Shown: positions 1-64,000 of the stretch, piece by piece | Position numbering within the stretch: the stretch's first letter is position 1 | Layout: every line of letters starts with the position of its first letter | Assembly (NCBI GenBank): GCA_000004985.1 | Contig: GG738850.1 | From: Naegleria gruberi | Lineage: Eukaryota | Strand: one strand, 5' to 3' | Length of the DNA: 64,000 bases | Notes under the pieces: model-generated | The model's input: only the letters and a program-made list of their open reading frames with translations | Told to the model about the DNA's origin: nothing | Databases searched by the model: none | Program-made: the position numbers and the translations under genes

Positions 1-2801
1 TCAGAGAATCAATAATACTATTAAATTCTCCATCAGCATGTTGTGAGGTAGAAATCTCAATTTCAATACTTTCAGGTGTCTTGTTAACATGATCGCATAG
101 CCTTTGAATTGGTTCATCGTTGATTTGAGAAGGAGAGAGAATGTCATTTGTGTTGAGGAATGGATCTGTCAAAATTGTTGCAGGATCTTCCTGCTCTGGT
201 GGTTTTACATTCTCTTCTTTTATGTCTTCCACAACATATCTCTGGAGTGGGCGTGGGCTACTCTTCTTAATTTGCTTGTCAAGGTCATCCTCATCGTCGA
301 ATAAACTGTTGGATCCTGATGCGGATGAGTGTGAAAATACAAACGTCTCAGGACTAATACTAATCTTCTTTTCAAATTCATTCTCTGAAAAGGATGTTTC
401 AAATAGCTTTTCATATTCTCTTCGTTTTTCGGGACTAGTTACTGATATTTCCTCAATATTATATTGTGGCACTATTGTATAGTTAACATGGGGAGATTCA
501 TAATATTCTGTACGAGGTATGTCCTCTAGCTTAGTTTTCTTTGTTTGTTGCTCTATTCCTTCTGTTCTATCCGGTGCTATTTCGGATGGATATTCATCCA
601 ATGTTGGAGGGTTTGAGGCATTTGTGGAAAGGTTGTGTTGGGGTGTAATACGAATGAGTATTTGTCCTGTTTTTTCTTGCCTAGAACTGTCATACAGGTT
701 ATACCAACCACAAATATCAGACGAGTAAGAAAGAGGAGAAACATCAATACATGCCTCGCCCACCAATGTAACTCTTCTATTTACAATATCATGAATTTGA
801 AGGGTTATTTCATAATTAAATTTGGAAATATCTTTTCCAATAGTAATGGTTGTGAAATTTTTGGATAGCAATTCTTGTTCCATTAATTTTTCAACTCTTC
901 CCATCAATATCGAAAACATTACTTGAAAAGGTTAGAGATCTCTATCAATTTGGTAACTTACATTTTCCTTCGAATTCAATATCATGAATTCTCTCGATTG
1001 TTATTTTCACATCCCCATTGAACTTAAAAGATTTTGTCATGTTTGATTCTTTTGTTGAGGACAATTTTGGGGACAAGGTAGTGTTTTGTTTCTTTTCCAT
1101 AGTGACTACATTATTTTGTTTCAAGTCACCAAGTGCTTCCTTCATTTCTCGAATATCCTTCCCAATCTGAGTTAATTGTTGCCTGTAAATTTTCTCTAAT
1201 TTTCCAAAGGCACAAGTGAGGGCTACAAACGAACTTGTATTCTTAGTCTCATTATCAGATAAATAATTTACAAGATTTTCACCCTTCTTGTGTTGAAGGT
1301 CTTTTTCCCTAGATTCCACCATAACCTTTTCTGGTGATGCTCGCTTTTTAGTTTTATCATTCAGTAGAGAGGCTAGCATTATGCTCTCCTCATATATGGA
1401 ATCCGTAGTCGTGTTATTATTGTTTTCCTTTGGTTGTTCTGATATTGAAGATCTATTGTGGGAAGCCTGTATTTGCTCCTCTTCAACCTTATTAACATAG
1501 GCCACAAGGATTGGATTCAAACCTTCCTTTTCAGCCTTTCTTTCCTCCTCGGTTAGTTTTCTATAGTACATGGTTGATGAGTCCAGTGAGTGAAAGATTG
1601 GTATTTTCATTAAGTTCAAAGCACTTGGTCTTTTTGCTGGATTGTATTCAAACATGCAAGCCAGTGTTTGTAATGCTATTCCAGAAATTTCAAAATAGGG
1701 ATTGGAGGTAAGGAACCCCTTGAGAGCTGCCAATTTGTTAATCTTGATATTCTTTTTAGCAAGAGCAGCAAATAGCCGATTTTCCCAAACATACTTTGGA
1801 GTTTCAGCTCTATTATCTGATGAACCATACCCCAGCACTGAAATAGTATTGGTCACTTGATCTTCTAACGTTTTGGCGCTAAATAATGGATATGGAAGAA
1901 CCATTTCAGCAAATATGCAGCCAGCAGCCCAAATATCAACTTCTAGAGAATTAACAAAATTATGTTTCAGCTCTTTGTAAACTTTCTTCTTGTGTTTCGT
2001 CATTTTGTAAATGTCAATATCGTTACAAAGCCTGAAAACAAACTCTGGGGGCGAGTACCAAATCTGATTTTCAAAGAATTCCTTCACCACTACCTTGTTG
2101 TTCTCAGTGAATTTGACAGTGTATGGATCGATATGACTTTCTCCAAGTGGTTCATCAATGTACTTTCTTAAAAACTCAAGCTTGTCAATAATAAACGGCC
2201 TCATTGAAACCTTTCTAGTCCTCTTATTAATTAGAATGTTGCATGGCGAAAGTGAAAAGTATGGCTCTCCTAGTGCATGCAGTATTCGACAACTCTCCAA
2301 ACAACAAGTCATTATTGAGAAAATTAGACTATTTTTCAGTGGTTGATGTTCCTTAGTATTCCTAGATCTGTTCTTGTACAGCAAGTATCGTAACGATACA
2401 ATATCATCCAATTGTTCCACTGTACAAAAGTATTTATCTGTGTATTTAGAATTCTTCTCAATTTGTTCAAAATAAAAACAATCCAATAAATTAACAATAT
2501 CCTTCTCTCGCAAAAATAATAAACAATCAATCCTCTCATGAATATCCTTGTATTTGGAGTAGAGTTTTTCATCTTCCGAAGTATATTTTTCATGATCATA
2601 TGAATAAAGATATTGTTTGGTAATCAAGTAATGCGGTCTCTTCCGCTTTCGTTCGTCTCTATGTTTCCTATATGAAACTTCATCGCTTAGTTTCAAACAT
2701 ATGAATTGATGATCACTCAAAGTTTGAATGACCTCATATTGGTTCATTTTTTTGAGTATGAAATTGTTTTTATTTGGGCGGGAATACTTCAAACCCGCCA
2801 T
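1..2801 (-). CDS. CMGC/CDK-like kinase-like protein (probable pseudokinase) fused to a C-terminal C2-like domain. Two exons, 2801..962 and 921..1; the 3' end runs off the window.
   Basis: ORF 945..2801 carries a CDK/MAPK C-lobe (WYSPPE, DIWAAGCIFAEM, YNPAKRPSA), but HRD and DFG are degenerate. Its TGA sits inside a 40-nt GTAAGT..CTCTAAC..TTTTCAAG intron. Splicing joins it in frame (phase 1) to an uninterrupted minus-strand frame from 921 to 1, which the ORF track omits because it has no stop in the window. The join reconstitutes a single C2-like domain across the junction. ATG at 2801..2799. Confidence 0.6.
922..961 (-). other. spliceosomal intron (40 nt) joining the kinase-like exon to the C2-domain exon
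   Basis: Minus-strand GTAAGTTACC...CTCTAAC...TTTTCAAG. The in-frame stop of ORF 945..2801 is intronic, and the frame is preserved across the junction. Confidence 0.55.
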
Positions 2802-3410
2802 TTCATCTACATTTCTGTTTGTTTGATGGCAGGAAATTAAACAGCTAAATAGCTTTGGAAATTATTGGTAACATAATATTTTGAATAGAAGCAGTGAGAT
2901 TTCTTAAATACTGTAACAGCCTTAATGACAATCTAGTCGACAAATCCCCGAAATAACAAATCAACTTCTTCCTCAAACAAGAAGTCATCTTCCTCATGAA
3001 AATAACAATACGGTTGAGCCAGGATAATAATTTAAAGCTTCCTCCTTTCGGACCAAGATTAATAATGTCAGGTGAACTCTTTGGCCAACTTTCCTTCATA
3101 GCATTGAGTCATATTTAATATTATTATTCTAGCTTGGCCGGTGATGATGAATAAAAGAATCCTTTTCACAATCGTCATCGCTATGCAGGTGATGGAAAAA
3201 CGTAAAAAAATATTTCCACCATCCTGTAACAACCAATATCAGAGGCTGCTTGTTTTTCATCAAGCGACAACAACATTATCGGTTTGCAATTCTCAGATTG
3301 CGTCATCTTGCCTCTTCTTTAACCCAACAAAATATATTAAATTTTTTTAGGTCTCTTTTCTAACCAAAGTTAGGAGATTCAATGGTTGGATTTTTTCAAG
3401 TCTTTTAAAA

Positions 3411-6331
3411 ATGTTTAATGACCATCATCAAATGGCATTCCGATTGGAAGATTCAGAAGGTTTGAATAGACAACAACCTCATCAACAGTTCATGTCCTCG
3501 TTCCAAGTTAATTCTCCAAGTTTTTCCTCTCCGACTCAAATTAGTCCGTCTACTAATTCTTTCCTTCATCCTCAAGAGGTTGTTAATATTCCATTATTTG
3601 ATGCCAATACTCAGGAAACTAATGGAACAAATCAACCAAATGTTGAGAAGAAGGTAAAGAAGAAGAAATCAATTCAATCCTTACCTCAACTTTCCACTAC
3701 CACTGAAAGTACAGAGGCTCAACTGTCTCCTATGGCATGTCAACATTGCAGGTAAGTAGTGGTTGACATAATATGATGACATTCAATTTCAACCTATTAT
3801 CATCAATATTCTCTAGGTCTTTGCATAAAAAGTGTGATAGAACTTTACCAAATTGTTTGAGATGTCTCCAAACAAATCACCTATGTTTTTACCCGGATAA
3901 AAAGAGGAAAAAATCGGAAAGTTTAGACAGTTTGGATTCACAACATAAATCACCAACAGGTACTCAACCACACCAAGAACCAAAGAAGAAAAAGAAGTCA
4001 AATGAACAACAACATCATAATAGCAACAACCAAATGAATAACAATCCAATGATTAATCAACTATTTGGTCAATTGGGTGGACATGTGAATAACCAAATGA
4101 ATAATCAAGCAAACAATCAGATGAATAATCAACAATCTCAAATGAATATTACAGCCGATAATTTTTCCCAAAACCTTCAACAATTAGCCCAAAATATGGG
4201 TCTAGGATTGGGTCACGACATGAATGAGGCAAACCCTATGAATCCTCTGTCCTTAGGTTTACTTTCCTCCAAAATATCTTCACTCAATACTTCCACTCAG
4301 TTGCAATTGCTCAACATGGCAGCTAATGCCTTGTCAGGCAATACCAACTCTCTTAATAACCTCATTTCAAATATACCAGCAGGAATATTGTCGGCATTCA
4401 CTGGTGGGGCAAGACAAACCCCAAATGTGGAATCTGTTACTCCTCTTGTAGCCGTTCAAAATTCTGCTGGTCATTTCCAACATTCTGTTAAACCAATTAC
4501 GGCATTTGTATTGGATATTTATTTCCATACTTATAGTTTTGGATTCCCGTTGATTCCAAAAGAGAGAATGTCAGCCCTATTGGATTTGGTGCTGTTAAAA
4601 CAACAACAGCAATTATCATCTACAGTTGAGATGCAACAACATTGCTCTATTCAAATCAAGACATTCTATGAAAGAGTTGCCAAGCAGTTCTGGTCTTCAG
4701 CTGTTGATATGGAGAAGGATCTTGCAGTATTTTTTGCAGTGTTAGCAGCAACACTTCAATGTTCTGGAAACTTTGTCTATCAACAGTACAAGAATTGTGC
4801 AAACCATTTGGATTTAATTTCATCTGCAGGAGCTGCAATTAATCTTCACCAAATTGGTTCACAATACGAATCTCCATTGGAAAATACTATGGGAGGTAGT
4901 TCTATAAATGGTACAGACTCACCACATGATGATTTATTCATTCAAGACCTTAAGAATAAGTGGTTCAACAATTCAAAGAATATCATTGGTAAATATTTCG
5001 ACGATTTGGACAGCATGTCAATTCCTATTGCTCTTACATTTTTGGTTTACTATCTTGTTGGTGAAGGTGAGCTTCAAAGAGCCAGAATGTACACGAATAT
5101 GGTTGAAAACTTGTGTCAAAAAGTATGGAGTTCAATGAATTGTTTTGGTATTGGCTCTAGAGGTTTTGTAAATGGCTCCAAACCAGTTGTGAGTACACTC
5201 TCCAAAATATCTGGTTCTGGAGGTGCTTCCAGTATCATGTACGGCTTACCTGCCCTTCTTGTTCACAGGTATTTAAGACCTATTGAAATCTTTTTGGCCG
5301 AATTTGAGGAACCAACAAATTCACTAAAAAGAAAGCTGCAAAACATTGGAAATAAGATTAGAATAGATTTGACATTTATTGAAGACTGGGAAAATATTAA
5401 GGATCATGAATTGGAAGAATTAGAAAGATTAATCAAATTCCTAAACAAGTATATTGATTTGCTATTCTCTACCATGATGAATAAGGAATCAATGTTATAC
5501 ATTACAAGCCATTTAACCTTCCATGATGTTGTTATGGATGTTTATAAGCGTGCACAAACAAAGAATGTAGATTCACTCCTCAGATTTGCTGCAGAGGTTA
5601 TTGAAATAACTAAAATCCCTCTATTCACCTTCCTTCCAACAGCCTTCATCAATACTATAATGAAGGCCGTGCAAGTTAGACTTGCCTATGGGAAGCCTTC
5701 AGAAAATCCAAATATCAATTTGAGAGATGACATGGCAGCCCTCAAACTTCTCTCAGCTAAATATCCAGTCATTACCAAACTCTTCGGTGATACTATAAGA
5801 GAAGTAGAAACAGTTCTCTATCTTCAATCCTTTTCTCATTCTAGTATTATGCGTCATATTTTACCAGAGCAACCTTACACTCAAACTACCACAAACAATA
5901 ACAGCAATTCCTCAGAGTTTGATTTTGAAGATAATAATTTTGATATTTTGAACTTTTTGAATGGTGAACCATCACACGGAATGTCTGGCGTGTCTGGAAT
6001 GAATTTTGATGATGAATTGATTGGAGAAATCTTTGGCTTTTCAAACTTGGACAATGAGAGTACAACTTCGAATACCAGTTGCGAATCCATTTTCATTGAT
6101 GGAGAAAAACTTGAAATTCCTTCATGTGTTAAATCAGGTTCTTTCCTACCAATTCTGATTAAAAATCTTAGTAAGCAAAAAGAAGTTTTGCTTCAAAATG
6201 ATCCAAACAAATCAGAGATAATCAAAATGTTGAGAACTCAACTCATTGATGAACTCACACAACATGTAGGAACTGATGAAAATACCAAGCTACTCATTCA
6301 ATTATTTACAAAGAGTTACGTACACAAGTAA
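3411..6331 (+). CDS. Zn(II)2Cys6 (Gal4-type) fungal transcription factor, two exons (3411..3751, 3817..6331)
   Basis: Spliced product reads MACQHCRSLHKKCDRTLPNCLRCLQTNHLC, matching C-x2-C-x6-C-x6-C-x2-C-x6-C with the conserved Pro before Cys4. Downstream is a long region with fungal-specific-TF-like middle homology and an N/Q-rich tract. A 65-nt intron (GTAAGT..TCTCTAG) links ORF 3411..3755 to ORF 3773..6331 in frame. Confidence 0.75.
3752..3816 (+). other. spliceosomal intron (65 nt) inside the Zn2Cys6 DNA-binding motif
   Basis: GTAAGTAG...TTGACAT..TCTCTAG. The stop of the upstream ORF lies in the intron. A split Arg codon (AG|G) immediately follows Cys2. Confidence 0.7.
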
Positions 6332-6870
6332 TACCTACCAATAAAAACTAGTAGATGAAGATAAACATATTAATTTTTATTTTACATAGCGGTAGGGTTG
6401 AACTCAAAGTTAATATTTTTAGAATATTCTCAATCAATTGTTAAAATATTCAAACACAGATGCAATGAATAATTGAATAAGATCCTCATTCTTCAAATTG
6501 CACAAAAGTGATTGAAAAAAAATGCAACAACTAAACGAAGAAGAACCTGCGGAGAATTTTAAAGATTTGATGGAGACTTCTTCCACTCCTCCATTAGACA
6601 GAGAAGTAACAACCAATGAAACAGTAATAGAATCTACAGGAGTAGGAGATGCAGGAGATGAAAAACCAATTGGAAATGCAAAAAGATGGTGGAGAAAGGC
6701 AGCAACGATTCCGATTTTAAAACATTTTGTCTTGTTTTTGCAAACATATGGTACCTTGTTTTTATTTAATCATGCGTATCGGTCGTTGTTTTTTATGGTA
6801 GGTGATTAGAATTGCAATTGAATTATAATTTGTTCAATATTTTCAATGATTTTGTGAATTTTGTGTCAAA

Positions 6871-8688
6871 ATGGGAAAGAATTTAATTTCTGGTATTGGA
6901 AATTTCTTTTCAGAGATTGCAATTGTTAGTTTAATTGAAGGTGGAATGCATAATTCGACGATATCTAATTCAACACTTTCGAATTCGACAAATTTGGTGA
7001 ATAGGACGAGTATTGATTTTGGTTTTCACTCAACCAGCTTTTTAACAAGATTATTAGTGACCAGTAATGATGCAATTTACAAAATTACTCAAGAATATGA
7101 TGTTCCTTCAGCTGCCGAATCTGAAGCTTCAGGAAGTGCTGTTTCTGGAATTTTTATTTCACTTCTTTTACCTGCAGGTAAGAAATTTCACACAATTTTG
7201 AATGTTAATTTGCTGATCATTTTTCTAACTATTATTAATTATTCAACAACAGTCATTTTAATGCCAATTACTGGAATTGTGGCTGACATGTTTGATAGAA
7301 GAAAAATTCTTTTGATTAGTGATATTTTAAGAGGATTTATTGTTTTACTGTTTTTGGTAGCTTATTTTATAGGAGTTGACCAAGTACAATGGTTAGTCTA
7401 TCTAACAATTGTATTGCAATATTCGTGTGGCAGCTTTTTTGAACCTTCTCGTGAAGCACTCGTCCCATTAGTGGTCAAACAGGAAGATTTACCAATTGCC
7501 AATGCATTGGATTCATTGTGCTGGCTTGCTGTTAGTTTCTTGGGAAGTTCAGTTGGTGGAATTGTTGTTGCATTGCTTGGTGTTGTTGTGAATTTTGCAT
7601 TTGATAGTTTTTCATTCTTCTTATCTGGATTTTTCTGTGTTCTCCTTTTCAAGTATAAACATTTGGGAATAAGTGGAATTGAGGAAAGAAGAAGACAAGA
7701 ATTGAAAGAATTGAAAAAGAAGGAACAAGAATTGAATAATACTGAATCAATAACTTCAAATAATCAACAAGAAGTAACTGGAGATTTGGTCATTCACTCA
7801 AGTGAAGCCAATTTGGAAGATGATGAAAAGGTCAATAGAAAGAAAGAAAAGAAGGAGGAAAAGAAGAATATGCTTGAAGAGGATCAATCACCTTCCGTCA
7901 TTGAAACAAAACCAGTCTCTGAGAACTTTCTAGTTCTCTTCTTCAAGGCCATCAAGAATCATCTTGTAGAGTTAGTGAGAGGTGTTGTTTTCTTCTCTAA
8001 GAATCCACTCATTTTCACATCAACTATTGTGAAGGGAAGTGGTGCATTCTTTTGGTTCAGTTGTGAGCTCATTCTCATCAGATTGAGTTATGGATTATTC
8101 GCAGGAGATAATAAGAAAATGGGCGGCTTGTACATGGGTATTGCAAAGTGTTTCTCTGGAATAGGATCAGGAGTTGCTCCAGTAATTTTGGAACGTCTCC
8201 TTCCTAAAAAGTATTCCACTAGAACTCTGAGAGGTATTCTGACCTGTGCCTCTTTTGGATTTCCAATCTGTTTCACATGCTACTATTTTTCAATCTTATT
8301 AGCCAATGATCCATCCACAAGAGATTTAGGATTTGCAGGTGTTTGTCTATCTTCACTAATTTTGGGAACATCTGGAGGAACCTTGTGGAGTTTCTCCATT
8401 ACTCACCTCCAAATGGTTTGTCCAAATGATTATTTGGGAAGAGCTTTTGCTATTGATCTTGGATTCTTCTTGAATATGGCTGGAATTACTTCAATAGTAT
8501 TGTATGGAACTATTTTGGATGATATTTTCAAATTTGAGCCAGCTCATATGGCACTATTCGAATTGGGATCAAGTTTAGTTTTATGTGCATTGTTTTCTCT
8601 TTGGTTCTTTATCTTTAGAAAGAATGTAGTGACGAGAGAAGATCACTTGGCATCGAATAAACAAGATGAGGAAGTACATAATCCTTAG
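6871..8688 (+). CDS. major facilitator superfamily (MFS) transporter
   Basis: Multiple predicted TM helices and the motif-A-like loop GIVADMFDRRKILL between TM2 and TM3. A charged central loop is followed by six more hydrophobic segments. ATG at 6871. A possible upstream exon (6522..) is discussed in findings. Confidence 0.6.
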   Translation: MGKNLISGIGNFFSEIAIVSLIEGGMHNSTISNSTLSNSTNLVNRTSIDFGFHSTSFLTRLLVTSNDAIYKITQEYDVPSAAESEASGSAVSGIFISLLLPAGKKFHTILNVNLLIIFLTIINYSTTVILMPITGIVADMFDRRKILLISDILRGFIVLLFLVAYFIGVDQVQWLVYLTIVLQYSCGSFFEPSREALVPLVVKQEDLPIANALDSLCWLAVSFLGSSVGGIVVALLGVVVNFAFDSFSFFLSGFFCVLLFKYKHLGISGIEERRRQELKELKKKEQELNNTESITSNNQQEVTGDLVIHSSEANLEDDEKVNRKKEKKEEKKNMLEEDQSPSVIETKPVSENFLVLFFKAIKNHLVELVRGVVFFSKNPLIFTSTIVKGSGAFFWFSCELILIRLSYGLFAGDNKKMGGLYMGIAKCFSGIGSGVAPVILERLLPKKYSTRTLRGILTCASFGFPICFTCYYFSILLANDPSTRDLGFAGVCLSSLILGTSGGTLWSFSITHLQMVCPNDYLGRAFAIDLGFFLNMAGITSIVLYGTILDDIFKFEPAHMALFELGSSLVLCALFSLWFFIFRKNVVTREDHLASNKQDEEVHNP

Positions 8689-8874
8689 AATAGGATTTTT
8701 GAATTTCAACCGCATATTTTCTTAATTTCATTTCCTGATAATATTAATATTCACATTAATAACAAGTTTTTAAGGTTTTTAAATTTTGGCTACACAATTT
8801 CGAATGAGGCAGATTACAAAAATTATTCACTATTTGCAACAAACACAAACTACACACAGTTAATAATAAATTAT

Positions 8875-9891
8875 TTACTCTGGATCTACAGCACTAGCTC
8901 GAATCTTTTTGAGTAATTTGTTTGTTACTGAATCAACTGTTCCAACACTTCTCCATTCAGATTTGAATTTACATCCATTTCTGTAGGCACAAATTCCAAC
9001 CATTCCTTCAATTTCATCGTCGTCAGCAGTTGATGTCTTCAAACATGGAGCAACCAATTGACATCCATAATAATAATATTGAGAGGTGCAACCAGTGTAG
9101 AGAGCTCCAATGCCTGAATATTCCTTCATACAGTCAACTCTGCAAGCAACACATTTGGAAGAGGTGCTGCTACTAGTGCTACTTGTTGAAGTTTTTTTAG
9201 TTTTCTTCAATAATTTGTTCATGGAAGAAACTAATCTATTGGCTAATCTTTTACCTAATCTTTTACCGAATTTTTTCAAGATGGATTTCTTTGCTTTCTT
9301 ACTCTTTCTCTTTGTAGATTTTGCAACCTTTGAAGCAGATTTAAGAGTTTGAGTGGCACCTGTCACAGTACTTAGCGAACTACCATCAAATTGACGTCTA
9401 GATTCCAATTTACTTTTTGTTGGACCAGTATATCCATTGAAAGTTTGAACAGAATTTGCAATAATTTGAGCAGCCTTTCTTCTTCTGAAAACACCTGTCA
9501 ATTTTTTAACAAGTTTGACAGCTGCTTTAACCACACGTCCAACAGCACGACCAATTCTTCTAACAACACGTCTAAGTCTTCTAAAGGCTCTTCTGAATCT
9601 TCTACCAAAACGTAAAGTATTCACTTGTTCACTAGTTACCTCATGAAAATATTCCAAATCTTCTTCATCTAATTCTTCCTCAGTTGACAATGTTAAATGA
9701 GCAGATAAGAGTTCAGATTCTAATAATTCTTCAACATGAGCTGCTGAAAGTGTGGTGGTACGTTTAGAAGATGATGAAGATGTATCAGATGGTGATCTAC
9801 ATGAGGAACTTGTTGCTTTCGAAAAAGTGATAACGAAAGAAAGCAATAGAATGAGAATGCATGCAAAATATAATGAATGTTTTGTGTGCAT
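8875..9891 (-). CDS. secreted polycationic Cys-rich prepro-protein, tandem family member 1
   Basis: ATG at 9891 (the track started at an upstream TTG). Signal peptide MHTKHSLYFACILILLLSFVITFSKA, then a conserved TSSSCRSPSDTSSSS-KR propeptide, an acidic helix, Arg-rich repeats (RRFRRAFRRLRRVVRRIGRAVGR) and a C-terminal 8-Cys domain (CVACRVDC..YYYYGCQ..PC..GICAYRNGCKFK). It is paralogous to the next two genes. Confidence 0.6.
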   Translation of the reverse strand: MHTKHSLYFACILILLLSFVITFSKATSSSCRSPSDTSSSSSKRTTTLSAAHVEELLESELLSAHLTLSTEEELDEEDLEYFHEVTSEQVNTLRFGRRFRRAFRRLRRVVRRIGRAVGRVVKAAVKLVKKLTGVFRRRKAAQIIANSVQTFNGYTGPTKSKLESRRQFDGSSLSTVTGATQTLKSASKVAKSTKRKSKKAKKSILKKFGKRLGKRLANRLVSSMNKLLKKTKKTSTSSTSSSTSSKCVACRVDCMKEYSGIGALYTGCTSQYYYYGCQLVAPCLKTSTADDDEIEGMVGICAYRNGCKFKSEWRSVGTVDSVTNKLLKKIRASAVDPE

Positions 9892-10163
9892 TTTTTTTAT
9901 GTGGATAATAGGCAAAGAAAACAACTATGTTGTCGGCTATTTGTCCATTTATAATGTTGCAATAATTTCGCTTCACTTGCCAAATGTTGATGTGACATGA
10001 CAGTTTGCAGAGATGTATTTAAATTCGAATCGATTAATAAAAGAATTTGCTTATTTGGTTTCGAATAGGATTAGATGCAACACAATGTTACAATTGTTTA
10101 CAAAAATTGTATTCGAAACTTTGAAAATCAAACAAAAAAATGCATAAACTGGTTAAATTGCAT

Positions 10164-11366
10164 TTACTCTGGATTCTGTCCAGCACCACGAATTCTACCA
10201 ACCAATTTATCAGCAACAAGTTGATTATCAGAAACTTCTTTCCATTCTCCCTTAAACTTGCAATCATTTCTATAAGCACAAATTCCAATCATTCCTTCAA
10301 TTTCATCATCTGAGGCAGTTGATGTTTGGAAACATGGTTTAACAGCTTGACATCCATAATAATAATAACGTTGTCCACATGATGAGAACATGGATCCATC
10401 AATGGTTGAATATTCCTTTAAACAATCAACTCTACAAGCAACACAATTGACTGGATGATTACCATCATTGGCATTACTCTTTTCCAAAGCTTCCATCTTG
10501 GATTTCAAAGATCCCTTAACCTTATCAGCTGCCTTCTTTACTCTTCCAGCAATTCCCTTAATTCCTTGACCAATCTTGGTAAAGATACTTGTTCTTCTTC
10601 CTCTTCTACTTCTTCCAACAGCAGCTGGAGCATTAACTGGTGCAGCAACTCTTCTTCTTCCAATTCTTCCAATTCTACCAATTCTTCCTCTAGCAACAAA
10701 TGCTGGTTGAGAAACTGGTCGAGAAACTGGAACTCTGAATGGTTTTGTTGAGACAATTCGATTATTATTGACAATTGGCATTAATACTGCTCTTCTTCTA
10801 TGACTTCTTCTTCTTCTAAAGAATCCCAAAGTAGTGGCAGCAGAAGCAACAACAGCAGCAGTTCTCTGAGCTCCACCTCCAACGAATGGTCTTCTCAATT
10901 CCAATGCTTCTCTATTAGGTCCAGTAAATCCATTGAAATCCTTCACTGAATTCATAATAATTTCTCTGGCACGTCTTCTTCTGAAAATACCACCAATAGC
11001 TCTGAAAGCTCTTCCAATGGCACGTCCAATTCTTCTGACGATTCTTCCAATTCTTCTGAATAATCTTCTGAATAGCAATGTATTATGAACATGTTCAGTT
11101 GTTAATTGTGTAAAATATTCCAAATCTTCTTCGGTGAGTCCTTGTTCAGCAAGAGTAACATGTGCATTCAATAACTCTGCTTCGATCAATTCGTTTAGTT
11201 CAGTTTCGAGTGTTGCAGCAGCTCCACGTTTACCAGATGATGAGGAAGTATCAGATGGTGATCTACATGAAGAACTTGTTGCCTTGATTGACTGATTGCT
11301 CAAGATGAACAACACGACAAGAATCGAAACCAAGAGAAGTGAAATTCTGGAAAAGTTTGTTTTCAT
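10164..11366 (-). CDS. secreted polycationic Cys-rich prepro-protein, tandem family member 2
   Basis: ATG at 11366 in an A-rich context. Signal peptide MKTNFSRISLLLVSILVVLFILS. Same SSSCRSPSDTSSSSGKR motif, acidic helix, RRIGRIVRRIGRAIGR repeats, GRIGRIGRIGRRR tract and conserved C-terminal Cys domain ending GQNPE. Confidence 0.6.
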   Translation of the reverse strand: MKTNFSRISLLLVSILVVLFILSNQSIKATSSSCRSPSDTSSSSGKRGAAATLETELNELIEAELLNAHVTLAEQGLTEEDLEYFTQLTTEHVHNTLLFRRLFRRIGRIVRRIGRAIGRAFRAIGGIFRRRRAREIIMNSVKDFNGFTGPNREALELRRPFVGGGAQRTAAVVASAATTLGFFRRRRSHRRRAVLMPIVNNNRIVSTKPFRVPVSRPVSQPAFVARGRIGRIGRIGRRRVAAPVNAPAAVGRSRRGRRTSIFTKIGQGIKGIAGRVKKAADKVKGSLKSKMEALEKSNANDGNHPVNCVACRVDCLKEYSTIDGSMFSSCGQRYYYYGCQAVKPCFQTSTASDDEIEGMIGICAYRNDCKFKGEWKEVSDNQLVADKLVGRIRGAGQNPE

Positions 11367-11774
11367 TTTTTTTAGATGATAACTTGTCGGTTTATTCGGT
11401 CAGGTCATTACTGCAATGAAACAAGTCAACAATCATCGTAATATTATTGAGTGAATTATAATTGACGAGTGAAGTTTAGTTGCACATTAAGTGCTTAGTA
11501 TTTAGAGTTGTATTTTGAGAATGTTTGTAACTGTTTGGTTATGAATCGGGTAGAATGTAACGATGAACGATATTATAATCATTGTTGATTGGTTGTTACA
11601 AGGTCAGTTTGTTACAACCATTATTCGAAAGTCAAGTTTAAAAAAATTAATGACAGCTAATGTGGAATGTTTCACAATATTAATGATCTGTTTAAATAAC
11701 AACATGTTGTGAGATAGCACTTGAAGTTTCGATTAAAAGAAAGATTTCGAATAGAGCATAACAAGGTAAATTAT

Positions 11775-21134: not shown

Positions 21135-21572
21135 ATGAAAAGATTTATTTCAAATCTCTTGATTGCATTAACTTTGGCAATTTTGGCTCTCACATTGACT
21201 GCTGACAATGTCAATGCAGAACAACAAACAATGTCCTTGTACATTAAAAAGCACCACAAGAAAAATCAAAGAAAACTCAGAAAGGTATTGAAAAAGAACC
21301 ACAAGAGAAGAAACAATAGAAAGGTTCACAAGTATTTGGATTCCTACAAGCATAATAGAAAGGGAGCAGTTGCTCATGTGTTGGGTAATAATGGAAAGAA
21401 GAAAATTATCAGAAAGAAGATTGACATTTATGGAAAAAAGAAGAGAAGAAATAATAAGAGAAAAATCGACACCTACAAAAAGAAGAAGAACAATAGAAAG
21501 AATAGAAAGATGAGAAAGAACAAGAAAAGTGGAAAGAGAAACAAGAAAGTTGATCTCTACAAACGTAAATAG
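21135..21572 (+). CDS. secreted lysine/arginine-rich repeat protein (hypothetical)
   Basis: The internal ATG at 21135 gives a classic signal peptide (MKRFISNLLIALTLAILALTLTADNVNA). The mature part is extremely basic, with K/R/N-rich repeats containing (K/R)(I/V)D(I/T/L)Y units. ORF-track start at 21069. Confidence 0.45.
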   Translation: MKRFISNLLIALTLAILALTLTADNVNAEQQTMSLYIKKHHKKNQRKLRKVLKKNHKRRNNRKVHKYLDSYKHNRKGAVAHVLGNNGKKKIIRKKIDIYGKKKRRNNKRKIDTYKKKKNNRKNRKMRKNKKSGKRNKKVDLYKRK

Positions 21573-21718
21573 ATTTCTTTATATAGAAAAAGAATATTGT
21601 AAAGTTTGAAACAACAATTTTGTCAGATACGATATTTATCAATAAACTTGTGTGAGGAACAATTTGTGAAAAACGTAGTCTTAATAATTTCAATAATCGA
21701 ATACAAAATAAAAGGAAA

Positions 21719-21801
21719 TGCCAGCGGTGGGGTTCGAACCCACGAACCCATTCGGGATAAGATCTTAAGTCTTACGCATTTGACCACTCTGCTACGCGGG
21801 C
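21719..21801 (-). tRNA. tRNA-Leu (TAA)
   Basis: Minus strand GCCCGCG-TA-GCAGAGTGGTCAAATGC-G-TAAGA-CTTAAGA-TCTTA-long variable arm-GTGGGTTCGAACCCCAC-CGCTGGC-A. There is one C4:U69 mismatch in the acceptor stem. A T-rich terminator lies downstream. Confidence 0.8.
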
Positions 21802-21930
21802 TGGTGATCATTTTGAAAAATTTCTTATCTGGTGACTAAGGGAGGATGAATGACTTACTCTAATTGCAAAGTAATTGATTATTCAAAAGTAATTGATTAT
21901 TCAGCCATCTTTTGAAAATAAACACATTGT

Positions 21931-23160
21931 TTACTCGTCATTACATTCAATTATTATATCAGAATTATTCCTTGATTGGTATTGAGAAAAGATTTTGGCT
22001 TTGAACTGTTTTTCTCCCTTGCTTTCATTAAATTCTGGATCCAAACAGTAAAATGTAAAATGTCCTCCAGCAATAGGTTTGTTCACTTTGATCACTCCAT
22101 TATCTAGTACATGCTCTGTTTTGAATTTTTCATAAGTGGATCTGCTTTGAGTATCCCCAAGTCCTTTAAACAACTAATATACTTTCAATTCCCATGTAAA
22201 TTACTTACCTAATCCACCATAATTATTAAATCCACAACAGAAAATAGTCCCATCAGATAAAACTACAAATGATTGCTGATATCCAACTGTTAAATAATTA
22301 ATTTGAACATTATTCGGCACTGAAAATGTTGCCTTCACCCATTCAGTCTTATCTCCAACTGAACCATCACCTAGCTCTCCAACTGCATTCCATCTAGATG
22401 GAATTAAGATGAGTGTCAAATATATTTTAGGATCATTGAAAACTTACCCTACTCCAAATATTTCATTTTCTACAGTAACGGCAATGGTGTGAAAATAACC
22501 ACACTCTGCAAACTTTATAGGACTCTTGACAATGGTCTTATCTATCATGATAAATTCAGTTGGCGTAATCATCGGTGCTATGCCTAATTGACCGTAAGTA
22601 TTTGATCCTGTTGTATATAAATTTCCACTTTCCGATAATATTAAGGAATGAGAACTATTTCTATGGTTATAGAAACTGAAAATAAATAATTACCTTCCAA
22701 AACTGGCATGAGAAAATTTTGAATCCTTTGCTGTTGATACTTTTTTGAAAGCTTTTCCATAATTTTCACAAATATACAATTCAGAATTATGTGTGATAAG
22801 AGCAGTACCATCAAACTTGGAAATTAATTTTTTTACATGTTTAGGATTAATTTCTAACTCAAGTTTTTTGTATTCTCTGAATATTGACTTGTCAGTCATG
22901 ATTATGAACGAATGACCAGCAGCAATTTTTAGAACATTTCGATCATCAAGAGGTAGATTTTTAACAAGATCAGTATTCTCTACATCTTGCAACATGATCA
23001 ATTTGTTTTCCGAAGTGAATAAAAAAACCTTTGATGATCCAACAGCTACTTGTTTAATGAACAAAGTTCTGGAAAGAGTTAATTTGTTTAACAGTGACGA
23101 ATTGTTATATGTACTCGATGAAATAATATCTCCTGACAGGAAACAATTGTTGGTATTCAT
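21931..23160 (-). CDS. RCC1-repeat protein, four exons (23160..22694, 22654..22448, 22393..22209, 22163..21931)
   Basis: Minus-strand ORF pieces 22690..23160, 22201..22419 and 21931..22173, plus an unlisted piece, join through three short GTAA(G/T)T introns (39, 54 and 45 nt). Total length is 1092 nt in frame. Exons contain GxNxYGQLG signatures (GSNTYGQLG, NYGGLGLGD). Confidence 0.55.
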
Positions 23161-23296
23161 TTTTTTATCTTTGATATCGTATTGGAGGTGATATTATTAT
23201 CAAATATAATGTATTGATGATTATTAAATACAAGTATTATCAAGTAATTACATTTTGATTTATAGAATTTTTTGTTTTAAATTATTTATTGGTAAT

Positions 23297-23719
23297 TTAG
23301 ACAACGCATGAAGCAGATGAAGCAATACGTGGCCACATATCAGCACATTCCTTAGCAACTGGACCGGCAACAGCAGAACCCTTCATTTCACCCTTGTTGT
23401 TGACAATGACACCAGCATTATCTTCGAAGTAGATGAAAGTACCATCACGTCTTCTCCATGGCTTTCTTTGTCTAATAACGACAGCAGGCATGACCTTCTT
23501 TCTGAGTTCTGGCTTACCCTTCTTAACGGTAGCCATGACCATGTCACCGACACCAGCAGCTGGCAATCTGTTCAATCTACCTTGAGTTTGATTGACAGCA
23601 ATAACGTAAAGGTTCTTAGCACCACTGTTGTCAGCGCAGTTCATGACAGCAGCAGTTGGCAAAGCAGTAGAAATTCTGAACTTGTTACCAAGACCACCGG
23701 TAGCTCTCTTTGATGCCAT
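23297..23719 (-). CDS. RPL23: 60S ribosomal protein uL14 (Rpl23)
   Basis: The 140-aa product [38 protein letters not shown]...[56 protein letters not shown] is near-identical to eukaryotic uL14. Codon bias is strong (GGT, AGA, AAG, GCT). Confidence 0.9.
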
Positions 23720-23785
23720 CTATTATTCAATGATGAAGAGTGGAAGACTTGCGTAAGAATAAAATGAGGATGAATGCAAACTTAC
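23720..23785 (-). other. candidate 66-nt 5'UTR intron abutting the RPL23 start codon
   Basis: Minus strand reads caaaAT|GTAAGTTTGCATTCATCC...GAATAATAG|ATGGCATCA. It has a canonical donor, and the acceptor TAG sits immediately before the ATG. Confidence 0.35.
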
Positions 23786-24060
23786 ATTTTGATATTTTTT
23801 TTCAACAAAACTTTAAATTTTTCGTGGTTTACTAGAAGAGTCAGAAGTTTACAACCAAATTTTTACCAAGCAAAAATAAATATTTTGCTGCTCAAACTTT
23901 TGCAACCAACAACTTGATATTGAAATTCAACACATTTGCAAAGATGTTTTATCTGAGTATCATTATATAACGTTGTTCTTCTTGTAGTCAACAACACGCA
24001 GATAACACGGAGAAGATTACTCTGCAAGTACTTCATCATCACCACACAACAATAAGAAAA

Positions 24061-24987
24061 ATGCCATTCAAGAACAACAAATCTTCTCTCTTGTTGGCTA
24101 CTCTCGTGTTCTGTCTTTTGATAATCAGTACGAGAATTGTTGAAGCCTCTTTGCAACATCAAAAAACATTTACCATCAAGGCTGGATTGGAAAATTATCA
24201 ATCAACAGTTAAATTGGACAATGTAGCTTGCTCTTTTAAATTCTCAACAATTGCTTGTTCGGAATTAAAGAAGAAGGAAGAACCAAAGAAGGAGGAAAAA
24301 ACAACTATAGTTTCTTATTCGGAGGCTATCAAGAGATTATCCAAAGCAACATGTCTTAACAAGGTGGAAGGTTATTGGACCTATTCTTATTGTTTGGAAG
24401 GAAAGATCAAACAAAATCATGGTGCTGAAGTTTATCAACTCGGAACCTTTTCCAAATACAATCAAGATAAAGGAATCTTTGATAATGGTGAGGAATGTGC
24501 CCTTTCAGGTGGTAAAAAAGTTAGAAGATCCACCGATGTAATTTACATGTGTGGTATGAGTACTGAAATTGTGAGCATTAGAGAACCTCAACAATGTAAA
24601 TATGAACTTATTGTGACAGATCCACAACTTTGTGGTAAGGATTCTCCATTCCCATCCTATCACCATGAGACAAGTACTTCATCCATTACTGAAACTTCAA
24701 TCTATGATCATTTTGAAATGAAAATTGAAAAGACTCTTTTCGATAATCAATATCTATGTACCGTACAATCAATTCTTAGAGATTTGAAATCAAAACCAAC
24801 CTCATGTTTCACCTATTTCTCAATGACCTTAGATGGAAAGGAAGATGAATCATCATTGACAGCTCGAGCAATGCATCATGGAAGAATTCCTTTCAAAAAC
24901 GAAGAACTCAAATACACAAAGAATGGAAAACAAGTTAAGACCACCAGCTCATTCGATGGTTCTCTTGATTACATTCAAGTGAAATAG
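24061..24987 (+). CDS. MRH (mannose-6-phosphate receptor homology) domain protein, OS-9/Yos9-like ER lectin
   Basis: Signal peptide (LLLATLVFCLLIISTRIVEA) followed by the MRH signature CLNKVEGYWTYSYCLEGKIKQNHG...YMCG...CKYELIVTDPQLC. Confidence 0.5.
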   Translation: MPFKNNKSSLLLATLVFCLLIISTRIVEASLQHQKTFTIKAGLENYQSTVKLDNVACSFKFSTIACSELKKKEEPKKEEKTTIVSYSEAIKRLSKATCLNKVEGYWTYSYCLEGKIKQNHGAEVYQLGTFSKYNQDKGIFDNGEECALSGGKKVRRSTDVIYMCGMSTEIVSIREPQQCKYELIVTDPQLCGKDSPFPSYHHETSTSSITETSIYDHFEMKIEKTLFDNQYLCTVQSILRDLKSKPTSCFTYFSMTLDGKEDESSLTARAMHHGRIPFKNEELKYTKNGKQVKTTSSFDGSLDYIQVK

Positions 24988-25092
24988 ATAATATTAAAAT
25001 TATATTGTAAATATCCAATTCCATTTCTTATTTCTGTTTTCTGTTCACACCATCGACTACACAAAGGCCAAAAGAAATCACCCATCCATTGA

Positions 25093-28000
25093 ATGTCGTC
25101 AAATTTAACCCCGCCATCAAAAACTTCAAAGACAATAAAAATGCCTGGCTTGGACGAACAACAATCATCATTAGCCTTGTCTGACTCGTCACTGACTGAA
25201 GTTGGTGCTTCATCGCATTCTCATCAATTGTCTGATGTGCCAAGAACCTCTTCGTTCGTATCATCAACATCCTACTCAAGTCATCATCCACAATTTCAAT
25301 TTGAACAACAATATGCTGAATATCAAGTAAAAATTGATCAACAATTTCCTTCCGTAAAGGATAGTGTTCTCTTTCCTGATGATTTGGTAAAGATTATAGA
25401 AACATCAAAACCTTCGAATGGATCAAGAGCTAATACTGTTGGAAGTATAAGTAATGTACCTCATCATATCAAGGAACAATTTAGATATTTCGAATCACCA
25501 CACATCTCCATTGATTATGCAAATCATGGCAAATTTGAAAAGGCTTCATTGGAAAAGCTCAAAGTAAGAAGCAAAGAACTCGAATATGAAGTGGATAAAA
25601 AAAAGCCAACTCATACTGTGTCATCATCAAGTATTGATGTTTCTGCTTCATCAGCAGAGGAAACTTCAACATCACCTTCAACTTCTGAAAATAATTTTAC
25701 AAAATTAATGAAAGAAACTGAGACAACACAACCAGAATCTGTGACACCAACAGAAAATTTACTTTACAATGTTGAAGATATTGTAGATAATATTGACAAA
25801 ACATCACAAAAGATTCACAGTAATGTTGCCTACATTAAGAATGCCAATCAAAAGTTAAACAAAACAATGTTCATGTATGATATGAGTACTCAATCAGTTG
25901 AATGGGATTGGAATGGAGGTGCAGAAGCTCAGATCTGTAAGAGAATGAGGGATAGGAAGGTTCCTCTCAAACACTCACCAATCATGATTGAATTGTTGGA
26001 TTTCATGCCAAAACTTTTTACTGAAAAATATGACTCTGAAAAAATTGAACCATTCTTCATTACATATTGTCTTGTGGATTTTAATACAAGAAAGAGAATA
26101 AGTGAAGAATTCCACTGTGATGTAAACCATCAATTATCAGATGAATCCCTAAGAAAGTTATTGACATCATCGGATCTTAATGTAAATTTATCAAAGAATA
26201 GAGCTATCTTCCAGGTCAGTGAAAGATCTCCTGACATTTCTTTGTATGTTAGAATTTACAAAATTATTCAAGGAGATGAAGATGATGCAGCAGAACCATA
26301 TGTTAGACCAGAAAAATGTAAAGATGCCAAGTCTAAATTTTTCAAGAATGTTCATGATAATGTTTTCAAGATGAGACCATTCTTACAACCTATGGCATAT
26401 TCCTTCCAACAAATGTTCAATGAAAATGAAGATCTTTGTCTCAATTCCGAAATTAGTCACTTCCTCAGAACAAAAGGTAATATGGGAGATGATCAATTTT
26501 TCAATATTTATTCTGGTTCTGCCACAACTCCATCAGATTCTTCACTTGGAGCATCTGGAACAAAGGGAAAGTTGAAGACCTTCCCAGCTAATATGAAACT
26601 GAGAGTCATTGAATTGAATTCTGATGACTATAATGAACTTAAGAACGAAATTGATCAAGTTGACTGTACTGTGGATATTGATGGAACCAAGTATGATTTG
26701 GCTGAAGAAAAGTTGAAGTGTCACCTTATCAGAGAAATTTCTTCTTCCAAGTTAAATTATTTCCATGAATATGATAATACACTGTACGTCTATCCTCAAA
26801 CAGTACAGATAGGTTCAAGAGGTCTTATTGGGACAAAATCAAAGAGTGTCAGTGTCAAAATAGAATTGAAGAATAATGACGATAATCTAGATGCACCAGG
26901 TCTACCACTTATCTTCAACAGATTCAATAAGGATAAGGATAGTAAGACAACACATGACTATTCAACTATAACATACCATGCTAAGCATCCAGAATTCAAT
27001 GATGAATTTAAAATTCAGTTGCCAACACACATAACTGACAAGCACCACTTGTTATTTACATTTGTACACGTTCCATGTAAGAATAAGGAAAGCGCTTCTG
27101 GAAAAGATGAGCTTCCATATAAAGCCAATATTGGAAACGTTCTTGGTTATAGTTTTGTCCCACTTTTGGACTTTACTACACCAAACAAACAAAGAAGAAA
27201 GACTATTGAAGATGATACCTCTTCCATGTCCTTCAATTTAGGAAAGTTGCTAAGTGGAGTTGAACAATTACCAATCTACCAAGAATTTAGTGAAAAGAAA
27301 GGTTATACAAGCGAAAGAGTTAAGGGTACAAGCAAATTAATGGAGAACGGTAAGCCACTCTTTACAGTCTCATTCCAACCTTTCAGTACAATTTACACTA
27401 CAGATAAGTCTCTTGCTCACTTCTTTGCTTCTCTTCCTCTGGTTATTAGTGACAATGAAGTTAGAGATTCTGTCATGATTGTACAACGTCACTCAACTAG
27501 TGAACCATCAGACTTGGTAGGCAGCAGTTCTGGTCTTGTTAGCTCACCTTCCATTATGAAGAATATTGCATCTGATGATTTATTTGATGGTGAAATGCCA
27601 GCCATTGGTACTAATAGTCCTCTCTTAAGAAGTAGTAATAGTGGAGCCTTGTTATCAAGTATGAATCCTGAAATGATGGTAATCAAATATCTTTCTGAAA
27701 TGTCTCATGTTCAAGTTAGAGATTTGGTTAACTTCCTTCCATCTATTTTCAATCAACTTTTAAGAACTATTTGTACTGGCATGTGTTATAACCACACAAT
27801 GAAGAATGCTCAATTCCAAGCATTCCAATTATTACTTGTAATAATAGATCGTGTAAACAGATATTATTTGGAAACTAGCAGTTCTAGGAATCAAGATGAA
27901 GAGAGAGTCTCATCTGATTCATCATCTGAGAGAAATAGGTTGATTAAGGATTATGTTGACAAAATTTTTGTTAACTTCCATCACTGTGACTCATTCGTAT

Positions 28001-31000
28001 TTATTGAGCTTATCAACCAATGGATTAATATGTTGGAAGATACCCAAATTAGAAGATCAAAGAAATCTGAACAAAGTAAACTGAGAATGGCTGCTTTGGA
28101 GAACAATGACGACAACGAAAGCAAAATGTCTCTCATGTACAGTTGGGTACTTTTTGATCTAATTATCAAGTCATTGACTCTTTATTTGAAAGAAAAGAAG
28201 CTCCTGAATACCTCTGATAGAAGTAAGATGTTTAGTGGAGGAAATGGAAGACTTGTAGAGTTCCAAAACTTACTTTTGAGATTGGTACGAATTATGGGTG
28301 TAGAAACAGCCTATAGAGCTGGTGCTGGATTCAACGTTGCTAAGATTCTCAATTCTAACTTTGCCCTCTTCTTGAGAGATTTGTTCAACATTATGGACAG
28401 AGGCATTGTTTTGGGCCATATTGAAGGCTACATGAACATCATTACTGATAGAGCTGGAACAGAAGGAAATGCCAATTATGAAGTTATTCAAGAATTTAGA
28501 AATACTTTCTTGGAAATTATTGTTGATTACGAATTCTATGTTAACATTTCTCTTCCATACTTTTACAAACCTGGCAGTAGCCATAATCCAAATGAGGATT
28601 GTGAAGTTATTACTGATGAGCAAAAACTGTGCACAAACCATTACTTGTGCGGTCTTTTGATGAAATGGTGTGTTGATGATCTTGCCAACAAGGAAAGAGT
28701 TGTCAGAAGTAGATCTATTTCTCTTATGAGAAACATCATTACTAAACATGAATACGACAAGAGATACCAAAACAAAGATGTACAAGTAGCTATTTCAAAC
28801 ATGTACTTCGCATACGTGCTCTTATTTATTGATATTTTCCACAAATTTAAGAAGGCCAGTGAATCTAAGTTAACTGAAATTAGAAACATTGTGAATAAGG
28901 CCAAGAATGATTTCCAACAAAAGTTGAACGAGTTAAGCAAGCAACAACAAGAACAACAAGATCAACCACAACCACAACAATTGAAAGACCTTGAAGATAG
29001 TGTACAAATTTCCAAAAAGCAATACAATGACACTTTGACACAATTCAAGGACGAGAAAGAAAGATCAAAGCTCGAAAAACAACAAGCTTTGATTACTGTT
29101 ATTTTCATTTTGTTTAATATGGACAGAGAACTCTTCTTGAAGTGGTTTGAAACAGAAAGTTTCAACAGAAAGAAGATTTTACTCCAAATTATTTACATGT
29201 CTGTACAAGTTTTCCAATATAGTGGTAGAAAGAAGATTGAAGAAAATCACAAACTTGGTATTGGTGCTCATACAAATACTGGAAAGTCTCTTAATGAAGC
29301 TAAATCCAGATTAGAAAACCTTTATACTTCACTCGATAGAAGAATTCCAAACAGACCAAATCCAAACACTGGCCGTCGTAACTTTAAGGACAGAATGAAC
29401 TTTACAACACAAAACAGATCTGTCAGAGGTGGACAAACAGGAAGCATTACTGAGTCATCTCTTGCAGCCCAAATTAACAAATCTGGAGGTGGTAGCATTT
29501 CTTCAAGATCTACCGTTTCTTCAACTAATTCAACTGGAACAACAAGAAGTAACATTCCATTCAAGGAAAGCGAGAAGAAGATCATTGATGATTTGGTTTT
29601 ATGGGAATCTAGATTGAATGTTGAAATTTCAAGTTGTATTCTCTCTTTAATGCTCGACATTTGCAAGAAATTCCAATTCAGTTCTATCATGGATTTGATT
29701 CTTAACTTGGAAATCAACAGAAAGAGAAACGAACTTGAAATATTCCATCACGTTTTCCATATTTTGATGTCCTTCTTCAAGACCAACCAAGCAGACTGCT
29801 CATTGATTGCTCTCTATCACCTTTTAAGAGTTTTTGTTAAAAAGTTCAGATCAACAATCTTCACCAGTAAGAATGCTGAATATATTGAAGTATTGTCAAA
29901 ACTTGTTCTCAGACAAAGTCAATCTGTCGTAGATAGAGTCAGAGCTGAAGCAACTGCATTGCTTTATTGGATGATCAAACAAAATTATCTCAGCGATGAA
30001 CTCTATAACTTTACTAGAACAAAGATTCAAACAACTGTTGCCTTGTCCTATTTGGCTTCTGAGTTTGAAAATGGTGTAAATATCCAACTTTTGAGAGAAA
30101 GTTTCCAAATTATTTCAGATTATGCTGCTGCTGATAAGTCTGTACCTCAACTCCCTCCTCAAGATGTTAAATCAAATCAACCAAAGGTATTCGAAATTAA
30201 GAAACCAAGTGCTGAGGAAGATGACAGTGCCTACAAGATGCCTTTCAGCCAACAAGTCAAACAACTTGTTGAGAGATTGAGAAAGACACTTCTTGATACT
30301 GTTCAAATCGAAGAGCTTAAGAAGAGAAAGGCTGATCAAGAAACTATGTGTGATTTATATCACCGAATTGCTGGAGGTTACAAACATGCTCCTGAACTCT
30401 CCGTGACATGGTATCACAATCTTGCACAAGAACATATCAAGCACGAGAGATATATCGAAGCAGCTGAGTGCTATGTCTATATTGCTGGCGTAGTATTTGA
30501 ATATTTGAAATTGAGACGTGATAAGGCTGTATGGGGTGGTCAATATGGTAGTGAGCAAAAGAAGGTTAACGAACTTTCTCAATACTTACTCAATATTTCA
30601 CCATATTTAAGAAGTGAAAACTTCTCAGAACTTAGAGCCTTGTTCCAAAGAAAACCTTCTGAAAATACTGAAGGACCTGTTGGACCTGAGTTTGAATCAC
30701 ACTACTTCAATAGAGATGGTATGGTTCAATTGATTTATAGCGCTATTCATTTCTGTAAGGAAGATGGCTACTATGAATACATGATTGAATTGCACAAATT
30801 ACTTTTGGGCTTGTTTGAAATTGAAGGTAACTTTGAAAGAATGAAGAGTGTTCACAACGAACTCAGTAATTTATATGCCAAGATTGCTGAACCAAAGACC
30901 AGATCAGCTCGTCTCTTTGGTGCCTACTATCGTATTTATTTTGTTGGACAATTATTCCCTGAAAATGTTCGGGAAAAGGAATTCGTTTACAAAATGCCAA

Positions 31001-31995
31001 AGACAACTCGTCTTAACAGTCTTATGACCTATCTTAAGGATCACTTCAGATTTGGCAAAGAACTCAAGATTATTGGTGATAGTCAAATTATTACTGACGC
31101 CATGAAGCAAGAGGATGAAGCCTATGTTCAAATTACTTCAGTGAAACCATACTATGATCCAACAGACGCAGTTGCCTATGAAATTTCCAACAGTGATAGA
31201 TACTTTAATGAAAATGTTAACATTTCCAAGTTCATTTTCGAAACACCATTCACTATGGCAGGTAAGAAATCTCACGGAAGCATTACAGAACAATGCAAGA
31301 GAAAGACTATCATCAAAACTAAGATTACCTTCCCATCTGTACTTAACAGAAGTGAAGTACTTTCAAAGGACCATACAGAATTGACACCAATTGAAAATTC
31401 TACTGAAATTGTTGAAATGTCAATTCAAAGACTTGCTACTGCTTGTTCAGGAGCTGATCAAGTTAATGCATCTGAAAAAGATGAAGGAAAGAACAAGCAA
31501 GTTTTCAGATTTGGTAGAATTTTAGATGATGACTTTGATGTTGACGAAGAGTTTGCTACTGACCAAACTGAAGCTACACCAGTCACTATTTTGCCAGTTG
31601 GTGACAACAATGTTACTCCAACTTCACCAAGTGATGATCTAGTGAATGTAGAAAAGAAGAAACAATCTGCTCCTATTGATGTCAGTCAACTTCACCTCGT
31701 CTTGACAGGTGTTGTCATTCCATCTGTGAATGAAGGTATTCCACACATTGTTAATTCATTCCTCCATCCTGATGAAGTTTCCAAATATGAACCACAATTT
31801 GTCAAGAACTTGAAGAAAGCTTGTGTTGAATTTTTAAGAAGCTGTTACAGAGCTATTCTTATCAGTAATGAATATTGCAGTGATGCCCAAAGACCATTGC
31901 ACAACAAATTCGAGGAAGGATATGTTACACTTATCTCAGTATTTGAAAAATGCATTGATATCCCAGAAGAAATTAGAGAAATTCGTAAGAATTAA
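25093..31995 (+). CDS. DCK1: DOCK-family (zizimin-type) guanine nucleotide exchange factor
   Basis: The 2300-aa uninterrupted ORF has a C2-like DHR-1 region and a C-terminal DHR-2 region (KPYYDPTDAVAYEISNSDRYF...KRKTIIKTKITFPSVLNRSEVL...TPIENSTEIVEMSIQRL). Q- and S-rich low-complexity inserts are present. Confidence 0.7.
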   Translation: MSSNLTPPSKTSKTIKMPGLDEQQSSLALSDSSLTEVGASSHSHQLSDVPRTSSFVSSTSYSSHHPQFQFEQQYAEYQVKIDQQFPSVKDSVLFPDDLVKIIETSKPSNGSRANTVGSISNVPHHIKEQFRYFESPHISIDYANHGKFEKASLEKLKVRSKELEYEVDKKKPTHTVSSSSIDVSASSAEETSTSPSTSENNFTKLMKETETTQPESVTPTENLLYNVEDIVDNIDKTSQKIHSNVAYIKNANQKLNKTMFMYDMSTQSVEWDWNGGAEAQICKRMRDRKVPLKHSPIMIELLDFMPKLFTEKYDSEKIEPFFITYCLVDFNTRKRISEEFHCDVNHQLSDESLRKLLTSSDLNVNLSKNRAIFQVSERSPDISLYVRIYKIIQGDEDDAAEPYVRPEKCKDAKSKFFKNVHDNVFKMRPFLQPMAYSFQQMFNENEDLCLNSEISHFLRTKGNMGDDQFFNIYSGSATTPSDSSLGASGTKGKLKTFPANMKLRVIELNSDDYNELKNEIDQVDCTVDIDGTKYDLAEEKLKCHLIREISSSKLNYFHEYDNTLYVYPQTVQIGSRGLIGTKSKSVSVKIELKNNDDNLDAPGLPLIFNRFNKDKDSKTTHDYSTITYHAKHPEFNDEFKIQLPTHITDKHHLLFTFVHVPCKNKESASGKDELPYKANIGNVLGYSFVPLLDFTTPNKQRRKTIEDDTSSMSFNLGKLLSGVEQLPIYQEFSEKKGYTSERVKGTSKLMENGKPLFTVSFQPFSTIYTTDKSLAHFFASLPLVISDNEVRDSVMIVQRHSTSEPSDLVGSSSGLVSSPSIMKNIASDDLFDGEMPAIGTNSPLLRSSNSGALLSSMNPEMMVIKYLSEMSHVQVRDLVNFLPSIFNQLLRTICTGMCYNHTMKNAQFQAFQLLLVIIDRVNRYYLETSSSRNQDEERVSSDSSSERNRLIKDYVDKIFVNFHHCDSFVFIELINQWINMLEDTQIRRSKKSEQSKLRMAALENNDDNESKMSLMYSWVLFDLIIKSLTLYLKEKKLLNTSDRSKMFSGGNGRLVEFQNLLLRLVRIMGVETAYRAGAGFNVAKILNSNFALFLRDLFNIMDRGIVLGHIEGYMNIITDRAGTEGNANYEVIQEFRNTFLEIIVDYEFYVNISLPYFYKPGSSHNPNEDCEVITDEQKLCTNHYLCGLLMKWCVDDLANKERVVRSRSISLMRNIITKHEYDKRYQNKDVQVAISNMYFAYVLLFIDIFHKFKKASESKLTEIRNIVNKAKNDFQQKLNELSKQQQEQQDQPQPQQLKDLEDSVQISKKQYNDTLTQFKDEKERSKLEKQQALITVIFILFNMDRELFLKWFETESFNRKKILLQIIYMSVQVFQYSGRKKIEENHKLGIGAHTNTGKSLNEAKSRLENLYTSLDRRIPNRPNPNTGRRNFKDRMNFTTQNRSVRGGQTGSITESSLAAQINKSGGGSISSRSTVSSTNSTGTTRSNIPFKESEKKIIDDLVLWESRLNVEISSCILSLMLDICKKFQFSSIMDLILNLEINRKRNELEIFHHVFHILMSFFKTNQADCSLIALYHLLRVFVKKFRSTIFTSKNAEYIEVLSKLVLRQSQSVVDRVRAEATALLYWMIKQNYLSDELYNFTRTKIQTTVALSYLASEFENGVNIQLLRESFQIISDYAAADKSVPQLPPQDVKSNQPKVFEIKKPSAEEDDSAYKMPFSQQVKQLVERLRKTLLDTVQIEELKKRKADQETMCDLYHRIAGGYKHAPELSVTWYHNLAQEHIKHERYIEAAECYVYIAGVVFEYLKLRRDKAVWGGQYGSEQKKVNELSQYLLNISPYLRSENFSELRALFQRKPSENTEGPVGPEFESHYFNRDGMVQLIYSAIHFCKEDGYYEYMIELHKLLLGLFEIEGNFERMKSVHNELSNLYAKIAEPKTRSARLFGAYYRIYFVGQLFPENVREKEFVYKMPKTTRLNSLMTYLKDHFRFGKELKIIGDSQIITDAMKQEDEAYVQITSVKPYYDPTDAVAYEISNSDRYFNENVNISKFIFETPFTMAGKKSHGSITEQCKRKTIIKTKITFPSVLNRSEVLSKDHTELTPIENSTEIVEMSIQRLATACSGADQVNASEKDEGKNKQVFRFGRILDDDFDVDEEFATDQTEATPVTILPVGDNNVTPTSPSDDLVNVEKKKQSAPIDVSQLHLVLTGVVIPSVNEGIPHIVNSFLHPDEVSKYEPQFVKNLKKACVEFLRSCYRAILISNEYCSDAQRPLHNKFEEGYVTLISVFEKCIDIPEEIREIRKN

Positions 31996-32018
31996 TTGTA
32001 TATTAAATTAGTATTATT

Positions 32019-32534
32019 TTATTCCTTTTTTTCCTTGTTCATCAAATCAGATTGTTTCACTACCTTTCCATAAATTTCATCCAAATTCTTCTTATCGCCT
32101 ATCCACCCAAGATTATCTGCTATTAAATGAAGTTGTTGACAATTTTTGCATCTAGTAATTACAACACCTTTATGATAGGAATGCTTAGAAAATTCAATAT
32201 AATGTCTTTGTTTACAAGGTTTGCATGTATAGAACATTCCCATCTTTTCGGACTTTTGTCTCTTTTCTTCACTCACTTCGTATTCCTCGTTTGTACTATT
32301 TGGATTGTTATTCATTTCATAAACTTCTCTATTTACAAGACTATGTGAAAATTTCCTAGAAACTTCCTGTTGCATTTTCATCATATTTGATTTTCCGTTA
32401 CAACATGAACAATTATGTTGATGATGCACGGAATGAATATTCCTAATTCCTATCATGGTGGACAACATTTGTCTCTTTATCACAACAGTGTTTGAAACCT
32501 TGTTGCAGGTTGTTTTAATGACTTGTTTCAACAT
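32019..32534 (-). CDS. ZIM17: DNL-type zinc-finger protein Zim17/Hep1 (mitochondrial Hsp70 escort)
   Basis: FYTCKPCKQRHYIEFSKHSYHKGVVITRCKNCQQLHLIADNLGW matches the Zim17 zf-DNL motif. ATG at 32534 (the track used TTG at 32561). The N-terminus resembles a presequence. Confidence 0.7.
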   Translation of the reverse strand: MLKQVIKTTCNKVSNTVVIKRQMLSTMIGIRNIHSVHHQHNCSCCNGKSNMMKMQQEVSRKFSHSLVNREVYEMNNNPNSTNEEYEVSEEKRQKSEKMGMFYTCKPCKQRHYIEFSKHSYHKGVVITRCKNCQQLHLIADNLGWIGDKKNLDEIYGKVVKQSDLMNKEKKE

Positions 32535-32569
32535 TTTTTTTATTTTTATCTTTTCAATCAAAATCTGTA

Positions 32570-35545
32570 TTAAGAACGAATCTTGATGGTTTTCTTTGTG
32601 TCGGTAACGAGTGTGTAAATTGGTGAGATGAATTTTGGCAGATTTGAAATGTAAGATCCAAACTCTGATTTGAAGAGCTTTTTGGTGTTTTCACTGTGAG
32701 TGTAGTGAGAAATGACTTGAATGGTGAATTGTCTTGGAGCATTATCATTGAGATGAATGAAGAATTTCAAAATCTTGGAGAAATCTCCTCTACTGCTTGC
32801 ATACAGGTGGAAGAAGGTCAGATAGTCTCCTTGTTGCATATTTTCAATACTAGAATCGAGGATGTGTTCTGGTTTGAGGTAGATTCGTATTTCTTGGGAG
32901 AGTACGAGAATGTCAGATTCTAATATTATGGTAATATTATTCCTACTTCCAAAGGTTAACATTTTGACTGGATTATTTCTAAAGTAGTTGTTTTCTGAGT
33001 TTTCCTCATTCAAAGTGACACAACTGAAGCTGTTATAGTCGAGTGAAGTTACTTGTTGAATAGCTAGAGCTGGTATCAAATATATTTCATTCTTTTCCGA
33101 GTTGGTAATGGTAACATTATCATTTTTGAAGAGGTCATTCATTACATAGGTTACAGGAACACTATCAGTATGCAGGAATGATATGTAGGTCCTTTGAGTG
33201 TCTGAAAATTGAGTAGAATGGTCCGATTCAGTTGTTTCCTCTATGTCTGAAAGTTGAAGGTTAGAACTTCCCTTCCTCACTCCAAAAGAAAATGATTCCT
33301 CAAAATGATCTTCTGGAAGTACTACAACCTTCTGTATGAGTACTCTCTTTGGAGCAGATTCAGAGTAAGCTGACAAGAAAATACCAGCCACAAACATCAA
33401 CAATAAACTAGCTCCCAAGAATATGAAAAGTGGAAGTTTGGTAGAGTCTGCTATTTGAGCTTTTCTTTGATTTTCTGACACAATATAAGGATATAAAAGG
33501 TTAGTTCCAAGGAATGCAATAAATCCAATCAAACAAGCAATTGTAACATCACATTTCCAAATCTCATTCACAAAACCACTTCTAGACATGATTGGCACGA
33601 AAATATTTACAGCAATAAGAATATGTTCCAATACAAATATCAAATATCCGGCCATCATTATAGTTATGTGGATCCACCATTTGGTATATTTCTGAATAGT
33701 ATGTGAAGAGGCAATAACAAGTGCCAAAACAACTACAACTGGTAAAAAGGTGGAAACAATATTAAAATAATTGAAAACCAAAGTGACAAGAACCCAGAAT
33801 AGCCAAACAGCTACATAAATATAGAAGGAACTGGTATATCTACTAAATACTGACAAGACGAAGGCCATTCCTAAAATTGATGGTAAAGCAAAAAGGAATA
33901 GAGTGAATACAGGGCCAGTAGCATACCAAGACATTGGATTTTTGAAAAGATAGGTCAAAGTAAGAGCAACCAGTGAAGGAAAGACCAAACTTGAAATAAG
34001 GGAAAGCAAAACAATTCCAAAAGCTTTGGAAAGAGAGTACAAATACCTTTCATTTTCCTCAACGTGAGGTTCTTCCTCAACATTCTCTACCTTTTCATTG
34101 GAGAGAGATTGCTTCCTTCTTCTCTTTTTCTTATTTTCAAGCTTTTCAGCTTCTTTGACATAGATTTTTCTAACCATGAAAGTGAAAGCTATCAAAATGA
34201 TTACATAATGTACTGGACTTGCAGATATTGATGAGTAGCAATAAATATAAAGGGATAATACATCAAAGTATACTGCTGGGGCGGTAATTTCCTCGTAAAC
34301 AGGATCTTCTGGAGAAGTATTATTCACATTTGGGAAATATGAATTAAAACTTGCTAGTTTCTTGATGAAAGGAGTCAAATTTTCACCCATATGTTGAAGG
34401 GTGTTACTATTAAGCTTATCAAAGGTATCTCTGTTGGTATGATGTACATAGCCATTTCTATAAAAGACAGAATCAATTCCACCAATTGTTAAATTGAGAT
34501 AGGATTGATAGACATTGAAATCGCTCTGTGAAGGAATCAATCCCAAACTGAAAAAATCTTGAGCCACTGAGGTTGCTTTAGGATATTTACAAACACTGGC
34601 AAACTGTTTCATAATCCAAGTATTGGATGATTGGAAGGTTAGATCCCTACTTGCACCTGAGCCAATTGATTCCATATTGATGACAGACCGAACTGATGAA
34701 GCCCAAGGATGACGTGTTGCAAATATTTTAGATCCAATCATGCCAATTTCCTTTGCACTGTTAAACATGAAAATAACAGGGTGGTGAATAGAGACAGGAT
34801 CATGAATCAAATTGCTAATCATTTCTAAAGCAATAAATGTAGGAATTGTTCCAGAAACTGATTGAGTTGATGGAACACTATCAAAGTGAGAACTCACAAG
34901 TATTGATTCATTCAAAAAGTGTACATGTTTCTTTGAATGTAATCTAACCAAAATATTAGTCACATTAGAATAGGACAAGATAATTTTCTTACTTGAATCC
35001 AAATGTTTCCTCGAGAAGATTGCTTGTCCATCTTTAACATAGTGAAAATCAATACTCATTTCAATTCCTGGATTTGATTTATCATTCTTTGCTTTCAATG
35101 TTGATAATTTCTTTCCCAGAAATTGTAAGCTCTTCCTATATTCATCACTTCCAACAATTCTTCCAAAACACTCACCATCACGAGGAGTAGCATAGAATTG
35201 TTTAGCTTCATCAATACATCTCCTTGATGAAAATTCCGATAGTGGTAAATTATTATCTATTGAAAAATTAGGAACCTGCTGTCTGATATAAACAACAGAT
35301 AGTACAATCAAATGTATACCAATCAACACAATCCAAAATATCAAACTCCTAATTTGTTTATCATAAATAACAATTTGTTGATTTTGGTAGGTGAATACAA
35401 ATTTTAGTTGCGTACTAGTAGTACCATGTGAATGATGTTGCTGATCCGATGATGTAGATGCCGTAGAGGATTTAGATGCACTCGATTGTTGATTATGATG
35501 ATGATTACTGCTAGCTTTTGAATGATGATGGTGGTGTTGACTCAT
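32570..35545 (-). CDS. PFF1: vacuolar-type multi-pass membrane M28 metallopeptidase (Pff1-like)
   Basis: The M28 motifs HFDSV...G..P..IALE...P...IFMFNSAKEIGMIGSKIF...INMESIGSG are followed by about eight TM helices, the same layout as yeast Pff1. ATG at 35545 (track TTG at 35602). The N-terminus has a His tract MSQHHHHHS. Confidence 0.65.
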   Translation of the reverse strand: MSQHHHHHSKASSNHHHNQQSSASKSSTASTSSDQQHHSHGTTSTQLKFVFTYQNQQIVIYDKQIRSLIFWIVLIGIHLIVLSVVYIRQQVPNFSIDNNLPLSEFSSRRCIDEAKQFYATPRDGECFGRIVGSDEYRKSLQFLGKKLSTLKAKNDKSNPGIEMSIDFHYVKDGQAIFSRKHLDSSKKIILSYSNVTNILVRLHSKKHVHFLNESILVSSHFDSVPSTQSVSGTIPTFIALEMISNLIHDPVSIHHPVIFMFNSAKEIGMIGSKIFATRHPWASSVRSVINMESIGSGASRDLTFQSSNTWIMKQFASVCKYPKATSVAQDFFSLGLIPSQSDFNVYQSYLNLTIGGIDSVFYRNGYVHHTNRDTFDKLNSNTLQHMGENLTPFIKKLASFNSYFPNVNNTSPEDPVYEEITAPAVYFDVLSLYIYCYSSISASPVHYVIILIAFTFMVRKIYVKEAEKLENKKKRRRKQSLSNEKVENVEEEPHVEENERYLYSLSKAFGIVLLSLISSLVFPSLVALTLTYLFKNPMSWYATGPVFTLFLFALPSILGMAFVLSVFSRYTSSFYIYVAVWLFWVLVTLVFNYFNIVSTFLPVVVVLALVIASSHTIQKYTKWWIHITIMMAGYLIFVLEHILIAVNIFVPIMSRSGFVNEIWKCDVTIACLIGFIAFLGTNLLYPYIVSENQRKAQIADSTKLPLFIFLGASLLLMFVAGIFLSAYSESAPKRVLIQKVVVLPEDHFEESFSFGVRKGSSNLQLSDIEETTESDHSTQFSDTQRTYISFLHTDSVPVTYVMNDLFKNDNVTITNSEKNEIYLIPALAIQQVTSLDYNSFSCVTLNEENSENNYFRNNPVKMLTFGSRNNITIILESDILVLSQEIRIYLKPEHILDSSIENMQQGDYLTFFHLYASSRGDFSKILKFFIHLNDNAPRQFTIQVISHYTHSENTKKLFKSEFGSYISNLPKFISPIYTLVTDTKKTIKIRS

Positions 35546-35778
35546 TTCTTTCTTTATGGAAAAATCAAAGAGGAAAATTGGCCACGTGGTCGGTCTTTGC
35601 AAGAGGACTTTGGTTGCAAATTGTTACTTCACACAGGATCCCTAAATCTATCAAGAAAGTACTGATAACATACGTAGTGGTGTGTTCTTCTTTTTTTAAT
35701 TGCAAAAGAACAATTGAATGGATTCATGGCTTATCAAGTGATTTTCCCGCCAAATGTAGTTTGTTCAAAATTAAAAAA

Positions 35779-37788
35779 ATGAAAAGAATACCCTCAAATA
35801 CATCCACAAAGAGTTCCTCATCATCGACAACCAGTAATAGTAGTGTAGGAGGAGGTTCATCATCATCGGCTCAAACCAATGGGAAGGGATCTGCAACATT
35901 ATCAAAGATTGCCTCGGTTAAGCAAAGCGGAACATCCTCAACAACATCTTCAGCTGGATCAACAACGAGTAGGAAAAGTAGCGCCTCGTCTGTTGAGAGT
36001 GGCACCTCTTCAAAATCAACTTCGAGTTCAAAAGTCAAATCCACTCAATCAACACCAAGAGCCACTGCAACAGCGATAGAATCAAAACCATTTAAGTTTA
36101 CTTCATCAACTAAAAAGAATGACCAATCTCCATCAACACCTACAACATCAGAAAAGAAACCATCTAAAGAAGATCCTAAAACTGCAAAACCTAAAGTAGT
36201 AGAGGAAGAGGAAATTGTTCAAGTTTTGGAATTACGTCATCAGAATATTTCTGAGATACCCAGAGCTCACACCTCTAAAATTGAATTGCTCAAGTTGGAT
36301 ATTTCATTTAACAAATTTACAGAAGTTCAACAATTGGAAAGGTACACTAAATTGACTTCTTTAAAAGCGATGTATAATAAGGTAGCTTCACTCAATGGTA
36401 TTGAAACGTAAGTTTAAATTCATATTGCACTCAATTAATCATGAAATAGACTGGAAAATTTAAGGGATTGTACCATGGTTGGAAATATGATTACAGATGT
36501 TTCTAAACTTGCTTTTTGCAAAAAGTTAGAAACTCTTGCCCTTGATAATAACATGATTCAATCTTTCCCAAGCTTAGTTTCTTTGAAAAACCTGACGCAT
36601 CTATCAGTTGAGAATAATTGCCTAATCAACTTTGAAGGACTTAGTGGATTGGAAAATTTGAAATCTCTTTCTGTTTCTAGGAATAGTATTGAAAAATTGA
36701 CTGGTCTTGGAAAGTGCAGATTTAGAACTAGCTTGATCGAGTTGGATTTATCTAATAATAAGATTGATAAGGCTGATTTTGCATTTCTTCCAACTTTTGA
36801 AAAGTTGGAGGTGTTAAGAATGAAAAGTTGTAACTTTAGGACAATTGAAAACTTCCCTTCTTGCCAACAAATTAGAGATCTTTCACTATCAGGAAACATG
36901 TTGGAATCTGTGCTGTGGATTGAAACAAAATTTCCAAACCTCGAGTCCTTAACCATGAAAGACAATTACATTCCTCATGTAAAGCAATTACAAGAGGAAC
37001 TTTCGAGGCTAACGAGTTTGGAGATGGTTGCTGTTGCAGGTAACCCTATGTGTGATATTAATTCAAATTATGTAAAAATTCTATCGACCCACTTGAAAAA
37101 TCTTAGAATGATTGATGAGGTCACTGCTAACGAGTTCATTACACCTGAAGTAGATACTTCTGATCCATTACTTTCAACTATTGGATATGTTGAGCCTAAT
37201 TTTGATGACGATGAAGTTCTCAGAAATGTTCTCAAAAGGGAGGCTACCAGCATTAAGGAAGCCGACGAGGTTAAAGACCTCTTTTTAAACTTACAACAGC
37301 AGACCAAACGACTAGAAAAAACATTCGAAAATTCATTGGCTAACTTGGATTTTGGAATCCGAGAAATGAAAAGAGGATTGGATGTTGATCTTGGAAGTGG
37401 ACTCAGAAAGCTGGAAACAACAGGTTCAGAGGATACATATGATATCACTCCAACAACTATGGATGTACGGTCGTCTCAAACGTTAGACATGTCAGAGATA
37501 AGAAAGGCGCTGCATTCACAAGCCAAAAGGGAGACAACAAGCAAGAAGGAAGAGCAAATGGTTGCCAATGTGAGAAGGTCCTTAAACAATATGGAACGAA
37601 TCAAAGCAGCTCAACAATACTCAAAACAGAAAGAGAATACTGACCTAGAACTTGGAACGCTGAATACAGAACAACACGAAGCAGAGGTTGAACAATTTTT
37701 ACATATGATCAACTCGGCCAGAAGCGCAGAAAAGAGAAGACCTCCATCGGCTGTGGGAGGTTCAACACTTAAAGTTAAGAGAAAGTAA
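35779..37788 (+). CDS. leucine-rich-repeat protein (SDS22-type LRRs), two exons (35779..36407, 36450..37788)
   Basis: ORF 35518..36411 and ORF 36475..37788 join in frame through a 42-nt GTAAGT..AAATAG intron. LRRs run across the junction (LKLDISFNKF..LSLSGNM). The likely ATG at 35779 sits in an A-rich context. The track start at 35518 is antisense to the PFF1 His tract. Confidence 0.55.
36408..36449 (+). other. spliceosomal intron (42 nt) in the LRR gene
   Basis: GTAAGTTTAAATTCATATTGCACTCAATTAATCATGAAATAG. The upstream ORF's TAA is intronic, and the split codon AC|A keeps the frame. Confidence 0.5.
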
Positions 37789-37814
37789 TGATAGATCTAC
37801 AATAAATAAAAGAT

Positions 37815-40800
37815 TTATAAAAACAAATCATCCACATTGGTATTTGATGATGGTACAGAAGTTGTTTCTGGTTGGACTACAGTGATGAGGTATTGTTCTT
37901 CTACAAAACTGTGAGGAATAACTCTAGCAATATTACTTTGATCCATAAACTTCCATGAAATTCTGAATTGATTCAAATTGTACACGCCAGGGGAGAAGAA
38001 AGTAGCTTGCACCGTTACCTTAACCTCACCAGAGTTTGGTTTCAAATCTTTCATGAAAAATCTAGTTGGGCCAGACCATAAGTAAAAGTTTTGAGGTCCT
38101 GTGGAGGTTGTAGCAACAGTTGTTGGAAGAACTGATTGAGCTCTCAGTTTTGAAGTTCCTGAGGTGGCGAAAGGTGGTAAAAGTTCGAGAGTGATATCAG
38201 TATGCAAGTCAGGAGAAACGTTGCTAATTTTAACATCAAATGCTACAGAGCATGAAGGTTGAGATGATGTAAACTGGTGAATGATTTCTCTTTCGTATTC
38301 TAAATTAACTTCTATTGGACAAATAAGATTTTCTTTGGAAGGGAATTTAGCAGCCATGTGAATTCTCTTTGGTTTTTTAGCATGAGGTAAGAAAGAAACC
38401 TTGCTGTGATAAGTGATACCTAACTCACAAGGACCTCCCCTCCAAATGGCTTGTAAACTTAAACTATTCAATTGTTCTTCAATATCTACAAGTGTGTCAC
38501 CAGAACCTGTAGTGACTGTTTTACCAAAGAATGTCAACTCGTGCTTCTTGGATTCACTAAACAAAAATTCAAGATATGGTCTCTTGGTAGTATCAATTAA
38601 TCTGTCACTATTTCCAGTAGAGAATGATCTGTGGATAAGTTCAACATCAGGTAACTTTTCCTTGGTTGAAATTATTCCAGCCATCTTTTTCTCTTGTTCA
38701 GTATTCTTGAAAATCTTAAGGTACAATGTGTAGGATTCTTTTGGCAAGATTATTATTGATTGACTAGCAACTGGAATAACAGGTGTAATCTCCCAAAGTG
38801 GAGAAACGCTGACTAATTGATCAAGTTGAATGAATTGATCTGGTCTAAGATTGTGAAGCTTTACACCACAAATAAAACTGCCAAGCTCGCAGTAGCTAGA
38901 GTCACAGAAAGTTGTTACTCTTAGTGAGTCCATAACCTTGAGCGTGGTGTGGAAACGATGTAATCTATACTTGAGATCCTCCACTGGTTCAACTGGTTCA
39001 TAATAGAACAAGAACTTGGCATCATGTACACCAGAATAAGATCCTCTCACAAAAACTGGAATTTCAATCTTGCTGCCAGTACTAAGACTCTCAGAAATAT
39101 CATAGTATGTAAAATCACGTTCAATACCATAGGTATTAGAAATGAAGGTACTGTCTCTTTGGGGTGTGTTTGTATCCATAAATTGGAAATTGTTCATATT
39201 TGGATCATCTGATAGGAAATAAATAGATGGGTGGTTAATTTTGAGTTTCAAATTTTTCAAATCTGCTTTTCCAATATTAGTAACAATCATGGTAGTCTTC
39301 TTAAGCTCTCCATTCCACAAGTGATCAATTGATTCAGTAAATTGAACATCCAAAAGTGGAGTAGGATTAATAACCTTAAGAATCAATCTATTATCTTGTT
39401 CGTACTGAACTGATGTTCTGTGTTGTTTGTTTTCATTCAATCTTCTACCCTTAACACTAAAATGCTTGAAGCCTTGAATGTTATTCAAAATCTTCCATCT
39501 CACTCCTCTGATGGAAAGGTCACCAACTTCTGTTGGTGTAATCTTTAATCTTACAATAATAGTATCATTTCCTTGAATAGATACATTAACAGCTTCTGAA
39601 ATAAATCCCTTTTCGTTTTCAGGCAAATTTGGAGACTTGAGAATGGCGTCAAGAGAAATATCTCTCACTTGGATAGGGACAATCAAACTGTTGGAAATCT
39701 TAACATCGACATGAATTGGTTCACCAACAATAGTGGATTCAATCTTTTTCATGTCATTGATTCCCTTCTCCCACTTGAAAAATACAATTGGACCTCTGAC
39801 CTTTCTTACTAAAGTTTCTTCAAGTTTAGCCCATTCTTCATCAGGTATCACATCAGTATAAACTGGTTCTCCATAATAAGAGTTTAATAAAACTCTAACA
39901 TTGGATTGATCTACCTTTGGCATTTCCAAAAAGTCAAACTTTACATCCATCACACCTTTTTGCTTTTGCTCGTTAATGTAGGAAGAAACGGTTTGAGAAA
40001 ATACTTCCATAAACTTGAACTGTTGATCTGGACCTTGCTTACAAACAGTCAAAAATTCATGATAGAACTCAACGCTGGACTTTAAATCCTTCATATCATT
40101 TGTGAGTTTACCCATAGTATAACTCAAATGTTCATAAATTTGAAGCCATTCCCTATTGTTATAAATTCTAAAGGATGTTCTATAGCATCTGAATGAGTGT
40201 TTCATTTGGTCGGTATGACTATATCTGTATCCAGCCAAAATTAAAAATAAGGCAGACTTTCTAGTTAATCTATCCATAGATCCTCTGTAACAAAGTGCTG
40301 TTTGTTCGAAAAAGAGAGCAGCTTGTAAAAAGTTATTTTCATCCACATTTGAAGCTCTAGTGAATAATTCTCCAGCCTTCTTAAATAATGTTTTAGACCT
40401 ATAGTAACAAGCCTGAATTAACAAGAGTCTGAGTGTATAATTTGGTTGATTGGCAGTCTTGTATGCTGTTAGGGCATTATCCATATTACTTTCAATTTCC
40501 TTCTTATTACTGGTTTGAGCTGTTGGACTCAAAAGAGTACAAATGGCCATCATCTCAAGACAACCAGCATAATTCTTAGGTTCCTTCTTGAAATCACCAC
40601 TGATTAGCTTGTAAACTGAATAAGCTTCATCGTATTCACGTAAAAGGAACAACAAGTCAGCTAATCTTCTTAACTGCATTTCTGGTGTAATACCTTCTTC
40701 CTCTGCCTTTGTCTTTTTCGTAAACCAAGATTTAATGGTATTTTTAATACCCTTCTTGTTAGCTAAAACAGTGTTAGAAACTGTTTTAATTTTTGCATCC

Positions 40801-41900
40801 ATTGATGCTACTACTTGATTCACTATAAAATCTACATTATTTGCAATATATTGTACATCTTGTTTGGATAAATAAAATCCATTTGGTTGCATATTGTCCA
40901 AAACATACTTTTGGTATAAGTGACGTCTTGGTAAAACAGGAGACCAAATATCACCAACTAGATTTTCAACTAAATGATCTCTTGAATTGACAATGAGCAT
41001 TCTACATGAAGAGGCTGTATACTTCTCTTTAATCTTGTTGAAAATAGAATTGGCTTTTTCGGAATTTGTTGTTGGTGATGATTGATCGTGAATCATGATT
41101 ACTAAATTCAAAATATCAGGATCCATTGTGAAATCTTTAAACATTTTAGGTGGATTATCAGGATCAAACAATCCTTTCAAAATTTGAATTGGATCTCCAA
41201 CTTCTTCACTTGAAATCACTGATACCACTGCAACTGGATGTAAAAATGTTTCATGTTCCGAAATATTTAAATTTTTGATGAATTCATCCCTGAAAATATC
41301 AAACCATGGCGTATGATCCACTAAATCTTGATTAAGAGCTGACTGGTTTGTTTTTCTCAAGTATTGATCATAGGAATGTTTAATTATATGTCCAATAAAA
41401 TCAGAATGATGTTTTTCTCTGAGATGTACTTCAGTCCTATTAGCAATTCTGTTTCCGTTTTCACCATATTCTTTATGAAGATCCCCAAGAGTAACAAAAT
41501 TAACTGAAAAGTTTTGGAGTGAGATTGCTGAATAATTTACTATTAATTCCACACGTATAAATTGATCATCATTTTATCACACCATCATCAAATAATATTA
41601 TTTAATATTATTATTCTATCATAATGTTGCAAACTTACGCTGTTTGAAAAATTGATATGGACGCAAAAGATCAATAAACTTTAAACCATTCTTTGCACAT
41701 GAAGCCTCCACAGAAGGTGTTGTTCTCACCAAAACTGTTGGTGAAAACATGCTCTCAAACCATCCACTCAATTCATTAGCATTCCGAATAGGAAACGAGT
41801 CCGGAATGTTGAATTTATCTGATGTTTCTCCCAAGTCTGACGATGAGGAATTGGTAATGTTATTTCCCAATGTCATTGTTCTGGTGGGTGCATCAGTCAT
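37815..41900 (-). CDS. TRS85: TRAPPC8/Trs85 (TRAPP III subunit), two exons (41900..41639 and 41539..37815; alternative acceptor at 41527)
   Basis: The main ORF has TRAPPC8 blocks (TPWFDIFRDEF..FLHPVAVVSVISSEE; LRRLADLLFLLREYDEAYSVY; RKSALFLILAGYRYSHTDQMKHSFRCYRTSFRIY). The track start is GTG with no in-frame ATG. Upstream ORF 41619..41900 (ATG at 41900) encodes the conserved TRAPPC8 N-terminus (IPDSFPI..LKFIDLLRPYQ). It ends at a GTAAGT donor and joins in frame via a TAG or CAG acceptor. Confidence 0.65.
41540..41638 (-). other. spliceosomal intron in TRS85 (99 nt; 111 nt if the downstream CAG acceptor at 41528 is used)
   Basis: Minus strand AAACAG|C GTAAGTTTGCAAC...GGAATTAATAG|TAAATTATTCAG|CAATC. 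Both acceptors preserve the frame. Confidence 0.5.
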
Positions 41901-42141
41901 TTTTTTTATTAATAATAATAATAAATAACTTGGAATCTTTTATGAAGGGATGATAATTTGATTTATTGTAGCCTGATTTCACAATAGCAACCATTCTTTG
42001 AGAATGAATTCTTTCTCGTATTTGCTAGTATTTTGCTACAAATTGCAGAAACAAAGAATCATCGTTTCTACTAGAGCTAACGGCTTTTGAAAGATGGTTG
42101 TCCGAAATCAAATTTCAGACGCTGCCTATTTCTCATAAAAA

Positions 42142-43902
42142 ATGTTTAAACAACCCAAAACCAAATCATCTTCATTTTCTCCTTCCAATTATTGTGTTCT
42201 ATTCAGCGAGGTCATGGAAGTCGACGAGTCGAGAGAAAACTTCTTCAAATATCTGGGAGAGGAAGCACTATGTGGTGAGTGCGTTGATTTTTTAAATGAT
42301 TTTTCCAGTTTTTCCCACGAATTTCAAAAAGTAAAAAATTTGGTGGGAAAAAAACCTACAACACGTGCTGATAATGAGGAAAATGAGCATGGTAGTATTA
42401 TTTCATCATCGTCATCATTGGCATCATCATCGGGTGTATGTTTGGAATTAAATGATGAAAGCAAAGATGAAAATTCTCTTACACTGATTACTGGTAATAA
42501 GATGATTTTGGAAAAGATTGAAAATTTGGGTGTAATGGTCAGTGCTATTAAAAAGCTATTTGTGATGGCTGATAGAATGATTTTTGAGCATGTTCAATCT
42601 GGAGTATTGAATGTTCCTAGTTGGATTATTAAGGAAACGAAAAATTATTGGACTGTTGGAGTTTTGGAAAAGATTAGAGAAATGATTCTATTGAGATCGT
42701 CTACCTTGTTGGAAAGTGATGCTTTTGAATTGAATATAAATTCATTATTGGAGAATGTGAATGAGGATAATATTGATCCTTGGTTCATGATCAGATTAGT
42801 GACACCTTCCAAGTTGCTGCTCAGATTGTATGAAAATATACTCATTGACTTGAAATTGGACACTTTTTCAAGATATTCCAGAAGTGAATACTTGTATCAG
42901 TTCTTAGAAAAGATGGGTGAGACATTCACAACAAGAATTGCCATTCATGTGGATGAATTGAGTGATGATTATTCTTCAAACAGAGTCTCAACAACTAATT
43001 CTTCTTCTGAAATAATTGCAAAACCAAAAAAGATTAGGCTGAGATCTGACGATTGGAATTCAAATACCTTCTCCAAGGAATTTATTTTCAGTTGTTTATA
43101 TTATGCAGAAGATTCACCAAGATGGAAGCAAACAATACAAGCAAAACAAAAACCATTCCCTCAGACTTGTTACATTACTGAAAATGATTTTGTTATGGGC
43201 AAAAACTCAACAGGTCAAAAATGTACAAAAGTAGTTATGGACATTCCTTACAATAGAGATTTTGTCTATGCTCTATATTCGTCGAGTTTACAGAGAATTG
43301 AATTGGATCCATGGATGAAAGGCTTTAATTACTTTGGTATGACAACGAATGAGCACTCTATGACCACAACAGCTTTGGAAGTTATCTTTTCCTTTGGGCC
43401 ACTCCAAAAACGAAGTTCCACTATACTTGCAACAAATATCTATGATCCAGATGCTGATTGTTTCATGTTCTTCTTCAAAACCAAAGAATTTGAGGAGTAT
43501 CAGAGGACTCCAAACACTGTTCCTTCAGATGGTTTTATGGTTTTCCTATTCTACAAACATACTGACAACTCAACTAGATTTGTCAATGTATTCTTTGGAG
43601 ATTTGAAATTGCCCTTCTCAAATGATTTCACATTTAATTTTGCTACAAGTTTTGGACTCAAGAAGATTAACAAATTATTGGAAAAGGTAGCTAAGAAATA
43701 TCTTCCCCAATACGAGGAATTTGAACGACTAAATGGAATACCATCTTATTATGATTACAATAATCCAGAAGATTACGTTGATAGTATTTTCAAATTTAAA
43801 GATGATTTGAAATTCTATGAATCCGTCAAGCAAAACCTTATTCATTTTCCAGTGAAAAGTTGGCACAGAGAATTCTACAAAGAAATGAAAGAATCTAGAT
43901 GA
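42142..43902 (+). CDS. hypothetical protein (586 aa), possibly with an RGS-like N-terminal segment
   Basis: Long uninterrupted ORF with ATG at 42142. The N-terminal FFKYLGEEALCGECVDFLNDF has a weak RGS-like pattern. I recognise no confident homology. Confidence 0.4.
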   Translation: MFKQPKTKSSSFSPSNYCVLFSEVMEVDESRENFFKYLGEEALCGECVDFLNDFSSFSHEFQKVKNLVGKKPTTRADNEENEHGSIISSSSSLASSSGVCLELNDESKDENSLTLITGNKMILEKIENLGVMVSAIKKLFVMADRMIFEHVQSGVLNVPSWIIKETKNYWTVGVLEKIREMILLRSSTLLESDAFELNINSLLENVNEDNIDPWFMIRLVTPSKLLLRLYENILIDLKLDTFSRYSRSEYLYQFLEKMGETFTTRIAIHVDELSDDYSSNRVSTTNSSSEIIAKPKKIRLRSDDWNSNTFSKEFIFSCLYYAEDSPRWKQTIQAKQKPFPQTCYITENDFVMGKNSTGQKCTKVVMDIPYNRDFVYALYSSSLQRIELDPWMKGFNYFGMTTNEHSMTTTALEVIFSFGPLQKRSSTILATNIYDPDADCFMFFFKTKEFEEYQRTPNTVPSDGFMVFLFYKHTDNSTRFVNVFFGDLKLPFSNDFTFNFATSFGLKKINKLLEKVAKKYLPQYEEFERLNGIPSYYDYNNPEDYVDSIFKFKDDLKFYESVKQNLIHFPVKSWHREFYKEMKESR

Positions 43903-44067
43903 ATTTATTGAAACATCAAATGGAGATTAATCCTGGGAGTGTTTGTAAATGGATTTTGCTTCCATTTTGGAATGTGTGTTAAATTGATTGGAAATGTGTT
44001 GGGTATACCTGTAGTTTTTGAGTTTAATTTTGGTTTTTATTACTCGTCAATAGAGAAAATAAAAAAA

Positions 44068-44110
44068 GTGCCTGACGGTGGAGGGAACTAGCCACTGAGC
44101 TACACCGTCA
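44068..44110 (-). pseudogene. internally deleted tRNA relic (acceptor stem plus D arm fused to the 3' T-arm/acceptor) with a Pol III terminator
   Basis: Minus strand TGACGGTG-TAGCTCAGTGG-CTAGTTCCCTCC-ACCGTCA followed by GGCAC and T7. The 5' and 3' 7-mers are perfectly complementary and the D-arm A box is intact, but the anticodon arm and most of the B box are missing. Confidence 0.4.
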
Positions 44111-44156
44111 TTGGAGTTTATTATCATTGCTTGTTAGTTAAATTCAAAAGTGCATT

Positions 44157-46090
44157 TTAGAGATCCAAGCTGACTTCTGAAATTGCATCTTGGATTTCAA
44201 TTTGTTGAATATTCTTTCTACTGGATGGAAAGAAAGAGGGATAATGCTCTTTAAAGATAATGTTTGGGTTTAGCTCCTTTAGTTTATCCCAACTCAGTAC
44301 TTTTGAAGCGTTTTGTCCTTTAGCCAATCTCCTCATATCATCTGAAGTTAGTGGACGATACTCTACAATTTTCAAACTTGGATTCTTTTCAAAAGGATTG
44401 CTTGTGAAAAATACCTTTGGTAGAATAATGTGCTCCAATGAAGGTAGCTTTACAATTTTTGTAAAATAATCCAAAACCAATTGATGCTTTTCAATGTGAA
44501 TAAACGAAAGATTTGGAGAGTTTTCTGAAATGAGCTTTTAACAGTATGTATATCAAGTATATCATAAACAGTCAATCGTTTCAAGTTCTTGAATGATTCC
44601 AGAGCTTGGTGAAGGATTTCCAAATTAGTAACATAGGAATCATAAGGGACATTAATATTTCTAGAATTTTCAACAAGGAATGGATTTTTCATTACCTCTG
44701 TCAGGATATCTCTAACTGGTGGGATTGTATCCTTTGGTAAGAAGAGTTTACTCACCAGCGATCTATTATTATTAATTTCCTTATTATAGAGTGAGTCACT
44801 ACTAATTTCAATGTCGAATTCTTGTAAAAACTGTTTGACCAAGTTTCTGGAGTACCTATTGAGCGAGCTCATTACTAATAGTTGCTTTGTTTGGAGGAAT
44901 GACATGATGAGGCACAAATTATCATCATTTAGTAAACGTAAATGGAATAGAGGAAGAGATTTGGAGAATGGATTAACTAATTTGGCTTTGGCAACATCCA
45001 AATCTTTCTCTTTGATCATTCCCAACCTACCATAAGTTGCTGCTCTCATCAAGTAAGGTTGTTCTCTCTGTTTCAATAGTGGCATTAATGAAATGGATTT
45101 GGAAAAGTCTTCTACAGCTTTTTTCAATTCACCAAGATAATAATAACAGAGTCCTCTATTGTAATATGAGGATTCTACCAATTCTGATGAGTATTCCTCT
45201 CCAAGTTTGATTGCCTTGCTCAGATATGGTACAGCATCTGAATAAAATGTTCCAGAATAATACGAAATACCAGCCCTAATATACAGCAATTCAAGATTGA
45301 AGAAAGTTGTTGGTTTTGATTTGAGAACTGGTTGATCAGATCCCATCATTAAATTGTGGTTATAGAAATTCTTGGCCATATTTGAGAAATTGGAAACACC
45401 AGTTGAATATTGATTAAATCCTTTCGTCCACGAAGTTAACACCTTCTCAACAGGTTTCTTTGCCTCCAATTGCATGGCAAAGAATTGTTCCTCCAAACGA
45501 GTCAAACTCTTCTCCAAATCTTCCCTCCCACTTGTACTATTCTCAGCCAACAGCTGTTCAACATGTTCCCTGTGCTTAATGGCATTCATAAAGTGATGAG
45601 CTGCCTCTTCAAACTCACCCAATCCATCACAACAAACACCCATCAGATATTCAGCCAAATAGAAATGTGAGCTAAACACTTGATCTTGCAATTGTTGAAT
45701 GGATTGACCTGATTGGTAAACAACCTGATCTTTCATAAACGAAAAGGCTTCCATCAAGTCTTGTTTAGCCAACAGAAATTCCTTCATCTCCAACCTAGCA
45801 CAACATCTCTGAATCAACAATTTGTCCAATTCTTCCCTTTCGGATACATTCAACGAATTCAAATCAACAGATTCTTGAATTTCCTTGATAGAAAGTGTTG
45901 ATTTTCCTTCAAGTTTACTCGAAGCAGTCTTGTCAAACTTTTTCCTTGTCAAAACTTCATAAATCTTTAAATTATTGGCACGGATAGATTCGTCCACTGA
46001 TCGAAGATTCTTTCCAAGACCACCAACGGCTTCAATTGCAATTAGGAATGGCAATAGATAGAGAGGTGGACAGTAACAGCCGTGACACAT
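44157..46090 (-). CDS. TPR-repeat protein with an LRR-like C-terminal region; frameshift or short intron near 44450..44500
   Basis: ORF 44450..46090 (ATG at 46090) contains TPR units (NRGLCYYYLGELKKAVEDFSKSISL). The adjacent ORF 44157..44480 lies in another frame and continues the leucine-rich pattern. A candidate GTAAAG..CACAAG intron (53 nt) or a 1-nt indel would fuse them. Confidence 0.45.
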
Positions 46091-46890
46091 TTTTTTATGG
46101 TTGGAAAATTGAAAAAGTTCATCAATAGGAACGAAATCAAAAATTTATCAAGAGATAACTAAGATATATGATCTCACACAGATATTCAAATTGTATCAAA
46201 ATAATTCACAATAGAACTCAGCATGCATCTTGTAATAAACAAGATAACACTTTTGCTTGCGAAATCATCTCTTAATTTGCTGTCGTACTTGTTAGAAATT
46301 GGTGACATTATAACTATTACAAAATAAATATATTACCCATTCACTTTCATCATCAAACTAATTTGAAAAACGAGTGAAGTTTTTGATGCTTACAGTTCCA
46401 CCAATAAGAGCAATAAAGGAAGGTTAATTTGTCAATCTAAACATGTTGTTTAAATTCCAAATTGAATTCTTGATATTTTCAATAATTGAGATTTAGATTG
46501 TATTAGTTTGCATGTAAACTCGTATTTCAAATCATACATGATAATTGTACATGTGTACATGTCCACAATGTGTGGTAATTTTTTAGGTTATCAATTTGGT
46601 GATTAGACAAGTTTCAATGAGTTCCCAAATAATGGTTTAAAGCTTTGCGATCATTACGGTTAAATGAGAATATTGTAAACTAAATATCCTCCCTTTTTCA
46701 ATAATCCTATTTTTACTGTATCCTATTCGATAGTAAGACGCATTCGAAAGAAACTGAGGTGTTACCATTCCTCTTACTGACTTCTCAATAAGGTTGTTCC
46801 ACAAATGTTCAACCAATTCAATTCTCAGAAAACCATTGAACTCTAATAAACTCCATTGTAACTATTGTAATCTTATTCATTAAAAACTGC

Positions 46891-46898
46891 TATAAATT
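46891..46898 (+). promoter_or_regulatory. TATA-box-like element upstream of the 46985 gene
   Basis: TATAAATT lies about 90 bp upstream of the ATG in an AT-rich divergent promoter region. Confidence 0.3.
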
Positions 46899-46984
46899 CA
46901 ATTTACCATTCATTGGATGATTAAACAAATCAAAAAACAAATTCAATATTTGAAAAAACTCAAAAGCTATTAAAATCTTAAGAA

Positions 46985-47521
46985 ATGACTGAACAAACTC
47001 ACGAAGAATTATTCAACCAAAACGTATGTGGAAATGGTTTGGCATTCAAGAAGGTAGTTCGTGAATTATTCAACAATCGTATTGTTCCTGCCACCAAGAA
47101 TCTTCAACAAGTCAATCCAAAGATGATCATCTTGTTGGATTGGGCTTCTCTTGCTGCATTGCCAACTGAAACCAAGTACAAGTATGGTGATAGATTTGCT
47201 GAAGATACCTTGTTGAATAATTGCATCAAATTCTTAACCGAATGTCCAAGATTGAGCAATATGAGTGAAATTGCCAAGGTTTTCATCAAGGATCCTGATT
47301 GTAAGGATGCTTTCATGGGATTGGAAAAATTGATTTTCAGAGTTGTTCACAATGCTGAAAGTAAGGAATCTTCTGGTTTCCTTGGATATTCTTACAAGAT
47401 TAATGGAGTTGATTTGGTTGTCACTTTAGAATGTAATTTGACTCTTGTTATGAAGGTTGCCAATGAAAGACAAAGTCCATCTGCTGATTCTGAAGCTAAA
47501 AAGTTGATTAATGCTTTCTAA
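46985..47521 (+). CDS. hypothetical protein (178 aa)
   Basis: ATG at 46985, with a TATA-like TATAAATT at 46891..46898. The ORF is uninterrupted. Any Mog1/PsbP-like resemblance is weak. Confidence 0.4.
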   Translation: MTEQTHEELFNQNVCGNGLAFKKVVRELFNNRIVPATKNLQQVNPKMIILLDWASLAALPTETKYKYGDRFAEDTLLNNCIKFLTECPRLSNMSEIAKVFIKDPDCKDAFMGLEKLIFRVVHNAESKESSGFLGYSYKINGVDLVVTLECNLTLVMKVANERQSPSADSEAKKLINAF

Positions 47522-47664
47522 TTCAAAAGGTAGTCCAATGTATTGTTTTCCAATAAAAAGTTTTTTAATGGAACTAAATAATAAATAAATTAGATTTGTG
47601 ATGAGGAGATTACCGCTTTAGCTAAATAATAAATAAATCTTTGCTGACTGAAATCCAATAAAAA

Positions 47665-47758
47665 AGACTACAGCACCACAGGTTCCCAAGTTGTCTCCAA
47701 CCTCAGTACTGATGTGGCTCGACTATGCTTAACTTCTCAAATCAAACGGGATCAGCTA
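47665..47758 (-). pseudogene. 5S rRNA pseudogene (3' ~90 nt retained, 5' end diverged)
   Basis: The reverse complement matches 5S from CCCGT..GATTTGAGAAGTTAAGCAT to GGTGCTGTAGTCT. The 5' 30 nt cannot form helix I. The 3' flank is homologous to that of 5S copy 2. Confidence 0.7.
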
Positions 47759-47870
47759 TTTTGACAAGTCATTATTCGAAAACAGAGAATTTTTATTAGC
47801 ACTACTTAAAAAATATTCCTATAATTGGGTTTTCATTAACACATTTGATGATGAGCTATACGAATGTGGA

Positions 47871-48536
47871 GTGGTAGATTCTTCATATTATTTTGGAAAA
47901 TATTTGGAAAAATATTGTAATAATAAGGAATATTTAATAAGGGCCATCAAGAGGAACTCTAATTTATTTGAAATTCTTTCTCATAAGTTAGATGAAGAGG
48001 ATCGTATGCAACTGACAAAAAACAACTCAAAAGAGGTCAAAGCTACGAATTATTTGACAGATAGAATTGAGAGACTTTCTGATGAAGAAAAGAAAGATAA
48101 AGAGCTAATTATTGGCCACCTCAAAATATCACCCATGTCCTTCCCATTCATTGATCCATCCTTAAAGAACGATATAGATGTGGTAATGGCAACCGTCACC
48201 AAGCATGGAGGTGTTCTGAAGCTTCTCTCTCCAGAAATGAAAAAGAATAAGGAAGTTGTAATGGCTAGCAAACATCAAGGTTTTGCCTATGCAGATAAGA
48301 CACTTCAGAGAGATATACAAGTCATTCTTAATGCAGCACAATATTTTGGAGGAATTTTAGAGCTATTAGATAAGGATTTGAGAAATGATGAGGAAATTGT
48401 TCTTCAATGCATCAAGACAACACCCATGGCATTAGAATTTGCAAGTGAAACTCTGAGAAATAATCCAGAAATTGTGAGAGTAGCTTACAATTTAGATCCA
48501 AAAGTTTTGGAATTTACTGATCTTGGTTCTTTTTAA
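47871..48536 (+). CDS. DUF4116-repeat protein (5' end unresolved)
   Basis: Repeats of the type D(K/E)E(I/V)VL.AIK.N..AL..AS..LRND.EIV match DUF4116. The reading frame is open from 47733 but has no in-frame ATG before codon 45. The track start is GTG. Confidence 0.45.
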   Translation: MVDSSYYFGKYLEKYCNNKEYLIRAIKRNSNLFEILSHKLDEEDRMQLTKNNSKEVKATNYLTDRIERLSDEEKKDKELIIGHLKISPMSFPFIDPSLKNDIDVVMATVTKHGGVLKLLSPEMKKNKEVVMASKHQGFAYADKTLQRDIQVILNAAQYFGGILELLDKDLRNDEEIVLQCIKTTPMALEFASETLRNNPEIVRVAYNLDPKVLEFTDLGSF

Positions 48537-48707
48537 AGTATTTCCATAACACTCAAAATAACTCAAACAATGAACCATATCCACAAAAGATAAAACAGCC
48601 GAGCAAGGTTTCTTTACTTGCAGCTTCTCCACAAATAGTTATAGTACATCCTTTCATTTCTGGACAGCTTTTTCAGATTACTTTATGTCTGAAAACTAAA
48701 AATCAGA

Positions 48708-48781
48708 TACCGACAATGGGGCTCGAACCCACGACCCCAGGATTAGAAGTCCTGTGCTCTATCCAACTGAGCTATGACGGC
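48708..48781 (-). tRNA. tRNA-Arg (TCT)
   Basis: Minus strand GCCGTCA-TA-GCTCAGTTGGATAGAGC-A-CAGGA-CTTCTAA-TCCTG-GGGTC-GTGGGTTCGAGCCCCAT-TGTCGGT-A. A and B boxes are present. There is one U5:U68 mismatch. A T5 run lies downstream. Confidence 0.8.
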
Positions 48782-49403
48782 TTTACATCATCTTATATTG
48801 AGGCACTAGGTCAGACAACAATCAAGTTAACAATAATGATTATTGGTTCGTTCGTGTTCAATTGTTAAAATTCTAGAAACTGCAGCAACTCATTTCTTTA
48901 TATTAATTTCATACTATTTTCGGAAATTGTTTAATGCATTGAACAATTTTAAACAATCAATACTTGAAAAGATACAGTTGCTGCAACAAGCTCATAAAAC
49001 TTCATGACTATGTTGATAACAATTTGGCAACAAATAATATCACCAAATTAAGATTAAAACGTTATCCATGAAAAACCGTTACCCAATCTATTTCACTGTT
49101 ATCGCTGCAAGAATGGCAGTTATTGTATTATGTTAAACAATTTAATCAAGTAATGAATGCTCACAAATGGAATCTTCTTGAATCCTTAATGATTCATGGC
49201 AAGAAATTCAATTCATGATTCGAATATTTTGAATCGTCACAGCAACCGACACTGATTGGTTTTAGATAATTTAATGGTTGGTTCTACTATTTGGGTGTTT
49301 CATTCTCAATTGTATTTAAGTGTATCATCCAATTCTTAATTTTTCAAAAAGAAAAAAACAAAGAGCCTTCTCTATTCGATTCTAACTAAATAACCCATTC
49401 ACA

Positions 49404-49949
49404 ATGTCCTCAATTTTCAGTAGATCTGCTAGTTTGGCACACCTTGACTCTCAAACCGTGACCTCACTTAATGAACTCAAATTGGAAACAAGAAAAAATT
49501 ACCGAAAAACCACAACAGAAAATGTGTTTAGTCATCCTTCGTATAGAGAAATGATAGCAGATATCGTTAGAGCCAAAGAAGAAGTAACCGAAAGAAAACT
49601 TGCCCAACGACGTGCACAAGAAGAAGAAATCAGACGAAAAGAAGAAGAGGAACGAATTCAAGCAGAAGAATTAAGGAAAGAATTAGCAAAAGTCAAAGTT
49701 CCAGTGAATAATAGAAAAAATCTATTTTCAAACAGAATGCAATCGAGAAAAGATAGTCAGGATTTCACTCCTCTCATCATTTCTAAAAATGTTGAATCTC
49801 TTGATTTGATAAAAGTTTCGTCCAATTCAAGTAAGATTATTCTCAGAGAAAGACCAAGAAGAAACACAACACCTGTACCCTTACAATCGAATACAGAGAA
49901 TGAATCAGCAGCGCCAATAACTCCTCCATCTCCAGGTGATTTCAAATAA
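49404..49949 (+). CDS. hypothetical charged coiled-coil protein (181 aa)
   Basis: ATG at 49404. A K/E/R-rich helical segment (RRAQEEEIRRKEEEERIQAEELRKEL) is followed by an S/T/P-rich tail. Confidence 0.4.
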   Translation: MSSIFSRSASLAHLDSQTVTSLNELKLETRKNYRKTTTENVFSHPSYREMIADIVRAKEEVTERKLAQRRAQEEEIRRKEEEERIQAEELRKELAKVKVPVNNRKNLFSNRMQSRKDSQDFTPLIISKNVESLDLIKVSSNSSKIILRERPRRNTTPVPLQSNTENESAAPITPPSPGDFK

Positions 49950-50147
49950 CCGAATGCACTGTCAGATCATCTAATATTAGTTTCCTGACTCTATAAGAAA
50001 CTTCATTTCAAGACTTTGTGATCTTTCAATAGTCCAATTTTGTAATATTTTATCACAGATCTCGAAAAGCTTGAAAAGAGATGTTATTGAATAAGTTTCT
50101 TTAATGTCACTTTCTCCACAACTTTCCAATAAACAAAATCTTTAAAA

Positions 50148-51788
50148 ATGTCTGCAATTCAATTCATTTCTTTAAACTCATCAAGTTGCCATCCACTCCT
50201 CCTCAATCTATCCATCTCAAATCCATTCCTATTCAGAGAACCACTCACTGAATCATCGCTTCAATATGGCCTGTGTCCAGAAACTTATATTGCATTTAGT
50301 TTGGCCACAGTTGTCCTCCTGCTCTATATTGCAACCATGATCATTGCCATGATTGGATTAGTTTGGCAGAGGAAGAAAACTCACATTCAAGCCAGGAGTT
50401 TACCTCTGATTATTGCCAATATGGTGGCTAATTTGACACTAGTTCTATTGGTGACATTGAGAGTGATTGTGAGTAAGAAATTGTATCCGTGTTTCTTACT
50501 TTCATTGACATTCATGTTGTATCCACCATTGTTGACCTTGCCATCGATATTGAGAGGTCTTCGTTTGTATTCGCTTTTTAAGCTCAATTTGAAAAAGAAG
50601 AGAATATTTGGTTCGAAACATGATGAAAGTCTTGAAATGCAACAATTGAATGAATCAAGGAGATCAATAGTGGACGAAAGCTCAACCTCATTGGAAAGCA
50701 TGTCATCCCAACAAACAAATACCAGTTGTATTCTTTCCATATCAGAACCACAATCACTACCTGCAAACACATTCGATCAAATATCGAATAGAAACCAAAC
50801 TATTCAATGCTCTTCCGATGAAGCTCAAAAACCATCCAATCAAATTTCAACTCGAGATAGAGTCCTTATGAGGATGTTTGAATTTCTATCTAGTTACAAA
50901 TTCTTCATTACTGTATATTTAGTTTCGTTTCTAATACATCTGGGATTATGGGCAATTGTTGGTGGAATTGAGATTGGGGTTTACAAGTCAAGTGGTTCTT
51001 GGGTTTTTGTGGAAAGTGGATTCTTTGAAGCATCACATGGTTGCAACATTACTCCAAAGATTCTAATTGTTTTGGGAATTCAAGCAGCTTTCTACATTGC
51101 ATTAGTTGTCATTGTTAATATTTTGTGTTTAGTTTCAGATAGAGACACCTTCAACATCAAATTGGAAGAATTAACTCTCACTGCAGTGTTTGCTGTCATT
51201 ATTATCCTATACACAATTTTTGGGTCAATTCCTGTAATCACAACTCTGGTTGATTATTTTGTGCCATATGTTTTGATATTTGTTGTTTACACATGGTTGG
51301 AAACAGTTATTGGTGTCATTCTACCAGTTTATTATTCAATTAGAGATTCGTCAATTTCTACTCCCAATCAAAACAATTCCACATCTGAAAAAGACCATTC
51401 GCTCAATAACACCATAACCTCCCTCCTACATGATAAGAAAGCATTCGAAATCATTTCAGATTTTGCTAGACGAAGCTATTGTTTGGAAGATGTTTTAGCG
51501 TGGAAAGAAATTCAAAATTTCAAAAAGATGAAAAAACGAAGAATTGCAGCTTTTGAATTTTTGAAAACTTTTCTAGTTTCTGGTTCACCACTCGAGTTGA
51601 ATATTCCAAACGGATATAAAACTCTAAATAGTCTTCAGGAGAGTTTAGATTCGAATATGGAAGAACCACCTGCCAATTTATTTGCTGATATTGAGTTTAA
51701 TTGTTTGTTTAACATGGTTGACTTGTTACAACGTCTCAAAGTTAGGAATGATTACATTGCCAACAAACTTTCTAATATCACTCAATAG
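50148..51788 (+). CDS. seven-TM receptor-like protein with a C-terminal RGS domain, paralog A
   Basis: Three N-terminal TM helices, an S/T/N-rich loop and four more TM helices are followed by an RGS signature (FARRSYCLEDVLAWKEIQNFKK..FEFLKTFLVSGSPLELNI). It is about 65% identical to the next gene. Confidence 0.6.
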   Translation: MSAIQFISLNSSSCHPLLLNLSISNPFLFREPLTESSLQYGLCPETYIAFSLATVVLLLYIATMIIAMIGLVWQRKKTHIQARSLPLIIANMVANLTLVLLVTLRVIVSKKLYPCFLLSLTFMLYPPLLTLPSILRGLRLYSLFKLNLKKKRIFGSKHDESLEMQQLNESRRSIVDESSTSLESMSSQQTNTSCILSISEPQSLPANTFDQISNRNQTIQCSSDEAQKPSNQISTRDRVLMRMFEFLSSYKFFITVYLVSFLIHLGLWAIVGGIEIGVYKSSGSWVFVESGFFEASHGCNITPKILIVLGIQAAFYIALVVIVNILCLVSDRDTFNIKLEELTLTAVFAVIIILYTIFGSIPVITTLVDYFVPYVLIFVVYTWLETVIGVILPVYYSIRDSSISTPNQNNSTSEKDHSLNNTITSLLHDKKAFEIISDFARRSYCLEDVLAWKEIQNFKKMKKRRIAAFEFLKTFLVSGSPLELNIPNGYKTLNSLQESLDSNMEEPPANLFADIEFNCLFNMVDLLQRLKVRNDYIANKLSNITQ

Positions 51789-52087
51789 ACATCTATTGAC
51801 ACTTCGAATACGCTGTTCGAATACATTTGTATTATTGAAAATATTAAATTGTCTATTCATGTTTTAAATCATTGAAAGAGTCCAGTATTGTAATTAATAT
51901 TTTTAAATTAGATGAAAGATTGTTATTTAACATGATATCCTTAACAAGACTTTTGACATAATAAAGCCACATGCTCAATATTTTTGACAGCCACTAATTC
52001 GAATTTGCTCCAAATAAAATATTGACATTTGACCTCTGCCAATACTGTGTGCCTCTAAACATCGCCACTGCGAAAACAACAAACAAA

Positions 52088-53737
52088 ATGTCTCTAAACA
52101 GCACGTTTCCACTCGCTTCCACATTCAACTCTACAAGTTGTCATCCTCTCCTGTTAAACATGTCCATAACAAATCCTATGATATTTCGTGAGGAATTTTC
52201 ACAGTCTTCACTTCAGTATGGATTGTGTCCGGAAACTTATATTGCCCTATCGATTGCATCCTTTGTCCTTTTCGTTTATTTAGTCACGACATGTATTGCC
52301 ATGATTGGATTAGTTTGGCAGAGGAAGAAAACTCACATTCAAGCCAGAAGTTTACCTCTAATTATTGCCAATACGGTGGCCAACTTGACACTGGTTCTGT
52401 TGGTGGCTCTGAGAGTGATTGTGAGTAAGAAATATTATCCATGTTTCTTACTTTCATTGACTTTCATGTTGTATCCACCATTGTTGACCTTGCCATCGAT
52501 ATTGAGAGGATCACGGCATTACTTTTTATTTAGACTAAACTTGATGAAGAAGAAGGTTTTTGGAACGAGTGTTGATGAATTGTCAGAGTTGCAATCTATT
52601 TCTTCGATGAGTGTTTCTGGAAAGTTGGAACATAGGAGGTCAAATTCTAGCTCATCACTTGGTCAACTCTTTTCCAGAACTAATAGTTTTAGTACAACAA
52701 CATCTGGGCCAACAAGTAGTACAACAGCTGGTCAAGATAATAACAATGCTTCATCACAAGAATTTCTTCAAATTGATGAAAAACAAACTAATTTGGAAGA
52801 TATCTTATCGAGAAGGGATCAATTATTGATGAGATTTTATGAATTTATGGCCAGTTACAAGTTTTTCATCACTGTGTATGTGGTATCATTTCTAATACAT
52901 CTTGGATTATGGGCAATTGTTGGTGGAATTGAGATTGGAGTTTACAATTCAAGTGGTTCTTGGGTTTTTGTGGAAAGTGGATTCTTTGAAGCATCACATG
53001 GTTGCAATATTACTCCAAAGATTCTAATTGTTTTGGGAATTCAAGCAGCTTTCTATTTGGTTTGGATGTTTGTTATTAATATTTTGTGTATTCTTTCAGA
53101 TAGAGATACATTTAACATCAAATTGGAAGAATTGATTTTGACTGTGATTTTAATAGTAGCTTTGATTTTGTACACGATTTTTGGTTCAATTCCTGTAATC
53201 ACAACTCTGGTTGATTATTTTGTACCTTACGTTTTGATATTTGTTGTTTATTCATTGTTGGAAACAATTATTGGAGTCATTCTTCCAGTTTATTACTCAA
53301 TTAGAGATACAATGAATGAAACAAATCATGATTCGGATAAATCCGCCAGTCATATGGTCAAAGCTCTTCTCAAGGAAAAGAAATCTCTTGATAAGATTTC
53401 AGATTTTGCTAGACGAAGCTATTGTTTGGAAGATGTATTGGCCTGGAAAGAAATTCAAAACTATAAGAAAATGAAAAAACGAAAGCAAGCTGCTCTGGAC
53501 TTTATCAAAACCTATTTACTTCCTGGAGCTCCTCTCGAGTTGAATATTCCAAAGAGTGCCGCAACATTGGCAAATTTGAGGGAACAAATGGATAGCTCCA
53601 CTGATGAACCTCCTGTTAATTTGTTTGATGTTGTGGAACATCAATGTTTATTTAACATGACTGATTTGTTAAATAGATTGGTGGTTAAGGATGAATATAT
53701 TGCTCAAAAGATTGCTGAGTGTACTGGTAATAAGTAG
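52088..53737 (+). CDS. seven-TM receptor-like protein with a C-terminal RGS domain, paralog B
   Basis: The ATG at 52088 aligns with paralog A's N-terminus (SCHPLLLN.SI.NP). The track start at 52022 is TTG. TM layout and RGS motif are the same (SYCLEDVLAWKEIQNYKK). Confidence 0.6.
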   Translation: MSLNSTFPLASTFNSTSCHPLLLNMSITNPMIFREEFSQSSLQYGLCPETYIALSIASFVLFVYLVTTCIAMIGLVWQRKKTHIQARSLPLIIANTVANLTLVLLVALRVIVSKKYYPCFLLSLTFMLYPPLLTLPSILRGSRHYFLFRLNLMKKKVFGTSVDELSELQSISSMSVSGKLEHRRSNSSSSLGQLFSRTNSFSTTTSGPTSSTTAGQDNNNASSQEFLQIDEKQTNLEDILSRRDQLLMRFYEFMASYKFFITVYVVSFLIHLGLWAIVGGIEIGVYNSSGSWVFVESGFFEASHGCNITPKILIVLGIQAAFYLVWMFVINILCILSDRDTFNIKLEELILTVILIVALILYTIFGSIPVITTLVDYFVPYVLIFVVYSLLETIIGVILPVYYSIRDTMNETNHDSDKSASHMVKALLKEKKSLDKISDFARRSYCLEDVLAWKEIQNYKKMKKRKQAALDFIKTYLLPGAPLELNIPKSAATLANLREQMDSSTDEPPVNLFDVVEHQCLFNMTDLLNRLVVKDEYIAQKIAECTGNK

Positions 53738-53839
53738 AATTCGGAACTATTGTCACTTTTCAATAATTGAAGAGTGCCATGAAAATTCTACATCATTTGA
53801 CTGTTCAATGAAAGTCAATTACTTTCATGAAATGGAGGA

Positions 53840-64000: not shown

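Follow-up and report, generated by a model that had tools for sequence, protein, structure and literature searches.

A predicted CMGC-type pseudokinase joined to a C2 domain in Naegleria gruberi: a Heterolobosea-restricted architecture and a supported gene-model correction

The first 2,801 positions of a 64,000-nucleotide stretch of Naegleria gruberi DNA (contig GG738850.1; the whole stretch is referred to here as the window) hold, as judged from sequence, one minus-strand gene that begins at 2801, continues beyond base 1 and is interrupted by a single 40-nt phase-1 intron. The analysis supports an uncharacterised, Heterolobosea-restricted domain architecture, together with a correction of the gene model. 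In the reading that we favour, this one-intron gene probably encodes a dead CMGC kinase followed by a linker, a C2 domain and a tail, which would act together as a non-catalytic adaptor confined to Heterolobosea. To our knowledge, a CMGC-derived pseudokinase with a C-terminal C2 domain has no earlier description. The earlier note on this DNA had not recognised the architecture from any characterised protein, and the literature searched likewise contains no CMGC pseudokinase combined with a C2 domain.

In the ORF list, the minus-strand frame 2801..945 gives a 618-aa product that stops at a TGA, which the earlier note had placed inside an intron. The sequence agrees with this proposal: the TGA lies within a 40-nt segment, GTAAGTTACCAAATTGATAGAGATCTCTAACCTTTTCAAG (961..922, minus strand), which has a GTAAGT donor, a TCTAAC branch-type motif and a CAAG end, and interrupts a Leu codon in phase 1. 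The combination GTAAGT-N(5-35)-TCTAAC is matched once on the two strands of the 64-kb window, at the intron site itself, against a chance expectation of about 0.24 matches. Excision of the intron joins the ORF, as had been claimed, to a frame without a stop for 307 codons up to base 1 of the window; at this base composition, so long an open frame would arise by chance with a probability of about 8e-11. The peptide motifs that had been read as a C2-like signature spanning the junction, GDVKITIERIHDIEFEGK and ...WYNLYD...GQILIRI, do flank it in the spliced translation. Exon 1 is 97% identical to the deposited protein XP_002681466 (P0001), whose C-terminus places the end of the CDS about 14 codons plus the stop past base 1. 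The predicted protein has about 934 aa when counted from the exon 1 ATG at 2801, and 916 aa when counted from the Met encoded at 2747, at which the orthologues begin. An exact-sequence look-up of the unspliced 618-aa product returned no record. Feature coordinates are collected in Table 1.

Table 1 Features of the predicted pseudokinase-C2 gene, in window coordinates.
Feature	Position	Strand	Description	Basis
Exon 1 of NAEGRDRAFT_46329	962..2801	-	Pseudokinase, linker, conserved helix (putative), C2 strand β1	ORF list, orthologue alignment
CMGC-type pseudokinase domain (predicted)	1587..2747	-	aa 19 to about 405	AF2, Foldseek, Pfam, PDB profile
Degenerate Gly-rich loop	2694..2729	-	IQTLSDHQFICL instead of GxGxxG	Alignments
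Degenerate catalytic loop	2229..2264	-	PYFSLSPCNILI; HRD to YFS	Alignments
DFG to RPF	2187..2204	-	Asp to Pro202	Alignments
Activation-segment stretch	2061..2186	-	42 aa, mostly inserted when compared with canonical kinases; contains conserved DPYT(V/F)K	Alignment
Acidic-hydrophobic linker motif	1356..1403	-	DSIYEESIMLASLLND; also in Acrasis and P0009	Invariant alignment columns
Conserved stretch	1116..1235	-	SSFVALTCAFGKLEKIYRQQLTQIGKDIREMKEALGDLKQ	Orthologue conservation
C2 domain (predicted)	644..1016	-	aa 596-706; intron between β1 and β2	
Intron	922..961	-	40-nt phase-1 spliceosomal; in-frame TGA 947..945	GTAAGT...TCTAAC...CAAG
Exon 2	1..921	-	C2 strands β2-β8, low-complexity tail, start of conserved C-terminal motif	307-codon open frame
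Codons taken as intron by XP_002681466	832..921	-	30 codons, C2 strands β2-β4	P0001 against orthologues, strand map
Start of conserved C-terminal motif	2..28	-	EFNSIIDSL–RRLQTELKSFSVLQ; also in P0010	Gene 3′ end in L001, L002, L003

Use of these splice sites is supported by evidence of a comparative kind. An intron with a GTAAGT donor occupies the same position and phase in N. lovaniensis (69 nt), in a third Naegleria (about 66 nt) and in Willaertia magna (42 nt), while intron length differs and the intron sequences are unrelated. The fusion of the two domains appears to be real because two remoter homologues, from Acrasis kona and L004, encode both in one uninterrupted, intron-free ORF, of 572 aa in the former (L005 2518..4236) and 1465 aa in the latter (2001..6398). 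Both the intron and the kinase-C2 fusion suggested in the earlier note are thus borne out in related sequences. One could suppose instead that the gene is unspliced, with a kinase-like gene that stops at the TGA at 945 and a downstream frame that represents a separate gene or a relic. The 618-aa ORF is complete by itself, an ATG stands directly 3′ of the intron in N. gruberi, and an ORF-based gene call on L001 divides the orthologue likewise (P0003). Yet the Met encoded by this ATG is replaced by Tyr or Phe in the orthologues, which have their intron at the same position and in the same phase, C2 strand β1 lies in exon 1 and β2-β8 in exon 2, and both parts fall within one ORF in Acrasis and L004, all of which makes the unspliced structure highly improbable in our judgement.

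The spliced gene is on record as NAEGRDRAFT_46329 (XP_002681466.1 / EFC48722.1 / UniProt D2V364), a 'predicted protein' of 904 aa annotated with Pkinase only, the C2 domain being absent. The deposited model and the gene analysed here have the same locus, donor and reading frames, with 97% identity across the spliced product, but the model takes an acceptor 90 nt further downstream (intron 961..832), at the cost of 30 net residues. Comparison with the orthologues supports the proximal acceptor as the correct one, and the deposited model as wrongly spliced. Were the 130-nt intron right, the protein would be without residues 614-644, or both acceptors might be used to produce alternative isoforms; XP_002681466 does remain in frame with this intron, and the distal acceptor ends in AG. 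However, the orthologue alignment shows the 31 skipped residues, which open exon 2, to be conserved across N. lovaniensis, Naegleria sp. and Willaertia, and in the AF2 strand map they form strands β2-β4 of the C2 sandwich, which would not fold without them. A T-rich tract and the branch-type motif TCTAAC moreover precede the proximal acceptor, whereas the distal acceptor (TTGGAAAAG) has neither, and the orthologue introns span 42-69 nt as against 130 nt. A role for the distal acceptor, exclusive or alternative, seems to us unlikely. What is new with respect to the deposited record is the corrected acceptor and the C2 assignment; in D2V364 and other derivatives, three strands are missing from a domain that escapes standard annotation altogether. 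The gene models of N. lovaniensis and Acrasis contain errors too. Neither the locus tag nor the accessions of NAEGRDRAFT_46329 were found in the literature searched, the gene is absent from the supplementary tables of the Naegleria papers searched, and searches on pseudokinase, C2 and Naegleria, and on pseudokinase architectures, returned nothing relevant.

The N-terminal domain has a bilobal ePK fold, as indicated by an AF2 model (pLDDT 88.4, pTM 0.91), Foldseek and Pfam Pkinase, the last matching in the C-lobe only (32.8 bits, with the cut-off at 31.7). Foldseek returned 1881 PDB matches at E ≤ 0.001; the best 50 of these 1881 are all protein kinases, headed by CDK6/5/2, MAPK and GSK3, with CDK first by structure. 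In sequence-profile searches of the PDB, the best matches are GSK3, CDK and MAPK, and GSK3 ranks above CDK. The CMGC kinases (CDK2/5/6, MAPK, GSK3) are thus the best matches by both structure and sequence, and the domain retains their DIWxxGCIFAEM helix F, EDQ...LG and xPPE/APE segment; the C-lobe CMGC signatures DxWSxGC and xDQLxxIxxxLG are represented by DIWAAGCIFAEM and LEDQVTNTISVLG. The label 'CDK-like pseudokinase' given in the earlier note holds in its pseudokinase part. A CDK assignment was rejected, since GSK3 tops the sequence profiles and a PSTAIRE-type helix is absent (the αC helix reads KDIHERIDCLLFLRE), which leaves CMGC-type as the supported level, above any one of CDK, MAPK and GSK3.

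The catalytic motifs were tabulated for eight family members aligned to canonical kinases. The Gly-loop position reads TLSDHQFICL in N. gruberi, and none of the eight loops contains a glycine. The αC Glu position is occupied by Arg90 and the DFG Asp position by Pro202, both invariant in the family, and the HRD Asp is Ser183 in N. gruberi and S/E/N/H/P/T family-wide. Unlike CMGC kinases, the domain has lost the Gly loop, the αC Glu, the HRD Asp and the DFG Asp, and it carries a 42-aa activation-segment stretch, mostly inserted and conserved in the family, which AF2 models as a β-hairpin (E203-213/E219-226), as well as a post-APE insertion. The loss of Gly loop, HRD Asp and DFG beside a preserved CMGC C-lobe had been anticipated; the structural model provides the kinase fold and the alignment the missing residues, and together they support a catalytically dead CMGC-type pseudokinase.

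Certain kinases, such as WNK, CASK and haspin, compensate for absent canonical residues, and the domain could by analogy be atypical but active, or a regulated nucleotide binder. The kinase fold is intact in a high-confidence AF2 model, a Lys (K62, in LITK) lies at or beside the β3 Lys position in 7/8 members, and the catalytic-loop Asn188 is kept in 7/8. Because of these two residues, nucleotide binding may still occur. What counts against activity or regulated binding of this kind is the joint loss, across the family, of four elements (Gly-loop glycines, αC Glu, HRD Asp, DFG Asp); in addition, Acrasis is without the Lys, and both alignments put the canonical β3 Lys one residue before K62; we hold this alternative to be distinctly unlikely.

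The C2 assignment draws on structure and on remote homology. The domain was modelled by AF2 on the orthologous segment from N. lovaniensis, to which N. gruberi is about 55% identical and whose alignment included the translated exon 2 of N. gruberi as a row; the model has a pLDDT of 83 and forms an eight-stranded antiparallel β-sandwich, which argues for the C2 fold proposed in the earlier note; Pfam C2 (PF00168) does not follow, as the N. gruberi sequence scores 13.6 bits, under the cut-off of 22. Weak Pfam C2 matches are given by 5/7 members (best E=0.012), and the weak PDB and Pfam matches of this region are all C2 domains. In a search of 1.84 billion proteins, the family profile matches a Diphylleia multi-C2 protein (E=3.4e-10) over six stretches.

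In Ca2+-dependent C2 domains, such as those of synaptotagmin and conventional PKC, about five Asp ligands are contributed by the SDPY and D-x-D...D loops. No SDPY-type loop was found in the family C2 alignments; from the D-x-D...D loop, Naegleria and Willaertia keep the first Asp only, whereas Acrasis and the family protein P0009 have lost all of them. Ca2+-dependent membrane binding was discarded, the set of Ca2+-ligand aspartates being absent, and we infer that the domain is Ca2+-independent. Its identity to known Ca2+-independent C2 domains (ferlin C2A, PKC-epsilon C2, CEP120 C2A/C2C, NT-C2) is 9-18%, and it falls under every Pfam C2-clan threshold, save for one weak NT-C2 match in one member. 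With a pI of 5.3-5.5, the C2 domains of Naegleria are acidic, which lends no support to anionic lipids as ligands.

Kinase and C2 domains also occur together in PKC, where an active AGC kinase is regulated by a C2 domain on its N-terminal side. In contrast to PKC/PKN, the C2 domain described here follows a dead CMGC-type domain at a distance of about 190 residues, a C1 domain is absent, and sequence kinship does not extend beyond the two superfamilies. A further comparison is with PAN3, in which a pseudokinase is accompanied by a coiled coil and a C-terminal knob, and with the other scaffolding pseudokinases ULK4, KSR and STRAD. They share with this protein the logic of an inactive kinase fold that serves as a binding module joined to interaction domains. 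We know of none among them that is CMGC-derived or has a C2 domain, and no homology to PAN3, ULK4, KSR or STRAD was detected, the non-family matches in the PDB profile and representative-library searches being ordinary kinases.

In the favoured reading, the protein would be a non-catalytic adaptor that phosphorylates nothing. Its kinase domain, being dead, would bind a partner protein, chiefly through the conserved activation-segment hairpin and the C-lobe, and the C2 domain would set the complex on a surface without a need for Ca2+; further partners could be recruited, or self-association mediated, by the motifs in the linker and at the C-terminus. The target surface would most likely be a membrane. 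A possible variant, to which we give a minor share of belief, keeps the same architecture and lets the C2 domain dock on a protein or the cytoskeleton instead, with a role at the mitotic or flagellate-differentiation microtubules of Naegleria; the C2 domains of CEP120, CFAP70 and RPGRIP1, at centrioles and axonemes, are precedents. Extending the adaptor reading more tentatively, one may picture a Heterolobosea-specific adaptor in which the dead CMGC domain is a docking module and the Ca2+-independent C2 a tether to a membrane or microtubule structure, and which controls a lineage-specific process, for example the amoeba-to-flagellate switch or closed mitosis. Such an adaptor, if real, might keep partners of the cyclin, substrate or MAPK-docking type from the time when its ancestors were active, and no C2-tethered CMGC pseudokinase would have been described before it.

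The phylogenetic range of the family is narrow. A profile search of the representative library returned only 9 proteins at E ≤ 1e-10, the named ones from Naegleria, Willaertia and Acrasis, and on the sequences searched the family is confined to Heterolobosea (these three genera) and a few environmental sequences, with a single copy in N. gruberi on these searches. Protist kinomes often contain domain combinations that are specific to one lineage, and the points made here are modest and bear on no long-standing open question. They add a case of a dead kinase reused as a scaffold, in organisms that are only distantly related to animals and fungi. Since the family is conserved throughout Naegleria, a close relative of N. 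lovaniensis among them, it may also matter for the pathogen N. fowleri.

Conservation is also seen outside the two domains, in part along the linker, which carries short motifs. The SSFVALTCAFGKLEKIYRQQLTQIGKDIREMKEALGDLKQ stretch between the pseudokinase and C2 domains probably forms a helix or coiled coil, and a low-complexity tail separates the C2 domain from the conserved C-terminal motif. The linker motif (E-E-S-I-x-L-A-S-L-L-N) resembles a UIM in pattern, but Pfam returned no UIM match at E ≤ 10, and this reading was set aside. The motifs DSIYEESIMLASLLN and IISSLQRLQTELK, along with the activation-segment hairpin, are candidate partner-binding sites.

The window (34% G+C, N. gruberi nuclear DNA) cuts a minus-strand gene at its left edge, about 14 codons short of the stop. 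As the earlier note had stated, the kinase-like ORF of this gene ends in a TGA that lies within an intron beginning GTAAGT. Excision of these 40 nt, which splits a Leu codon in phase 1, joins the ORF to a frame of 307 codons that runs without a stop to base 1; an open frame of this length has a chance probability of about 8e-11 at the composition of the window. The pattern GTAAGT-N(5-35)-TCTAAC occurs once on both strands of the 64-kb window, in this very intron, with about 0.24 occurrences expected anywhere by chance. The top database match of the spliced product (97% identity, full length) is the deposited 904-aa model P0001, 'predicted protein [Naegleria gruberi]' (XP_002681466.1, EFC48722.1, UniProt D2V364, NAEGRDRAFT_46329).

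Features of the pseudokinase-C2 locus and its neighbours in the window
Feature	Coordinates	Strand	Remarks
Kinase-like ORF	2801..945	minus	618 aa, TGA end; ORF list
40-nt intron GTAAGTTACCAAATTGATAGAGATCTCTAACCTTTTCAAG	961..922	minus	includes TGA of ORF 2801..945
Adjacent divergent gene	3411..6331	plus	removal of intron about 3753..3816 joins ORFs 3411..3755 and 3773..6331
tRNA Leu-TAA	21719..21801	minus	ARAGORN
tRNA Arg-TCT	48708..48781	minus	ARAGORN
tRNA Ala-TGC	56769..56842	minus	ARAGORN

The intron was tested comparatively, with orthologues and distant homologues. N. lovaniensis, a Logan-assembly Naegleria and Willaertia magna carry an intron starting GTAAGT at the same codon and in the same phase; these introns are unrelated in sequence and differ in length (69, about 66 and 42 nt, respectively), two of the three also contain TCTAAC, and the peptide following the junction, LMFSILMGRVEKLMEQELLSKNFTTITIGKD, is conserved in all three. 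Acrasis kona (572 aa, L005 2518..4236) and a distant homologue locus (1465 aa, L004 2001..6398) each encode, in a single ORF that needs no splicing, a degenerate kinase domain and a C-terminal GWY...GQ(I/M)x(V/I) sandwich. Because both domains share one unspliced frame in these two loci, the kinase-C2 fusion proposed earlier is, judging from sequence, real and no artefact of splice prediction.

The kinase-like domain scores above the Pfam Pkinase cut-off through its C-lobe only (32.8 bits, cut-off 31.7). AlphaFold2, run on window residues 19-420 with a 37-sequence alignment, gives a confident model with a kinase fold (pLDDT 88.4, pTM 0.91), and eight family members were aligned with canonical kinases and with human CDK2. 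In these alignments the losses described in the earlier note were all recovered: no member has a glycine in the Gly-rich loop, HRD is YFS in Naegleria (Asp to Ser) and different residues in the other members, and DFG has become RPF, the Asp having given way to an invariant Pro. The alphaC Glu is invariably Arg and APE is (P/S/A)PE. Seven of the eight retain the catalytic-loop Asn, and seven have a Lys at or adjoining the beta3 position, one residue late in both alignments, with Acrasis lacking it. The C-lobe keeps the CMGC-typical DIWxxGCIFAEM and EDQ...LG, and the activation segment is a 42-aa stretch, mostly insertion, with a conserved DPYTxK motif modelled as a beta-hairpin. We conclude that this is a CMGC-type pseudokinase. 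The label 'CDK-like' holds for the fold, the top Foldseek matches being CDK6, CDK5, CDK2, MAPKs and GSK3. As a family assignment it was rejected, since a PSTAIRE-type helix is absent from the alignment with canonical kinases and CDK2, and GSK3 ranks first among the GSK3, CDK and MAPK chains matched in the PDB by a four-orthologue profile.

Pfam C2 remains below threshold on the C-terminal domain (E=0.082, 13.6 bits), with weak C2 matches in five of seven family members and NT-C2 at 1.5e-4 in one. Weak PDB sequence matches are all to C2 domains (Piccolo, PKC alpha/beta/gamma, CEP120, RGS3). A full-family profile searched against 1.84 billion representative proteins matched six stretches of a Diphylleia rotans protein with many canonical C2 repeats (E=3.4e-10), the alignments spanning the Lxvxv(Y/F)D...lGe..idls.l....gWY.L....tGqi.vri half of the domain. 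A model built on the orthologous N. lovaniensis segment (about 55% identical), with N. gruberi exon 2 as an alignment row, has eight strands (pLDDT 83.1, pTM 0.76) and puts beta1 on the exon 1 side of the junction and beta2 on the exon 2 side, so that one sandwich spans it, as had been proposed. In the alignments, the Ca2+-ligand D-x-D...D set is reduced to one aspartate in Naegleria and Willaertia and to none in Acrasis and the family member P0009, and the SDPY-type loop is absent. Naegleria has an acidic form of the domain (pI 5.3-5.5); in other members it is mildly basic (about 8.7).

The deposited P0001 uses the same donor and an acceptor 90 nt further on (intron 961..832). Its product, ...EFEGK-YISKFNY at this point, lacks 30 net residues, which correspond to strands beta2-beta4 of the structure model. 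Both acceptors may be used alternatively in the N. gruberi gene; since the skipped residues are conserved, the proximal acceptor of the earlier note is the better model, P0001 being wrong in this one detail.

The linker contains the conserved motifs DSIYEESIMLASLLN and ENLxNYLSDNE. A further stretch conserved in the orthologue alignments, F.KLEKIYR..L..IG.DI.EMK.ALG.L, is inferred to be helical. The conserved linker motif at window 1356..1403 (minus), (D/E)E(S/A)(I/L)x(I/L)(A/V/I)S(L/F/M)(L/I)N, resembles in spacing a ubiquitin-interacting motif (hydrophobic-x-x-Ala-x-x-x-Ser) with Asn replacing Ser; Pfam gave no UIM match. All three Naegleria species and the environmental fragment P0010 end in IISSLQRLQTELKxFxVL, and Willaertia has a close variant near its C-terminus. 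On N. lovaniensis PYSW02000014.1 (L002, about 5937..6010), the deposited model P0002 ends at 5937 in a frame lacking this motif. Because the motif (EEFNTIISSLQRLQTELKTFAVL-stop) is encoded directly downstream in a different frame, the 3' part of P0002 is probably wrong in frame or splicing.

Only nine proteins reached E<=1e-10 in the representative search, the remaining matches being ordinary kinases aligned through the C-lobe. The named members (N. gruberi, N. lovaniensis, Willaertia magna, Acrasis kona) are all Heterolobosea; the others are metagenome or Logan sequences. On Acrasis contig JAOPGA020001643.1 the deposited protein KAL0490123.1 (411 aa) begins at an internal Met, and the uninterrupted Acrasis ORF takes in the pseudokinase N-lobe. 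A weak match, P0012 (742 aa), has two tandem MAPK-like domains with HRC for HRD and DFK/DFR for DFG, a different CMGC architecture that is apparently degenerate as well.

PKC and PKN combine kinase and C2 in one chain, with the C2 N-terminal to an active AGC kinase, whereas here the C2 is C-terminal and the kinase a CMGC-type pseudokinase. PAN3, KSR, STRAD and ULK4 are familiar examples of scaffolding pseudokinases that carry additional modules; none of these is known to be CMGC-derived with a C2. We found no mention of the gene identifiers and no description of the architecture in the literature. The observation of the earlier note is confirmed and its interpretation supported. The pseudokinase-C2 protein is a real, uncharacterised, lineage-restricted domain architecture, and the result also corrects a public gene model.

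A short intron hides a domain in the adjacent divergent gene too: removal of its 64-nt GTAAGT...TCTCTAG intron gives ...MACQHCRSLHKKCDRTLPNCLRCLQTNHLCFY, with a complete fungal-type Zn(2)-Cys(6) cluster across the junction (Pfam Zn_clus 32.6 bits, cut-off 21). ARAGORN detected three tRNA genes in the window.

Follow-up and report, generated by a model that had tools for sequence, protein, structure and literature searches.

Tiny peptide cores set between pairs of basic residues are the build of the TRH precursor and of yeast alpha-factor, and Tyr-Gly-Lys-Lys/Arg is a classical cleavage-plus-amidation site, as in NPY. Histatins are small salivary peptides of primates. Naegleria gruberi is a bacterivorous amoeba, and its genus produces the naegleriapores, which are saposin-like pore-forming peptides that derive from multipeptide precursors and are Cys-rich, with the six-Cys saposin fold. 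Plasmodium exports lysine-rich repeat proteins, and these repeats are functional as targeting or binding modules (PMC5207086).

Here, we analysed an ORF in a 64,000-nt stretch of N. gruberi DNA (contig GG738850.1; the whole stretch is called the window below), which the first-pass annotation had described as encoding a secreted polycationic repeat protein. The ORF encodes 145 aa on the + strand and is free of introns (Table 1). The G+C content of the window is ~34%. As described earlier, the ORF lies between a 5S rRNA gene and a gene for tRNA-Leu, both of which were located. The neighbouring PI3K-like ORF at 17263-20550 (1095 aa) is 100% identical to N. gruberi XP_002681327.1, which assigns the window to N. 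gruberi NEG-M. A tblastn search of the window with the family described below found no second copy. Rfam found no RNA gene at the paralog locus on metagenome contig L001, suggesting that the 5S and tRNA flanks are not a family trait, at least at L001.

Table 1. Features of the polybasic protein gene and its surroundings in the window. Positions are those of the window; residues are numbered from the Met encoded at 21135.
Feature	Position	Strand	Extent in protein	Remarks
5S rRNA gene	20669-20787	+		106.5 bits
TATA-like element CTTTAAATTG, putative core promoter	21085..21094	+		50 nt before the ATG; identical 10-mer at -50 in L001
Complete intronless CDS, unannotated N. gruberi gene	21135..21572	+	145 codons plus TAG	ATG at 21135, TAG at 21570-21572; basis: ORF, paralogs, dN/dS
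Predicted signal peptide, MKRFISNLLIALTLAILALTLTADNVNA	21135..21218	+	residues 1-28	most conserved block of the family; n-region MKR
Predicted mature region	21219..21569	+	residues 29-145 (117 aa)	short uncharged linker EQQTMSLYI, then K/R/N tracts
Unit 1, K-Y-L-D-S-Y-K	21330..21350	+	residues 66-72	Gly after Tyr lost in the window copy
Unit 2, R-K-K-I-D-I-Y-G-K-K-K	21411..21443	+	residues 93-103	sole unit of the window copy with a Tyr-Gly-Lys-Lys amidation-type site
Unit 3, K-R-K-I-D-T-Y-K-K-K-K	21456..21488	+	residues 108-118	
Unit 4, C-terminal, N-K-K-V-D-L-Y-K-R-K then stop	21540..21569	+		
Conserved 3'-UTR element GAATATTGTAAAGTTTGAAAC	21592..21612	+		aligns with CAATTTTGTTATGCTTAGAGA in L001 and CAATTTTGTAAATTTTGAAAT in L002
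AATAAA	21641-21646	+		downstream of the 3'-UTR element
tRNA-Leu(TAA) gene	21719-21801	-		

The first-pass annotation had proposed a homolog search, which returned five N. gruberi paralogs and three metagenome relatives. The closest relatives are three N. gruberi "predicted proteins" encoded on three different scaffolds, XP_002673814 (NAEGRDRAFT_71069), XP_002673524 (71365) and XP_002676724 (68008). They share 50-58% identity with the window protein over 100% of the query, with E-values of 4e-26, 1e-25 and 7e-14 (P0001-P0003), and 58% was the highest identity to any entry in a collection of 5.8 billion protein clusters. Neither the 145-aa nor the 167-aa version of the protein, nor any of P0001-P0003, had an exact match when looked up in the assembly index. 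When 1.84 billion representatives were searched exhaustively with a HMMER profile, five proteins matched, all of this family. The search contributed two further N. gruberi members, XP_002676161 (NAEGRDRAFT_68479), the gene model of which has a wrong N-terminus, and XP_002675247 (50395), a 565-aa model in which the family domain at the N-terminus is fused to an unrelated Gln/Asn-rich C-terminal region; the fifth match was a metagenome protein. A second search with an 8-sequence profile found no additional members, and when JGI metagenome contigs and IMG/VR were scanned with family patterns, none of the 600 and 510 matches, respectively, was a true relative. Protein searches found no match among annotated N. 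fowleri proteins or in other organisms, although this is weak evidence of absence since, even in N. gruberi, one of the six copies is unannotated and two are mis-modelled. Pfam gave nothing at the cut-off (the sub-threshold matches were DUF4760, E 0.049, and LPAM_1, E 0.31), and a profile search of the PDB gave chance matches only (E > 0.4). A literature search with the locus tags, the UniProt accessions and one RefSeq accession of the paralogs found no mention of them. In these searches, the protein showed no sequence or fold relationship to anything characterised. Collectively, the sequence comparisons show that the window ORF is an unannotated sixth paralog of an orphan family, the known members of which all come from N. 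gruberi and from environmental amoebae closely related to it (three contigs, L001, L002 and L003).

The five annotated paralogs share with the window copy the signal peptide, the uncharged linker, short units of the form Φ-D-x-Y, the basic tracts and the C-terminal unit. The window copy differs from them in being unannotated, in lacking the Gly after unit 1 and in carrying AVAHVLGNN, an insertion of its own, in place of the short W/L-K-R-Y/F stretch of the paralogs.

At the DNA level, the window and the L001 paralog are similar over positions 21123-21574 of the window and nowhere beyond them. Identity to L001 is 75, 79 and 61% at codon positions 1, 2 and 3, respectively, and 23 of the 82 residues conserved between the two copies are encoded by different synonymous codons. 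The dN/dS ratio (Nei-Gojobori) is 0.30-0.51 overall, with 0.30 and 0.34 against L001 and L002, and the ORF is under purifying selection. L002 and L003 are near-identical metagenome alleles that differ mostly by non-synonymous changes, so parts of the protein may be only weakly constrained. Codon choice in the ORF falls between that of the gene for ribosomal protein uL14 and that of the PI3K-like gene, both in the window, and leans towards the former, with AAG used 25 times versus 13 for AAA, and AGA encoding 15 of the 16 Arg. The reading of the ORF as a genuine coding gene is borne out by the existence of homologs, by dN/dS ratios well below one and by the restriction of homology to the ORF. 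We consider it very likely that this is a real gene of the family and that its product has a secretory N-terminus.

All correctly modelled relatives begin with MKR. An in-frame ATG also exists in the window at 21069 and is not conserved in the relatives; in L001 a TGA closes the frame five codons before MKR, and in L002 the sequence from the upstream stop to MKR contains no ATG. The AAA at -3 to -1 of the ATG at 21135 fits the A-rich start context of other genes in the window, and the context of the rival ATG is tgaATGg. The TATA-like element upstream of 21135 has a counterpart, CTATAAATTA, at -51 in L002, and the other upstream DNA of the three loci is unalignable. The ATG at 21069 is 16 nt upstream of this element, with no ATG between the element and 21135, and would lie outside the predicted transcript. 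Given that MKR, the cleavage site with its Val at -3 and small residue at -1, and the TATA-like box at -50 are conserved, a start at 21069, which is unconserved and upstream of the TATA-like box, is very unlikely. The first-pass annotation had warned that a true start at 21069 would bury the hydrophobic segment; the conserved MKR, the TATA-like box and the start context point instead to 21135. On the 3' side, the conserved element in the putative 3'-UTR is followed by AATAAA (Table 1), and the 3' flanks of L002 and L003 are 100% identical whereas their upstream sequences diverge.

From the sequence, we infer that residues 1-28 are a cleavable ER signal peptide, with cleavage predicted after V-N-A28 by the (-3,-1) rule. 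Position -3 is Val in all seven proteins compared, and position -1 is Ala in four, Cys in one and Gly in two, with L002 and L003 differing from each other there (Cys versus Gly). The restriction of changes at -1 to small residues matches the expectation of selection for signal-peptidase cleavage. The n-region MKR is followed by an uncharged stretch of ~20 residues, and the first K/R is found 10-16 residues past the cut in every member. Such a spacer, neutral or acidic, would help the C-terminal side across the membrane. The polybasic part would be on the lumenal or exterior side whether the segment is cleaved or serves as an anchor. Together, the family-wide conservation of Val at -3 and a small residue at -1 and the K/R-free residues after the cut support the claim of a signal peptide at this N-terminus. 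The C-terminus, LYKRK, was also considered as a KKXX ER-retrieval signal and does not fit.

The predicted mature region contains 37 K, 15 R, 14 N, 6 H and 5 D+E. Its K+R content is 44%, its net charge +47 and its pI 11.6, and it has neither Cys nor an N-glycosylation sequon (N-x-S/T). The earlier description of this region as roughly 50% K/R was right about its polybasic character and too high in its figure, since 50% is reached only if His is counted. Across the family, K/R swaps and in-frame indels are common in the tracts, yet K+R remains within 42-47% and the net charge within +32 to +47, suggesting that the polycation is the selected trait. AlphaFold2, run with a 4-sequence alignment, returned two long low-confidence helices (pLDDT 66.9, pTM 0.25), which at this low confidence we read as no defined fold. 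The best 18-residue helical moment, 0.68, lies near the mature N-terminus and was matched by 208 of 5,000 shuffles. Hydrophobic-moment scans detected no amphipathic signal in the repeat region and no β moment, and the mean hydrophobicity of the mature part is -0.83. With at most a marginal amphipathic segment and such low hydrophobicity, the hallmark of membrane-lytic antimicrobial peptides is not clearly present, and a reading of the protein as a classical antimicrobial peptide finds no support. The resemblance to histatins or histone H1 that was noted at first is compositional only, as His makes up just 5% of the mature region, no linker-histone domain is present and neither Pfam nor the PDB gave a match.

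The basic tracts are interrupted by a short repeated unit. The four strings that had been quoted as repeats, RKVHKYLDSYKH, KKIDIYGKKK, RKIDTYKKKK and KKVDLYKRK, are all found in the ORF. All four Asp of the mature part lie within Φ-D-x-Y, in LDSY, IDIY, IDTY and VDLY. In 200,000 shuffles that preserved composition, at least 4 such units never occurred, nor did at least 3 preceded by K/R; the repeat is not a product of chance. The units of the window copy fit the pattern [KR][KRY]-Φ-D-x-Y-[G or K/R]-[KR][KR]. Statistics were collected for 25 units in seven proteins. In these, Φ is I, V, F or L, and the Asp and Tyr are invariant (25/25). Position -2 is K/R in all 25 units, and position -1 is K/R or Tyr. 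Position +1 is Gly in 13 units and K/R in 12, with nothing else found, and positions +2 and +3 are each basic in 24 of 25. The number of units per protein ranges from 2 to 5, and those of XP_002675247 (P0008) are almost adjacent (VDIY-KKK-FDTYG-KR and IDIY-KRK-RIDTYG-KK). Unit 1 is absent from L002 and L003; in five of the six proteins that carry it (P0001, P0002, P0003, P0006 and P0008) its Tyr is followed by Gly and a basic pair. The C-terminal unit, KK(V/F)DxYK(R/K)K-stop, is kept in all complete family members. Gly follows Tyr in one of the four units of the window copy and in none of the C-terminal units of the family. Tyrosine sulfation of D-x-Y was set aside on account of the basic surroundings, which disfavour this modification. 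The unit pattern looks like that of peptide precursors, such as those of TRH or NPY, which are cut at dibasic sites and amidated through Gly. Selection acts on two traits of the family, its polybasic character as a whole and the short Φ-D-x-Y unit.

Our preferred reading, a tentative one, is that the protein is a polycation that enters the secretory pathway, is probably cleaved within its basic tracts and acts on polyanionic targets. Removal of the predicted signal peptide after V-N-A would leave a chain of ~14.5 kDa with a net charge of +47 and no stable fold, which, given the inferred signal peptide, would enter the secretory or endolysosomal pathway. There it may bind polyanionic targets through multivalent, charge-driven contacts. 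Candidate targets are bacterial envelopes, nucleic acids and acidic polysaccharides, in the phagolysosome or outside the cell; since N. gruberi feeds on bacteria, the first two would be the obvious ones. The four units may be points of specific recognition or processing, and the pre-protein would probably be cut at or beside them into shorter cationic pieces. Several observations count against this reading, among them the mostly non-synonymous differences between L002 and L003. Charge alone does not explain the invariant Φ-D-x-Y or the rule that Tyr is followed by Gly or K/R, the mature part shows no clear amphipathicity, and the ~20 uncharged residues at the N-terminus may act as a type II signal anchor that stays uncleaved.

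The main rival is a multi-copy precursor of bioactive peptides, which we regard as somewhat unlikely. A kexin/furin-like convertase would cut at the basic tracts, a carboxypeptidase would trim the K/R, and the peptide would be amidated where Gly follows Tyr, giving (Y)LDSY, IDIY-NH2, IDTY and VDLY as products. These peptides would be diffusible signals or RiPP cores, and the polybasic tracts merely spacers and cleavage sites. The grammar that holds from position -2 to +3 over 25 units, in particular the Asp and Tyr, is what such a precursor would be expected to show, as are the variable number of units and their almost back-to-back arrangement in P0008. Tyr-Gly-Lys-Arg/Lys is an NPY-type processing site, and the TRH precursor is built from KR-QHPG-KR. 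However, at 44% K/R, basic flanks are partly expected from composition. The spacers are long (10-25 residues) and basic in all paralogs, whereas those of known precursors are usually neutral or acidic, and processing would release nearly half of the protein as unused free K/R. The Gly that amidation needs is present in a single window unit and never in the C-terminal unit, and no genes for modifying enzymes adjoin the ORF. Fungal KEX2-processed repeat proteins and ustiloxin-type precursors likewise carry a signal peptide and many short, Tyr-containing cores with dibasic sites on either side (PMC6339444, PMC7329392), and amidated signalling peptides are found in the unicellular, ciliated alga Chlamydomonas (PMC6919629, PMC9351486). 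The literature searched contained no paper tying Naegleria to peptidylglycine amidation and no usable kexin/furin report, and one survey reports a convertase P-domain in Excavata, with the species unnamed (PMC2770060). In its most specific form, a pre-pro-peptide system in a heterolobosean in which each gene yields several Tyr-terminated, partly amidated tetra- or pentapeptides (Φ-D-x-Y-NH2), the proposal is unlikely. If true, a peptidergic signal in the style of TRH/NPY, or a RiPP core, would exist in a lineage far removed from animals, fungi and green algae, and the polybasic spacers might double as antimicrobial by-products.

We also weighed a structural or adhesive role outside the cell, in which this Lys/Tyr-rich polycation would be deposited on the cell surface, the substrate or the cyst wall, bind acidic polysaccharides and perhaps form tyrosine cross-links through dityrosine or quinone chemistry. 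The analogues would be the Lys/Tyr-rich mussel adhesive proteins and the tyrosine-cross-linked walls of cysts and oocysts. The signal peptide, the absence of a fold, the extreme basic charge and the invariant, evenly spaced Tyr are all consistent with such a role. Yet Tyr makes up only 5% of the mature chain, far below its share in adhesive and wall proteins, the protein lacks Cys, Gly/Pro-rich and carbohydrate-binding domains, and nothing ties the family to encystment, which makes an adhesive function highly doubtful.

We give similarly little credence to a retained protein, held by an uncleaved type II signal anchor or resident in an organelle. The tail of such a protein would be active inside the ER/Golgi, acidocalcisome-like compartments or the contractile-vacuole system, with polyphosphate or lumenal nucleic acid as possible ligands. 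The uncharged segment after MKR is long for the h-region of a signal peptide, and the charge difference across it predicts an N-in/C-out orientation, which would hold in either case. The small and polar c-region, in which V-x-(A/C/G) is kept through changes among A, C and G, is instead a signature of selection for cleavage, and the C-terminus carries neither a KDEL-type nor a di-lysine retrieval signal.

It is extremely improbable that the ORF is non-functional, either a chance-open A/G-rich low-complexity stretch or a decaying pseudogene copy, as its absence from the N. gruberi gene set, which reflects poor annotation of the family given that two other members are mis-modelled, and its lost unit 1 Gly and unique AVAHVLGNN insertion are set against an intact 145-codon frame, signal peptide, set of four units and C-terminus, dN/dS of 0.30-0.34 against two relatives, and a conserved TATA-like box, start context and 3'-UTR element.

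The value of this locus lies mainly in the annotation gap that it exposes and in the testable peptide-precursor processing that it suggests in a heterolobosean. The N. gruberi reference annotation fails for half of the family, with one of the six copies absent and two wrongly modelled, suggesting that short low-complexity secreted proteins of N. gruberi and of its pathogenic relative N. fowleri are probably under-counted. A lineage-restricted family that combines a secretory signal, a net charge above +40 and a strict motif is a reasonable candidate for a role in prey handling or communication. Should the protein act only as a charge-driven binder, as in our preferred polycation reading, it would be an ordinary, if extreme, secreted polycation. 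Should the processing grammar be real, dibasic-cleaved and Gly-amidated peptide signalling would be extended to Discoba.

Among known systems, multi-copy peptide precursors of the TRH/NPY type, yeast alpha-factor, the fungal KEPs and the ustiloxin-type RiPPs are like the Naegleria family in having a signal peptide and repeated short cores between basic residues (PMC6339444, PMC7329392). Gly often precedes the basic pair and the copy number varies among the Naegleria paralogs, as in such precursors. The family differs from them in having no sequence homology to any, in its long, conserved, polybasic spacers and in the presence of Gly in only about half of the units. The Plasmodium lysine-rich repeat proteins likewise use the secretory pathway and carry lysine-rich low-complexity repeats; in contrast, their sequences are unrelated, their repeat unit is another one and their setting is export from a parasite into its host.

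Compared with the familiar polycations, histatins are His-rich (roughly a quarter of their residues), whereas the mature region described here has 6 His in 117 residues (~5%). Histone H1 is nuclear, has a winged-helix globular domain and lacks a signal peptide, whereas the Naegleria protein has no Pfam match at the cut-off. Protamines are nuclear too, Arg-dominated and without a signal peptide, whereas the Naegleria protein is Lys-dominated (37 K versus 15 R) and has a signal sequence. The naegleriapores differ from a polybasic protein with a Cys-free mature part and neither a confident fold nor a Pfam match; by analogy, the two may nevertheless share, besides the genus, a secretory route, precursor processing and an antibacterial role. 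Cationic host-defence polycations are similar in their very high positive charge and lack of a fold, and an antibacterial role of the Naegleria protein comparable to theirs would be plausible in an amoeba for which bacteria are prey.

The reference gene models for two other N. gruberi members of the family, XP_002675247 (P0008) and XP_002676161 (P0006), look wrong from their sequences. In the P0008 model, a 130-residue family domain is joined to an unrelated Gln/Asn-rich C-terminal region, and the P0006 model has an unrelated N-terminus in place of the signal peptide. Environmental contigs L002 and L003 carry two alleles of one further family member, for which the gene caller overran the TAG stop, adding ~24 spurious residues. 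Between these alleles the ~90 nt 3' of the stop codon (L002 527-616, L003 547-636) were 100% identical, and the 5' flanks carried numerous substitutions and indels. The majority of the coding differences were non-synonymous. The 3' UTR of this family member may be under constraint, and parts of its protein may be fast-evolving.

Next to the target ORF (21135-21572), on its downstream side, lie minus-strand ORF fragments. Judged by eye, short introns appear to split them, and RCC1-like motifs seem to be present. The sole fragment scanned against Pfam, 22693-23160 (-), gave no match. Upstream of the paralog on the environmental contig L001 is a gene with weak RCC1_2 and WD40_RLD matches, of which only the former is graded weak. 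The likeness of the two neighbourhoods may be coincidence or the trace of a segmental duplication; blastn of the window copy against the L001 paralog locus detected no DNA similarity beyond the ORF.

Features of the window and of contig L001, with the evidence for each
Feature	Coordinates	Strand	Evidence or remark
Paralogous ORF, 338 aa	8875-9891	-	Member of tandem trio
Paralogous ORF, 400 aa	10164-11366	-	Member of tandem trio
Paralogous ORF, 365 aa	11775-12872	-	Member of tandem trio
tRNA, 89 nt	17115-17203	+	Rfam, 54.7 bits
ORF fragments adjoining target, downstream	21931-23160	-	Inspection by eye
5S rRNA match, weakest of three	47665-47783	-	45.4 bits
Gene upstream of L001 paralog	L001 160-819	+	Precomputed RCC1_2 (weak) and WD40_RLD matches

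Three 5S genes and four tRNA genes are dispersed between the protein genes of the 64-kb window. The 5S copies at 20669-20787 and 60330-60448 score 105-106 bits compared to 45.4 for the third, which may be a diverged or decaying copy. The 89-nt tRNA was called by Rfam but not by ARAGORN, and its sequence suggests an intron adjoining a GCA anticodon. A PI3K-like gene starts only 60 nt past its end.

The tandem trio of paralogous ORFs (8875-12872) showed no sequence relationship to the target ORF when compared within the window, and none of the three had a match in a Pfam scan. All three have a signal-peptide-like N-terminus and keep an ATSSSCRSP(S/A)DTSSS stretch. In each, an acidic segment also precedes a stretch that is rich in Arg and looks amphipathic, such as FGRRFRRAFRRLRRVVRRIGRAVGRVVKAAVKLVKKL. 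The trio is presumably the 'first type' of secreted polycationic protein, the target being the second.
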